Origin: an uncultured archaeon | GTDB lineage: Archaea > Aenigmatarchaeota > Aenigmatarchaeia > QMZP01 | DNA length: 39,645 nucleotides | NCBI GenBank assembly: GCA_964475515.1 | Contig: CAYYWW010000001.1 | Coordinates: 12,611-52,255, forward strand | Direction: 5' to 3' | Shown: in pieces, positions 1 through 39,645 of the stretch | Layout: every line of letters starts with the position of its first letter | Numbering within the stretch: position 1 is the stretch's first letter | Notes under the pieces: generated by a model | What the model was told of the DNA's origin: nothing | The model's input: the letters and a program-made list of their open reading frames with translations, nothing else | Databases searched by the model: none | Translations under genes and position numbers: made by a program

Positions 1-1
1 G

Positions 2-268
2 GTAAAAGAGATTAATAAAAAGATTGAAGATTATAATGTTATTGTTAAAAAAGGAGTGAGAAACATCCTAAAAAATGAGATAAAACACGATGAATATAAA
101 AATGTTATTAAAGAAATCGATACCATAAAAAAACATCTAAACAAGTACGACAACAATATGAAAAACCTCTCTCAAGAAATTTCTAATTTAAAGAAGGAAA
201 TTAAATATATGGAAGATAAAATAGTTGAAAAAATTCAGGCTCAAATAGCAAGGGTGTTGGTTGGATGA
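2..268 (+). CDS. K/E-rich coiled-coil protein, 5' end outside the window
   Basis: The frame is open from nt 2 (VKEINKKIEDYNVIVKKG...), so the GTG at 56 is only the ORF caller's first start. Heptad-like K/E/I/L composition. The stop overlaps the next ATG (ATGA at 265-268). Confidence 0.45.
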   Translation, partial: VKEINKKIEDYNVIVKKGVRNILKNEIKHDEYKNVIKEIDTIKKHLNKYDNNMKNLSQEISNLKKEIKYMEDKIVEKIQAQIARVLVG

Positions 269-1194
269 TAGGCATACAAAAGAATAAACCTGAAAAAATA
301 ATCTCCTTGAGAGAGGGTATAGAAAGACTTGTCAAACAAATTCAGAAAGAGGAAATGGAAAAGTTTAAGAAGGAAATCTCGATTGCTTTGAAAGAAAACA
401 AAGAGATGATAAAAGATATTAAAAGCGATATAAAGGTTCTGGAAAACAGTGTAAAAGACATGCTGACATTTCAAGAGTCTTTAAAGAAGCTTAAAATAGC
501 CACATTGGAAAAAAATCTCCAGAGAAGTGGACTCAAGCAATTGAAAGAAGTCGCAGAGACTGCTAAAAGAATAGATGAAATCGCTGAAAAACTGGAATCA
601 ATGGAAGATGACATAATTAAATTGAAGAATGAGAACGAATCGCTTAAAAAAATAAAAAAGGAAATTTCTCGCGAAAGTGAACTTATTAAAGCAAAAGAGG
701 AGTTGTTAGATGAACTGAAAAATGAAGTAGAAAAAATATCCAAAGTGAACAAGTCATTTGATGATGTCAGAAACCAACTCGAAGGTTTAGAGAGTAAGAT
801 TAATGCAATAGATAAAGAAATGCATGAGATGGAAAAGAATTTTTTCACCGAGCTCGATTTGATGAAAAGGGAATTTAACAAAATAACATCGGATACTGAA
901 AATAAAAAATATGTAGAACTGAAAAAAGACATGGAGAACTTCAAAGAAGAGTTGGAAAAAATTAAAGAAAAATCATTGATGGGAAAAATAAATAGAATCG
1001 AAAGGGAACTGAAAAGGAGTGTTGAAAAAGAAATAAAATCGGTTGAACAAAAATCGGTGGTAAGTGTAAGAAATAGTCTTATAAATGAAATCAGTGGGTT
1101 GAGGGATGAAATCGAAGACTTGAAAGAAAAAATAAACGCCATTGAAAGGCAAATAAAATCTGTAAAACTCTCAATTCCCGTTGTGATAGAGTAA
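265..1194 (+). CDS. long coiled-coil protein (309 aa), function unknown
   Basis: Uninterrupted 309-codon ORF with extreme K/E/L/I heptad-like composition and a short hydrophobic C-terminal tail (LSIPVVIE). Translationally coupled to the upstream coiled-coil ORF. Confidence 0.55.
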   Translation: MIGIQKNKPEKIISLREGIERLVKQIQKEEMEKFKKEISIALKENKEMIKDIKSDIKVLENSVKDMLTFQESLKKLKIATLEKNLQRSGLKQLKEVAETAKRIDEIAEKLESMEDDIIKLKNENESLKKIKKEISRESELIKAKEELLDELKNEVEKISKVNKSFDDVRNQLEGLESKINAIDKEMHEMEKNFFTELDLMKREFNKITSDTENKKYVELKKDMENFKEELEKIKEKSLMGKINRIERELKRSVEKEIKSVEQKSVVSVRNSLINEISGLRDEIEDLKEKINAIERQIKSVKLSIPVVIE

Positions 1195-1235
1195 AATGAT
1201 GAAACTATTAAATACAGTTTCACTTAAATTTTTCT

Positions 1236-2450
1236 ATGGCCGAAAATGCAGAGATAATAGAAATAGCAAAAAAGATATTAAAGATAGGTTATGTGTGTGA
1301 TCATTGTTTGGGCAGACAGTTCGCTCAGTTATTAAGTGGTCTTACAAATGAAGAGAGGGGTAGAATCATAAGATTATTTCTTGCAATGAACTATGAAGTT
1401 AAACCGTTCGATGCCGATCTGAGTAATTTTTGCAGTTTTAAGTTCAGAAATCAGAAACTTAAGGTTGTTAAAAAGAAAAAATGCTGTATATGTAATGATG
1501 TTTTTGAGAAACTGGATGGTTTTAAATCAGAAGTTGAAAAAAAACTAAAGGATGTGGAGTTTGAAACGTTTCTAGTTGGAACAAAGCTTTCTCATGATCT
1601 TATTGAGAAGGAGGAGAGTTTGTGGGAAGAAATAGGCATACTATATTGTGAACCCATAAAGGCAGAAATTAACAGAGAATTTGGGAAAATTTTGCAAAAA
1701 TTGTTCAAAAAAGAAGTGAATGAAAAAAATCCTGATGTAAACATTATTTTAAATTTAGAGAAAAACAAAGTAGAAGTTAAAATAAATTCGCTGTTTATAT
1801 TTGGAAAGTACAAGAAGTTGGTTAGAGGTATACCCCAAACAAAGTGGGATATGTATGATGAGACTGTAGAAGATATAATAGCCGAGTCTGTAATGAAGCT
1901 CACTAAAGGTAAATCACACGCATTCCATGGGGCAGGAAGAGAGGATATAGATGCTAGATGTCTTGACTGGAGACCTTTTGTTTTCGAGGTGAAAGAACCG
2001 CTAAAAAGAAACATTAACCTGAAAAAAATCGAGAAAGAGGTAAATAAAAGTAAAAAAATTCAGATAGGTTTTTTAAGATTTTCCAATAAAGAAGAGGTAA
2101 GGAAAGTAAAAAACTTAAAACTTGATAAAACTTACCGTGTTGTTGCTGTTTTTGAAAAACCACTGAAAAATTTAGAACTGTTAAAAAAGCTTGAAGGTGA
2201 AATAAACCAAAAAACTCCAACACGTGTTCTACACAGAAGAGCAGATCTAATAAGAAAGAGAAAAGTGAAATCTATAAAATGGAAAAAAATTGATGACAGA
2301 ACGCTGGAGCTTGAAATAAGGGCGGAGTCGGGGTTATATATAAAGGAGTTGATAACAGGAGATAACGGAAGAACAAAACCATCAGCTTCTGAACTTTTAA
2401 ATAACCCTGCAAATGTAAAAGAGCTTGATGTTATAAGGATATGGCAGTGA
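1236..2450 (+). CDS. pus10: tRNA pseudouridine synthase Pus10
   Basis: N-terminal GYVCDHCLGRQFA zinc-ribbon signature plus a second CCIC pair. Its length (404 aa) and the C-terminal ...GLYIKELITGDNGRTKPS motif are typical of archaeal Pus10. Confidence 0.85.
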   Translation: MAENAEIIEIAKKILKIGYVCDHCLGRQFAQLLSGLTNEERGRIIRLFLAMNYEVKPFDADLSNFCSFKFRNQKLKVVKKKKCCICNDVFEKLDGFKSEVEKKLKDVEFETFLVGTKLSHDLIEKEESLWEEIGILYCEPIKAEINREFGKILQKLFKKEVNEKNPDVNIILNLEKNKVEVKINSLFIFGKYKKLVRGIPQTKWDMYDETVEDIIAESVMKLTKGKSHAFHGAGREDIDARCLDWRPFVFEVKEPLKRNINLKKIEKEVNKSKKIQIGFLRFSNKEEVRKVKNLKLDKTYRVVAVFEKPLKNLELLKKLEGEINQKTPTRVLHRRADLIRKRKVKSIKWKKIDDRTLELEIRAESGLYIKELITGDNGRTKPSASELLNNPANVKELDVIRIWQ

Positions 2451-2878
2451 TAATAAATTTGTGCTCTATGTGGTTCTTAAACTATCTCATCCTTCAATAT
2501 TATTTTGCGAGGGCCTATTAAAGCGGATCTTCTCAGAAATTCTAGATTGGTAAAATCCCTAGTGTTTATAATTTCCAAGAATATATTAAGGATTGATAAA
2601 CGGTATTTTTTGCTTTGAATATGACCTTGTCACCATTTTCGACTAATACATCATATATTATCTCAGGGTTTTTCAGTCTCATAAAGATACGTGACTGGAT
2701 AACCTTCGATTATTTTCAGTTCTCTTACTAATTTTTTACGCAACTTCATAGCTAACATTGAATAAAACATAAAAACTTTCAAAATATTATCTGATCTAGC
2801 ATTTTGAGTAAAGAATAAACATCTAATTGCAATAAAACATTTAAACTTGTCTTTCTATTTTGTTAGTATGGTGATAGT

Positions 2879-3157
2879 GTGAAGTCCAAAGGATTCAGAT
2901 CAGGAACGAGAAGAAAACTGAAAAAAAATATCAGAGAGAAATTTAAACCTGAAAATTACATAAGAAAGTTTTCCCTTAAAGATAGGGTTGTTATTGATCC
3001 TGATCCTGCTTCACAGAAAGGCATGCCGTTCCCGAGGTTTAAGGGAAAGGTCGGCGAAATCGTAGGAAAAAGAGGAGACGCCTACATAATTAAAATAAAG
3101 GACGGGGACAAAGTGAAACAGGTTATAGCAAGGCCCGAGCACATAAAACCTATTTGA
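2879..3157 (+). CDS. rpl21e: 50S ribosomal protein L21e
   Basis: KSKGFRSGTRRKL N-terminus and KGMPFPRFKGKVGEIVGKRGDAY SH3-like core. GTG start. Sits in the conserved archaeal L21e-RpoF-DUF655 order. Confidence 0.9.
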   Translation: MKSKGFRSGTRRKLKKNIREKFKPENYIRKFSLKDRVVIDPDPASQKGMPFPRFKGKVGEIVGKRGDAYIIKIKDGDKVKQVIARPEHIKPI

Positions 3158-3195
3158 TAGGTAAAAGATATTAATAAATAAAACAAGTGTTGTAT

Positions 3196-3525
3196 ATGGA
3201 AATAAAGAATGAAAAATACGTAACAATGGCAGAAGCTAAACAATTGCTCAAAGAAAAGGAAAAAACAAAAGAGCTTGGTTATGAGCAAAAAAATGCCTTG
3301 GAATTTCTCAATAAATTCTCAAAGTTAAAATTAAAGGATGCGAAACAGATGTTTGAAGAACTTAAACAAATACAAAAACTGAAAGAAAAGCATATAGTAA
3401 GTATCATAGATCTTTTACCAGCGGATAAAGATGACTTAAGAGTGCTTTTCGCGAATGAGATAATAAGCTTATCAGAAGAGGAGAAAAAGAAAATATTGGA
3501 CATAGTGAAAAAATATGTTACGTAA
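3196..3525 (+). CDS. rpoF: DNA-directed RNA polymerase subunit Rpo4/F
   Basis: About 110 aa and helical, with motifs ...YVTMAEAKQLLKEKE...EQKNALEFL...HIVSIIDLLP typical of the Rpb4/RpoF family, in the conserved position after L21e. ATG at 3196 is preferred over the GTG at 3187 given by the ORF track. Confidence 0.8.
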   Translation: MEIKNEKYVTMAEAKQLLKEKEKTKELGYEQKNALEFLNKFSKLKLKDAKQMFEELKQIQKLKEKHIVSIIDLLPADKDDLRVLFANEIISLSEEEKKKILDIVKKYVT

Positions 3526-3571
3526 CAGAATTCTGTAAATTTTTTTTAATATAAACTTTAATTCTATAACT

Positions 3572-4177
3572 ATGATTGCGAAAAAAGATATTAAAAAAGA
3601 TGAATGGGCAGTAGTTTTGGATTTCTTAGCCCATGGTCACTATGGAATGGATAGGCCACAGCCTGTTGCCCAAGTACTAGGTGAAAAATATTTCTCTTTA
3701 CTCGAAGTCATAGTCAGAGATGGTGTAACACTTCATGCTGGAGATAGGGTTTACATAGGTGATAAAAAAAGAGAGCATGTGAAATATATAAGGGAGAGAA
3801 TAAAAATGGAGAACCTAACAGCCGCTGCCAAAGAAGAGCTCCCGAATGCAGTAGAAAAAATAGTTGAAAAAAATCCAAAAGCATTTGTTGATTTTTTCAA
3901 TAATTCGTCTCAGATAACGAACAGGATGCATCAGCTGGAGTTATTACCAGGAATAGGAAAAAAACATTTATGGGCTATATTAGAAGAACGAAAGGTCAAG
4001 CCATTCGAATCATTTGATGATATTAAAAAAAGAGTGCCTCTCATACCCAACCCTGAGAAGATGGTTGTGAAAAGAATACTACTGGAGTTGGAAGATAAAG
4101 ACAAGTATAGAGTTTTTGTACCTAAATTTGAAAAGGGAATGTCAAAACAAAGTATATATAAAAAGTATCCAATATAA
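3572..4177 (+). CDS. DUF655-family protein (OB-like N-terminus plus helix-hairpin-helix)
   Basis: Motifs EWAVVLDFLAHGH...VAQVLGEKYFSLLEV and LELLPGIGKKHLWAILEER (HhH). Conserved position downstream of rpoF in archaea. Confidence 0.8.
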   Translation: MIAKKDIKKDEWAVVLDFLAHGHYGMDRPQPVAQVLGEKYFSLLEVIVRDGVTLHAGDRVYIGDKKREHVKYIRERIKMENLTAAAKEELPNAVEKIVEKNPKAFVDFFNNSSQITNRMHQLELLPGIGKKHLWAILEERKVKPFESFDDIKKRVPLIPNPEKMVVKRILLELEDKDKYRVFVPKFEKGMSKQSIYKKYPI

Positions 4178-4189
4178 TATCAGGTTAAT

Positions 4190-4621
4190 ATGCTTGTTAA
4201 AGATGTGATGGTAACAGACGTAAAAACAATAGAGCAAGAAAGCAGTGTGCAAGAGGCGGCAAAAGAAATGGTAAAGAATCGTGTAGGGAGCTTAATTGTT
4301 GTGAAAGAAACGAGACTTGTTGGAATAGTCACAGAAGATGATATACTGAAAAAAGTAGTTGCAGAAAACAAAAACCCAAGTAAAGTAAGAGTTAAAGAAA
4401 TAATGACAAGGAAGGTTATAATGATAGACCCCAACGAAGATCTAGATTATGCATTGGAAATAATGAAAAGTAAAAAAATAAAAAAACTTCCTGTTGTTGC
4501 GGGGAACAAGCTCATAGGTATAGTTACAACTACTGATATTTGCATGGCTGAACCAATGGCAATAAAAAAATTAAGCGAACTCTTATTAATACCCCAGGAT
4601 AGAAAAATCATTGCAGGTTAG
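4190..4621 (+). CDS. CBS-domain pair protein
   Basis: Two CBS repeats: VKDVMVTDV...LVGIVTEDDILKK and VKEIMTRKV...LIGIVTTTDI. Confidence 0.8.
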   Translation: MLVKDVMVTDVKTIEQESSVQEAAKEMVKNRVGSLIVVKETRLVGIVTEDDILKKVVAENKNPSKVRVKEIMTRKVIMIDPNEDLDYALEIMKSKKIKKLPVVAGNKLIGIVTTTDICMAEPMAIKKLSELLLIPQDRKIIAG

Positions 4622-4639
4622 GCCGTATTTTTCATAATC

Positions 4640-5260
4640 ATGGAGAAGGTACTGGTCGTTCCGAGAGCTGTACTTTTTGGTGTTAGAAATGAAAGACTTT
4701 TTCAAGGTTTTTGGCATGGGAAAAACGATAAAATTGAAAGTATAATTTCAAAATGCCATTACTTTGTGCCAAGAAATGAAGCAGAAAATAATCATTATTT
4801 CAAGCAAATTGTCCCTTACATTGTTTTTAAACACAAAAATCGCTTTTTCGTTTACAGACGCACTTCGAAGGGATCGGACAAAAGGCTACATTTTCTTTAC
4901 TCTATTGGTATAGGGGGACATATAAACCCACTTGATACCAAAGATATGAAAGGAAACGAATTTGAAGTCGTAGTTAATGCTATGAAAAGGGAGTTCAAAG
5001 AAGAAGTGGTATACCCACATGACTATGAATTCAAAAAAATAGGGTACATTAATGATGATTCTGATCCGGTTGGTATGGACCACTTTGGTGTTGTATTCTT
5101 AGTTGAAGGTACAAGTCCCGACATTAGAGTGAGAGAAACAGAAAAAATTAGAGGAAAGTTAGTAGAATTTAAAAAGATTGATAATTTTTCAAATAATTTC
5201 GAGAGCTGGTCAAAAATTGTGTGGAAATGGATAAAAAATTATTATCGATTCTTAAAATAA
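4640..5260 (+). CDS. NUDIX-fold-like protein (degenerate Nudix box)
   Basis: GIGGHINPL...NAMKREFKEEV resembles GX5EX7REUXEEXGU, but imperfectly. Size is about 200 aa. Confidence 0.45.
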   Translation: MEKVLVVPRAVLFGVRNERLFQGFWHGKNDKIESIISKCHYFVPRNEAENNHYFKQIVPYIVFKHKNRFFVYRRTSKGSDKRLHFLYSIGIGGHINPLDTKDMKGNEFEVVVNAMKREFKEEVVYPHDYEFKKIGYINDDSDPVGMDHFGVVFLVEGTSPDIRVRETEKIRGKLVEFKKIDNFSNNFESWSKIVWKWIKNYYRFLK

Positions 5261-5265
5261 TGAAA

Positions 5266-5407
5266 TGGGCTCGAGGGGATTTTCACATAAAAACGTGTTG
5301 AACCCCTGACCTTCGGCTTTTACGCCTTAGCTTGGCGGCCTTATAAGACCGACGCTGTAGTCTACCACTCCAATGGAGCGGATCTAACCAAGCTGAGCTA
5401 CGAGCCC
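5266..5407 (-). tRNA. tRNA-Ile(UAU), three-intron model
   Basis: Minus strand reads GGGCTCG-TA-GCTC-AGCTTGGTTA-GA[27 nt]GC-G-TCGGT-CTTATA[23 nt]A-GCCGA-AGGTC-AGGGG-TTCAA[17 nt]AT-CCCCT-CGAGCCC-A. After removing + coords 5356-5382, 5319-5341 and 5281-5297, a 75-nt cloverleaf forms with a perfect 7-bp acceptor stem and anticodon TAT. A TATA-like TTTATTAA lies about 30 nt upstream. No CCA is encoded. Confidence 0.75.
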
Positions 5408-5552
5408 ATATTTTTATGTTAAGATAACCTTTAATAAACATTTTAACATTGAATTAATAAACTCGTAAAATTTAAAAATAAGGATTATATATAAACTATA
5501 TAATTCCTTGAGTTCTATGGAATTTTTATCGTAAAATTAAGAGGTGATAAGA

Positions 5553-7193
5553 ATGACAAATGGACAGTTAGGCGGACAGCCTGTACTGATATTGCCAGAA
5601 GGCGCTATAAGGATGAGGGGTAAAGATGTGCTTAGAGCCAACATTGCCGCTGCAAAGGCTGTTGCCGATGCTGTCAAGACAACACTGGGTCCAAAAGGCA
5701 TGGATAAGATGTTAGTAGACAGCTTAGGTGACATTACCATAACAAATGATGGAGCAACTATTTTAGAGGAAATGCAAATAGAGAATCCAGCAGCAAAAAT
5801 GATGGTTGAAGTTGCAAAAACTCAGGATAAAATGGTCGGTGATGGTACAACAACAGCAACAGTTCTTGCAGGTGAATTACTCAAAAGAGCAGAAGATTTG
5901 CTTGAACAGGAAATACATCCAACAGTCATTACAAAAGGTTACAGGATAGCGAAGAAGAAAGCATTAGAAGTGCTTGATAAAATAGCAATAAATGTTGAAA
6001 TAACTAACGAAGATGTCTTGAAAAAAATAGCTCAAACAGCAATGACTGGCAAATCAGCGGAAAAGGCCAGTGAGGAACTTGCAAATATTGCCGTAGAAGC
6101 AATTAAAAAAGTTGCAAGAGTTGATGGGAATAGCGTGAGCGTGGATGTAGATGACATAAAAATAGAGAAAAAAGAGGGTGGGTCAATGAATGATACAGAA
6201 CTAGTAAATGGTATAGTGATTGACAAGGAGGTCGTTCACTCAGATATGCCAAAAACTGTGAAAAACGCCAAAATAGTTTTACTTGATTGTGCGTTGGAGA
6301 TCAAAGAACTTGAAGGTGATGCAAAGATAAATATAGACACACCGGAAAAAATGCAGGCATTTCTCGAGAGTCAGGAAAAATCATTAAAGGACATGGTAGA
6401 CAAAATAGTTAAGACAGGTGCTAATGTAGTGTTTTGTCAGAAAGGTATAGACGATGTTGCGCAGTATTACCTGGCTAAAAACGGTATACTAGCAGCAAGG
6501 AGGGTTAAAAAAAGTGATATGGAGAAACTTGCAAAGGCAACAGGAGCAAAAATAGTCAGTAATTTAAATGACTTAAATAAGAACGATCTTGGATCTGCAG
6601 GTTCTGTTAAAGAAAAGAAAATATCAGATGAAGAGATGATATTTGTTGAGGAGTGTAAGAAACCAAAAGCTGTGACGATCCTTGTAAGAGGCGGTACAGA
6701 GCATATAGTTGATGAGGTTGAAAGAGGCGTTGAAGACGCAGTAAAAGGTTTAGCAGCTGCTCTAGAGCTTGGAAAAATAGTAGCAGGTGGTGGAGCGTGT
6801 GAAATAGAAGTTGCAAAAGAGCTTAGAAAATACGCAGAGACGCTCAAAGGACGCGAACAGCTTGCAGTAAAGGCATTTGCAGATGCGGTAGAAGTAATAC
6901 CAAGAAGTTTAGCAGAAAACTCAGGACTTGACCCCATTGATGTGCTCGTTAGTTTGAGAGCAGAGCATGACAAAGGTAATGTACATCACGGGATTGACGT
7001 TTTTACAGGAAAATCTCAGGACATGGTAAAAACAGGTGTTGTAGAGCCTTTAAAAATTAAATTGCAGGCAGTGAAATCAGCAAGTGAGGCAGCAGAGATG
7101 ATACTGAGAATAGATGATATGATATCAGCAGCAAAGAGTGAGAAATCAGGACCAGGACCGTCGAGAGGTGGTCCAGGAATGGACGAATATTAG
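5553..7193 (+). CDS. ths: thermosome subunit (group II chaperonin)
   Basis: Motifs [35 protein letters not shown] and a C-terminal GGPGMDEY tail. GAGGTGA Shine-Dalgarno motif lies 5 nt before the ATG at 5553; the ORF-track GTG at 5544 sits inside that motif. Confidence 0.95.
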
Positions 7194-7284
7194 ATGTTGT
7201 TTTCTCTTTCTTTTATTTTCTTCTTTTATTTGTTGGGCATTACGTTTGTAAACTTTTTATATAACGAAGAGTATAATAATATTC

Positions 7285-7746
7285 ATGGAAGACGAAGAGT
7301 ATGAGATTATTCCGGCGTCTCCATTAAGGAGATTGGAAAAGCGAATAGAAAGAATAGAATCCAGCAGTTCTTCTTCTGAAATTAGAAATCTTATCGAACA
7401 AATAATAGAACTTATAAAAACCAACCAGAGGGTCATTGATGATATAATAAAATCTGACGCAGAGTTAAGAAATGAAATATCTAAGGTGCCAAACAAAATA
7501 GACAAGTTGATAGATACAATGAACGAATTCATGGAGCTGTTGAAAGCAGGCGCTGCGGAGGAGACTGTGGATGAAATTTCAAAGGATGTTATGAAACCTG
7601 TTGTAGAAAAGCTTGATGAGCTCGTTAAACAGAACAAAACGAACTTAGAAATTACACAATCACTTTTAGAAAGTATGGAAACATTAGATAAAAGGATCAA
7701 AAGACTTTCTTTGGAAATGGCGGGGATATACAGAAAAAGAATGTAA
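7285..7746 (+). CDS. soluble coiled-coil protein heading the pilus-like locus
   Basis: 153-aa acidic helical ORF with no TM segment, placed directly upstream of the pilin-like genes. Confidence 0.5.
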   Translation: MEDEEYEIIPASPLRRLEKRIERIESSSSSSEIRNLIEQIIELIKTNQRVIDDIIKSDAELRNEISKVPNKIDKLIDTMNEFMELLKAGAAEETVDEISKDVMKPVVEKLDELVKQNKTNLEITQSLLESMETLDKRIKRLSLEMAGIYRKRM

Positions 7747-7776
7747 TATAAATAAACCTCAATAAAAATAATAAAT

Positions 7777-7983
7777 ATGAAAAAAGTAAAAAAGGATATA
7801 AGCTTACAGGCAGTGATAGTAACTGTTATAATAGTACTTGCAGCGACATTTGTTTTGCTTGCAATTAATATATCGGCGGGGCAAAATTTTTTAACAGAAT
7901 CGCTTTTAATAATAATAGAAATAACATTGTTAGCAATGTTTGCCAGCTTAAGAAAAATTGAATACGCGGTAGGAGGTAAATAG
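7777..7983 (+). CDS. small two-TM membrane protein
   Basis: 68 aa, basic N-terminus MKKVKKD followed by two hydrophobic helices. The stop lies 1 nt before the next ATG, and GGAGGT for the downstream gene sits within its 3' end. Confidence 0.4.
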   Translation: MKKVKKDISLQAVIVTVIIVLAATFVLLAINISAGQNFLTESLLIIIEITLLAMFASLRKIEYAVGGK

Positions 7984-7984
7984 T

Positions 7985-8374
7985 ATGAAAAGAAAAGGTA
8001 TAACACCTGTCGTATCAATAATAATTTTATTGTTTATAACAGTTGCTTTGCTTGGATCTGCATGGAATTATTTGCAGGGATTTCTTTTGGGAAGGATATC
8101 AAAAAGTTTTGATATACCAACAAACGGTATTTATTGTGATGGCGGTGTTATAAAAGTTATAATACAAAATACTGGTCAGGGCAGTCTCACAGAAGACGAT
8201 TTTATAGTACACGATGTAGATGGTACTGAGGTTCCTTTGCAAAATCTTCCTCTCGAGCCAGGAAAAGCCGCAACAATAATTGAGTATGATTGCGGCGGAA
8301 CGTGTAAAGAATACCACACAATAAATCTGGGAACCCAAGCGAACATAGTACATCCAAAAGTATATTGCCCATGA
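7985..8374 (+). CDS. archaeal type IV pilin-like protein (class III signal peptide)
   Basis: MKRKG|ITPVVSIIILLFITVALLGSAW matches the archaeal pilin N-terminal pattern (K/R-G followed by a hydrophobic helix). Cys-rich extracellular part (YCDGG, DCGGTC, VYCP). Confidence 0.7.
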   Translation: MKRKGITPVVSIIILLFITVALLGSAWNYLQGFLLGRISKSFDIPTNGIYCDGGVIKVIIQNTGQGSLTEDDFIVHDVDGTEVPLQNLPLEPGKAATIIEYDCGGTCKEYHTINLGTQANIVHPKVYCP

Positions 8375-8994
8375 AAGGACAAACAAATGCTATATCTATA
8401 ATTTTGGTGACAGGCATAGTTGTGGGTTTAGTGGGCACTGCTTATTTCTGGGGCCTCCCACTGATAGAAAAGAGGTCTACCATAACTAAGTTTACAACTG
8501 CAGAAACATTCGCAAAAAAACTCAACGAAAAAATAATCGATATAGCAAATTCAGATTCTGGACATAAAACATTAGATATACCATTTGGTGCTATTAAAGT
8601 GGTTCCATACAGTCCAGGTGAGGAAAGCAATTATATACTTTTTGAATTCGAAGTTAGTCAGCCGCTTGTTCTAAATTCTAGTATAGTGTATCTCGAGGAA
8701 GCAACATTTGAAGATGTAACAAGCGAGGTGGGTGTGTTCGGAATATCCTCGCCAAGTGTATTATCCATGGAATCCGAGCCCTTTGGGGATGAATTTAAAA
8801 TTAAAATTAAAATACAGTACAGAGAGCTGGACTCTTCAGATCCCAGAAAAGGATATAAAATAGTTTTGGATAGTATCAAGAAGACGGGTAATAACAAAGT
8901 AACAATCTCTTATGGTAAGAGAGAAGTTTTAGAGGGTCAGGCTAAAAACGGTGGTGATTTGATACTAACACATATAAATATAGAGGTTGTATAG
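8371..8994 (+). CDS. pilin-like protein with class III signal peptide and about 180-aa beta-rich domain
   Basis: MKGQ|TNAISIILVTGIVVGLVGTAYFWG. The ATG at 8371 overlaps the upstream stop (ATGA); the ORF-track TTG at 8365 is less likely. Confidence 0.55.
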   Translation: MKGQTNAISIILVTGIVVGLVGTAYFWGLPLIEKRSTITKFTTAETFAKKLNEKIIDIANSDSGHKTLDIPFGAIKVVPYSPGEESNYILFEFEVSQPLVLNSSIVYLEEATFEDVTSEVGVFGISSPSVLSMESEPFGDEFKIKIKIQYRELDSSDPRKGYKIVLDSIKKTGNNKVTISYGKREVLEGQAKNGGDLILTHINIEVV

Positions 8995-9014
8995 AGTCAC
9001 GGTGAAACTCTCTT

Positions 9015-9125
9015 AAAAAGTGAATTTAAGCGTACCGAGAATGTTTTATAATTTAAAATGGTAAATCCATAAAAAACAGTAGTTTGCGAAATTAATTTTT
9101 TCATTTGTTAACAAAAAGTGAATTT
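9015..9125. repeat. 13-nt direct repeat AAAAAGTGAATTT, two copies (9015-9027 and 9113-9125)
   Basis: Two exact copies 98 nt apart, inside the only sizeable non-coding gap of the pilus-like locus. Confidence 0.6.
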
Positions 9126-9140
9126 TTCAAGAAATTAAAA

Positions 9141-9173
9141 CTGCGCAAGGCGGAAATTTTTAGACATGCGCAG
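9141..9173. promoter_or_regulatory. perfect 7-bp inverted repeat CTGCGCA-N19-TGCGCAG
   Basis: A GC-rich palindrome in an AT-rich spacer about 40 nt upstream of the 9214 ATG. A TATA-like TTTATAAATTTTA follows it. Confidence 0.35.
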
Positions 9174-9213
9174 TAAATTTATAAATTTTATTATTAGCTG
9201 TTGTAATTATTAA

Positions 9214-9633
9214 ATGATGAAAAAAATTAAGGCACAGACACTGGTTTTTGAAAATGTTCTGTTATTTGGAATAGGTGTTGCTATATTTGTTCTATGTTAT
9301 GCTGTTTTCACTTCGTACCAACTGTATTTTTCTGGTGTAGGAAATATCGACCAGATGAATAGAATAAAAAACATTATTACATCGAATGTGCTCTTTTTGG
9401 AAGAGAAAGAAACTGCAAATTCTTCAATCATAATAAGAATACCTAGAAAGATAGGTGGTCAAATATACAAGATAAAACTATCAAATGAGGGTGTAAATGT
9501 AAGTACATCAGATTCCTACGTTTTCTCTTCTCTTTATATATTAGACAATTCTTTGTATATTTCAGGAAAAACGACAAGCATCAAGGGCAAAGTTACAATA
9601 TATAAGAGAGGAAACAAAATTATAATAATATAG
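9214..9633 (+). CDS. putative minor pilin / pilus-assembly protein with N-terminal hydrophobic helix
   Basis: MMKKIKAQ|TLVFENVLLFGIGVAIFVLCYAVF, a basic tip followed by a helix. Lies immediately upstream of the ATPase (3-nt spacer). Confidence 0.45.
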   Translation: MMKKIKAQTLVFENVLLFGIGVAIFVLCYAVFTSYQLYFSGVGNIDQMNRIKNIITSNVLFLEEKETANSSIIIRIPRKIGGQIYKIKLSNEGVNVSTSDSYVFSSLYILDNSLYISGKTTSIKGKVTIYKRGNKIIII

Positions 9634-9636
9634 CCT

Positions 9637-11388
9637 ATGTCAGAACTTGTTCCTCGTCCAATAAGTGTACAAAGGATAATAAGAAGATTTAGAAGGGCAA
9701 TTGTTTCAAAAACAAGGGAAAAGGAAGAGAGTTTAGTGACCAAAGGTATAGCAATACCAGTAGCGTTCCCGTACCCACCCGGAGCATTTAAGGAGAAAGA
9801 AAAAAAAGAAGAACCTAAAAAAATAGAGGGTATAGACATAACCACTGAAGGTAGATTCTTTAGATATAAAAGAAAGAGAGATGTGGAAACGGATATAGTA
9901 AACATAAACATAAAATACCCGCTAATTCCGGAAAAACCTAAAAGAGGGGAGCAAATCTATGCTTACGCTAACATAAGATATGATGAGAAAACAAAAAATT
10001 TAGTATACTACTTGATAGAGCCGCCTTTAACAAGAGGGGATATTAATCTTATCGAGGATATAAAAAGGGATTTGGAGGAAAGACTGGATATAGACATAAC
10101 AAAACTGGGCGCTGTTGAAACAGAAGAAATATTAATAGAAGAAATAGAAAACTCTCTCCGAAACATTGGTGTTGAAATAAGTGAATCGAAAAAACGGACA
10201 ATAATATATTATATAAAGAGAGACGCGATGGGCCTTGGAAAAATAGAAGCATTAATGAGAGATCCAAACATAGAAGATATAAGCTGTGACGGTGTTGGTA
10301 TCTATATATATGTATATTACAGAGACCCAAGGATAGGTTCTGTTAAAACCAATATAAAATTTGACACCCAGGATGAACTTGATTCTTTTATAGTAAAGCT
10401 GGCACAGAAATGTAATAAAACCGTATCAATAGCAGAGCCCTTGTTGGATGGGACGTTACCAGATGGTAGCAGAGTCCAAGCAACGTTGGGTAGTGATATC
10501 GCTAGAAGAGGTAGTAATTTTACCATACGAAAATTTACTAAAAATCCGCTAACTCCAACGCATATGTTAAAGTTTAATACATTAAATTCTCTGCAGTTGG
10601 CTTATTTATGGCTTGCTGTAGAGCATGGAAAATCGATTTTGATATCGGGCGGTACAGCTACAGGTAAAACTACTTTATTAAATGTGCTTTCATTATTTAT
10701 ACGTCCAAATCTTAAAGTTGTTAGTATAGAAGATACGTCCGAAATACAGCTACCATTGGAGCACTGGATACCTCATGTTGCCAGATCACCACTATCAATT
10801 AAAGGTAAGACCGGTGAAGTAACGCTGTTTGACCTTCTTAAAGCAAGTTTAAGGCAAAGACCAGATTACATAATTGTTGGTGAGGTTAGGGGTAAAGAAG
10901 CGTTTGTCTTGTTCCAGCAAATGGCTACAGGGCACCCATCACTTGCAACAATACACGCAGCAACAGTACCTCAGTTGATAGATAGGTTGATAACACCTCC
11001 CATATCATTGCCTCCTAGATTACTTGAAAATATAGATATAATTATATTTCTCTCACGTACCCGGATAAGAGGTGAAGTCGTAAGAAGAGCGTCTAAAATA
11101 TTGGAAGTTGTTGGTATTGAAAATGAAAAACCGATCACAAGAACTATCTTTGAATGGAATCCTTCAACGGATAAATTTGAAAAAAGAGAGCCTTCAGTTG
11201 TTCTCAAAAAGATAGCGGAATTGGCAGGTCTGAAAGAAGATGAAGTAATAGGGGAATTGTTTAGAAGAAAAAAAATCATAGAATGGATGTTGGAGCATAA
11301 CATATACGATTATCGTCAAGTAGCAAAAATAATTCATACGTATTATACAGATCCTGAAAGGCTTATGGACTATATTACGAGCGTATAA
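9637..11388 (+). CDS. type IV pilus/archaellum-family secretion ATPase (FlaI/PilB/GspE type)
   Basis: Walker A GGTATGKTT, IEDTSEIQL, PDYIIVGEVRGKEA, ATGHPSLATIHA. Archaeal-type N-terminal domain (YAYANIRYDEKTKNLVYYLIEPPL). Confidence 0.9.
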   Translation: MSELVPRPISVQRIIRRFRRAIVSKTREKEESLVTKGIAIPVAFPYPPGAFKEKEKKEEPKKIEGIDITTEGRFFRYKRKRDVETDIVNINIKYPLIPEKPKRGEQIYAYANIRYDEKTKNLVYYLIEPPLTRGDINLIEDIKRDLEERLDIDITKLGAVETEEILIEEIENSLRNIGVEISESKKRTIIYYIKRDAMGLGKIEALMRDPNIEDISCDGVGIYIYVYYRDPRIGSVKTNIKFDTQDELDSFIVKLAQKCNKTVSIAEPLLDGTLPDGSRVQATLGSDIARRGSNFTIRKFTKNPLTPTHMLKFNTLNSLQLAYLWLAVEHGKSILISGGTATGKTTLLNVLSLFIRPNLKVVSIEDTSEIQLPLEHWIPHVARSPLSIKGKTGEVTLFDLLKASLRQRPDYIIVGEVRGKEAFVLFQQMATGHPSLATIHAATVPQLIDRLITPPISLPPRLLENIDIIIFLSRTRIRGEVVRRASKILEVVGIENEKPITRTIFEWNPSTDKFEKREPSVVLKKIAELAGLKEDEVIGELFRRKKIIEWMLEHNIYDYRQVAKIIHTYYTDPERLMDYITSV

Positions 11389-11464
11389 ATCTATTTAGAC
11401 GGTTATTGAAATTGAATCTTTTCAAATAAATTTAATTAATCTGCAACAACAATTTTAATTATAT

Positions 11465-12313
11465 ATGTTTACTAAATTTGCTTTCCGTATTTTTGGTAGT
11501 ATTGTAAAACAATACATAGAGTATTTCGATACGCTTAAAATAAATCTCAAAAGAGCCGGATTTCAGATGACAATAGAAGAGTACGTGTCGTTGATGTGTT
11601 TTATCACGCTTCTCGTTTTCATGTTTTCATTCATTCTTGGGACAGTTTATATAACATATTTTATACCTCACGTGGCTTATACATATACACTCGGTATAAT
11701 AATAGCACTAGGGACCAGCGCTCTCACTGTTTTTTTACTATACTTTTATCCTTCATTAAAGGCGTCGGAATATAGAAAAAAAATTGATTTTTCACTACCA
11801 TTTGTTGCATTCTATATGACCACTACCGCGTCTTCGGGTGTAAATCCAGTTGAAATATTTAAAGTGCTCTCTCTAAGAGGTGGTGTAGTTGGAGAAGAAG
11901 CAAAAAAAATATATACAAATGTTAAAACACTTGGCTTAAATCTTGTAGATGTCTTAGCAAAAACCGCGACAACGACACCATCAGCAGATTTTGCCGATTT
12001 ATTGTGGGGTATGGTGTCTGTAATAACCGCTGGTGGTGATCTAGAGGGGTATTTGAAAAGTAAAACAGAAACGTTGATGAATAAATACAGAAGAGTTTTG
12101 AATGAATATGCAAAACAAATAACAATATATATGGAAATATATGTAACATTGGTAATTGTTGGTAGTCTCTTTTTCGTTGTTCTCACAGCTATAATTTCTC
12201 CTCTGACAGGACTGGGTGTTTTATTCTTACAGACATTTCTGGTATTTTTCTTCGTTCCTCTTGTATCAATTGGCTTTATAGTACTACTAAAAAATATATA
12301 TCCGGGTGAATAG
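11465..12313 (+). CDS. T2SSF-family pilus platform protein, half-size (single T2SSF domain)
   Basis: LPFVAFYMTTTASSGVNPVEIFKVL...ADLLWGMVSVITAGGDLEGYLKSK, followed by TM helices. Pattern matches FlaJ/TadC-type proteins. Confidence 0.8.
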   Translation: MFTKFAFRIFGSIVKQYIEYFDTLKINLKRAGFQMTIEEYVSLMCFITLLVFMFSFILGTVYITYFIPHVAYTYTLGIIIALGTSALTVFLLYFYPSLKASEYRKKIDFSLPFVAFYMTTTASSGVNPVEIFKVLSLRGGVVGEEAKKIYTNVKTLGLNLVDVLAKTATTTPSADFADLLWGMVSVITAGGDLEGYLKSKTETLMNKYRRVLNEYAKQITIYMEIYVTLVIVGSLFFVVLTAIISPLTGLGVLFLQTFLVFFFVPLVSIGFIVLLKNIYPGE

Positions 12314-12314
12314 T

Positions 12315-13241
12315 ATGGGTATAGAACTATCCCAAAAAAAGAAGGTAACAATAATATCTTCGGTTGTCAGTGTTTGGCTTATAATAATGGGTGTTATATC
12401 AGGAGATCCCGGAGTTTTTGGAAATCTTTTTGTACTTGCAATGTTTGCTTTTATAATACCACAATTTTTGCATAGATATGCAAGATATGTGTGGATAAAG
12501 GATATCGAACAGGAATTTCCTAATTTCATAAGAGGTGTGGCTGATTCTATAAGATCAGGCATGTCATTCAAAGAAGCCATAAAAATTGCATCTAAATCTC
12601 GATATGGAAAGCTCACGGATGAAATCAAGGGTATGAGTAACAGATTACAGTGGGGCGTAGATTTTTTAAGAGTAATGGATATATTTGCCGAACGTGTCGA
12701 AGAATCCAAACTTATAAGAGAGTCAATAGCAATCATAAAAGAGTCTTTTAAGTCAGGCGGTAACGTTGCGGACACGCTCGATTCGATAGCGAGAAATATA
12801 GTAATGTTCAAAGAAGTTGAAGCGGAAAGAGAATCTCTCGTAAGACAACATGTGATGATAATGTATGGCATCTTTTTTATGTTCATGGGCATAGCATTGA
12901 CCACTATATTTGTCATGGTTCCTGTTATAAAATCGCAGCCTGAAACAATGACACAAGACCTCGCTTTTCAATTCGTTAATCCTTGTCAATCGCACACAGG
13001 GTTTCCATGTAACTACTTCAGCATGGTTGGTGCATTTTTGGGTATTCCTGAAGGTATATCCATGTATTATACAGCGTTGTTTTTTAGTGTTGTCATAATT
13101 TTAAGTATCTTTGTTGGTCTGATTGTTGGCCAACTGGGTGAAAACTCAATACTGGCAGGTGCAAAACACTCAATAATAATGGCAACCATAGCCATAGCCG
13201 TGTTTGTTTTCCTAGCCAAGGCTGGACTGTTGCCGGTCTAG
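12315..13241 (+). CDS. T2SSF-family pilus platform protein, second half-size paralogue
   Basis: EFPNFIRGVADSIRSGMSFKEAIKIA...RESIAIIKESFKSGGNVADTLDSIARN plus TM helices. ATG at 12315 is preceded by GGGTGA; the ORF track starts at the GTG at 12306, overlapping the upstream gene by 8 nt. Confidence 0.75.
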   Translation: MGIELSQKKKVTIISSVVSVWLIIMGVISGDPGVFGNLFVLAMFAFIIPQFLHRYARYVWIKDIEQEFPNFIRGVADSIRSGMSFKEAIKIASKSRYGKLTDEIKGMSNRLQWGVDFLRVMDIFAERVEESKLIRESIAIIKESFKSGGNVADTLDSIARNIVMFKEVEAERESLVRQHVMIMYGIFFMFMGIALTTIFVMVPVIKSQPETMTQDLAFQFVNPCQSHTGFPCNYFSMVGAFLGIPEGISMYYTALFFSVVIILSIFVGLIVGQLGENSILAGAKHSIIMATIAIAVFVFLAKAGLLPV

Positions 13242-13263
13242 TTAAACCTGTTAAAGTTTTAAT

Positions 13264-13884
13264 ATGGAAAGGGAAATTTCGAGGCAATTGGTGCATTTAT
13301 CTGGTTTGCTTTTTGTAGTTGCGGCTCAGTTTATAGATACGTTGCTTTTATCTTCTTATTTTCTTTTGATATCTGTTGTTTTTTTATTTTATTCACAGTA
13401 TGTAAAATCGGAAGAGAAAAGAATACATAGACTCTTGGATAAAATGGAAGGGAAAATAAGAAAGATAGCAATTGGTCTTGAAAGAGAAAATATCCAACGA
13501 CCGTTTGTGGGGGCGTTTTGGTTTTATTTTTCTTCAGCATTAGTGTTTTTATTGTTTCCTTTAAATATAGCATCAGCTGCTGTTCTTATACTCGCTGTTT
13601 CAGATAGTCTATCAACAATTGTTGGTATAAAGTTTGGTAAACACAAAGTACTCGGAAACAAGACATTAGAGGGTATTATTGTTTTCTTCTTTTCTGGTTT
13701 TCTTTCTTTAATCTTTTTACCCTTCACAAAGGCATTTTTTGCATCGACTGTCGCGACTTTTTCTGAGATTCTCCCTGAGTTTAAAAATTTCAAGAGAATT
13801 AAAGAAACTGGCATTCTGGACGATAACTGGACGATTCCTATGATAACTGCAACCGCCCTTTACACATTTACTCTGTTGACTTGA
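13264..13884 (+). CDS. polyprenol (dolichol/phytol) kinase-family membrane protein
   Basis: N-terminal E..R..VH.SG and C-terminal VSDSLSTIVGIKFGKHKVLGNKTLEGIIVFF match the CTP-dependent dolichol-kinase/cytidylyltransferase-family pattern (D..A..VG...G....KT.EG). Multi-TM. Confidence 0.6.
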   Translation: MEREISRQLVHLSGLLFVVAAQFIDTLLLSSYFLLISVVFLFYSQYVKSEEKRIHRLLDKMEGKIRKIAIGLERENIQRPFVGAFWFYFSSALVFLLFPLNIASAAVLILAVSDSLSTIVGIKFGKHKVLGNKTLEGIIVFFFSGFLSLIFLPFTKAFFASTVATFSEILPEFKNFKRIKETGILDDNWTIPMITATALYTFTLLT

Positions 13885-14431
13885 GCTCTATAATACCAAA
13901 CATCAGTAAATTTTTCATTGCTAAAAGAAAATCCTTTTTTTCATCTTTGAATTTGTCTTTCAATTCTTCAAATGTATAGTCATTTCTAGATAGTTCCTTT
14001 ATTATTTCTGCTGTTATACCTTCAAATTTAAACGGTACTTCATCAAGTGAAACGTAAACTCCTTTTCTGTCCTTTTCTTTAAAATCCGAAACAAGCGATC
14101 CCCTGAATATGATTTGTTTTCCTTTAAAATCTATTTTTGGCTCGTTTATTACAAATTCAAATCTCAAAACATTCGGAACAAGTCTATAGATCTTTATAGG
14201 CCGCTCATCTATAGATATTGCCTTCCACTTCGCTTTGACTATATTATATTTTCTCAATTCATTTAAACATCTGGAAACAGTCGACGGTGAAATATTTAAT
14301 TCTCGGGCGATTTTACTCGGTGGTGTCGGTCCTTTTTCTTTCAAATAATCGAGTATATTTTTTATTGTTAGGTTTGATAGCAGTCTGAAAGTTTTTACAG
14401 CATCTTCATTTTGTTGAACTATCACTTTCAT
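13868..14431 (-). CDS. winged-helix (ArsR/MarR-like) transcriptional regulator with C-terminal domain
   Basis: ILDYLKEKGPTPPSKIARELNISPSTVSRCLNELRKYNIV is an HTH motif. The 3' end overlaps the convergent gene by 17 nt. Confidence 0.65.
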   Translation of the reverse strand: MKVIVQQNEDAVKTFRLLSNLTIKNILDYLKEKGPTPPSKIARELNISPSTVSRCLNELRKYNIVKAKWKAISIDERPIKIYRLVPNVLRFEFVINEPKIDFKGKQIIFRGSLVSDFKEKDRKGVYVSLDEVPFKFEGITAEIIKELSRNDYTFEELKDKFKDEKKDFLLAMKNLLMFGIIELKSTE

Positions 14432-14616
14432 ATTTAATAAAATGGTTGATGAATTTATAAACTTTATTTTTATATAAGCGCAATAAATTTCAAAAAAAAT
14501 AATATAATTTCTATGAAATGAATTAATTGTATTGTAAAATAATATATATTTTATTTTTTTGAAAATAGTATTTCAAAAATCGATAAGTTTTTAAATTAAT
14601 TTGTTTATGCATTGGT

Positions 14617-15546
14617 ATGGGTGAGGGGAGACTCTGTATAATAGGTGGAGAGAAAAGTGAGAGTAATATTAAATTAATAGAAGAGGCCAAAAAGCGCTTT
14701 GACTCTGTATTTTTTGTTCCTATATCAGGAATCCATATAGGTCTAACGGATAGGTTTAGTATCACTTACAGGACAACGGATTTATTGAAATTCGACGCGA
14801 TTCTTCCAAGAATCCCCCGTTATTTCAGTTCGTATGCATATCAACTTCTTTCCCTTTTTCCCGAAGATACGTTCATGGCTATTAAACCAATATCATTTCT
14901 TTTGGCATGTGAGAGGTTTTTCCTCCTCACAGTGCTAAGAAAAAGAAACATAGAAACAATAAATCTCCGACTTACGCACACAAAAAACGCTGCGTTAAGA
15001 GTACTTGAAGAAAACGGTTTTCCACTAATAATAAGAACTCCCAACAAAAAAACAGGAGTATTCGTCGCTAATGAAACAGAAGCTAAAACAATAATAGATG
15101 CTTTTACAGCATTGAAACAACCCATACTCATAGAAGATGTTATAAAGGATATGGTAAGTGTCTATGTGGTTGAACCTGAGGTTATAGGAGCTGTCAAAAA
15201 GAGGTCAGAAGAGAAAGATATTGTTTTCTCCAAAGGAAAAATAAAATCATTTAAATTGAAGCCAGAAATAGAACAACTTGCATTGGATGCGGCTAAATCA
15301 ATAGAAGCACAAATAGCAAGGGTAGATATAACAACATCTGATATACCGAAGGTTGTTAATGTAGAGCTAAATCCAAATCTTATAACACCTAGTAAGGTGA
15401 TGGGAAAGAATATTGTAGAAAAACTCATAAAAAATGTATATGAAAACTACAAGGCGCATAAAGAAAAACCTGTTCTCATTAAATTTTTTGAGGATGCAAA
15501 ATCCGTTATGAAGGATGTATTGAAAGGTAAGCAGATAATGATATAA
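14617..15546 (+). CDS. ATP-grasp ligase, RimK/LysX-like
   Basis: Shows the ATP-grasp order: PLIIRTPNKKTGVFVANETEA, PILIEDVIKDMVSVYVVEPEVIGAVKK, ARVDITTSDIPKVVNVELNPNL. Confidence 0.65.
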   Translation: MGEGRLCIIGGEKSESNIKLIEEAKKRFDSVFFVPISGIHIGLTDRFSITYRTTDLLKFDAILPRIPRYFSSYAYQLLSLFPEDTFMAIKPISFLLACERFFLLTVLRKRNIETINLRLTHTKNAALRVLEENGFPLIIRTPNKKTGVFVANETEAKTIIDAFTALKQPILIEDVIKDMVSVYVVEPEVIGAVKKRSEEKDIVFSKGKIKSFKLKPEIEQLALDAAKSIEAQIARVDITTSDIPKVVNVELNPNLITPSKVMGKNIVEKLIKNVYENYKAHKEKPVLIKFFEDAKSVMKDVLKGKQIMI

Positions 15547-15588
15547 CTATTTTATAATTTTCGTTAAATTAATTATAAAGGAGTTTAT

Positions 15589-16425
15589 ATGAGTCCAAAG
15601 GAATTTTTAGAAGCATTTGGTGCGAAGGTTCTGATGTTTTTACAAAAACTCATACCGGAATATATACTTCCAAATTTGCAGCTCATAATACAAGTTCTAA
15701 TATTGATGTTTCTGGCTTTTATCATAGGTAGAGCACTCAAAACTATAACAATAAAAATATTGAAATCTCTCGGTCTCAAAAGAATAACAACAAGAACATG
15801 GACTGAGAGTGTAATTAAATTTACTGGTTACAGAGGTAATGTTGTTGAATTAATTGCAGATCTTGTTAAGTGGCTTGTTTATATTGTTTTTCTTTCCCTT
15901 ATAATAGAGACAGTTGGTTTACCTGGGATAGCTGGTTTGTTTAATCAAGTCGCAGCTTTTATGCCAAGATTTATAGGCGCCATTGTTACTATTGTTGTTG
16001 GTTTTATAATAGCAGATTTCTTTGGTAAAGTATTTGAAGAAGCTGTGAGAAAGTTTTCTCAAGACGATATTTTGTCCAGAATATCAGGTGGAATGATAAA
16101 GTATTCAATAGCTATTATATCTATTATAATGTCTTTGTCTTTGATAGGATTGGACGCAACTTCATTAACAGTGATGTTCTCTGCTGTGTTAATAACCATG
16201 ATATCTTTACTTATCATAGGGTTGAGAGATTTGCTTCCGAATTATTCTGCAGGTTTTCACATAAAGAACCAATATAAAGTAGGCCAGAAAATAAAGATCG
16301 GTCAATATTCAGGTATCATACAAAAAATATACCCCTTGAATGTGGTTTTGAACACAAAAGATGGTGTTGTGACAATACCGAATTCTCTTCTGTTAAAAGA
16401 ACCTGTTAAAACACTGAAAAAATAA
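15589..16425 (+). CDS. MscS-like mechanosensitive-channel family membrane protein (short form)
   Basis: Several TM helices followed by GQKIKIGQYSGIIQKIYPLNVVLNTKDGVVTIPNSLL, the MscS beta-domain pattern. It ends without the usual C-terminal alpha/beta domain. Confidence 0.5.
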   Translation: MSPKEFLEAFGAKVLMFLQKLIPEYILPNLQLIIQVLILMFLAFIIGRALKTITIKILKSLGLKRITTRTWTESVIKFTGYRGNVVELIADLVKWLVYIVFLSLIIETVGLPGIAGLFNQVAAFMPRFIGAIVTIVVGFIIADFFGKVFEEAVRKFSQDDILSRISGGMIKYSIAIISIIMSLSLIGLDATSLTVMFSAVLITMISLLIIGLRDLLPNYSAGFHIKNQYKVGQKIKIGQYSGIIQKIYPLNVVLNTKDGVVTIPNSLLLKEPVKTLKK

Positions 16426-16426
16426 A

Positions 16427-16612
16427 TGGGCCCGCCGAGATTTCCAGCCTTCTTTGAAACTATTTCTGGAGTTTCTTTGCAACAATGAATCTGTAGAGAA
16501 AGCCTTTGAACTCGGGTCGCCAGCACCCCAAGCTGAAATGCTAGACCATTTTAGGAAGCAAGGTCTCCATTTCTTTATTAGGAAACCTTGCCTCAAGCTA
16601 CACCACGGGCCC
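16427..16612 (-). tRNA. tRNA-Pro(GGG), two non-canonical introns
   Basis: Minus strand reads GGGCCCG-TG-GTGT-AGCTTG[47 nt]GTCTA-GCAT-T-TCAGC-TTGGGGT-GCTGG-CGAC-CCGAG-TTCAAA[64 nt]T-CTCGG-CGGGCCC-A. Removing + coords 16547-16593 and 16441-16504 gives a 75-nt cloverleaf. The anticodon loop is intact. Confidence 0.85.
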
Positions 16613-16650
16613 AGACTATAAAATATTTAATCCTTTTAAAAATAAAAAAC

Positions 16651-17499
16651 TCAAGCATATCGGTAAATATTTCTTATACTGTTTATATTTTCCATTCTTT
16701 TTTCAGCAGGCATGGCTGTTCTGAAGAGGTACCAAAACACCTTTTGGCACCACTCTATCCAGTCCTCATCGTATATTTCATAGAATAGAAGTATCCTTTC
16801 ATCCAATTCGCCTTTCTGATAATCCAGTGGGTTTAACATCTCTCTAAACCGTGCTACTTTATCATCAATAACAAATCCTCTTAGAGGCTGTTCTCTATGT
16901 CTTATTTCTATCATGTTCTTTCCAACGATTTCATTGATTTGAAGTAATTTTTTTACATTTCTCATGCTATCTATGGTAACCCTCGTTAAAACTCTTATTG
17001 ATACGTTATTTCTTGCTAAATCTTCAATTATATCAATGATTTTTTCTCCTCTTTCCCTAACATTTATCCATGAAAGGTTACCAGAGAAACTTAAAACTTG
17101 GTTCTGGGCACGCTTAAGATGATCTTTAATTTTATCGTGTATACGCTCTTTTTCTGCATTAACTATCACAGCGTTTCTCTTCTCGGCATCTACGTATTGG
17201 TATATATCAAATGGCGAAAAATCCATTTTCTTCGCCGTTTCTATCTTTTTAAGGAGTCTTTCCTGAAATTCAGTCGAGTGTATTTTCTCTATATTTCTCC
17301 AATAAACAATTTTCAGAGCTCCTCTCGTTCCCTTTCTAAATGTTCTTACAGAAATTGTGCCGTTTTCACGCATGATTTTTTCCACATATCTATCAGCCGT
17401 TTTCCAACTCTTCTTGATAAGTCTGGCAATTTCTTCTATCGTTCTGGGTTTTATATAAACAAAATCGTTTATTTTTTTAATGGTTTTATTGTCTAACAT
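16651..17499 (-). CDS. wHTH regulator with TrmB-like / PLD-fold-like C-terminal domain
   Basis: N-terminal RTIEEIARLIKKSWKTADRYVEKIMRENG is a wHTH motif. The C-terminal ...IRHREQPLRGFVIDDKVARFRE resembles the TrmB-family effector domain. Assignment by pattern only. Confidence 0.45.
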   Translation of the reverse strand: MLDNKTIKKINDFVYIKPRTIEEIARLIKKSWKTADRYVEKIMRENGTISVRTFRKGTRGALKIVYWRNIEKIHSTEFQERLLKKIETAKKMDFSPFDIYQYVDAEKRNAVIVNAEKERIHDKIKDHLKRAQNQVLSFSGNLSWINVRERGEKIIDIIEDLARNNVSIRVLTRVTIDSMRNVKKLLQINEIVGKNMIEIRHREQPLRGFVIDDKVARFREMLNPLDYQKGELDERILLFYEIYDEDWIEWCQKVFWYLFRTAMPAEKRMENINSIRNIYRYA

Positions 17500-17541
17500 C
17501 GTTGAATTTTTGGTATTTGAGATATTTAAATGTAAAACTAT

Positions 17542-17835
17542 ATGGACAATTTTTTTCCTTTAATATGGATAAAAAGTAAAACTATAATTACATTTCGGGT
17601 GATATCTTTGGTGTGTAGAGTTTGTGACAGATGTGGAAAAAACTCACAAGACGTCGTTCTTGTGGAAAACTTACCTGTATATCGTCCAGTAATTGATGAA
17701 AAAGGAAGAGAAACACTCGAATATGTTGGTTTAGACACATATCTCTGTCAGAAATGCATAGAAGAATACAGATCGGACAATTTCAGATTAAGTAGCACGG
17801 CATTAAATATGGCGACGGGTTATGATATCGCTTAA
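17542..17835 (+). CDS. small zinc-ribbon protein (CxxCxxC ... CxxC); start uncertain
   Basis: CRVCDRCGK ... CQKC. The hydrophobic first 20 codons may not be translated: in-frame GTGs at 17599 and 17611, and a TATA-like ATATTTAAAT at about 17521. The 3' end overlaps the next ATG. Confidence 0.45.
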   Translation: MDNFFPLIWIKSKTIITFRVISLVCRVCDRCGKNSQDVVLVENLPVYRPVIDEKGRETLEYVGLDTYLCQKCIEEYRSDNFRLSSTALNMATGYDIA

Positions 17836-18814
17836 ATCAACAAAAAACAGACATCTTCTTTTAAAGACACCCGAGATTCGCGCTGTTGCAAGGATAGAAG
17901 CTGCGCTCCTGAAGGGAGCTAGAAAATATTTCGAGTATAACAACTTCCACGAGGTTATTGTTCCATCAATAACGAAAGCTACTGGATCGTGTGAAAATAT
18001 TGATACTCTTTTCGAAACAAGCTTTTTCGGAAGAACAGGATATCTCAGGCAAACAGGACAACTCTATCTAGAATCATTGATACCAACGTTAGGAAATGTT
18101 TATTGTATAGGTCCCAGTTTTAGGGCAGAGCCAGATGTAGATAATAGGCATTTAACTGAATTTACACTAGTTGAGATGGAATTTCCTGGTGATTTTGATA
18201 TGTTACTTGGCCACATAGAAAACATCATACATTCCATGATAAGAAATGTGTTAAGTAAGTGCAAAAAGGATCTTGAATTTTTAGGTGTTGATTTAAAACG
18301 TCTTGAAGAAGTGAGACCTCCCTTCAAAAAAGTGACATATACAGAAGCAGTTGAAATGCTTTCTGAAGACGGTGTTGCGTGGGGGGATGACCTAAAGAGT
18401 CACCATGAGAAGAAGCTAGTTGAACACTTTGGTGGGAAACCGTTGTTCTTAACACATTTTCCCATAGAAATAAAGTTTTTCAACATGAAGAGAAATCCAG
18501 AAAATCCGAAAATAGTCAATAGTGCGGATCTTCTTCTTCCGTTTTCCGGTGAAGCGGTAGGGGCTGCAGAAAGAGAATATGAATATGAGGAAGTTCTGGA
18601 AAGACTTAAGAATTCGTACATGCTGAAACAACTTGAAAACAGAGGGGGGTCAATTGAAGATTTTAAGTGGTATCTTGATTTCTTGAAAGAACATGGTAAC
18701 GTACCACACTCCGGATGCGGTATTGGACTGAATAGAGTTACCCAGTTTGTACTTGGAATAGATGACATAAGAGCCTCAACGGTTTTCCCTCAAAACAGGG
18801 AAAGTCTGTTATGA
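17822..18814 (+). CDS. AsnRS-type class II aaRS catalytic core without anticodon-binding domain (archaeal asparagine synthetase A-like paralogue)
   Basis: Motif 1 region HEVIVPSITKATG; FFGRTGYLRQTGQLYLE; motif 2 GPSFRAEPDVDNRHLTEFTLVEMEF; motif 3 PHSGCGIGLNRVTQFVLG. Only 330 aa and starts at the core, with no OB fold. Confidence 0.8.
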   Translation: MISLKSTKNRHLLLKTPEIRAVARIEAALLKGARKYFEYNNFHEVIVPSITKATGSCENIDTLFETSFFGRTGYLRQTGQLYLESLIPTLGNVYCIGPSFRAEPDVDNRHLTEFTLVEMEFPGDFDMLLGHIENIIHSMIRNVLSKCKKDLEFLGVDLKRLEEVRPPFKKVTYTEAVEMLSEDGVAWGDDLKSHHEKKLVEHFGGKPLFLTHFPIEIKFFNMKRNPENPKIVNSADLLLPFSGEAVGAAEREYEYEEVLERLKNSYMLKQLENRGGSIEDFKWYLDFLKEHGNVPHSGCGIGLNRVTQFVLGIDDIRASTVFPQNRESLL

Positions 18815-19791
18815 TTACAGAAGCTCAGATATTCATAACCAGAAAGTGTAACAATAGGTGTAAATATTGTGCTCTCACACAAAAAAATTTACCGGAAAGG
18901 GAGTTAACAACAGAGGAGTGGAAAAGGACTTTTACTATCATGGATAATATTGGAATTAAAACGCTCAAAATTTTGGGCGGTGAACCCACTGTTCTTGAGG
19001 ATCTTCCAGAAATTCTGAGATTTTTAAATGAGGAAACAGACATAGATTACGCTATTCTTTCTAATTCAATTATCCCACGTGAAAAATTGGAAAGATTGGT
19101 AGAAGTTGGCCTCAAAGGTTATTTCGCTAGTGTGGATAACATTGATGGTCTTAAGAGTGTGGACAGTTATTCAACAAGAAAATCACATCTGGCAATTGAT
19201 GTTTTAGATTTTCTGAAACGAAGAGGTGTTAAGCTGCTGGGTGCTAATACTGTTATTCATAGAGGAAATTTAAGAAATCTTCCTATAATATTGGAATTTC
19301 TAACAGGGATGGGGATATGGATGAATATATGTGCTATGCATTATGGAAATGAAGATATAAATTGGATATTTAGATCTGAGTATTCTGAATTGGCGTTGAG
19401 ACCAAAAGATACTCAATTAGTGAAAGAAATTATGGAAAAACTAAAGGAAATGAAACATGCAGGTTACATGCTCGCTTGTCCAGATTCTTATTTGGATGGT
19501 TTTCCTGAGTATGGTATTGGTTTAAATTGGAAATGTGGAGAGTTTAGTCAATTAAGAGTAGATGCAGATGGTTCTCTTTTATTATGTCCCGACCTGAGAG
19601 GTGAGATGGGTAGGTTTAATATTCTTGAAATTGGTGAGAATGATCAATACTTAAGTGAAATTGAGGAGGCATGGTACAAAGACCCTGAAAGGGCAAGGTG
19701 TCCTGGATGTTATTGGAGTTCTATGTACAGGGCAGAAGTTAATAAAAAAATAGGCGGAGAATTCCAATTCTCAAAAGAAATTAAAACATAA
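18811..19791 (+). CDS. radical SAM enzyme with C-terminal auxiliary-cysteine (twitch/SPASM-like) region
   Basis: CNNRCKYC (CxxxCxxC), ILGGEPTV, then WKCGEF..VDADGSLLLCPD and RCPGCYW. ATGA overlap with the upstream gene. Confidence 0.85.
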   Translation: MITEAQIFITRKCNNRCKYCALTQKNLPERELTTEEWKRTFTIMDNIGIKTLKILGGEPTVLEDLPEILRFLNEETDIDYAILSNSIIPREKLERLVEVGLKGYFASVDNIDGLKSVDSYSTRKSHLAIDVLDFLKRRGVKLLGANTVIHRGNLRNLPIILEFLTGMGIWMNICAMHYGNEDINWIFRSEYSELALRPKDTQLVKEIMEKLKEMKHAGYMLACPDSYLDGFPEYGIGLNWKCGEFSQLRVDADGSLLLCPDLRGEMGRFNILEIGENDQYLSEIEEAWYKDPERARCPGCYWSSMYRAEVNKKIGGEFQFSKEIKT

Positions 19792-20110
19792 TGCCCCAGG
19801 AGGGATTTCCGTACGGCTTTTTATGGTAGCTTCCGCTTGCACAAAAAGCCGTAGAGCAAAAATACGCATTGAAGCGTATTTTTACATTTCTGCTCCACAG
19901 CTCTTTGTGGAAGTTGTTAACTCCTGTAAAGAGCTGTGCTTCGAACCCTCGACTTCCAGCTTTCTGCTCTTTCATAACCGTTTGTGACGGTTCAAATCTT
20001 CTAGTTGATTAGAAGGTTCACCGCAAGTGCTCTGGCACTTTAAACTTGGCTACTAAGTGATTTAACAATTCTAGTGTAGTAGCCAACCTATCCAACTGAG
20101 TTACTGGGGC
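19792..20110 (-). tRNA. tRNA, four-intron model; best fit tRNA-Arg(UCU)
   Basis: Minus strand has GCCCCAG...CTGGGGC-A acceptor, D arm ACTC-AGTTGGATA-G[48]AGT, anticodon arm CCAG[15]C-CTTCTA[48]A-GCTGG, variable AAGTC, T arm GAGGG-TTCGAA[134]T-CCCTC. Removing + coords 20040-20087, 20017-20031, 19962-20009 and 19806-19939 gives exactly 74 nt with all four stems Watson-Crick. TTTAAATA lies about 30 nt upstream. The acceptor, D and T arms are secure; the anticodon assignment depends on the 15-nt stem intron. Confidence 0.65.
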
Positions 20111-20181
20111 ATTATATTCTTCTATTTTTATTATCTATTTAAATATAATTCTGTTTGAAATGCTCAAATTTTACAATAGAA

Positions 20182-20952
20182 TCAGCGATTAATTTTTTCC
20201 CGCCCAACCTTTTTTGTGAAACTTATTAGTTTCTTTGCTTCCTTAAATGGATCTTCTGCTTTCTGGACAAGAGATGCTATATGAATTCCATCTGCACCTG
20301 CTTTTATTGTTCTTTCTATATCATTCAAATTTTTAGAAGAACCTGCACAAATGACAGGATGTTCAACAGTTTTTTTAACCAATTTAAACATTTCCGGTGG
20401 TGCTGGTCCCGGTGCACCAGAACCCCTTTCCAATATCGTTATTCTATGTCCCATCATTTTACCTGCAAGTGCGTAAGCAGCTGCTATTTCTGGTTTGTGA
20501 AGGAGTACAGGCTTCGCATCTCCTACCCAACCTACAGTTTCTCCAGGCTCTACAATAATAAGTGAAGTTGGCATTGCCTCTATTCCCATTCTTTTTATAG
20601 CAAAGGCTGACAAAGCGTGAGCACCTGTTATCCAATAGGGGTTTCGTGAGTTCATCAAACACATGAAATAAAGCGCATCTGCATATTTTGTCAAACCATC
20701 AACATTTCCAGGAAAAAGCACTATGGGTATTGAAACTTCTTCTTTTATCCTTTTTGCTGTTTCATTAAGCAAGTCTTGATCTATACCCAATGAACCACCT
20801 ATTAAAATAAAGTCGGCCCCGCCTTCATAAAACGCCTTTGCAAACTTTAATGAGTTTTCTATTTTATCAGCAGGGTCTATCAACCCAAAAAATGCGACTC
20901 CGTCCTTTTCTATTATTTCATACAGTCTTTTTTCCACAGCACCTATTTTCAT
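20182..20952 (-). CDS. geranylgeranylglyceryl phosphate synthase (PcrB/GGGPS family)
   Basis: FGLIDP, GGADFILIGGS, IVLFPGN, YFMCLMNSRNPYWI, ILERGSGAPGP. ATG at 20952 is preferred over the ORF-track TTG at 20964. Confidence 0.85.
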   Translation of the reverse strand: MKIGAVEKRLYEIIEKDGVAFFGLIDPADKIENSLKFAKAFYEGGADFILIGGSLGIDQDLLNETAKRIKEEVSIPIVLFPGNVDGLTKYADALYFMCLMNSRNPYWITGAHALSAFAIKRMGIEAMPTSLIIVEPGETVGWVGDAKPVLLHKPEIAAAYALAGKMMGHRITILERGSGAPGPAPPEMFKLVKKTVEHPVICAGSSKNLNDIERTIKAGADGIHIASLVQKAEDPFKEAKKLISFTKKVGREKINR

Positions 20953-21000
20953 AGCACACCTCAAAACATAGTTTTTAATTTATAATAAGTATTTATATAT

Positions 21001-21903
21001 ATGATTCTTGTTACGGGAGGTAGTGGTTTTATAGGTTCAAAGCTTGTTCACTCTCTTATCAAAAGAGGTTATGATGTAAAGATTCTTACACGTGATCCTC
21101 GGAAAATAAAAATTAAAGATGTGGAATCTGTAAAGGGTGATATAACCAGGAAAGAAACTTTAAAAAATGCCGTAAAAGATGTAGATGTTGTAGTACATCT
21201 TGCAGGTCTTGTTTCGTATACAAAACCAGAAGAGGTGCTATACAGGATTAACGTAGATGGCACAAAAAATTTGCTTGATGTGTCTAAAAACGTCGATAAA
21301 TTTATTTTTTCATCGAGTGTTTCTGTTTTTGGTCCCATAAAAGGCGTTGCAGATGAAAATTATCCCTGTAAACCAATGAGCTACTATGGAAAGTCCAAAC
21401 TTGAAGCTGAAAAGTTAATTCATGACTCTGGGATTAAGCATGTGATTTTGAGAATAGCACCAGTATATGGAGCAGGAAGTCCTTATTGGCTGAAAAATTT
21501 GAAAATGCTTGATAGTGGATTTCCTATACCAAACACAAAGAGCTTAACACATATCGTGCACATATCAGATGTTGTGAATGCGTTTATTTTGAGTATAAAA
21601 AGGGGTGAAGGCATTTATAACATAGCTGATAAAAAACCCATACCATTCGTTAGATTAGCTGAAAAAATAGTAAAACTTTTAGGTAAAAAACCAAAGAAGC
21701 TCCCGCTTTGGCTCGTTTATCTGATATCCGTATTTATGGGGAAGAAAAAATATATAGATGTCTTGACTATGAATAGAAATTACAGTATAAAAAAAGCTCA
21801 AAAAGAATTAGGATATAAACCAAAAGCTGATATGGACAAAGAACTTAAAAAAATGATAGATTGGTATAAATCTTTGAGGGATAAGCATGTTCAATATTCT
21901 TAA
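21001..21903 (+). CDS. NAD-dependent epimerase/dehydratase (extended SDR)
   Basis: ILVTGGSGFIGS Rossmann motif and YGKSK (YxxxK) catalytic motif. Confidence 0.8.
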   Translation: MILVTGGSGFIGSKLVHSLIKRGYDVKILTRDPRKIKIKDVESVKGDITRKETLKNAVKDVDVVVHLAGLVSYTKPEEVLYRINVDGTKNLLDVSKNVDKFIFSSSVSVFGPIKGVADENYPCKPMSYYGKSKLEAEKLIHDSGIKHVILRIAPVYGAGSPYWLKNLKMLDSGFPIPNTKSLTHIVHISDVVNAFILSIKRGEGIYNIADKKPIPFVRLAEKIVKLLGKKPKKLPLWLVYLISVFMGKKKYIDVLTMNRNYSIKKAQKELGYKPKADMDKELKKMIDWYKSLRDKHVQYS

Positions 21904-22804
21904 AAAACATTTTTCGAAATCTGTGGATGCTTTGGCAAAGAAGGTTATCGAAAAGAAGATATCTGAAGGTGATATAGAAAATTTTTTCAATGAATACGAA
22001 CTATATCTTTTACAGGCAAACGTTGCATTCAAAACAGTAGAGGCTATTAAAGAAAACTTAAAGAAAAAGCTTCTTGGCCAAGAAATAAAGAGAACGAAGG
22101 CCAAAGAAATGATTTTGGATGCATTTAAGAAAACACTATTAGACATAGTTGATTTGGGTAAAATCGATATAGAAAAAATTATAAAGGACGCTAAACATGA
22201 AAAAACACCATGCATTGTATTTTTAGGGTTTAACGGGAGTGGAAAGACAACCTCAATGGCAAAGCTCGCTAAATATTTACTTAATAAAAAATTCACTGTT
22301 GTTTTTGCTGCAGCGGACTCATTCCGCGCAGCGTCCATAGAACAATTAACTCATCACGGAGATAAGCTTGGTATAAAAACAATAAAACACGATTATGGAG
22401 CAGATCCTGCTGCGGTTGTTTTCGATGCCATAAAATACGCCGATGCCCATAATATAGATGTTGTTCTTGCTGATACAGCCGGAAGGGTTCACTCGGATAA
22501 AAACCTGATGGACGAGCTTTCAAAAATCATTAGAGTTAACAAACCTGTCTTGAAGGTTTTGGTTATAGATTCATTAACAGGGAATGATGCTGTGGAGCAG
22601 GCAGTTAAGTTTAATGAGGGTGTTGGGATAGATTGTGTTGTGTTCACCAAAGTGGATGTAAATGAAAAGGGTGGCTCTATACTTTCTGTGTGCAATGCTG
22701 TGAAAAAACCTGTTCTTTTCTTAGGCACAGGCCAAAATTATGATGATATTGAATTTTTCGATCCCAAAAAATTTGTAAATGAATTGTTGGGCGAAGAACC
22801 GTAA
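21887..22804 (+). CDS. ftsY: signal recognition particle receptor FtsY
   Basis: GFNGSGKTTS, DSFRAASIEQL, LADTAGR, TKVD, GTGQ (SRP-GTPase G1-G5). Overlaps the epimerase gene by 17 nt. Confidence 0.9.
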   Translation: MFNILKKHFSKSVDALAKKVIEKKISEGDIENFFNEYELYLLQANVAFKTVEAIKENLKKKLLGQEIKRTKAKEMILDAFKKTLLDIVDLGKIDIEKIIKDAKHEKTPCIVFLGFNGSGKTTSMAKLAKYLLNKKFTVVFAAADSFRAASIEQLTHHGDKLGIKTIKHDYGADPAAVVFDAIKYADAHNIDVVLADTAGRVHSDKNLMDELSKIIRVNKPVLKVLVIDSLTGNDAVEQAVKFNEGVGIDCVVFTKVDVNEKGGSILSVCNAVKKPVLFLGTGQNYDDIEFFDPKKFVNELLGEEP

Positions 22805-22813
22805 GTCTATATG

Positions 22814-23404
22814 TTAATTTTTGCGGCTTTGTAGTAATTTTCTGATTTTAACCAATTCATTAAGGATCTTCAGGTTAACATCATCTTCTTCGTAAGACTC
22901 TACTGCTACCGGTCTTTTACCTCTAACAAATTTCATTATTAATTCTCTTAATTCTTCGAATTGTTCTACTCCTTCTATTTTTATTTCACTTCTGGCTTGT
23001 TGTCCAGAATAACCAGCAGTTTGAATTTTGAGAGCAGCAATTCCAAGCATTCTTGAAATAGGACCCTGACCAATGTCAATGTTAGTTATTCTGTTATAAG
23101 GCACGACTCCTGTGTTTTTGAACCACACTCCTCTCCTCCACACTATTTCGTTATCAGTGAGTTTGTATGATATTGTGTCATAGTATTTTGGAATCCAATA
23201 TATTATGAAAATCAATGAAACTAAAATTGGTATTGAAATAATGAGAGTAACGATAGGTGGAGCAAAAAGTAGTACAGGAGTATACCATGTTAAAACACAG
23301 AAGATTACTCCTAACACCAAATATACGTAATAAAGTCTTTTAAATTGTGGTGCAGGCTTGAACTCCTTGCCAATTTTTATTTTGAGATTTTTTGCGATAT
23401 TCAT
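22814..23404 (-). CDS. membrane protein with bacterial-type PH domain (YdbS/YdbT-like, bPH_2)
   Basis: Two N-terminal TM helices followed by YKLTDNEIVWRRGVWFKNTGVVPYNRITNIDIGQGPISRMLGIAALKIQTAG, the bPH_2 pattern. Confidence 0.6.
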   Translation of the reverse strand: MNIAKNLKIKIGKEFKPAPQFKRLYYVYLVLGVIFCVLTWYTPVLLFAPPIVTLIISIPILVSLIFIIYWIPKYYDTISYKLTDNEIVWRRGVWFKNTGVVPYNRITNIDIGQGPISRMLGIAALKIQTAGYSGQQARSEIKIEGVEQFEELRELIMKFVRGKRPVAVESYEEDDVNLKILNELVKIRKLLQSRKN

Positions 23405-23480
23405 TATGTGAATTATATTTCTATTTTTTTAAATATTTCTTTATTGGACATGACGTGCATAAGCAATAGGGATTCGTAAG

Positions 23481-23975
23481 CTACAATTTTGGTATTATTA
23501 TCTTTTCAGGACCAACCGCTTCGTATTTACCTTCTAAATAATACTTTCCAGTCAGAGCGCAGAGCATCGCATCAAATTTATCTTTGCTAACACCTCTTTC
23601 CTTTTCTATACCTAATATCTTCTTTGTGGCCTGTGGAAAAACTTCAATTATTATATACCCTTCAAGGGATTTTATCAGATTTCTAGCTCTGTTGACAAGT
23701 ATACCCATGTTTGGGAATTTGGGTGAAAGTGGTTTAAATCCCATTTCCATCAAAAGCTTGTCGCTTTCTCTGAAATATCCTTCTTTTGGAAAACCAAAAG
23801 GTGCATCTATAGCTATAAGGTCTGGATCTTCTTTTTTCACTTCCTCTATTATATCCTTGTCGTAATAGAAAACTTTTACATCTGTTTTTATGCCTGATGC
23901 ATCCTCTGTTAAAACACAAAAGCCTGTTGGATTTGTTTCCTTTCCAGCTAAATCTATGCCAATTATTTTTGGCAT
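23481..23975 (-). CDS. predicted RNase H-fold nuclease (DUF429/COG2410-like)
   Basis: IIGIDLAGKETNPTGFCVL ... DLIAIDAPFGFP ... IIEVFPQAT pattern. Confidence 0.5.
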   Translation of the reverse strand: MPKIIGIDLAGKETNPTGFCVLTEDASGIKTDVKVFYYDKDIIEEVKKEDPDLIAIDAPFGFPKEGYFRESDKLLMEMGFKPLSPKFPNMGILVNRARNLIKSLEGYIIIEVFPQATKKILGIEKERGVSKDKFDAMLCALTGKYYLEGKYEAVGPEKIIIPKL

Positions 23976-24031
23976 GTTTAAGAATGAGAAAAATGAAATT
24001 AATACTTATTTCACAGCTTCAAATAATAAAA

Positions 24032-24595
24032 ATGAACAATATTTTCATTATTCACGGAGCCTATGGCCACCCGCAAGAAAATTGGTTTCCATGGCTGAAG
24101 TCAAAACTTGAAAAATTAGGTTGTAGGGTTTTTGTTCCGAAATTTCCTACTCCGAAAAACCAAACTCTTGAGAAATGGCTTAAAATTTTTGAAAAATACA
24201 AGCAATACCTGAATGAAAATTCTATTCTTATTGGCCACAGCCTAGGTCCTGCGTTTTTATTGAATGTTCTCGAAAAATTAAATAAACCAGTTAAAGCAGC
24301 TTTTTTTGTTTCTGGGTTTGCTGGTTTATTAGGAAACCCTGGTTTTGACAAAATCAATAAAACCTTTGTTGACAAAAGCTTTAATTGGAAAAGAATCAAG
24401 CAGAACTGCAAGAAATTTTACGTTTTTCATTCTGACAATGACCCTTACGTTCCTTTAAAAAAAGCGCAAGAACTCGCAAAAAATCTTGATGTTAGTGTTA
24501 TCCTTGTTAAGAATGCAGGACATTTCAATGAAAAAGCTGGGTATACCAAGTTCGAACTGCTCCTTGAAAAAATAAAAAATGAACTTTCTAAGTAA
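24032..24595 (+). CDS. alpha/beta serine hydrolase (YdeN/RBBP9-like)
   Basis: IFIIHGAYGHP, nucleophile elbow GHSLG, HSDNDPYVP, NAGHF. ATG at 24032 was chosen because the ORF-track start at 23897 would overlap the divergent gene. Confidence 0.7.
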   Translation: MNNIFIIHGAYGHPQENWFPWLKSKLEKLGCRVFVPKFPTPKNQTLEKWLKIFEKYKQYLNENSILIGHSLGPAFLLNVLEKLNKPVKAAFFVSGFAGLLGNPGFDKINKTFVDKSFNWKRIKQNCKKFYVFHSDNDPYVPLKKAQELAKNLDVSVILVKNAGHFNEKAGYTKFELLLEKIKNELSK

Positions 24596-24604
24596 CAGAA
24601 GAAC

Positions 24605-25558
24605 TCAAATCCTCTCCAAAAGAGAAGCAAACATAAAAGGCAAAAGAATTGTTGCGTCTCCTTCTATTGTAACATATCTTGCATTTTCGTTAATTTTCCC
24701 CCAAGAAACAGCCTCTCTCAGCCTTGCTCCGCTTAGGGAACCATCCCATTCCACTGCTGTAGTTATGAAGACGGCATAATCCAATCCATCTTTAAACTGG
24801 TTCCACCATATTGTATGATGTTTGCTTATACCGCCGCCTATCATCAATGCACCTGTCTTCTTTTCTGTGAATGCAATGTCACTTAGTTTTGTTTCGTCTT
24901 TGAGTATGTCCACTATAAAATCCTTTTTATCGTTAGCAAACATCCATAATTGATAACCAAATGCGCCATCGGTTATTCCGGGAATAAAAACAGGTATTTT
25001 GTTTTTATAAACCCAATAAACCATGCTTTCCTCTTTGTTGGAAACATCTAAACGCTTTCCCACCTCCCAAACTAATTCGTACGTTGACAATCTTCTTTTA
25101 CCTTCGTTGTAGATACTTTCAAAAATTGGTTGGAGTTTTCTCTCAAGTATTATACCATAACTTTCATTAGGAACCAAGACATTCCCAAGCCTGTTTACTC
25201 CTTGTTTATGAAGTTTTTTATCATCCATTATAAATGAACCATGGTAATATGGTTTCCATAATCTTGCAAGATCATGATCCAGTGTTCCGCATGTTGTTAT
25301 TACAGCATCGAAGAGTTTTCTTTTAATCATTTCAACAATAACACCACGTGTTCCCGTGGCCATTATGCACGCAGGAAAACTTAAAAAATTGAAGCATTTC
25401 TTATCTTCAATCATTTTCTCCAAAATATTGACACCTAAAGCCAATTTTTTGGCCGAGAATCCACCACTTTCAAAAAGATTTCTCATCACTTTGTCTACAC
25501 TGCTGCCCTTTTCTATCTTTATATCCTTCACAATTCTCTGTTCTTTCATGTCTACCAT
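24605..25558 (-). CDS. dys: deoxyhypusine synthase
   Basis: ATGTRGVIVEMI, TTCGTLDHD, GNVLVPNE, PGITDGAFG, IGGGISKHH, ...DGSLSGA, EGDATILLP. Confidence 0.9.
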   Translation of the reverse strand: MVDMKEQRIVKDIKIEKGSSVDKVMRNLFESGGFSAKKLALGVNILEKMIEDKKCFNFLSFPACIMATGTRGVIVEMIKRKLFDAVITTCGTLDHDLARLWKPYYHGSFIMDDKKLHKQGVNRLGNVLVPNESYGIILERKLQPIFESIYNEGKRRLSTYELVWEVGKRLDVSNKEESMVYWVYKNKIPVFIPGITDGAFGYQLWMFANDKKDFIVDILKDETKLSDIAFTEKKTGALMIGGGISKHHTIWWNQFKDGLDYAVFITTAVEWDGSLSGARLREAVSWGKINENARYVTIEGDATILLPFMFASLLERI

Positions 25559-25590
25559 AACATCATCACTAAGTTAATTGGTAACATGGT

Positions 25591-26046
25591 TTAAATAATT
25601 CCTAATCCGTTTAAAAAACCTAACGTGAAAAGTGATACTATTGTTGTTGCCAAAACAACGCCAAGGGATATGGAAATGAAAGATTTTTTCCAGTCCAAAC
25701 CCAACATCCATGCTAAAACCGTTCCGGACCAAACCCCTGTGACAGGCAACGGTATTCCCACAAACACGGCGAGACCCAGAATTTCGTATTTTTCAATGTA
25801 TTTCGATCCTTTTCTACGAATTCGTCCGAAAATCCTGTGAGTAATCTCCCATTTTGAAAATATTTTCTCATAAAACAAATTCAACCCAAAATATATTGGA
25901 AAAAATATTAAGCAATTTATGATGAAAACAAGAGGTATGAGGACTGTTAAATCTATCCCAAGACTTGCACCAAGAGGTATGGCCCCTCTTAGCTCACTTA
26001 TAGGCATCATTGTGGCTAAAGCAACCAACAACAATTCATTTGACAT
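25591..26046 (-). CDS. small multidrug-export-like membrane protein (COG2426-like)
   Basis: MPISELRGAIPLG N-terminal motif and 4-5 TM helices. Confidence 0.5.
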   Translation of the reverse strand: MSNELLLVALATMMPISELRGAIPLGASLGIDLTVLIPLVFIINCLIFFPIYFGLNLFYEKIFSKWEITHRIFGRIRRKGSKYIEKYEILGLAVFVGIPLPVTGVWSGTVLAWMLGLDWKKSFISISLGVVLATTIVSLFTLGFLNGLGII

Positions 26047-26109
26047 AAATGTTATTGAGAAGGGTAAAATATATTAATTTATTTTTTCAACTGCAAAACA
26101 ACCACACAA

Positions 26110-26358
26110 TTATTTTTTGAATAGATGTTTTGTCATGTTTTTGATCCAGCCCCAATGAAGAATAAGATGCAAACCCACTAAAACAATTAGTATTAAACCT
26201 GCCCAACTGTGTATAAATACCAAATCTCCTCTTGGAATTCCTAGATAAAGGCTTCTACCACGAGGTGAAAGGAAGGATATAAGACCAGTCACGCTTGTTA
26301 CTATAAAAAATATAAACATCAACATGTCTACAAAATAATTGATTTTGATTTTGCTCAT
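26110..26358 (-). CDS. DUF4405-like small membrane protein
   Basis: MSKIKINYFVDMLMFIFFIVTSVTGLI...IHSWAGLILIVLVGLHLILHWGW. An internal ATG at 26358 is preferred over the longer ORF-track start. Confidence 0.5.
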   Translation of the reverse strand: MSKIKINYFVDMLMFIFFIVTSVTGLISFLSPRGRSLYLGIPRGDLVFIHSWAGLILIVLVGLHLILHWGWIKNMTKHLFKK

Positions 26359-26486
26359 AATTATCAACTTGAATAATTTCAATAAATATTTCTTTATTTC
26401 ACTAGTAAACACAATAAGCATACCCAAACCTTTAAATACTTGCAACACAATTATCCAATAACAACAAAAACAACGGAGGGTTAAAA

Positions 26487-26714
26487 ATGGTAGAATTCAA
26501 AATACTGAAAGCCGAGGAAATAAAATTTGGAAAAAACAATTTCCTTGAAATAGCAAGAAAAAAAGCAATAACCGACGAAGGCGAAAACGAATTTATTTCT
26601 ATATCCAGAGGGTTTTACTTACCTGATGGAACAAAGAGATTCAAGAGATCTATTGCAATACCAATAGACAAGGAAATTAAAGAAGCTATTGCTAAGAAAA
26701 TAAAGGAAATGTGA
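26487..26714 (+). CDS. small conserved-looking protein (75 aa), possibly PC4/YdbC-like
   Basis: GGAGGG Shine-Dalgarno motif 8 nt upstream. The pattern FGKNNFLEI...FISISRGFYLPDG..RFKRSIAIP weakly resembles the PC4-fold family. Product call is tentative. Confidence 0.35.
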   Translation: MVEFKILKAEEIKFGKNNFLEIARKKAITDEGENEFISISRGFYLPDGTKRFKRSIAIPIDKEIKEAIAKKIKEM

Positions 26715-26741
26715 GTTATGTGTTTTTCTAAATGCATAACT
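26714..26741 (+). terminator. hairpin AGTTATG-N14-CATAACT followed by a T-rich tract
   Basis: 7-bp inverted repeat starting at the stop codon of the 75-aa ORF. The downstream T/C-rich run (26750-26790) fits the archaeal oligo-T terminator style. Confidence 0.3.
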
Positions 26742-26805
26742 TAACAAAACATTTCCTTCTTCTCTTTTATTTTGTTTTTATTGTTATTATCTTAATTATT
26801 AAATT

Positions 26806-28482
26806 ATGGCAAACAAAAAAGAGAGTCTTGAGGATTTGATTTTAAAGTATTGCTTGCAAAATGCTGTTTTACATAATGGCAAAGCTAATGCAAACGCTGT
26901 ATTGGGTAAAATAATGTCGGAAAAACCCGAACTAAGAAAGGATGTATTATCGATAAAGAAAAAAATAGAACACGTTGTAAATAGTAGGGTTAATTCAATG
27001 AATATTGACGAACAGAGAAAAATGCTTCAGGAAATGGATCCTACTTTACTGGAGAAAAAAAGTAAGAAGGAAGATTTACCTGAGCTGGAAGGTGCTGTTC
27101 CAGGAAAAGTGGTAACCAGATTTGCACCTGCCCCAAGTGGACCATTAACTATATTCCATTTGATGAGAGCTGCATTTCTAAGTTATTTGTATGCAAAAAA
27201 ATATAAGGGTAAATTTGTTCTCAGACTCGAAGACAGCGACCCTAAAAAAGTGAAGAAAGAATTTTATGATTATATAAAAGAGGATTTAGAAGCAGTGGGG
27301 ATCAAATACGATAAGCTTGTCATAGAATCAAATAACATGCAGAAATATTATGAATATGCTAAAAGATTAATAAAAAATGGTAACGCTTATGTCTGTTTTT
27401 GTCCATCAGAAGTATTTAGAGAGTATAAAAAACAGAAGAAAGATTGCCCATGCAGAAAAAACAGCGTCGAAAGGAACATGAAAGAATGGAAGGATATGAT
27501 TGATGGTAAATACAACGAAGGCGATGCTGTCTTACGACTTAAAACAAGCATGAAAGAAAAAAATCCTGTCTTAAGGGATCCCCCACTTTTCAGGATATGT
27601 AAGGAACCACATCCACTCCAGGGAAGAAAATACAATGTTTGGCCGCTCTACAACTATGCCTGCGCATTAGAAGATCATTTCATAGGAATAACACATGTCT
27701 TCAGGGCAAAAGAACATGAACACAACACAGCTGTTCAGAAAAAAATATATGAAGTATTCGGATGGGAAGAACCCGTCTTTATAAATTTCGGAATGGTTTA
27801 CTTCCCCGGTGAAAAGTTACACACACGAGACATAAAGGAAGGTATCAAAAAAGGCATTTACTCTGGATGGGATGATGTCAGACTTCCGACAGTGAGGGCA
27901 TTTCTTAGGCGTGGCTTTCATCCAAAAACATTTGAAGAAATGGCAAAAAAGTGTGGTCTATCAAAAACAGACATCCATTTGGACTGGGAAAACCTTTATG
28001 GGATAAATAGAAAAATAATAGATCCTATTGCAAACAGGTACATGGTGGTTGTAAATCCTGTAAAAATTACTATAGGCAATCTTGATAAAAAGGAAATTAA
28101 ACTACAACTCCATCCTGATTTCCCAGAAAGGGGTGAGAGAACAATTCCAATAGATTTCAAAGAAATATACGTCTCTAAAGATGATTTTGAAAAGTTCAAA
28201 AATAAAAAAATAAGGATCATAGGGATTGGTAACGTTGTTTTAAATGAGGAGTGTGAATTCCTTGGTGATGAGCTTAAACATGATATACAGAAAATACAGT
28301 TTGTTAGTAAACCAAATATCAAAGTAGAAATCCTGAAACCAGATGGTGTATTGCATGGTCTTGGGGAACCTTCAATGAAAAATTTGAAGGTTGGGGATAT
28401 TATACAAATGAATCGAATAGGATTCGGTAGAATTGACAAAAAGGAGAAAAATAAGATAGTGGTGGCGTTTGCGCATAAATAG
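26806..28482 (+). CDS. gltX: glutamyl-tRNA synthetase, archaeal type
   Basis: RFAPAPSGPL..., LRLEDSDP, AYVCFCP, RDPPLFRI, ITHVFRAKEH..NT, GWDDVRLPTVRAFLRRG. The HIGH position reads TIFH (see findings). Confidence 0.9.
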   Translation: MANKKESLEDLILKYCLQNAVLHNGKANANAVLGKIMSEKPELRKDVLSIKKKIEHVVNSRVNSMNIDEQRKMLQEMDPTLLEKKSKKEDLPELEGAVPGKVVTRFAPAPSGPLTIFHLMRAAFLSYLYAKKYKGKFVLRLEDSDPKKVKKEFYDYIKEDLEAVGIKYDKLVIESNNMQKYYEYAKRLIKNGNAYVCFCPSEVFREYKKQKKDCPCRKNSVERNMKEWKDMIDGKYNEGDAVLRLKTSMKEKNPVLRDPPLFRICKEPHPLQGRKYNVWPLYNYACALEDHFIGITHVFRAKEHEHNTAVQKKIYEVFGWEEPVFINFGMVYFPGEKLHTRDIKEGIKKGIYSGWDDVRLPTVRAFLRRGFHPKTFEEMAKKCGLSKTDIHLDWENLYGINRKIIDPIANRYMVVVNPVKITIGNLDKKEIKLQLHPDFPERGERTIPIDFKEIYVSKDDFEKFKNKKIRIIGIGNVVLNEECEFLGDELKHDIQKIQFVSKPNIKVEILKPDGVLHGLGEPSMKNLKVGDIIQMNRIGFGRIDKKEKNKIVVAFAHK

Positions 28483-28499
28483 TTTCTAACTGTGATTGA

Positions 28500-30566
28500 T
28501 TACAATTCAATAAACCCAAGGCTACTTAGGGCTTCTTTTATGAAATCTGAAAAAATTGCACTTGCTGTAACAACTATCATGAAATGTAAAACAAGACCAA
28601 CAAACAACATCTTACTTGCTAAATACCATTGACTGGTTTTACTCTCACCCTCACTTATCTTTGTTGTGAATATGGCAAGTATTATAAGCACTTCTATGAG
28701 ATAAACTCCTATAATTAACTGGAAGAGTTCCGGAGACATGCAAGATTCCACGCTGCCGAAGGCCAACGAGAAGTTTCCCAAACCAAATTCATCAATCCCC
28801 AGAGCATCTACATATTCACCTAGTTTAGACAAAACGACTATTATTATGTCAGCCATAGAAACAACAAGACCCGTCACCATTGGTGTCAAAAGATACGCCT
28901 GGAATTTCATTGTAGAAAGGGTATCTTCAAGCAAATCTCTCATGTATTCCTGGGTCTCTTTTATGTTTTTGAGATATCTTGCAATCCTAAACATAGTTTC
29001 TGAGGCGTATCCAACCCCTTTCCGTGCTGTGTCTACAATTGCATGCATTATATTTTTTATTAGTTCTGATCTGAAGTAATTCAGAGCACCATATTTTCTG
29101 TCAAAAAACGCTGCTTCGAATGTCATTCCAAGTGATTTCATATTTCTTAACGTCATTCTAAACAAATTTGCTATCTTCAGGTCTTTTACATCATCTATAC
29201 ATTTCTCAATGGCAACCTCAGGCGGAACTCCAGAGGACATTCTGTTACCTAGTTGGAACAATGCAAGTTCAAAATCACTTTCTATACTCCTTATTTCATC
29301 TTGTATCCTTTTTCTTTGGAAGGTTGAAAGATAGAAATACGTTGCCAAAGACAAACCAATACCTAAAATTATAAGTCCTGCCATGGCCAGTGGGAATATC
29401 TCAATTTTCCTTCCAACCATTCCTGCCATCAGCATCTCTGGGTTTTCGAGGAAAAATATGAAAGGGTATGAAGTCAATGCAATTAAGACTATCAATGCAA
29501 AAAATACAGCTGGAACTGATTTGCCTTTTATAAGAACATGGTTTTTCTTCGGAAGGCCTGGATGCCCGGTTAATTTTGTTTCTGAAAACGTTATCGGCCT
29601 CTTTCTTAGTGTGTTATTTATCAGCCACAGTATCAGGACAGGTAAAACAATATCATAACCTATTATGAAATGCTCAGGTCTTGCTATGTCTGCCATGAAA
29701 ATTGCTACTAACGGTGCCATTATAGAACCGAGGATAGGTAAAACAATACCCATCATGTGTATAATCATTATTGGCAATTTCAAATCTTGAACATAATGTT
29801 TCATCCTTGTTTTCGAGCCGTCCAGAACCACATTTAAAGCTTCATCCAGTATCACATTGGTCTTGTCAGGTGTCTGTGTGGTTGAATCCCTTATAAGGCG
29901 CAGCGCCTCAGCAAACTCTTCATTTTCAGATTTCCATTTTGATATATAGTCATCTATAGCGTCCCATGCTGAGTAGTATTTTCCCATTTCCATATCCCAT
30001 ATTAATCTCCTCATGTCCCATGCAAGTGGTCCTGAAATATTAGCAGCTGCAAAACGCAAAGCCCTTTCCAAGTTCTGACTTATTCTCATAGAAACGACCA
30101 TATACAGAATAGCGAGTATAACTTCAGAGCTTGCCTTTATTCTCATTTCTTTGAGCAGATTTGCGGGGTACCTATAGAAAAAATAACCAACGGGAAGGCC
30201 CAGTGATGCCATAACCAACGCCCCAACAGCTGGGATAGCTCCAGATAAAAATAATGCAATGGCTAAAGAAACAAAGAAAGTTATTGTTAAAATAAATAAA
30301 GACATGACATCTTCTGGTTTGACTCTTAACTCGGTAAATTTAACAGCGCTTTCTATTTCCTTTTTCATATCCTCTGGTGGGCTTACTTTCAATATTTTAC
30401 CAGAGAATCTCGTCAGTTTTTCATACCAACTAAGCTTTCTCATTTCTCTTCTTCTAAATATCTTGTACTCTCTAGAAGTCAGGTATCTCATTTGACCAGG
30501 TGGTATGAAAACCCTTCTTTTGGGCCTGACATCTTTTGGGCGCTTTTTTCTTTTAAAAAAAGACAT
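28500..30566 (-). CDS. large polytopic membrane protein with two T2SSF-like (FlaJ/TadC-like) modules
   Basis: 688 aa with a basic N-terminus. Two helical cytoplasmic modules, each followed by TM clusters: ...ILAILYMVVSMRISQNLERALRFAA...EALRLI... and ...FELALFQLGNRMSSGVPPEVAIEKC...IVDTARKGVG.... The module order resembles platform proteins. Assignment by pattern only. Confidence 0.45.
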   Translation of the reverse strand: MSFFKRKKRPKDVRPKRRVFIPPGQMRYLTSREYKIFRRREMRKLSWYEKLTRFSGKILKVSPPEDMKKEIESAVKFTELRVKPEDVMSLFILTITFFVSLAIALFLSGAIPAVGALVMASLGLPVGYFFYRYPANLLKEMRIKASSEVILAILYMVVSMRISQNLERALRFAAANISGPLAWDMRRLIWDMEMGKYYSAWDAIDDYISKWKSENEEFAEALRLIRDSTTQTPDKTNVILDEALNVVLDGSKTRMKHYVQDLKLPIMIIHMMGIVLPILGSIMAPLVAIFMADIARPEHFIIGYDIVLPVLILWLINNTLRKRPITFSETKLTGHPGLPKKNHVLIKGKSVPAVFFALIVLIALTSYPFIFFLENPEMLMAGMVGRKIEIFPLAMAGLIILGIGLSLATYFYLSTFQRKRIQDEIRSIESDFELALFQLGNRMSSGVPPEVAIEKCIDDVKDLKIANLFRMTLRNMKSLGMTFEAAFFDRKYGALNYFRSELIKNIMHAIVDTARKGVGYASETMFRIARYLKNIKETQEYMRDLLEDTLSTMKFQAYLLTPMVTGLVVSMADIIIVVLSKLGEYVDALGIDEFGLGNFSLAFGSVESCMSPELFQLIIGVYLIEVLIILAIFTTKISEGESKTSQWYLASKMLFVGLVLHFMIVVTASAIFSDFIKEALSSLGFIEL

Positions 30567-30580
30567 GTTTTATATTTGGA

Positions 30581-31423
30581 TTGTCTCCAATATTAAATAT
30601 GCTGGGTTGGGTCTTGCTTTTCATAGGAATTGTTGGATTTGGATACGCTGCATATTCGGATCTAAAAACAACAGAGTTCTCTGATTTACTACCTTATTCT
30701 ATAATAGCATCCGCCGTTGCTGTGAGAGCTTTGTTTTCTGTTCTAACAAATAGCTATACTCCGCTCCTAAACTCTATAATAATTGGTTTGCTTTTTTTAG
30801 GTTTTGGTATGGTTCTGTATTTATTAAAACAATGGGGAGATGGTGACGCCTGGCTTTTGGGTGCTCTTGGTTTTTTGTTTCCAGATGCATCAGGCTTTAC
30901 ATACAGCTCGCCTATTCCTTTCTATTTAGGACTTCTCCTTAATTTTTTCTTTATATCATTTTTTTATTTGGCAATTTATTCCGTTGTTTTGGGATTTAAA
31001 GAGAAAGTGGGAAGAAAATTTATAAGGGAATTTAGAGGAGAACTGAAGTCCTTTGTAAAAATTCTTATTGTTTTATCGGTTATAACTGGATTTATTTCAC
31101 TTTATTTAATTTTCAAAATAGGAATAGAACCATTAAAAGTTTATCCAATTATAATTTCACCGCTGTTGCTTATGTCTCTAAGTCTGTTTGTTTACTATGG
31201 TAAGTTTTTAGAAAAAGCAGTTTTCAGAAAGAAAATACATGTGAGTAAACTTAGAGAAGGGGATGTCCCTGTCGATAACAGGTGGAAAGTGCTCTCGAAG
31301 GAAGAAGTTACGAAGCTAAAAGAAAGGGGTGGCCACATCTGGATAAAGGAGGGTGTGAGATTCGCACCAGTATTCTTAATAACACTATTAGTAACCTTGT
31401 TTTATGGTGTTTTGTTTTTATAG
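30581..31423 (+). CDS. prepilin/preflagellin peptidase (A24 family, PibD/FlaK-like)
   Basis: First Asp region AAYSDLKTTEFSD and second Asp motif WGDGDAWLLGALG. Multi-TM. TTG start at 30581 or ATG at 30599. Confidence 0.7.
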   Translation: MSPILNMLGWVLLFIGIVGFGYAAYSDLKTTEFSDLLPYSIIASAVAVRALFSVLTNSYTPLLNSIIIGLLFLGFGMVLYLLKQWGDGDAWLLGALGFLFPDASGFTYSSPIPFYLGLLLNFFFISFFYLAIYSVVLGFKEKVGRKFIREFRGELKSFVKILIVLSVITGFISLYLIFKIGIEPLKVYPIIISPLLLMSLSLFVYYGKFLEKAVFRKKIHVSKLREGDVPVDNRWKVLSKEEVTKLKERGGHIWIKEGVRFAPVFLITLLVTLFYGVLFL

Positions 31424-31478
31424 TATACTCTATTTGTCTTAAAATAAAAAAGAAAAAATAAAAAATTGAAAGCTGGCC

Positions 31479-31778
31479 TTAAATCTTCTTTACTCTCTCA
31501 ACGCCAACTTTCTTTACAATTGGTTTTTTGACCTTCGCTGGAAGCCAAGAAGGTCTGTTAGCAGGCGCACTAACCACTTTTGTAGATCCTTTGAAGATGT
31601 GTATTGTGTATGTTCCATCTTTGTTTCTTCTTCCTCTTTCTCTCAATCTGATGTCTTTTATTCCCCTAGTTGCCGCTTTTAGTGCAGCCTGTCTTGGCGA
31701 TCTTCCAGTGAAGATCGAAATTTTGTTTCCTCTTTTCAAAACGTAGTACTTTTTAGCTTTGGCTTTTTTTCTTGCCAT
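31479..31778 (-). CDS. chromosomal protein MC1
   Basis: FTGRSPRQAALKAATRG, IRLRERG, HIFKG, APANRPSWLPAKVKKPIVKK closely parallel the Methanosarcina MC1 sequence (FTGKQPRQAALKAANRG...IRLRERG...APKNRPAWMP..ISKPFVKK). Confidence 0.8.
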   Translation of the reverse strand: MARKKAKAKKYYVLKRGNKISIFTGRSPRQAALKAATRGIKDIRLRERGRRNKDGTYTIHIFKGSTKVVSAPANRPSWLPAKVKKPIVKKVGVERVKKI

Positions 31779-31881
31779 TTATTTCACCTTTATATTTGAT
31801 TTATAGCGGCCTTATTTATAAAGCTTTCGGTTTAATATATTGCGATTTACAAATATATAGCCAAACAGGGAAATAAATAAT

Positions 31882-33420
31882 ATGTTCCTTAAAGCACTTG
31901 AGCTTCATCTTGAGGCAGAGAAACCAATAGTAATACTCAACAAATCAGACGCAGAAGAGCTTGATGTGAGGCCTTTGGATAGAGTTGAAATAGTTTTCAA
32001 AAATAAAAAGTTGGTGGGCACTGTAAATATAGCGAAAAAATTTGTCAAGCCTGGTTATATAGGTCTATATGAAACCATATCGAAGCAAATGAGACTGAAA
32101 ACAGGTGACAGAGTGAAAGTATCAAGAACGGAACCGCCAACATCTATCGAATTTATAAAGAAAAAACTTAACGGCTCCCAACTTACAGGAAAAGAGATAA
32201 ATCAGATAATAAAGGATGTTGTGAGCAAAAAACTTTCTGATGTAGAACTTACAACATTTGTTGTCAGCTTGCATAATCATGGAATGACCATGGATGAGGT
32301 TGCTTCTCTTTCAGAAGCAATGGCGTTTACTGGTGATATACTAGATTTAGGTAAAGAGGAAATATATGATAAACATTCTATAGGTGGTTGTCCTGGTGAT
32401 AAAACGAGTATGATACTTGTTCCAACGGTTGCTGCAGCAGGTCTCACAATACCTAAAACATCGAGTAGAAGTATAACATCGCCTGCTGGCACTGCGGATA
32501 AAATGGAGTGTTTGTCTCCTGTTGACCTTAGTGTTGAAGAAATAAAAAAAGTAGTTAAAAAAACGAACGGTTGTCTTGTTTGGGGCGGTGCTGTAAATTT
32601 AGCGCCAGCTGACGACATGTTTATAGAAATTGAACATCCATTATCAATTGATCCTTTATTACTTCCGTCAGTGATGTCAAAGAAAAAAGCTGTTGGATGT
32701 AAATATCTGGTAATAGATATACCAACTGGTAAGAATGCTAAAATAAAAAGTGTTCAAGAAGCTGAAAAACTTGCATCGAAATTTATAGAGCTTGGGAAAA
32801 GACTCGATATTAAGGTGTCATGTTTGTCAACCTATGGTGAACAACCTATAGGTCATAATATAGGCCCTGCATTGGAAGCTAGAGAAGCGCTAGAAACATT
32901 AATGAATAAAAAGAACCCTAAGGACCTTTTAGATAAAGTCTGTGATCTTGTAGGCAACTTGTTTAGATTTCGTGGGATAAAAGAGCCTGAAAAGAAAGCG
33001 TTTCAAATAATAAAGTCGGGAAAGGCCGAAAAGAAATTTAGAGAAATTATAGAGGCCCAGGGCGGTAACAGAAAGGTAAAACCAGAGGACATCCCGGTTG
33101 GCGATAAAAAAGTTAAAATACATTCAGCTAGAGGTGGATTTGTCTTATGGATAAACAACAGTGATATAATTAAACTGGCAAGAACTGCCGGCGCACCCAA
33201 AGATAAAGGTGCTGGTATTGTAATACACAAAAAGATAGGTGACAAAGTTAAAAAAGGTGATATTCTCTTTGAAATATACGCTGAAAAAGCATACAAGTTG
33301 AACCGTGCACTTAAACTTGCAGAAGAGATGGATGTATATGGAATAGGAAAAAAATATGAGATGATGCTTGCAAAAATACCAAAGGAAAAAAACAATTCTT
33401 ATTTTGTATTGGAAAGGTAA
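31882..33420 (+). CDS. deoA: AMP phosphorylase (archaeal thymidine-phosphorylase-family DeoA)
   Basis: Archaeal-specific N-terminal domain (ILNKSDAEELDVRPLDRVEI). DKHSIGGCPGDKTS, SSRSITSPAGTADKME, WGGAVNLAPADD. 512 aa. Confidence 0.85.
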   Translation: MFLKALELHLEAEKPIVILNKSDAEELDVRPLDRVEIVFKNKKLVGTVNIAKKFVKPGYIGLYETISKQMRLKTGDRVKVSRTEPPTSIEFIKKKLNGSQLTGKEINQIIKDVVSKKLSDVELTTFVVSLHNHGMTMDEVASLSEAMAFTGDILDLGKEEIYDKHSIGGCPGDKTSMILVPTVAAAGLTIPKTSSRSITSPAGTADKMECLSPVDLSVEEIKKVVKKTNGCLVWGGAVNLAPADDMFIEIEHPLSIDPLLLPSVMSKKKAVGCKYLVIDIPTGKNAKIKSVQEAEKLASKFIELGKRLDIKVSCLSTYGEQPIGHNIGPALEAREALETLMNKKNPKDLLDKVCDLVGNLFRFRGIKEPEKKAFQIIKSGKAEKKFREIIEAQGGNRKVKPEDIPVGDKKVKIHSARGGFVLWINNSDIIKLARTAGAPKDKGAGIVIHKKIGDKVKKGDILFEIYAEKAYKLNRALKLAEEMDVYGIGKKYEMMLAKIPKEKNNSYFVLER

Positions 33421-33423
33421 CAT

Positions 33424-35307
33424 TCAGCCTATAAACACAGGCCTCTTGGAGATCAATCGTGGCAGAGTTAATGGTCTAAACGGCTTTCCCTTTGTTTCTT
33501 CTTTAATTATATTAATTAGTTTATCAACGCTCATATTCTCAACCTTTCCAGTTTTCCTAAACCTAACTGCTAATTTTCCTGCCTTTTTTTCCTTTTCACC
33601 AACCACCACTATTATTGGAACCCATTCTATTTCTGCATCTCTTATCTTTTTACCAACTGATTCTACTCTATCGTCTACATCCACCCTTATCATTTCTGCT
33701 TCTAACTTATCTGCTATTTCTTCAGATAATTGTAAGAATTTATCAGATACTGGACATATTCTTACCTGCGTAGGTGAAAGCCATAGTGGAAATGTGGGGT
33801 TTTTTCCTTCTTTATGATCCATATATGCCTTTTCCAACAATGCATACATAACCCTTTCTATCGAACCGGACGGTGACAAGTGAAGAATCAATGGGTATTT
33901 CTTTTTGTTGTCTTTATCAGTAAATTGTATGCCGTACCTCTTTGCATTTTCAACATCTATTTGATCTGTTGCCAAACATGCGGCTTTGCCCAATGCATCG
34001 ATGAAGTTCCACTCTAATTTTAAAACAAAATAGAAAAATCTTTCACTCCACATTTCGAGCAAGGCTGGCTTACCCCATCTTTTTACTAAATTGAAGATGT
34101 AATTTTTGTTTTTTTCAAAGAAATCCTTCACAACTCTAATAGAAAATCCAATATCTCTTTTGAGGTCTATACCCAACCCGCCTTGGATCTCATTCGCCAA
34201 ATTGAATCTACGGAGCATCTCCTCCTTTGCTTGGTCAAAATCTTTACAGAGCGCATGACAATCAGGCATGGTGAATGTTCTCAGCCGCCTAAGTCCTGCA
34301 AGCTCGCCTCTCTGCTCTACTCTAAAACTATAATGAGTGAGTTCATAAACTCTAAGAGGTAGGTTACGGTATGAAATACTTGTATCTTTCAAAAGTAGAA
34401 ATTGTCCAAAACATGCTGCAAAACGTAAAAACACTCTCTTGTTCGGAGTCTCTATTGAGTATTGTCTTGCTGGGAATCTGTTTAAATAACTCTTTAGGCA
34501 GGGGTGTTCATAGTCATACATTATTGGGGTTTCAACCTGCATGGCACCATATTCCACAGTTTTTTTGGTAACCCAGTCCTCCATCAAAGACTTAATGAGT
34601 TTACCATTTGGAAGAAATCTAAAATTTCCAGGATCACTAGCTTCTTCATAATCAACAAGCTGAAGCTTTCTCATTAGTTTTATGTGTGGCGGCTCTTGTT
34701 TGACGATTCTGTTTTTTGCCATTTCATATAGAGTTAATTTCTCAAGCTCAGGGTACTTTGAGAAGTTAAAACCAACAACCTTTCCATTTTTCATTTCTAT
34801 CTTGTTCATTTTTCCATTAGGTTCTACTATAAACCATTCTGATTTCAACTTTGCCTCTTTTTTCAGAGCCTCGGATATTTCTTTCTTTTCTTTCTCAGTT
34901 GTTATCTCTTTACTGAGTTCTGAAAGAGGATGACCTTTACATTTCAAATCAAAGGCCTTATACCATCCAAAAGGTGCTCTCTGGACAGGAATTTTTTGTT
35001 TCTTTATTTTTTCTTCCATTTTCTTCATGACTTCAATTCCAGTGGATGGTGAAGCCAAATTTGATGAAAGATGAGCATAAGGGTATAAAACAACATTTTT
35101 TGCTTTCACTTCTTTGTAAACATTAATTATTTCTTTTACAGAGTTATCGATTACGTTTCCTTTCTCGTCCCCTTTTTCAACAGCAGTGAAAACTACAAGC
35201 GACTCCTCCACTTTAACCGGTTTTTTTGGAACATCCTCTGCCGATTTTATCGCCTTTTTCTTAGGTTCCCATTCAATGAAATCCGAGTGTATTAACAATA
35301 TTCTCAT
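33424..35307 (-). CDS. thrS: threonyl-tRNA synthetase, archaeal type with N-terminal editing domain
   Basis: MRILLIHSDFIEWEPKKKA is the archaeal DTD-like editing-domain start. Class II core motifs RVEQRGELAGLRRLRTFTMPD and C-terminal anticodon-binding domain (QVRICPVSD...). Confidence 0.9.
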   Translation of the reverse strand: MRILLIHSDFIEWEPKKKAIKSAEDVPKKPVKVEESLVVFTAVEKGDEKGNVIDNSVKEIINVYKEVKAKNVVLYPYAHLSSNLASPSTGIEVMKKMEEKIKKQKIPVQRAPFGWYKAFDLKCKGHPLSELSKEITTEKEKKEISEALKKEAKLKSEWFIVEPNGKMNKIEMKNGKVVGFNFSKYPELEKLTLYEMAKNRIVKQEPPHIKLMRKLQLVDYEEASDPGNFRFLPNGKLIKSLMEDWVTKKTVEYGAMQVETPIMYDYEHPCLKSYLNRFPARQYSIETPNKRVFLRFAACFGQFLLLKDTSISYRNLPLRVYELTHYSFRVEQRGELAGLRRLRTFTMPDCHALCKDFDQAKEEMLRRFNLANEIQGGLGIDLKRDIGFSIRVVKDFFEKNKNYIFNLVKRWGKPALLEMWSERFFYFVLKLEWNFIDALGKAACLATDQIDVENAKRYGIQFTDKDNKKKYPLILHLSPSGSIERVMYALLEKAYMDHKEGKNPTFPLWLSPTQVRICPVSDKFLQLSEEIADKLEAEMIRVDVDDRVESVGKKIRDAEIEWVPIIVVVGEKEKKAGKLAVRFRKTGKVENMSVDKLINIIKEETKGKPFRPLTLPRLISKRPVFIG

Positions 35308-35504
35308 AACTCACCACCCAACCTTAAAATATTGTTAAATATTGAATAAATATTGCTTATAAAACATTTATGATAGTTTAAATTTAGAGAATTAAGACAA
35401 GGTTCAACGTACTGTCCGACATCCACCCTTCATCTTAACCACTTTATTATTTAAAGGATATTAAATTTATAAACTTATATTTTTATACAACACTTCAATA
35501 ATAT

Positions 35505-35595
35505 AGCCCCGTGGTGTAGTGGTCAAGCATGCGAGGCTCTGGTGGTATAAAGCCGGTGAAACCTCGCGACCGCGGTTCGAATCCGCGCGGGGCTA
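35505..35595 (+). tRNA. tRNA-Gln(CUG) with one canonical (37/38) 18-nt intron
   Basis: AGCCCCG-TG-GTGT-AGTGGTCAA-GCAT-G-CGAGG-CTCTGG[TGGTATAAAGCCGGTGAA]A-CCTCG-CGAC-CGCGG-TTCGAAT-CCGCG-CGGGGCT-A. The A1:U72 pair is typical of archaeal tRNA-Gln. Intron 35543-35560 pairs AGCC with GGCT of the anticodon region. A T6 run follows. Confidence 0.9.
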
Positions 35596-35601
35596 TTTTT
35601 T
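35596..35601 (+). terminator. oligo-T tract directly after tRNA-Gln
   Basis: TTTTTT starts immediately after the discriminator base; archaeal terminators are typically oligo-T. Confidence 0.4.
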
Positions 35602-35687
35602 CTTTAATTAAAATGTTTTGTAATCCTATGGTTTAGAAACTCCACTACTTTGGATTTCATTAACTCAAAAATTAATGGATAGTGGAT

Positions 35688-35984
35688 TTATGACATTAAC
35701 TCTTCGCGATATCTTATTAGCTTCTCTTTATATCTCTCCAAAGCCCTGATGACATCATTGTATTCTTCAGAAAGATCTCCTACAGAAGCTATTTGCTCGT
35801 GGGTTTCATAAATTTTATGCTTTTCGTACATTTCCTTAAATTTTCTTTCAATATTCTCTACTTTTTCAATCTCACCGTCAATAGATGATTTTCCAAGCAG
35901 TCCCTCAACTAATTCAACTAATCTCTCTTCTATGTTTTTTTCTCCACCTTCGCCTGATGTTGAACCTGTGTGAGTATCACTCAT
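35688..35984 (-). CDS. acidic helical hypothetical protein (98 aa)
   Basis: Clean ORF with non-repetitive composition. No recognisable motif. Confidence 0.4.
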   Translation of the reverse strand: MSDTHTGSTSGEGGEKNIEERLVELVEGLLGKSSIDGEIEKVENIERKFKEMYEKHKIYETHEQIASVGDLSEEYNDVIRALERYKEKLIRYREELMS

Positions 35985-36231
35985 GAAGAGTGTTTGGTGG
36001 TAAATTTTAAAAACTTATCATTCTGATTTTAATAAAGATTTAAAAGTGTTTGTATCCAATTAAATGGAATGAGCCAGTGCTTTACATTTAGGCACAAGCA
36101 TATTATGCGATAAATTTCTAGCATTGGCTCTTGCTCGCCCTTCTTCTTGTTTCATATTTGGTGACTGGGCTATAAACTATAAATTTTCTAAAAATTTTCG
36201 GGCGAGCTAAAGCTATAGAGGGGGTGAAAGA

Positions 36232-36363
36232 ATGAAATATGACGATGGGAGCCGTGATGTATATGAAGTCAGAGCAGAAAGAAAACCATACCCACTGTGC
36301 CCACCGGATAAAGGGAGTGGAACTGAAGGTGAGTATTTAAAGATGAGAGAGATAGAAGACTAG
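36232..36363 (+). CDS. candidate 43-codon small ORF with strong Shine-Dalgarno motif
   Basis: GAGGGGGTGA lies 5 nt upstream of the ATG. Product MKYDDGSRDVYEVRAERKPYPLCPPDKGSGTEGEYLKMREIED. The stop overlaps the convergent gatE stop by 4 nt. No homology is recognisable by eye. Confidence 0.3.
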   Translation: MKYDDGSRDVYEVRAERKPYPLCPPDKGSGTEGEYLKMREIED

Positions 36364-37814
36364 CTCTTCATCTCTTCTCTTAATATTTTTATGACAAGAG
36401 CACCGGAAGCTCTTCCCCTTATTTCTTTCATTATTAAACCCATGAATATTTTCTCCGCATTATATTGTTTCAAAATATCACTTTTCTCAGAAATAATTTT
36501 TTTCACTATTTTTCTAACTTCTTCCTCATCCATAACATCTTTGTCACTCGCTAATTCTTCTATTTTTTTAGATGGATTTTCGACCATTTGTTTCATTAAG
36601 TCCATTATACCTTCTTTTGGGAGTGGTTTTTTCCTGAGAAACTGAAACATTTCTACAAGTCTTTTCTCTGTAATTTTTTCTACTTCAACTCCCTCGGATT
36701 TTAATTGTTTCATAAGCGAAGTCAACACAATGGCAACTATTTTTGGATCAAATATTTTAGATAATCTCTCAAATGTATCAAGTTTATCTGATTTCCTCAA
36801 TTGTTTCACAATATCTTCTGACACGCCAAAACTTTTTACTCTTTTTTCTTTTTCAGAAATAAGTTCAGGTAAATTATCTTTTAGCTTCTTTATATATTCT
36901 CTATCAATGCGTATTGGCGGTAAATCTGTTTCTGGATAGAGCCTGCTGGAGCCCGGTAGAGGTCTTAAAAATGATGTACTACCAGAGGATAATGCTTTTC
37001 TCACTTCCTTTGGAACTTTTTTTCCTTTCTCGACCATTAATTTTTGTCTTATAATTTCTTTTTCTATTATTTGAGGTATCATACTAAGGCTTTGTACCCC
37101 TTTTATCTCTACCCTAGAACCACCTTTAATAGAGACGTTTAAGTCCTGTCTTATTGTTCCAAGACCCTTCTTAACCTTTCTCGTGGATTTCAAAATCATA
37201 CCTATTTTTTCTGCCACTTCTTTGGCTTGTTGTGGGTTTGATATAGATGAATCTGTACCTATTTCAACGAGTGGTATACCAAGTCTGTCTAAACCAAAAA
37301 CAGCTTTATTTCTCTCTTTTTTTATTATTTGTGCAGAATCTTCCTCTAGACATACATTTGTTATTCCTACTTTTCCAGAAGATGTTTCCAAAAAACCATT
37401 GAGACCCACTATAACAGTTCTCTGGAAACCCGATGTATTGCTTCCATCTATAACTGTTTTTCTCATAACATGTAACTCATCTGGGATATCACAATTAAGC
37501 ATAAGCGCTATTTGCAAAGCAATTTCTAATGCTTCTTGATTCACGGGGTGAGGAGGCTCAGAATCCATTTCTACCGTACATGTTTCCATTGGGTAAACAT
37601 TGTAATGGAATTCCTTGTTTTTCAGCGCCTCGAAAGCTGCCGCTGCGTCAATATCTCCTAGTTCACCGGCAACAGGTCTGAGTCGCCTCTTCAAAACCAT
37701 CTTTACATTCTCTTTGGAAAGTCTCGAGTAACAATTACAGAAAAGTTTCTTCTGTGTATCCAATTGCTGATGAATTTCTATTCCACATTTCAATCCAAGT
37801 TTTTTGTAATCCAT
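36360..37814 (-). CDS. gatE: Glu-tRNA(Gln) amidotransferase subunit E
   Basis: GLKCGIEIHQQL, FCNC, MRKTVIDGSNTSGFQRT, LGIPLVEI, and a C-terminal YqeY-like tail. Lies immediately downstream of gatD. Confidence 0.9.
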   Translation of the reverse strand: MDYKKLGLKCGIEIHQQLDTQKKLFCNCYSRLSKENVKMVLKRRLRPVAGELGDIDAAAAFEALKNKEFHYNVYPMETCTVEMDSEPPHPVNQEALEIALQIALMLNCDIPDELHVMRKTVIDGSNTSGFQRTVIVGLNGFLETSSGKVGITNVCLEEDSAQIIKKERNKAVFGLDRLGIPLVEIGTDSSISNPQQAKEVAEKIGMILKSTRKVKKGLGTIRQDLNVSIKGGSRVEIKGVQSLSMIPQIIEKEIIRQKLMVEKGKKVPKEVRKALSSGSTSFLRPLPGSSRLYPETDLPPIRIDREYIKKLKDNLPELISEKEKRVKSFGVSEDIVKQLRKSDKLDTFERLSKIFDPKIVAIVLTSLMKQLKSEGVEVEKITEKRLVEMFQFLRKKPLPKEGIMDLMKQMVENPSKKIEELASDKDVMDEEEVRKIVKKIISEKSDILKQYNAEKIFMGLIMKEIRGRASGALVIKILREEMKS

Positions 37815-37822
37815 TGTTTCAC

Positions 37823-39175
37823 CTAATACAAAAATGTTTCAGGTAATGTTCTCTCTGTTATTTCATGAGAATAATTGGTAAGCATCATTTCTTTGACTTT
37901 TTTCATATTCTTTGTGTGTCCAAGAACCCAACCTAATTTTACATATGCAACTTCTGACAACATATCTTCACCTGGTATAGCACCTGCTTCATGATATAAG
38001 ATTCTGAGGTTTGTATAAACATTCGGGTTTACCCTTCCGTAAATTGTTTGTGAAGTTACAACAAATGGAATTCCAGAATTTGCAGCGTTTTTAATTGTTT
38101 CAATCCAGGATTTTTTTGCAAATGTTGGTACATGACCTAAACCCAAACCCTCAACGACAAAACCCTTGTAACCCTTTTTTATAAGAAAGTCTATAATGCC
38201 TGGTTCACTACCTGGATATGCTTTCAAGAGAGCCACTTTTGGTTCAAATTTTACATCTGCCTTTACCTTTCCTTTGCCACGCTTTTTGAAACTTTCGTTC
38301 AAGATCTCCATTTTACCCTCAGGCCACACCTTTGCTAATGGAAGTTCATTTATAGGCCTGAAAGCATCTCTTCTAATTGTATTCATCTTTCTGCAATGAG
38401 TCCCACGGATTAATAAACAATAATCATCATTCATTGAACCATGCATGCATATCCCAACTTCCGCTATATTACTTATTGCAGCATAAGAAGAACATATAAT
38501 ATTCATTCCTGCATCACTGCTACCTCTGTCGCTTGATTTTTGGGCACCTGTTAGTACAACAGGTTTGGATAAATCCCTAAGCATAAAAGAAAGAGCAGCA
38601 GCTGTAAAGTGAAGAGTATCAGTTCCATGTGTTATTATCACACCGTTGATATCTGAGTTAAGGTGTTTAGCGGCTTCTTTTGCTATAGTCTGCCAGTCAG
38701 TATAATCCATATCTTCGCTTGCTTTGGTGAAAGGTCTAGATATCTTTTTAATATTTACTATATCCTTAAGTTCTGGAACATTGAAAAGAAATTCTCTAGG
38801 ATCCATGAGCATGTAAACACCGCCTGTCCTATAGTCTACCCTAGAGGCAATGGTTCCTCCTGTTGCAATCAGAGATATAGGTGGTTTTTTTCTGTCAAAC
38901 TTTAATTTCAGAAGTTCTTTTCTGACCTTTCCTATTTCCTTGGGAACACTTTTCTTTTCATCATTCTTTTTCATCTCCACATTACTATCAAATTCTATAC
39001 CAATGTTGTAACCAGAGTCCAACTTTATAATCAAACAGTTAGGATCCCCTAATTCGGGTCTGGGCATCAATATTCCTTCATACGATCTATTATTTTTATT
39101 TATACTTACCCTGTCGCCTATTTGTATTCCCTTCTTTTTGAGAAATACTTGGATTTTTTTAGAGTACATAGACAA
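37823..39175 (-). CDS. gatD: Glu-tRNA(Gln) amidotransferase subunit D
   Basis: N-terminal GatD-specific domain, then asparaginase-type motifs ATGGTIAS and ITHGTDTL. Confidence 0.9.
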   Translation of the reverse strand: MSMYSKKIQVFLKKKGIQIGDRVSINKNNRSYEGILMPRPELGDPNCLIIKLDSGYNIGIEFDSNVEMKKNDEKKSVPKEIGKVRKELLKLKFDRKKPPISLIATGGTIASRVDYRTGGVYMLMDPREFLFNVPELKDIVNIKKISRPFTKASEDMDYTDWQTIAKEAAKHLNSDINGVIITHGTDTLHFTAAALSFMLRDLSKPVVLTGAQKSSDRGSSDAGMNIICSSYAAISNIAEVGICMHGSMNDDYCLLIRGTHCRKMNTIRRDAFRPINELPLAKVWPEGKMEILNESFKKRGKGKVKADVKFEPKVALLKAYPGSEPGIIDFLIKKGYKGFVVEGLGLGHVPTFAKKSWIETIKNAANSGIPFVVTSQTIYGRVNPNVYTNLRILYHEAGAIPGEDMLSEVAYVKLGWVLGHTKNMKKVKEMMLTNYSHEITERTLPETFLY

Positions 39176-39228
39176 TTAATTATTATAAAGAAATGTTAAA
39201 ATGCTTACAAATAATATTGGAGGTTTTG

Positions 39229-39570
39229 ATGACACAGATAAGATCAACAAAGTTTGGTGAAATAACCATAGGTAAAAAAACATATTATTCTGATGTTGTT
39301 GTGTGGTGGAATGGAAAAGTTGATTTAAAAACAAAAAAACATATTCTAACAATTGATGATTTTATTGGGATATTCGAAAAAAACCCTGAAATTATAGTCA
39401 TAGGAACTGGTCAGGAAGGTGGTATAAAAATTGCCCCGGAAGTTGAGGAAGTTGCGTCAGATAAAAAAATAAAAATTTTCGTGGAAACCACACCAAAAGC
39501 AGCGGACATATTCAATGCTTTTGTGAAAACAGGTAAAAAAGTTGTCGCAATTATGCACACGACATGTTAA
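39229..39570 (+). CDS. Mth938-domain (DUF498) protein
   Basis: FGEITIGKKTYYSDVVVW...EIIVIGTGQEG...VETTPKAADIFN pattern. GGAGG lies 6 nt before the ATG at 39229; the ORF-track start at 39193 is less likely. Confidence 0.7.
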   Translation: MTQIRSTKFGEITIGKKTYYSDVVVWWNGKVDLKTKKHILTIDDFIGIFEKNPEIIVIGTGQEGGIKIAPEVEEVASDKKIKIFVETTPKAADIFNAFVKTGKKVVAIMHTTC

Positions 39571-39645
39571 CTTATGGTCTAATCTGTAGATGTTCTGAAA
39601 TATTTAATCTAAGAAAATATTTATTATGGCTAAAGTTTACGTATT

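Follow-up and report, generated by a model that had tools for sequence, protein, structure and literature searches.

A probable AUA-reading tRNA-Ile gene with three introns and a genomically encoded UAU anticodon in Aenigmatarchaeota

Results

The tRNA gene and its neighbours

We analysed a stretch of 39,645 nucleotides from an uncultured Aenigmatarchaeota archaeon (contig CAYYWW010000001.1), referred to here as the window. On its minus strand, at 5266..5407, lies a tRNA-Ile(UAU) gene with a 142-nt precursor, whose 5′ end is at 5407 and whose discriminator base, A73, is at 5266; the CCA is not encoded at its 3′ end. A TATA-box-like element, TTTATTAAA, assigned by its position, occupies 5430..5438 (−), which places it at −31 to −23 relative to the 5′ base of the tRNA. 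The thermosome (Cpn60/TCP-1) gene, at 5544..7193 (+), is a conserved neighbour by which the orthologues of the tRNA gene in other Aenigmatarchaeota can be recognised.

Read on the minus strand from 5407 to 5266, the letters are GGGCTCG TA GCTC AGCTTGGTTAG[27 nt]AGC G TCGGT CTTATAA[23 nt]GCCGA AGGTC AGGGG TTCAAC[17 nt]T CCCCT CGAGCCC A, with the three inserts given as lengths. Exon 1 (5384..5407, −) holds the 5′ strand of the acceptor stem (GGGCUCG), U8 and A9, the 5′ strand of the D stem and the D-loop through G22. It is followed by exon 2 (5341..5356, −), with the remainder of the D stem (AGC), G26, the 5′ strand of the anticodon stem (UCGGU) and the loop CUUAUAA, in which the UAU anticodon (positions 34-36) lies at 5343..5345 (−). 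Exon 3 (5297..5317, −) contributes the 3′ strand of the anticodon stem (GCCGA), the variable region AGGUC, the 5′ strand of the T stem (AGGGG) and the T-loop bases UUCAAC, and exon 4 (5266..5279, −) contributes U60, the 3′ strands of the T stem (CCCCU) and the acceptor stem (CGAGCCC), and A73.

Splicing in silico produced a 75-nt class-I cloverleaf with the loop CUUAUAA, the anticodon UAU and A73. By the class-I description of Rfam RF00005 it has a 7-bp acceptor stem, a 4-bp D stem, 5-bp anticodon and T stems and the GTTCRA loop; U8, A14, G18, G19, U33, A37, G53 and C61 are all there, and the T-loop is TTCAACT. Neither ARAGORN nor Rfam gave a match to the unspliced gene, as expected for three introns. 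An intron-tolerant search re-found it, with the arm TCGGT-CTTATAA-GCCGA and three inserts whose lengths are 27, 23 and 17 nt. An earlier note on this DNA had described a three-intron tRNA-Ile with a genomically encoded UAU, its CTTATAA loop seated on a TCGGT/GCCGA stem; the arm was recovered by this search, and the gene as a whole is borne out by the spliced cloverleaf together with the intron-lacking orthologues described below.

As candidate isoleucine features the spliced tRNA has A73, C4:G69 and U12:A23. tRNA-Ile(GAU) has a gene of its own, at C39:1419-1537, whose anticodon stem is interrupted by an intron; this tRNA shares 76% identity with the UAU tRNA, as well as the acceptor sequence GGGCYCG. 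Plain similarity was tried as a guide to isotype and rejected, with Arg(UCG), Ile(GAU) and Val(GAC) scoring alike against the spliced UAU tRNA. Since similarity of this kind cannot sort isotypes, the isoleucine identity rests on the anticodon, A73, C4:G69, U12:A23 and logic.

Intron boundaries

We scored the bulge-helix-bulge (BHB) geometry for every possible junction pair at each insert. Intron 3 (17 nt, T-loop, 5280..5296, −), at 59/60, forms a strict hBHBh′ motif: the central helix UUCA/UGAA is paired 4/4 and flanked by 3-nt bulges, the 5-bp outer helix is the T stem itself, and the inner helix has 3 bp. Because a perfect bulge-helix-bulge for this insert exists only in the 59/60 register, the mature T-loop is UUCAACU. 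All three insert lengths given in the earlier note (27, 23 and 17 nt) therefore stand, but its T-loop register, which led to UUCAAAU, does not.

Intron 2 (23 nt, anticodon loop, 5318..5340, −) is placed at 38/39, with 37/38 giving the same product, in a relaxed BHB whose central helix UUAU/GUAA is paired 4/4 between symmetric AAG bulges, with a 3-bp inner helix and an outer helix that is offset by one nucleotide. Intron 1 (27 nt, D-arm, 5357..5383, −) is placed at 22/23, with 23/24 giving the same product, also with a relaxed and less clear fit to the BHB motif. Its central helix, GGUU/GACU, includes two G-U pairs, each flanking helix has only 1 bp before the bulge, and a 7-bp hairpin (CCGCUCC/GGAGUGG) lies inside the insert. 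The sites 22/23 and 59/60 are published non-canonical intron positions (PMC4090602).

Two frames with splicing endonuclease domains (PF01974) were found in the genome: a frame of ~199 aa with a single domain at C2:3711-3983 (−), scoring 101 bits, and a 396-aa frame with two domains at C4:31405-31884 (−). The intron-tolerant search located ~32 tRNA loci in the genome, most of which bear one to three similar inserts.

C34-modifying enzymes and CAU tRNAs

AUA might instead be decoded by a cryptic tRNA-Ile2(CAU) together with an unrecognised C34-modifying enzyme, which would leave the UAU gene redundant or minor. The search for TiaS tells against this. Its TiaS_FLD domain (PF08489) was absent from the source genome (0/1), from 40 relatives of the same family and order (0/41 for that set of genomes), from 201 genomes across the phylum, 92 of them of high quality, and from 12 more genomes reached through the loci. 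The kinase-like domain, TiaS_TCKD (PF22641), was likewise absent from the 41 genomes, and four archaeal control genomes were positive in each of these profile searches. With TiaS absent, the genome falls outside the TiaS/agmatidine system, in agreement with the earlier suggestion that a UAU gene goes with the lack of tiaS.

TilS (TIGR02432) gave no match above its 93.6-bit cut-off in the 41 genomes (0/41). The genome does encode PP-loop ATPases distantly related to TilS, which could be taken in favour of an alternative enzyme, but its own TIGR02432 matches reach 54 and 51 bits, far under the cut-off, and the same proteins score better on the TtuA and NcsA models. These two PP-loop thiolase paralogues, NcsA-like and TtuA-like (C36:6221-6805, +, and C14:7452-7979, −), are both far under the equivalog cut-offs.

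The presence of one CAU tRNA, at C14:20746-20889 (+) and outside the window, could also be counted in favour of a cryptic tRNA-Ile2(CAU); it is the sole one found in an 86%-complete assembly by a finder that allows one intron per arm. Its loop, CTCATAA, requires the removal of a 10-nt micro-intron at 31/32 and of a 60-nt intron after position 38, and the runner-up solution, with a UAU loop (CTTATGA), has a much poorer BHB. The acceptor of this tRNA, GCCCCUG, is Met-like and unlike the GGGCYCG of the isoleucine tRNAs, and its identity to the UAU tRNA is 69%, against 76% for tRNA-Ile(GAU). Judged from these letters, it looks like the elongator tRNA-Met. No credible match to a CAU anticodon arm with the stem directly beside the loop was present in the genome.

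Not every tRNA of the genome is covered: the assembly reaches 86% completeness, and neither a search for the AGCGGG acceptor nor a fuzzy search for GGGCUCAUAACCC turned up an initiator tRNA, which too leaves some room for a cryptic tRNA-Ile2(CAU). Rfam, ARAGORN, the intron-tolerant finder and motif searches yielded no initiator tRNA-Met in the source genome (G000) or in its relative G221, and the Met tRNAs of this lineage seem unusually hard to detect. One locus in G221 (L089, G221:C5:112219-112292) is tRNA-like, with an 8-nt anticodon loop CTCGATAA, an initiator-like GGG/CCC stem, U1:A72 and an Rfam score of 24 bits; possibly this is an initiator tRNA that is interrupted or atypical. For the UAU gene itself, conservation across the phylum in genomes of ~1 Mb would be unexpected if it were redundant. 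Taken with the TiaS and TilS results, this makes decoding by a cryptic tRNA-Ile2(CAU) improbable, and we prefer decoding by the UAU tRNA.

Orthologous loci

The closest relatives of the window's thermosome gene are all labelled Aenigmatarchaeota, and no fewer than 11 other Aenigmatarchaeota genomes have the same tRNA adjoining this gene, with intron numbers that range from zero to at least four. The L015 orthologue has no intron at all; ARAGORN calls it tRNA-Ile(tat) and Rfam scores it as a tRNA at 76.5 bits. L013 has D-arm and anticodon introns without the T-loop intron, and L001 has D-loop and T-loop introns with the anticodon arm unbroken. Altogether, the D-arm intron is missing from L002, L003, L008, L014 and L015, the anticodon intron from L001 and L015, and the T-loop intron from L013 and L015, so that every intron of the window gene is missing from at least one orthologue, where the flanking exons join as predicted. 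The exon 1 sequence, for instance, is unbroken in L002, L003, L014 and L015. The boundary of intron 1 is thus backed by the orthologues that lack it and also by a related 21-nt intron at the same site in L013, which carries a relative of intron 2 as well (GGCC.GCCAA...CGUAAAA). An additional intron lies within the anticodon stem of L007 and L009, as read partly by hand.

The tRNA-Ile(UAU) gene is always found immediately upstream of the thermosome gene; relative to the latter it points one way in the window, L001, L002, L009 and L013 and the other way in L003, L004, L006, L007, L008 and L014, and these flips between genomes suggest repeated small inversions. At L006 (JAFCEK010000041.1, 2599-2896, +) a hand reading seems to require the removal of five introns (D-loop, D-stem, anticodon stem, anticodon loop and T-loop), which would top the usually quoted maximum of three; the L004 orthologue has more than three introns as well.

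For the covariation analysis we used ten orthologues after splicing, including a single Woesearchaeota sequence, and excluded L004, L006 and L008. The solver, which allows one intron per arm, mis-solves L004, L006, L007 and L009, and L007 and L009 were parsed by hand. Across the ten, 99.5% of the cells are paired, compared with 86.7% in shuffles, none of which was as high (0/500), and sliding the partners lowered the pairing to at most 53%. Changes on both sides occur at 8 pairs, 3 of them in the anticodon stem, while the loop CTTATAA is invariant and the anticodon unchanged in 10/10. The covariation count leans towards structure, since the intron-containing genes were spliced either by hand or with a solver that demands pairing; L015 and the unbroken arms of L001 and L013 are free of this solver bias. 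A chance origin of the cloverleaf is excluded by the pairing of the orthologues relative to the shuffles and by the intron-free orthologue.

A different splice register would give a different anticodon; moving both junctions of intron 2 two bases to the left, for example, would yield UAA (Leu). Several registers are possible in principle, since this intron begins and ends in runs of A, and the offset outer helix of its BHB leaves the fit short of strict. One-base shifts, however, yield an identical product, and the AAG/AAG bulges around UUAU/GUAA set the cuts that give the loop CUUAUAA. The same loop stands without any intron in the unbroken anticodon arms of L001 and L015 (NNNGU-CUUAUAA-GNNNN), and because these arms are uninterrupted the UAU anticodon is free of any splice model. 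The 5-nt variable region, moreover, is incompatible with a tRNA-Leu. An alternative register, which had been named beforehand as a way in which the anticodon assignment might fail, is on these grounds very unlikely, and the UAU reading stands.

Distribution across the phylum

A signature that spans the D stem, nucleotide 26, the anticodon stem and the start of the loop, GAGCRNNNGTCTTATA, was present in 109 of the 201 phylum genomes and in 69 of 119 genera, and its reversed control in ~10 genomes. The count of 109/201 is a minimum: any gene interrupted by an intron within the signature, as the window's own is, escapes the match.

Outside the phylum, TiaS_FLD was missing from eight genomes labelled Woesearchaeota or Nanoarchaeota, one of which is a closed chromosome of 1.84 Mb. 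A tRNA-Ile(tat) gene, split by a canonical intron, is present in one of the eight (G217). A looser pattern, AGCRNNNNNCTTATAA, was tried in the Woesearchaeota/Nanoarchaeota genomes and set aside, as its matches were mainly coding-sequence noise with one true tRNA.

Use and meaning of AUA

In the 505 long ORFs, AUA accounts for 55.2 per 1000 codons, which ranks it third among codons, and for 60% of the isoleucine codons, so the earlier impression that AUA is very frequent in this AT-rich coding sequence was right. Such demand bears on the possibility that the locus is a decaying, insertion-riddled and unexpressed tRNA pseudogene. Standard finders do miss the gene, and three insertions in 75 nt are many, as decay might produce. 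Yet all stems are intact, the changes in the orthologues are compensatory and not random, and the gene is conserved phylum-wide; most tRNAs of the genome carry one to three similar introns, splicing endonuclease genes are encoded, and the TATA-like box lies at −31 to −23. The third commonest codon would, in addition, be left without any other decoder that we found. We give the pseudogene explanation very little weight and take the gene to be a working one.

To see which amino acid AUA stands for, we aligned the thermosome with five non-DPANN homologues. Its AUA codons fall opposite Ile at 59%, Val at 22% and Met at 3%; the profiles of AUU and AUC are the same as that of AUA, and AUG aligns with Met at 61%. 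As AUA aligns with isoleucine like AUU and AUC, and unlike AUG, it means isoleucine. A reassignment of AUA (to Met, for example, as in some mitochondria), with a UAU tRNA charged with something other than isoleucine, has nothing beyond the unusual decoder in its favour and is, given this profile, hardly credible.

Discussion

Nearly all bacteria and archaea read AUA by means of a modified C, and why they avoid U in this role is a long-standing question. The locus at 5266-5407 (−) is, in our judgement with a probability of about 90%, a functional gene for the AUA-reading tRNA-Ile of an Aenigmatarchaeota archaeon, interrupted by three BHB-type introns and independent of TiaS and TilS. That the gene points to a different strategy of AUA decoding had been proposed before, and the absence of TiaS and TilS, the UAU loop of the intron-less orthologues and the demand for AUA all support this proposal.

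Under this reading the precursor would be transcribed and its introns would be cut out of the D-arm (22/23), the anticodon loop and the T-loop (59/60) by the tRNA splicing endonuclease, consisting of the single-domain and the two-domain protein. An RNA ligase would then join the exons to a 75-nt tRNA with the genomic UAU anticodon, which IleRS would be expected to charge. Because neither TiaS, which makes agmatidine, nor TilS, which makes lysidine, is present, a CAU tRNA could not become the AUA reader and the UAU tRNA would read AUA directly. Its U34 would pair with the A of that codon, a mode of reading that has been shown in Mycoplasma mobile and proposed for the archaea Nanoarchaeum equitans and Korarchaeum cryptofilum.

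A tRNA-Ile(UAU), also called tRNA-Ile3, has been described in N. equitans and K. cryptofilum, the two archaeal species in which tRNA-Ile2(CAU) and TiaS are reported to be missing (PMC8450103, PMC6000648, PMC3895270). The literature that we searched names only these two, which fits the earlier remark that a genomic UAU tRNA-Ile is known from a few lineages. Likened by the published descriptions, the Aenigmatarchaeota system shares with theirs a genomic UAU on an Ile-type class-I tRNA, the lack of TiaS and a separate tRNA-Ile(GAU), and the tRNA-Ile(UAU) gene of K. cryptofilum bears an intron too (PMC6000648). It differs in that the trait is on the scale of a phylum (with TiaS missing from all 201 genomes and the signature present in at least 109 of them) and occurs in one Woesearchaeota genome besides, that AUA is here the dominant isoleucine codon, and that the gene has three introns, two of them non-canonical.

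In M. mobile, decoding of AUA by an unmodified U34, a Trp-to-Arg change in IleRS and rejection of AUG by the ribosome were shown experimentally (PMC3575796). What its tRNA-Ile2(UAU) shares with the present one is that a U34 tRNA reads AUA without a C34-modifying enzyme, in an AT-rich and reduced genome; the M. mobile system is, however, bacterial and experimentally shown, whereas that of Aenigmatarchaeota is archaeal and predicted from sequence.

The introns also have precedents. Multi-intron tRNA genes are described from Thermoproteales and from ARMAN-type DPANN (Sugahara et al., 2008, cited in PMC4090602; PMC5829648), with up to three BHB or relaxed-BHB introns at sites that include 22/23, 59/60 and the anticodon loop, as here; such genes co-occur with broad-specificity splicing endonucleases. 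In our case the lineage is Aenigmatarchaeota and the endonuclease set is a single-domain and a two-domain protein. Disrupted tRNAs in DPANN had been anticipated (PMC5829648). The yeast tRNA-Ile(UAU) gene likewise has an intron beside the anticodon, which Pus1 needs for the formation of pseudouridine at 34 and 36 (PMC4090602). The anticodon intron of Aenigmatarchaeota is, in contrast, missing from some orthologues, and since L001 and L015 do without it an obligatory intron-dependent modification is unlikely. We therefore set aside a yeast-like, intron-dependent pseudouridylation as a general route.

Decoding by the UAU tRNA leaves a problem of fidelity. U34 mutants of the haloarchaeal tRNA-Ile misread AUG; these variants carry cnm5U and bind AUA better than AUG and AUG better than AUU (PMC3895270). 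Because of this misreading the problem persists for a U34 tRNA, and several devices might hold it down in Aenigmatarchaeota: rejection of AUG on the ribosome, as in M. mobile; competition by Met-tRNA; the weak U31-G39 pair; or a modified U34, for example one that the NcsA-like enzyme has 2-thiolated (s2U34). All ten orthologues (10/10) have U31-G39 as the closing pair of the anticodon stem, as do 75 of the 84 pattern matches obtained with that position unconstrained; those that deviate are concentrated in one or two families, and A31-U39 stands at this place in the genome's tRNA-Ile(GAU). The relevance of U31-G39 to decoding is speculation.

Both UAU decoding and multi-intron tRNAs are already known kinds, and the novelty is one of lineage and scale. 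Our literature search, in which subscription journals were thinly covered, found nothing that links DPANN, Aenigmarchaeota or Woesearchaeota to the loss of TiaS or to a tRNA-Ile(UAU). What emerges is a whole sampled phylum without TiaS, along with some TiaS-less Woesearchaeota genomes, one of which has the UAU tRNA. More than 100 natural UAU tRNA sequences, intron-bearing and intron-free, become available for probing how A is told from G.

Tentatively, the combination of a U34 tRNA-Ile and no TiaS could go back to the ancestor of much of DPANN, or to very early in its history, and be no oddity of N. equitans, with AUA as the main isoleucine codon and the fidelity towards AUG secured by an undescribed device of the tRNA or the ribosome; we hold this broader picture to be possible but rather doubtful. 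It may span all Aenigmatarchaeota and at least some Woesearchaeota and Nanoarchaeota. The U31-G39 pair or NcsA-like 2-thiolation of U34 are possible parts of such a device.

For annotation, the consequences are immediate. Standard finders miss the tRNA-Ile(UAU) gene and most other tRNAs of Aenigmatarchaeota genomes, and automated annotation of Aenigmatarchaeota MAGs will therefore wrongly list AUA, and many other codons, as having no decoder. The anticodons given by ARAGORN with the -i option were rejected as a guide, being often wrong (they include Pro, Pyl and Thr for genes that read as Gln, Thr or Ile in the BHB register), and a listing of GC-rich islands proved too noisy as a tRNA finder.

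Some other tRNA loci were noted along the way. The tRNA-Asp(GTC) locus at G000:C42:3781-3959 has a run of N, masked or withheld letters, within what would be a long intron. In the window, ARAGORN calls the locus at 35505-35595 (+) Pro(TGG) with introns disallowed and Pyl(CTA) with introns allowed, and its BHB register gives Gln(CUG), a reading that fits the neighbouring gatD/gatE; the locus illustrates how little standard anticodon calls can be trusted in this genome. At 19793-20110 (−), which corresponds to G000:C1:32402-32720, lies a multi-intron tRNA gene of 319 nt with a possible CTTCTAA loop (Arg UCU) and a T-loop insert of 134 nt.

Follow-up and report, generated by a model that had tools for sequence, protein, structure and literature searches.

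By sequence, ORF2, the central gene of this locus, is a member of a large and so far uncharacterised family of paralogs that diverged from AsnRS; it is not an AsnRS, nor is it a characterised AsnA. It is followed by a radical-SAM gene, ORF3, and the two enzymes most likely act on a pyrimidine-related small molecule, with asparagine synthesis as a serious rival. Together with a small upstream gene, ORF1, they form a run of overlapping genes. This trio is not a conserved three-gene system. The host is best explained as a DPANN-type, Aenigmatarchaeota-like archaeon and the locus as a lineage-specific operon.

All three genes lie on the + strand of the window, the whole 39.6-kb stretch of DNA that was analysed. 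ORF1 (17542..17835, from ORF call and translation) encodes a Cys-rich small protein of 97 aa, ORF2 (17822..18814) an AsnRS-derived class II catalytic core of 330 aa and ORF3 (18811..19791) a radical-SAM enzyme of 326 aa with a twitch-type set of auxiliary cysteines. A GTG at 17611 is a possible alternative start for ORF1. Base-by-base reading of the ORF1/ORF2 junction, ggttATGAtatcgctTAA, places the ATG of ORF2 14 nt inside ORF1, with the ORF1 stop region over the ORF2 start (+ strand, 17822..17835). The stop of ORF2 and the start of ORF3 share a 4-nt ATGA (+ strand, 18811..18814), read directly as ctgttATGAtt, and this overlap suggests translational coupling. The ORFs, both overlaps and every motif quoted in the first-pass annotation were present when re-read in the sequence, as was the epimerase/ftsY overlap it had named (21887-21903). 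A scan for bacterial-type promoters and terminators returned counts at chance level, the models being bacterial and uninformative for an archaeon. The window contains GatDE and no detected GatCAB, and neither pyrimidine genes nor upp occur anywhere in it.

The ORF2 family and its relation to AsnRS

ORF2 matches PF00152 across residues 7-325 (E = 4e-53) and aligns with residues 121-428 of Pyrococcus horikoshii AsnRS (PDB 1x54; E = 2e-60), with which it shares the class II catalytic fold, motifs 1-3 and about 45% identity over the core. The motifs, as quoted earlier, are FFGRTGYLRQTGQLYLE, GPSFRAE..NRHLTEFTLVEMEF and PHSGCGIGLNRV. Like AsnRS, it has 'QLYLE', where AspRS has 'QLYKQ', and it keeps the Glu of 'hLExE' and the Arg of 'xxRE'. 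It covers positions 118-447 of the 451-position AsnRS model and begins at the equivalent of AsnRS residue ~113-121, with the frame closed upstream (335 codons open). Because the alignment starts only at about residue 118-121 of AsnRS, the N-terminal anticodon-binding domain is absent; both the structure and the model alignment bear out the first-pass view that ORF2 has no OB-fold domain. The motif-2 loop, which in class IIb enzymes contacts the tRNA acceptor stem and end, also differs. It reads PDVDNR in ORF2 and is neutral to acidic in 68/68 family members (net charge about -0.6 in truncated and -2.9 in MGS-fused members), whereas it carries +3 to +4 in 13/13 true AsnRS (+3.9). As ORF2 has no anticodon-binding domain and its motif-2 loop is not basic, it is unlikely to charge tRNA, as had been proposed.

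ORF2 falls below both AsnRS equivalog cutoffs (NF003037, 265 bits against 414; TIGR00457, 245 against 343). Archaeal AsnA models give at most 147 bits against cutoffs of 309-389, EpmA models about 36 bits, and E. coli-type AsnA shows no match to ORF2 at E <= 1e-5. Tight clustering with characterised AsnA, which would have spoken against the first-pass hypothesis, was not seen: the best such model, NF005052, scores 147 bits against a cutoff of 368, and the archaeal AS-AR (PDB 3p8t) 38 bits (E = 9e-9).

The family has a signature of its own. CENIDTLF is near-invariant in 50 truncated members (D61 and L63 in 48/50 each, the other six positions in 50/50), and the 18 MGS-fused members carry CEN(I/V)DTLF. 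Relative to AsnRS, ORF2 has CENID for CEG(G/T)x, GAAE for GGSQ and GCGIGLNR for GFGxGxER, and across the family both W115, invariant in AsnRS, and the GGSQ motif are exchanged for others. R101, E103, R109, H110, E118, E120, D236, E244, R251 and R305 are nevertheless invariant in all groups compared, and the class II ATP, Mg and adenylate residues are all kept across the 68 members. Hundreds of members occur in Bathyarchaeia, DPANN archaea, CPR bacteria and large-genome bacteria such as Sericytochromatia and Polyangiaceae, with 62-70% identity between archaeal phyla. Some sources label them 'asparagine--tRNA ligase'. A sister branch of ~500-aa relatives is fused C-terminally to an MGS-like domain, of the type found in CarB, where it is the allosteric domain; an N-terminal extension in these relatives was considered and rejected, since the extra part is C-terminal. 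The searchable literature yielded no account of the family, of its tie to pyrimidine genes or of the MGS fusion, which is weak evidence of novelty as most subscription journals lie outside that scope.

Pyrimidine neighbourhoods and the ORF3 family

Genes of de novo pyrimidine synthesis (pyr) occur at 21/66 ORF2-family loci against 0/42 background loci (Fisher p = 7e-6), these loci being not phylogenetically independent and representing about five or more independent lineages. PyrD directly adjoins 7/18 MGS-fused members. At one locus (L019) the ORF2-family gene is followed by PyrD after a 4-nt gap, with PyrG also present; elsewhere the order is GatB, PyrB (TIGR00670 above cutoff), family gene (L041) or GatB, PyrD, family gene (L057/59/61), and five loci contain PyrK-D-F-E (L040/45/48/50/58). 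L081 runs ArgG-MGS, amidohydrolase, MGS-fused family gene, PyrD, PyrE, PyrF. The closest archaeal relatives of ORF2 have heterogeneous neighbourhoods, and only 3/30 include pyr genes. Canonical PyrB and PyrC co-occur with the family, so no pyrimidine step is obviously missing. The presence of PyrB, D, K, E, F and G nearby, with no C, had raised the idea of an ATP-dependent PyrC replacement. This was ruled out, as L061:7828-8880, two genes away from the family gene, is a genuine type II dihydroorotase (411 bits to 4lfy).

ORF3 matches PF04055 (E = 3e-20; 73 bits against a cutoff of 29.5), and its motifs CNNRCKYC, WKCGEF..DGSLLLCPD and RCPGCYW were confirmed. The radical-SAM motif C13x3C17x2C20 is conserved in 35 family members, and the set C242-x11-G254-x4-C259...C297-x2-C300 is invariant in the family alignment, akin to the C-terminal CX9-15GX4C-type motif of twitch/SPASM enzymes. 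By motif, ORF3 is a twitch-type radical-SAM enzyme with a putative single auxiliary [4Fe-4S] cluster. The first-pass class, SPASM/twitch, therefore holds for its twitch half (CX11GX4C...CX2C) and not for a seven-Cys SPASM peptide maturase: there are four auxiliary cysteines, not seven, and PF13186 is unmatched in ORF3 and its close family. ORF3 reaches no curated family cutoff. MoaA is nearest, at 76.5 bits against 284 and with no match to PF06463 (Mob_synth_C). A Foldseek search with the AF2 model (pLDDT 87.6) gave BlsE as best match (TM-score 0.70), then viperins and MoaA, and also PqqE, SuiB and SkfB; the best structural neighbours thus include nucleoside- and nucleotide-acting enzymes. ORF3 shares the partial TIM barrel and CX3CX2C with BlsE (7vob), MoaA (1tv7) and viperin (6q2p), but is only 15-22% identical to them and differs in the spacing of its four invariant auxiliary cysteines and in a conserved upp neighbour.

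That neighbour is found near the ORF3-family gene at 6/29 loci against 0/79 (p = 2e-4), again not phylogenetically independent, from three or more independent lineages. The family recurs directly upstream of upp. Downstream of the ORF3-type gene, L013, L097 and L117 have a genuine upp that scores above the TIGR01091 cutoff and L098 has one identified by BLAST; upp is divergent in L015 and nearby in L103. Members of the bacterial branch are found in unrelated clusters of acyl-ligase and SDR genes. No precursor-like or conserved small ORF was found beside ORF3-family members.

Conservation of the locus

The first-pass annotation had put forward a conserved cassette and proposed synteny in relatives as its test. 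By that test the cassette does not hold, as the neighbourhood is not kept in diverged relatives. ORF1, ORF2 and ORF3 stand together only in L001-L006 and L011, where ORF2 is at least 93% identical. Outside that clade, ORF3 or ORF1 lies beside the ORF2 superfamily at 0 of about 66 loci; both were absent from all 80 genome loci for ORF2 relatives, and relatives at 64-69% identity are without both. Homologs of ORF2, ORF1 or the neighbouring P282 were detectable at 0/31 ORF3-family loci. The one exception to this separation is L104, whose contig is cut inside the gene upstream of its ORF3-type gene. The adjacency of ORF2 and ORF3 is therefore seen in one narrow clade and in L104. There the 5' fragment encodes the tail of an MGS domain that shares 55-60% identity with the MGS domains of AsnRS-like-MGS proteins, and an ORF3-type radical-SAM gene follows, so ORF2- and ORF3-type genes probably co-occur once more. 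An AtzC/cytosine-deaminase-like amidohydrolase also lies directly upstream of the ORF3-type gene in L106 and L116 and beside MGS-fused ORF2 relatives in L081, L079 and L095. The two enzyme families thus seem connected at family level. Of the substrates proposed earlier, a peptide or protein found no pointer, since the family contexts are metabolic and the structural neighbours of ORF3 include nucleotide enzymes. The metabolite branch is still alive because of the pyrimidine-related neighbours, the shared amidohydrolase and the probable second adjacency, albeit without a conserved trio.

ORF1 is the weakest of the three parts. A search of 5.8 billion protein clusters gave it just two relatives (98% and 80% identical), and the genomes next in relatedness, whose ORF2 is 69% identical (L007), lack it. 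Compared with the 80%-identical relative (L011), the frame is open, 5/5 cysteines are kept, substitutions fall at codon positions 14/5/22, biased to position 3, and synonymous changes number 15 in frame, compared with 6 and 4 when the other frames are read. This comparison indicates weak purifying selection, and ORF1 is probably a real but fast-evolving gene. Its cysteine pattern, C25xxC28xxC31...C69xxC72 (CxxCxxC...CxxC), is conserved, and the zinc ribbon suggested at first pass is a candidate fold. No family reached its cutoff in Pfam/NCBIfam-type profile searches (best Pfam, 16.6 bits against 21.3), and the AF2 model, at pLDDT 54, is too low for use or for a fold search. ORF1 is best explained as a young orphan, putatively zinc-binding, and not as a conserved substrate or carrier.

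Within its own lineage ORF2 has a single conserved neighbour, P282 (16651..17499, - strand), a divergently transcribed gene for a protein of 282 aa. It is divergent from ORF2 homologs in L007/8, L011, L034, L056, L062 and L126, and immediately downstream on the same strand in L022, L036 and L038. The family comprises 154 clusters, all of about 270-290 aa. Residues 5-54 give a weak ArsR-type wHTH match to 1uly (E = 0.011) and DUF7342 is matched below threshold; beyond the wHTH match, no Pfam, NCBIfam or PDB family was found. P282 is probably a winged-helix regulator with an uncharacterised C-terminal domain.

Proposed functions of ORF2 and ORF3

The analysis shows how the genes are arranged, which families they belong to and with what signatures, the statistics of their neighbourhoods, the fusion to an MGS-like domain and the fold. 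We infer the lack of tRNA charging by ORF2, the chemistry, the role in pyrimidine metabolism and any functional link between the two enzymes. ORF2 would be a tRNA-independent, catalytically competent enzyme that forms an acyl-adenylate from ATP and an Asn/Asp-shaped carboxylate. On the model of AsnA-type enzymes, it would then pass the acyl group to a nitrogen nucleophile, not to tRNA. The most plausible chemical analogy is AS-AR, with carboxyl adenylation followed by an N-nucleophile: like AS-AR (P. abyssi) and the PRK06462 models, ORF2 has an Asp/AsnRS-derived core and no anticodon-binding domain and appears tRNA-independent, but its family differs in its invariant signature, pyrimidine-gene neighbourhood and MGS fusion. 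The substrate or product is probably a pyrimidine-pathway intermediate or nitrogen donor because of the tie to pyr genes across phyla, tightest with PyrD, and the MGS-like fusion. ORF3 would cleave SAM reductively to a 5'-deoxyadenosyl radical that abstracts hydrogen from a small substrate, with its one auxiliary cluster handling electrons, and would probably produce or process a pyrimidine base, since its family recurs immediately before the gene for uracil phosphoribosyltransferase. Within this clade, ORF2 and ORF3 may have become translationally coupled and probably share a pyrimidine-related metabolite pool. This reading as a whole, a lineage-specific operon of a tRNA-independent ORF2 and a radical-SAM ORF3, pyrimidine-linked and with ORF1 as an orphan, we hold with about even confidence.

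A bolder version, which we regard as rather unlikely, makes ORF2 and ORF3 consecutive enzymes of an unrecognised pyrimidine branch. Dihydroorotate can be viewed as an asparagine whose two nitrogens are joined by a carbonyl, and adenylation by ORF2 could make or process such an asparagine-shaped pyrimidine precursor. In most lineages the flavoenzyme PyrD, then PyrE and PyrF, would take the intermediate onward; in this clade ORF3 would replace PyrD/E/F by an oxygen- and flavin-independent oxidation. ORF3 might instead decarboxylate a dihydropyrimidine oxidatively, in the manner of HemN, to give uracil for conversion to UMP by upp. The MGS-like domain of the sister enzymes would be a feedback sensor at the committed step.

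Less probable, though a serious rival, is a plain AsnA-type reaction: ORF2 would synthesise asparagine with ammonia on a new scaffold derived from AsnRS, ORF3 would be functionally unrelated and the overlaps would reflect only genome compaction. The archaeal AS-AR is a precedent, being an Asp/AsnRS-type core without an anticodon domain that acts as an asparagine synthetase. The high identity between archaeal phyla would be expected of a housekeeping enzyme, the three genes lack conserved synteny, the unrelated epimerase/ftsY genes overlap too, and the GatB, PyrG and ArgG neighbours can be read as 'Asp/Asn nitrogen-donor metabolism'. However, ORF2 scores far under every AsnA model and low against AS-AR, E. 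coli-type AsnA is undetected, and the pocket is AsnRS-like, not rearranged. An operonic pairing with PyrD and an MGS-like fusion would be unexpected for such an enzyme, and the shared amidohydrolase and L104 tie the two families together. PyrD adjacency and a fusion to a typical allosteric module would also suit a non-catalytic subunit that, like HisZ, regulates or senses ligands for a pyrimidine-pathway enzyme such as PyrD. HisZ is a HisRS paralog that regulates HisG, and ORF2 resembles it, and EpmA/PoxA, in being a stand-alone class II core that lacks anticodon recognition and sits within another pathway. ORF2 differs from a purely regulatory paralog in keeping every adenylation residue; the invariance of the ATP, Mg and adenylate residues across the 68 members argues that the family is catalytic rather than regulatory, and PyrD is not in this window. 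We find a regulatory role very unlikely.

We give equally little credence to joint modification of ORF1, or of another peptide or protein, by an ORF2 ligase and a SPASM/twitch ORF3. The overlap-chained ORFs, an adenylation site that is intact while tRNA-binding features are missing, the SPASM/twitch-type cysteine motif, the structural matches to PqqE, SuiB and SkfB and the apparent reality of ORF1, weakly constrained as it is, would all fit. Set against them are the restriction of ORF1 to one clade and its absence where ORF2 is 69% identical, the fact that no small Cys-rich or precursor-like gene recurs beside either family, four auxiliary cysteines against the seven of SPASM maturases with no PF13186 match, and the metabolic neighbours of both families. 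Hardly credible is that ORF2 is the cell's own AsnRS, minimal or split, with another protein such as ORF1 or P282 recognising the anticodon in trans. AsnRS are indeed the closest characterised relatives of ORF2, some sources name family members accordingly, 97 aa of ORF1 and 330 aa of ORF2 approximate an AsnRS in length, and the window has GatDE but no GatCAB. Yet the motif-2 loop is nowhere basic in the family, W115 and GGSQ are replaced, the family occurs in large-genome bacteria, and ORF1 shows no OB fold by motif. ORF1 as the missing N-terminal domain of AsnRS was rejected, as it is an orphan absent in relatives and the ORF2 loop is not basic.

To our knowledge, tRNA synthetase paralogs outside translation (AsnA, HisZ, EpmA and amino-acid:carrier-protein ligases) are few, and each has revealed new biochemistry. 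The ORF2 family is routinely mis-annotated as 'asparagine--tRNA ligase', which makes the translation apparatus of reduced genomes look more complete than warranted. That it is repeatedly paired with PyrD in operons and fused to an allosteric fold of the CarB type suggests a new step or control point of pyrimidine synthesis, which would fall in organisms whose nucleotide metabolism is thought incomplete. If true, the ORF3 family would add a radical-SAM step to uracil salvage.

The overlapping trio and its host

Three plus-strand reading frames, the Cys-rich ORF1 (17542-17835, 97 aa), the AsnRS-like ORF2 (17822-18814, 330 aa) and the radical-SAM protein ORF3 (18811-19791, 326 aa), are chained by overlaps exactly as the first-pass annotation described. 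The junctions read ggttATGAtatcgctTAA for ORF1/ORF2, an overlap of 14 nt, and ctgttATGAtt for ORF2/ORF3, a 4-nt ATGA overlap, and every motif quoted for the three proteins was found. In ORF2, residues 7-325 are covered by PF00152 (E = 4e-53); ORF3 matches PF04055 (E = 3e-20). For ORF1, no Pfam or NCBIfam model reached its cutoff.

The window contains archaeal markers (an intron-containing tRNA-Pro, PcrB/GGGPS, thermosome, Pus10, GatD, and GatE), and Aenigmatarchaeota MAGs are the nearest named relatives for ORF2, ORF3, and the upstream gene. Judged from these best matches, the host is most likely a DPANN archaeon of the Aenigmatarchaeota group. The tRNA-Pro(UGG) at 35504-35596 (+) is 93 nt long, which implies an intron. 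GatD (37823-39175) and GatE (36360-37814) adjoin each other on the minus strand. GatE has 484 aa against ~620-630 in curated models; these match it in two separate parts, and the GatE-specific insertion appears to be missing. GatD and GatE supply the Gln-tRNA route; no Asn-tRNA route is visible within the window. A 512-aa protein of the pyrimidine-nucleoside-phosphorylase family (31882-33420, +) has an N-terminal CDC48_N-like domain, an architecture we take to be that of archaeal AMP phosphorylase; this nucleotide-salvage gene lies ~12 kb from the trio.

The trio had been proposed to form a cassette, in which a ligase and a radical-SAM enzyme act on a small protein, peptide, or metabolite. It is retained in identical or near-identical contigs and in one relative (ORF2 93%, ORF3 85%, and ORF1 80% identity). 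In the next relatives, with ORF2 at 69%, 67%, and 64% identity, the radical-SAM gene and ORF1 are both missing, and at locus L007 the spacer is 188 bp long, AT-rich, and non-coding. In none of the 80 genome loci that ORF2 retrieved does a relative of ORF1 or ORF3 lie beside the ORF2 relative, and relatives of ORF1, ORF2, or the divergent upstream gene P282 were detectable beside none of 31 ORF3-family loci. The synteny test therefore fails for the three-gene unit. A search of 5.8 billion protein clusters turned up just two relatives of ORF1, at 98% and 80% identity. Compared with the 80%-identical one, ORF1 keeps an open frame and every one of its five Cys, differences fall 14/5/22 by codon position, and synonymous changes number 15 in frame versus 6 and 4 out of frame; on this pattern of substitution ORF1 does look like a real gene. 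Its synonymous/non-synonymous count is 15/19, against 84/22 for ORF2. The AF2 model of ORF1 (pLDDT 54) is too poor for use.

A truncated AsnRS-like family beside pyrimidine genes

ORF2 is nearest to AsnRS, scoring 265 bits on the AsnRS core (cutoff 414) and E = 2e-60 against residues 121-428 of PDB 1x54. It does not cluster with characterised AsnA enzymes, whose models (cutoffs 309-389) give no more than 147 bits; the archaeal AS-AR (3p8t) gives 38 bits. We aligned 81 sequences, comprising relatives from the 80 genome loci and a few contig loci fetched earlier, and they split into three groups. True AsnRS (n = 13, 411-465 aa) have CEG(G/T)xTLF, FRAEKSKTRRHL, GGSQRE, and GFGxGxER, whereas the truncated family that includes ORF2 (n = 50, ~320-396 aa) has CENIDTLF, FRAEPxxDxRHL, GAAERE, and GCGIGLNR. 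CENIDTLF is near-invariant in the latter, with D61 and L63 in 48/50 and the other six positions in 50/50. The third group (n = 18, mostly ~500 aa) has CEN(I/V)DTLF and GRDEEEEDERHL.

In class IIb synthetases the loop after FRAE touches the acceptor end of the tRNA. Its six residues carry a net charge of +3.9 in AsnRS; the truncated family stands at -0.6 and the third group at -2.9. With this non-basic loop and the anticodon domain missing, tRNA charging by ORF2 is very unlikely, in agreement with the earlier annotation. All adenylation residues (R101, E103, R109, H110, E118, E120, D236, E244, R251, and R305) are invariant in all three groups, and the ORF2 pocket retains the AsnRS-type Leu, at whose position AspRS holds a carboxylate-binding Lys. 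On these residues, ORF2 is most likely catalytically active, forming the adenylate of a substrate shaped like Asn or Asp. A family search with ORF2 gave 977 matches; the 120 listed are 62-70% identical and come from Bathyarchaeia and DPANN, and the family reaches Patescibacteria, Saccharibacteria, and Sericytochromatia at 42-50% identity. Members are named 'asparagine--tRNA ligase' or 'amino acid--tRNA ligase-related protein' at source. Aminoacyl-tRNA synthetase paralogs with non-tRNA roles are a known kind; we found no description of this family or its pyrimidine link in the searchable literature.

Unbiased clustering of neighbours, then assigned by Pfam, NCBIfam, and PDB, revealed that de novo pyrimidine genes recur beside the ORF2 family. 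In the archaeal locus L019 the family gene is followed after 4 nt by PyrD and then a convergent CTP synthase. The order is GatB, PyrB (TIGR00670 above cutoff), family gene in L041, and GatB, PyrD-like, family gene in L057, L059, and L061. PyrK, PyrD, PyrF, and PyrE adjoin it in L040, L045, L048, L050, and L058, and in the Bathyarchaeia loci L009 and L032 PyrF lies at two genes' distance. At their C-terminus the ~500-aa relatives bear an MGS-like domain (PF02142 above cutoff), whose fold is that of the allosteric domain in CarB, and PyrD is directly adjacent to these fusions in 7/18 loci. L081 has the order ArgG-MGS, AtzC/cytosine-deaminase-like amidohydrolase, AsnRS-like-MGS, PyrD, PyrE, PyrF. 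A pyrimidine gene is present in 21/66 superfamily loci versus 0/42 background loci, these being true AsnRS and ORF3-family loci (Fisher p = 7e-6); the 21/66 count is phylogenetically non-independent and by estimate covers at least five independent lineages. Of the 30 archaeal loci nearest to ORF2 only three have such a gene, and the 39.6-kb window has no pyrimidine or upp gene. The idea that the family replaces dihydroorotase fell when a genuine type II PyrC was identified within the L061 cluster.

Several other arrangements were seen in these loci. ArgG (argininosuccinate synthetase) carries an MGS-like domain of this type at its C-terminus in L079:4272-5879, L081:3278-4945, and L095:4096-5715, each beside AsnRS-like-MGS; thus two Asp- and ATP-using enzymes have a common appended domain. 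In the Sericytochromatia contig L040, PurH is split into an MGS-like IMP cyclohydrolase part and an AICAR transformylase part (L040:6166-6852 and L040:10063-11175), which flank the pyrK-pyrD-pyrF-pyrE block. Directly after an AsnRS-like-MGS gene, the 617-aa L070:7426-9279 joins a DHO_dh (PyrD-like) domain to a weakly PRTase-like C-terminal region. Divergent PyrD-like partners in CPR loci and the L019 archaeon, L057:5081-5962 and L019:1172-2155 (129-160 bits versus an NCBIfam cutoff of 269) and L077:7497-8561 (Pfam scan only, DHO_dh 61 bits), may be other than ordinary dihydroorotate dehydrogenases.

Within ORF2's own lineage, the only conserved neighbour is P282 (16651-17499, -, 282 aa). Aenigmatarchaeota-type loci have it in divergent orientation, and three Micrarchaeota loci directly downstream, in tandem; its family, compact at 154 clusters, lies beside a truncated AsnRS-like gene in L022, L036, L038, L034, L056, L062, and L126. 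The sole recognisable feature is a weak N-terminal match to an ArsR-type winged helix, and P282 could be a regulator of the truncated AsnRS-like gene.

The radical-SAM enzyme and its relatives

No curated radical-SAM family reached its cutoff for ORF3, the best being MoaA (76 bits versus 284), and its family is small (~35 clusters at E < 1e-50). CX3CX2C is invariant or near-invariant, and four C-terminal Cys are invariant (C242-x11-G254-x4-C259 and C297-x2-C300). This set has the CX9-15GX4C signature with ligands for one auxiliary cluster, which identifies ORF3, by its predicted ligands, as twitch-type. Of the earlier SPASM/twitch assignment the twitch part thus stands; a full seven-Cys SPASM domain does not, with four auxiliary Cys and PF13186 unmatched. 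The confident AF2 model (pLDDT 87.6) is nearest over its full length to BlsE, a cytosylglucuronate decarboxylase (TM 0.70/0.69), followed by viperins, MoaA, PqqE, and SuiB; nothing here points specifically to a peptide substrate.

A genuine uracil phosphoribosyltransferase gene, upp, is directly downstream of the radical-SAM gene in 5/29 further ORF3-family loci, and a sixth has it no more than 2.3 kb away, with TIGR01091 above cutoff for the four best cases (6/29 versus 0/79 other loci, p = 2e-4). An AtzC/cytosine-deaminase-like amidohydrolase overlaps the radical-SAM start in two loci. The bacterial branch has acyl-ligase/SDR clusters instead. At L129:3438-4867, which belongs to this branch, ThiE- and ThiD-type genes come just before the radical-SAM gene (ThiD is hydroxymethylpyrimidine kinase), and after it come T_hemolysin, AMP-ligase, and SDR genes, as is also the case in L014. 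In L100:13-786 and L103:3833-4996 the ORF immediately preceding the radical-SAM gene resembles, by eye, SAM synthetase (MetK).

Competing readings of the locus

Three observations suggest a connection between the ORF2 and ORF3 families. Pyrimidine-related genes adjoin members of both, from the de novo pathway in the case of ORF2 and from salvage in that of ORF3. The same amidohydrolase type flanks ORF3-type genes (L106, L116) and AsnRS-like-MGS genes (adjacent in L081; also L079 and L095). Contig L104 opens inside an MGS domain, of which the last 80 codons remain; these are 55-60% identical to AsnRS-like-MGS domains versus 38-46% to ArgG-MGS, and ~375 nt further on the same strand is a radical-SAM gene 46% identical to ORF3. 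Because the contig ends within the upstream gene, the connection is suggestive but not conclusive.

We consider it about an even call that the trio is a lineage-specific operon, in which ORF2 would be a tRNA-independent, AsnRS-derived adenylating enzyme acting on pyrimidine-related small molecules, ORF3 a twitch radical-SAM enzyme acting on such molecules, and ORF1 a young orphan. Under the main rival, ORF2 would simply be an asparagine synthetase of a new kind, with ORF3 unrelated; we hold this to be less likely. Peptide or protein modification by ORF2 and ORF3, as first suggested, fits the overlapping genes, but ORF1 is an orphan and the ORF3 model gives no specific peptide pointer, leaving it highly improbable. 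We give equally little credence to a minimal AsnRS, despite the AsnRS-like core, given the loop charge, and to a HisZ-like regulatory role, for a protein with its adenylation residues intact. Taken together, the main interest lies in the ORF2 family, and not in the cassette as first framed.

Follow-up and report, generated by a model that had tools for sequence, protein, structure and literature searches.

Introns of archaeal tRNA genes are removed by an established pathway in which the endonuclease EndA cleaves the precursor and the ligase RtcB joins the exons. The endonuclease recognises a motif known as the bulge-helix-bulge (BHB), with two 3-nt bulges around a 4-bp helix, and the cuts fall at matching places in the two bulges, after the second bulge nucleotide; relaxed forms of the motif (hBH, HBh′) are recognised as well. 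In the Thermoproteales there are on average 0.84 introns per tRNA gene, and Pyrobaculum calidifontis carries 71 introns in 46 genes. Multi-intron tRNA genes have been described in the genera Pyrobaculum, Thermofilum and Caldivirga of this group (Sugahara et al. 2007/2008, as cited in PMC4090602 and PMC8450103), with a published maximum of “up to three” introns per tRNA gene (PMC8450103); a 2014 review gives three introns in Crenarchaea, a length range of 11-129 nt and medians of 12-25 nt (PMC4090602). Disrupted tRNA genes also occur in ARMAN/Micrarchaeota, together with an epsilon2 EndA (PMC3239211), and Kaneta et al. (2018) associated the L3-loop alpha4-type EndAs of several DPANN lineages with heavily disrupted tRNA genes and predicted further undiscovered ones in DPANN (PMC5829648). 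Nuclear tRNA genes of Cyanidioschyzon merolae contain up to three introns, each with a BHB, whose ordered removal has been followed experimentally (PMC3728597).

Here we report a 319-nt archaeal tRNA-Arg(UCU) gene of five exons and four introns on the minus strand (positions 19792-20110) of a 39,645-nt stretch of DNA from an uncultured archaeon (GCA_964475515.1, CAYYWW010000001.1:12611-52255; hereafter the window). The exons sum to 74 nt and the introns make up 77% of the locus. Comparative sequence analysis leaves us highly confident that this is a real and functional tRNA gene of the Aenigmatarchaeota (DPANN), with BHB introns at four sites. Like the Thermoproteales genes, it has its introns collinear in one gene, probably requires an ordered removal of close introns and is missed by standard finders; it differs in having four introns rather than three, in its AT-rich DPANN host as opposed to a hyperthermophilic crenarchaeon, and in the length of its introns (15-134 nt, 245 nt in total), the longest of which is slightly above the reviewed range. 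It shares the superphylum and the multiple, non-canonical introns of the DPANN genes described previously, but Aenigmatarchaeota were not among the genomes analysed in those studies and no four-intron gene was reported there (PMC3239211, PMC5829648). In C. merolae, too, a single gene can have a BHB intron at each of three places, the D stem, 37/38 and the T loop; however, these genes are eukaryotic and nuclear, have at most three introns and are in some cases permuted, which the tRNA-Arg gene is not. Breakpoints such as 30/31 and 37/38, and the same EndA/ligase chemistry, recall the split and tri-split tRNAs of Nanoarchaeum equitans and Caldivirga maquilingensis, but here the five exons are collinear within 319 nt, neither split nor permuted, and share one promoter-like box, so that splicing is expected to occur in cis. 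Full-text searches, including searches for Aenigmarchaeota/DPANN introns and with subscription journals outside their coverage, returned no report of a four-intron tRNA. The first-pass annotation of this DNA had placed four introns at the extreme of what has been described, and indeed the count is one above the published three (PMC8450103).

The window has a G+C content of 34.7% and encodes a thermosome, Pus10, GatD/GatE, an archaeal-type ThrRS editing domain, deoxyhypusine synthase and a PcrB-type GGGP synthase. The PcrB gene lies directly upstream of the tRNA-Arg gene on the same strand, and among its named homologues the closest belong to Candidatus Aenigmatarchaeota. Judged by its sequence, the host is a Candidatus Aenigmatarchaeota archaeon, a member of a DPANN phylum, in keeping with its earlier description as AT-rich and not Thermoproteales-like (about 35% G+C, closest named relatives Aenigmatarchaeota). 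Across 22 window genes, AGA accounts for 62% of Arg codons and AGG for 25%, and a tRNA-Arg(UCU) is thus needed; ATA makes up 67% of Ile codons in the window genes.

No strand had been given for the locus. The acceptor pair GCCCCAG/CTGGGGC plus A73 does bracket it as first described, and it does so on the minus strand, on which the 5′ end of the gene reads GCCCCAG-TA-ACTC-AGTTGGATA-G, the 3′ end TCCCTC-CTGGGGC-A, and GAGGG-TTCGAA lies internally. Since the acceptor stem and canonical D and T arms all fall on this strand, the original model is a minus-strand model, and every element of it can be found once the locus is read in that direction; a plus-strand reading lacks the D-loop and T-loop signatures, both of which the minus strand has. 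We number the minus strand m1-m319, where the window coordinate equals 20111 - m. In the order of transcription, the features are, with exon positions in tRNA numbering:

20136-20143, minus strand: TATA-box-like TTTAAATA, 26-33 nt upstream of the mature 5′ end, putative archaeal promoter
20088-20110, minus strand: exon 1, positions 1-22, with the acceptor 5′ strand, U8, the D stem 5′ strand, the D loop AGTTGGATA and G22
20040-20087, minus strand: intron 1, 48 nt, at 22/23, with a 10-bp inner hairpin and a relaxed outer helix
20032-20039, minus strand: exon 2, positions 23-30, AGTGCCAG
20017-20031, minus strand: intron 2, 15 nt, at 30/31, a complete miniature BHB
20010-20016, minus strand: exon 3, positions 31-37, CCTTCTA with anticodon TCT
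19962-20009, minus strand: intron 3, 48 nt, at the canonical 37/38 site
19940-19961, minus strand: exon 4, positions 38-59, with the anticodon stem 3′ strand, variable loop AAGTC, T stem 5′ strand and TTCGAA
19806-19939, minus strand: intron 4, 134 nt, at 59/60 in the T loop, with three internal hairpins
19792-19805, minus strand: exon 5, positions 60-73, with T60, the T stem 3′ strand, the acceptor 3′ strand and discriminator A73
19770-19791, minus strand: T-rich 3′ trailer TTATGTTTTAATTTCTTTTGAG, putative terminator

In-silico splicing removed m24-71 (48 nt), m80-94 (15 nt), m102-149 (48 nt) and m172-305 (134 nt) and left the 74-nt sequence GCCCCAGTAACTCAGTTGGATAGAGTGCCAGCCTTCTAAGCTGGAAGTCGAGGGTTCGAATCCCTCCTGGGGCA. 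ARAGORN calls this 74-mer tRNA-Arg(tct), and the cloverleaf is its unconstrained RNAfold minimum-energy structure, with 21/21 stem pairs Watson-Crick and an anticodon loop of CTTCTAA. The D loop AGTTGGATA and the T loop TTCGAAT are both canonical, and U8, A14, G18G19, A21, U33, G53, T54-A58 and C61 are all in place. CCA is not encoded and would have to be added post-transcriptionally. The first-pass model had predicted exactly 74 nt with all stems Watson-Crick and this anticodon loop, and the in-silico splicing that it had proposed as a check bears this out, with the ARAGORN call and the fold in its favour. Its four removals of 48, 15, 48 and 134 nt are right in length, as are the sites at 30/31, 37/38 and 59/60, but intron 1, which it had put within the D loop, instead splits the 3′ strand of the D stem, separating position 22 from position 23.

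The unspliced gene is invisible to routine tools. ARAGORN and Rfam at gathering thresholds did not detect 19792-20110 as a tRNA, and the locus gave no match to Rfam RF00005 (threshold 29 bits) even at E ≤ 10, as expected for a model confronted with four insertions. At this E-value the region 19600-20300 produced only hairpin-type miRNA/sRNA matches far under threshold, which we regard as spurious, and no Rfam intron family that would indicate a self-splicing group I or group II intron; the introns are 15-134 nt long. Inspection of the 134-nt intron for a box C/D sRNA (C box RUGAUGA, D box CUGA) of the kind encoded in the archaeal tRNA-Trp intron found no UGAUGA or CUGA, and there was no Rfam snoRNA match within the gene. 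In the JGI annotation a 64-residue ORF without a Pfam match overlies the tRNA-Arg introns (L001 3183-3377, window about 19808-20002), a spurious protein call made because the tRNA went undetected.

The same gene recurs in other assemblies and, with fewer introns, across the phylum. Two fetched JGI loci (L001 and L023) are one contig and carry a 319-nt gene identical to that in the window, and an independent ENA assembly (L003) differs by 1 nt, in an intron loop. A closely related locus, L004, has a PcrB protein 91% identical and the same gene order of PcrB, tRNA and radical SAM; its tRNA-Arg gene is 237 nt long, with introns at the same four positions. Between the two, the exons are identical at 73/74 positions (22/23 in exon 1) and introns 1-3 at 89/120 (about 74%; Fisher p = 1.5e-6 for the contrast), with intron 2 identical at 14/15, whereas intron 4 is 44 nt in L004 as against 134 nt in the window and cannot be aligned. 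In L004 the intron 1 hairpin shows one double change, A-U to G-C, and two wobble changes, all of which preserve its pairing. The TATA-like box recurs there at equal distance, and the first 17 nt of the T-rich trailer are identical as far as read.

Two Aenigmatarchaeota metagenome-assembled genomes (MAGs) from GTDB have the predicted junctions already joined. The first, L011, has two introns, at 37/38 and 59/60, and carries GGATAGAGTGCCAGCCTTCTA unbroken, which is exactly what the predicted exon 1-2-3 junctions give; the second, L016, has the canonical intron only and carries GGGTTCGAATCCCTCC unbroken, exactly the predicted exon 4-5 junction. Exon 1 is continuous with exons 2 and 3 in both, which are uninterrupted at 22/23 and 30/31. 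More distant syntenic relatives also have a tRNA-Arg(UCU) gene after PcrB, with one intron in L005/L006, L007/L008 and L040 and two in L038. Intron 2 is absent from L011, L016, L005, L007, L038 and L040, and L016, L005, L007 and L040 are uninterrupted at 59/60. The single 37/38 introns of these orthologues are 39-52 nt long and share one layout. With the Rfam tRNA model the one-intron orthologues score 49.6-54.9 bits, whereas the two- and four-intron forms are missed. When six spliced sequences are aligned, pairing holds in 98.4% of stem cells, and compensatory changes are seen in 4 pairs. Among these is A6-U67, which the four-intron lineage has where the other sequences have C6-G67; one of the two substitutions lies in exon 1 and the other in exon 5, at a distance of about 300 nt in the gene.

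Searches with single exons and introns gave the following picture. The exact 23-mer of exon 1 had no match in GTDB species genomes, and a 21-mer of exon 4 was identical in L011 and L016 as well as in nine unrelated bacterial tRNAs. A metagenome scan with the exon 1 pattern returned 17 loci, of which only L023 is this gene; the remaining loci, for the most part tRNA genes without introns, are bacterial or phage-like and unrelated. The metagenome collection that holds the organism's contig yielded no uninterrupted copy with this 5′ exon. Used as BLAST queries on the window and every fetched locus, the four introns found no further copies, intron 4 included, and thus no sign of a repeated mobile intron. 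In the history that we favour, the canonical 37/38 intron is ancestral, the T-loop intron is patchily distributed in the phylum, and the D-stem and anticodon-stem introns were gained in a lineage common to the window and L004. In a further pair of loci, L041/L042 (PcrB 70% identical), a 480-nt non-coding gap (2907-3387) follows PcrB where relatives have the tRNA-Arg gene; no tRNA was recognised in it by eye, and it could hold an even more disrupted tRNA gene, or none.

The BHB motifs offer a test of the splice sites: once the cloverleaf alone has placed the sites, the eight nucleotides that have to pair at each intron are determined. In the lines below, as elsewhere in this text, the hyphen within a bulge follows its second nucleotide:

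Intron 1: central helix GGAU/GUUU, 4/4 paired, G-U rich; bulges AG-G and AA-A
Intron 2: central helix UGCC/GGUG, 4/4 paired; bulges AG-A and AA-C
Intron 3: central helix CUUC/GCAG, 3/4 paired, with a U.C mismatch; bulges UA-A and AA-A
Intron 4: central helix UUCG/CGGA, 4/4 paired; bulges AA-G and AA-U

Among all same-length junctions in the window, 2.1% give 4/4 and about 16% give 3/4 or better, and the BHB search at each junction that had been proposed earlier accordingly turned out positive (4/4, 4/4, 3/4 and 4/4). The geometry is kept at all junctions in both the window and L004. The mismatch in intron 3 is U.C in the window and U.U in L004, and the same intron pairs 4/4 in L011, L016, L005 and L007. 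Intron 2 has a 3-bp outer helix and an inner helix of 2 bp closed by a tetraloop; intron 4 uses the 5-bp T stem as its outer helix, and the minimum-energy fold of the isolated T arm is the exact BHB. Positions 22/23, 30/31 and 59/60 are known non-canonical archaeal intron sites, with 37/38 the canonical one (PMC4090602).

Intron 3 has the anticodon stem as its outer helix, a stem that stays interrupted until intron 2 has been removed, and the motifs of introns 2 and 3 share nucleotides m96-98 and, in the anticodon stem, m76-77. The two BHBs are thus mutually exclusive, and these introns are probably removed stepwise, one after the other. Three features count against the reading of this locus as a functional spliced gene: the central-helix mismatch of intron 3; the relaxed helices (outer in intron 1, inner in intron 4); and the unconstrained fold of the whole precursor, which lacks the BHB helices, both of them weak, of introns 1 and 2 and is more favourable by about 7 kcal/mol than a fold on which the central helices of introns 1, 2 and 4 are imposed. 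The relaxed helices suggest that their sites depend on an endonuclease of broad specificity.

Two short motifs in the canonical intron deserve mention as observations in their own right. TAGAAG, a second element within the canonical intron at about 19999-20004 on the minus strand (m108-113), is a perfect complement of the anticodon loop CUUCUA, and the hairpin that it forms with this loop in the minimum-energy fold competes with the BHB helix; the element is conserved in L004, L016 and L005. Just upstream of the BHB 3′ half lie GUGAUGAAA in L004, CUGAUGAG in L016 and a degenerate GUUAUGAAA in intron 3 of the window (19971-19977, minus strand), which resemble a C-box/K-turn strand without a matching D box.

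Could four freely chosen deletions shape any structured, AT-rich 319-mer with a 7-bp inverted repeat into a tRNA? Eight free coordinates do open a large search space, and a loose acceptor plus T-arm scan yields 0.2 GC-rich matches per random window. Yet the canonical D-loop and T-loop sequences each lie within a single exon, the BHB helices occur exactly where the splice sites demand them, and the one- and two-intron orthologues carry the predicted junctions continuously, a comparative series that refutes coincidence and reduces its probability to practically nothing. An enlarged tRNA-like structural RNA that retains its inserts would account for the very stable fold of the whole 319-mer (z = -9), but the inserts evolve fast and change threefold in length while the exons stay fixed, are missing from orthologues and are each bounded by an EndA-type motif; moreover, from what is established of tRNA structure, a D stem, anticodon stem and T loop that all carry insertions should leave the tRNA core disrupted. 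We regard this reading, too, as exceedingly improbable. A spliced gene whose intron number or boundaries differ from those given here is a less extreme departure, for instance with a composite (nested) 134-nt or 48-nt intron or a junction shifted by one base. The 37/38 placement is ambiguous by ±1 in sequence, intron 4 has three separate hairpins and three times the length of its L004 counterpart, and intron 3 contains a second anticodon-complementary TAGAAG. The BHB register nevertheless selects a single placement at each site, one BHB per intron is enough, and the orthologous 37/38 introns of 39-52 nt share the layout of intron 3, all of which makes a different intron count or boundary very unlikely.

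The remaining alternative is that the locus is a former tRNA-Arg gene filled with insertions, which yields no functional tRNA; a decayed pseudogene of this kind had been named at the outset as the case that would overturn the model. The large intronic share, the blindness of standard finders to the locus and the mismatch in the BHB of the canonical intron could all be read in this way, and a second tRNA-Arg(UCU) gene, which may exist elsewhere in the genome, is likewise counted against functionality. Decay is, however, contradicted by exons that are almost unchanged between two species despite diverged and resized introns, by the compensatory A6-U67 pair that arose in the four-intron lineage itself, and by the intact BHB geometry at every junction in both species. 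No uninterrupted copy with this 5′ exon was found in the organism's metagenome collection, and exon conservation, the predominance of AGA among Arg codons and the conservation of promoter box and T-rich trailer together make a pseudogene very unlikely.

For a functional tRNA-Arg gene interrupted four times, the following pathway can be proposed. A precursor of about 320 nt would be transcribed from the TATA-box promoter, each exon-intron junction would form, as computed, a 4-bp helix between two 3-nt bulges, and EndA would cut after the second bulge nucleotide at eight sites, after which RtcB would join the five exons, RNase P and RNase Z would trim the ends and CCA would be added. The mature 74-nt tRNA would then read AGA, the genome's most used Arg codon. 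We infer transcription, cleavage, ligation and order of removal from the DNA and its predicted folds. Neither the window nor 312 kb of fetched loci yielded an EndA or RtcB gene, the EndA search being a tblastn of the fetched DNA with an approximate Methanocaldococcus EndA query. In asking for an EndA of heterotetrameric or three-unit type at such sites, the first-pass annotation goes beyond the literature, in which L3-loop alpha4 EndAs have also been linked to disrupted tRNAs (PMC5829648). We would predict a clonable splicing endonuclease of broad specificity in Aenigmatarchaeota.

The tRNA-Arg gene is not alone. A BHB-guided search and a scan of the window anchored on acceptor and T arms found two more hidden tRNA genes, for tRNA-Ile(UAU) and tRNA-Pro(GGG), and a tRNA-Gln gene is also interrupted:

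5266-5407, minus strand: tRNA-Ile(UAU), 142 nt, three BHB introns at 5357-5383 (27 nt, 22/23), 5318-5340 (23 nt, about 37/38 in the anticodon loop) and 5280-5296 (17 nt, 59/60)
16427-16612, minus strand: tRNA-Pro(GGG), 186 nt, two introns at 16549-16595 (47 nt, D loop, BHB 3/4) and 16441-16504 (64 nt, 59/60, BHB 4/4)
35505-35595, plus strand: tRNA-Gln(CUG), with A1-U72 and an 18-nt intron at 35543-35560 (37/38)

The anchored scan gave 4 GC-rich matches in the real window, compared with a mean of 0.225 in 40 Markov surrogates. In the tRNA-Ile gene the central helices are paired 4/4 at all three introns, and ARAGORN identifies the spliced 75-mer as tRNA-Ile(tat); the unspliced gene is missed by ARAGORN at default settings and by Rfam, and an “Arg(tct)” label that ARAGORN gave to a half-spliced form is wrong. 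The tRNA-Pro gene of L004 (14267-14449) has the same two introns and identical exons, and tRNA-Pro genes with only the T-loop intron (19-79 nt) and an unbroken D loop are found in L005 (12814-12967), L007 (12149-12268) and L038 (3767-3860); an Rfam run on L004, L005 and L007 missed the Pro genes. For the D-loop intron of tRNA-Pro, an alternative junction one base off pairs only 2/4 in its BHB, and we prefer the 3/4 junction, which has a long inner helix and leaves a D loop matching the orthologues. The tRNA-Gln locus was reported by ARAGORN as “Pro(tgg)” (91-93 nt), a label rejected because proper splicing gives Gln(CUG); the central helix of its intron is paired 3/4, with a U.U mismatch. The window thus contains 10 tRNA introns in 4 genes (Arg 4, Ile 3, Pro 2, Gln 1), with the heaviest interruption in the genes whose tRNAs read the most used codons, AGA and ATA. 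No ORF of at least 150 aa is present in 2451-3571, 8995-9636 or 35596-36359, and tRNA scans found nothing there.

T-loop introns at 59/60 occur in three tRNA families (Arg, Ile and Pro), also across distant Aenigmatarchaeota. Most end in ...GGAAA-T or ...GAAAA-T with a 3′ bulge of AA-U, while the bulge in L011 is UA-U. Within tRNA-Arg, the intron is present in the window, L004, L011 and L038 and absent in L016, L005, L007 and L040, a patchiness that may reflect repeated gain, loss or transposition between genes.

The mechanism proposed here is a known one, of BHB motifs, EndA and RtcB; what appears to be new is the number of introns and the phylum in which they are found. The documented ceiling per tRNA gene would rise from three introns to four, and extreme tRNA disruption would extend from the hyperthermophilic Thermoproteales to an AT-rich DPANN phylum. 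That we are dealing with the first four-intron tRNA and with an Aenigmatarchaeota lineage bearing the densest known load of tRNA introns (2.5 per gene in the window) is a claim to which we would give even odds. The natural series of genes with one, two and four introns, mostly in the same neighbourhood, should be useful for studying the gain of BHB introns. If the pattern holds genome-wide, the EndA of such organisms would have to tolerate very relaxed substrates, in a genome that is AT-rich and lies outside the hyperthermophilic Thermoproteales. There is also a practical bearing on the annotation of MAGs. Of the four tRNA genes in the window, three escape both ARAGORN and the Rfam tRNA model, and gene callers put spurious ORFs on them, so that the tRNA complements and completeness of such genomes are likely understated. 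Should this be true genome-wide, most tRNA genes of such DPANN genomes would be invisible to standard annotation, and the “missing tRNAs” of such MAGs would be artefacts.
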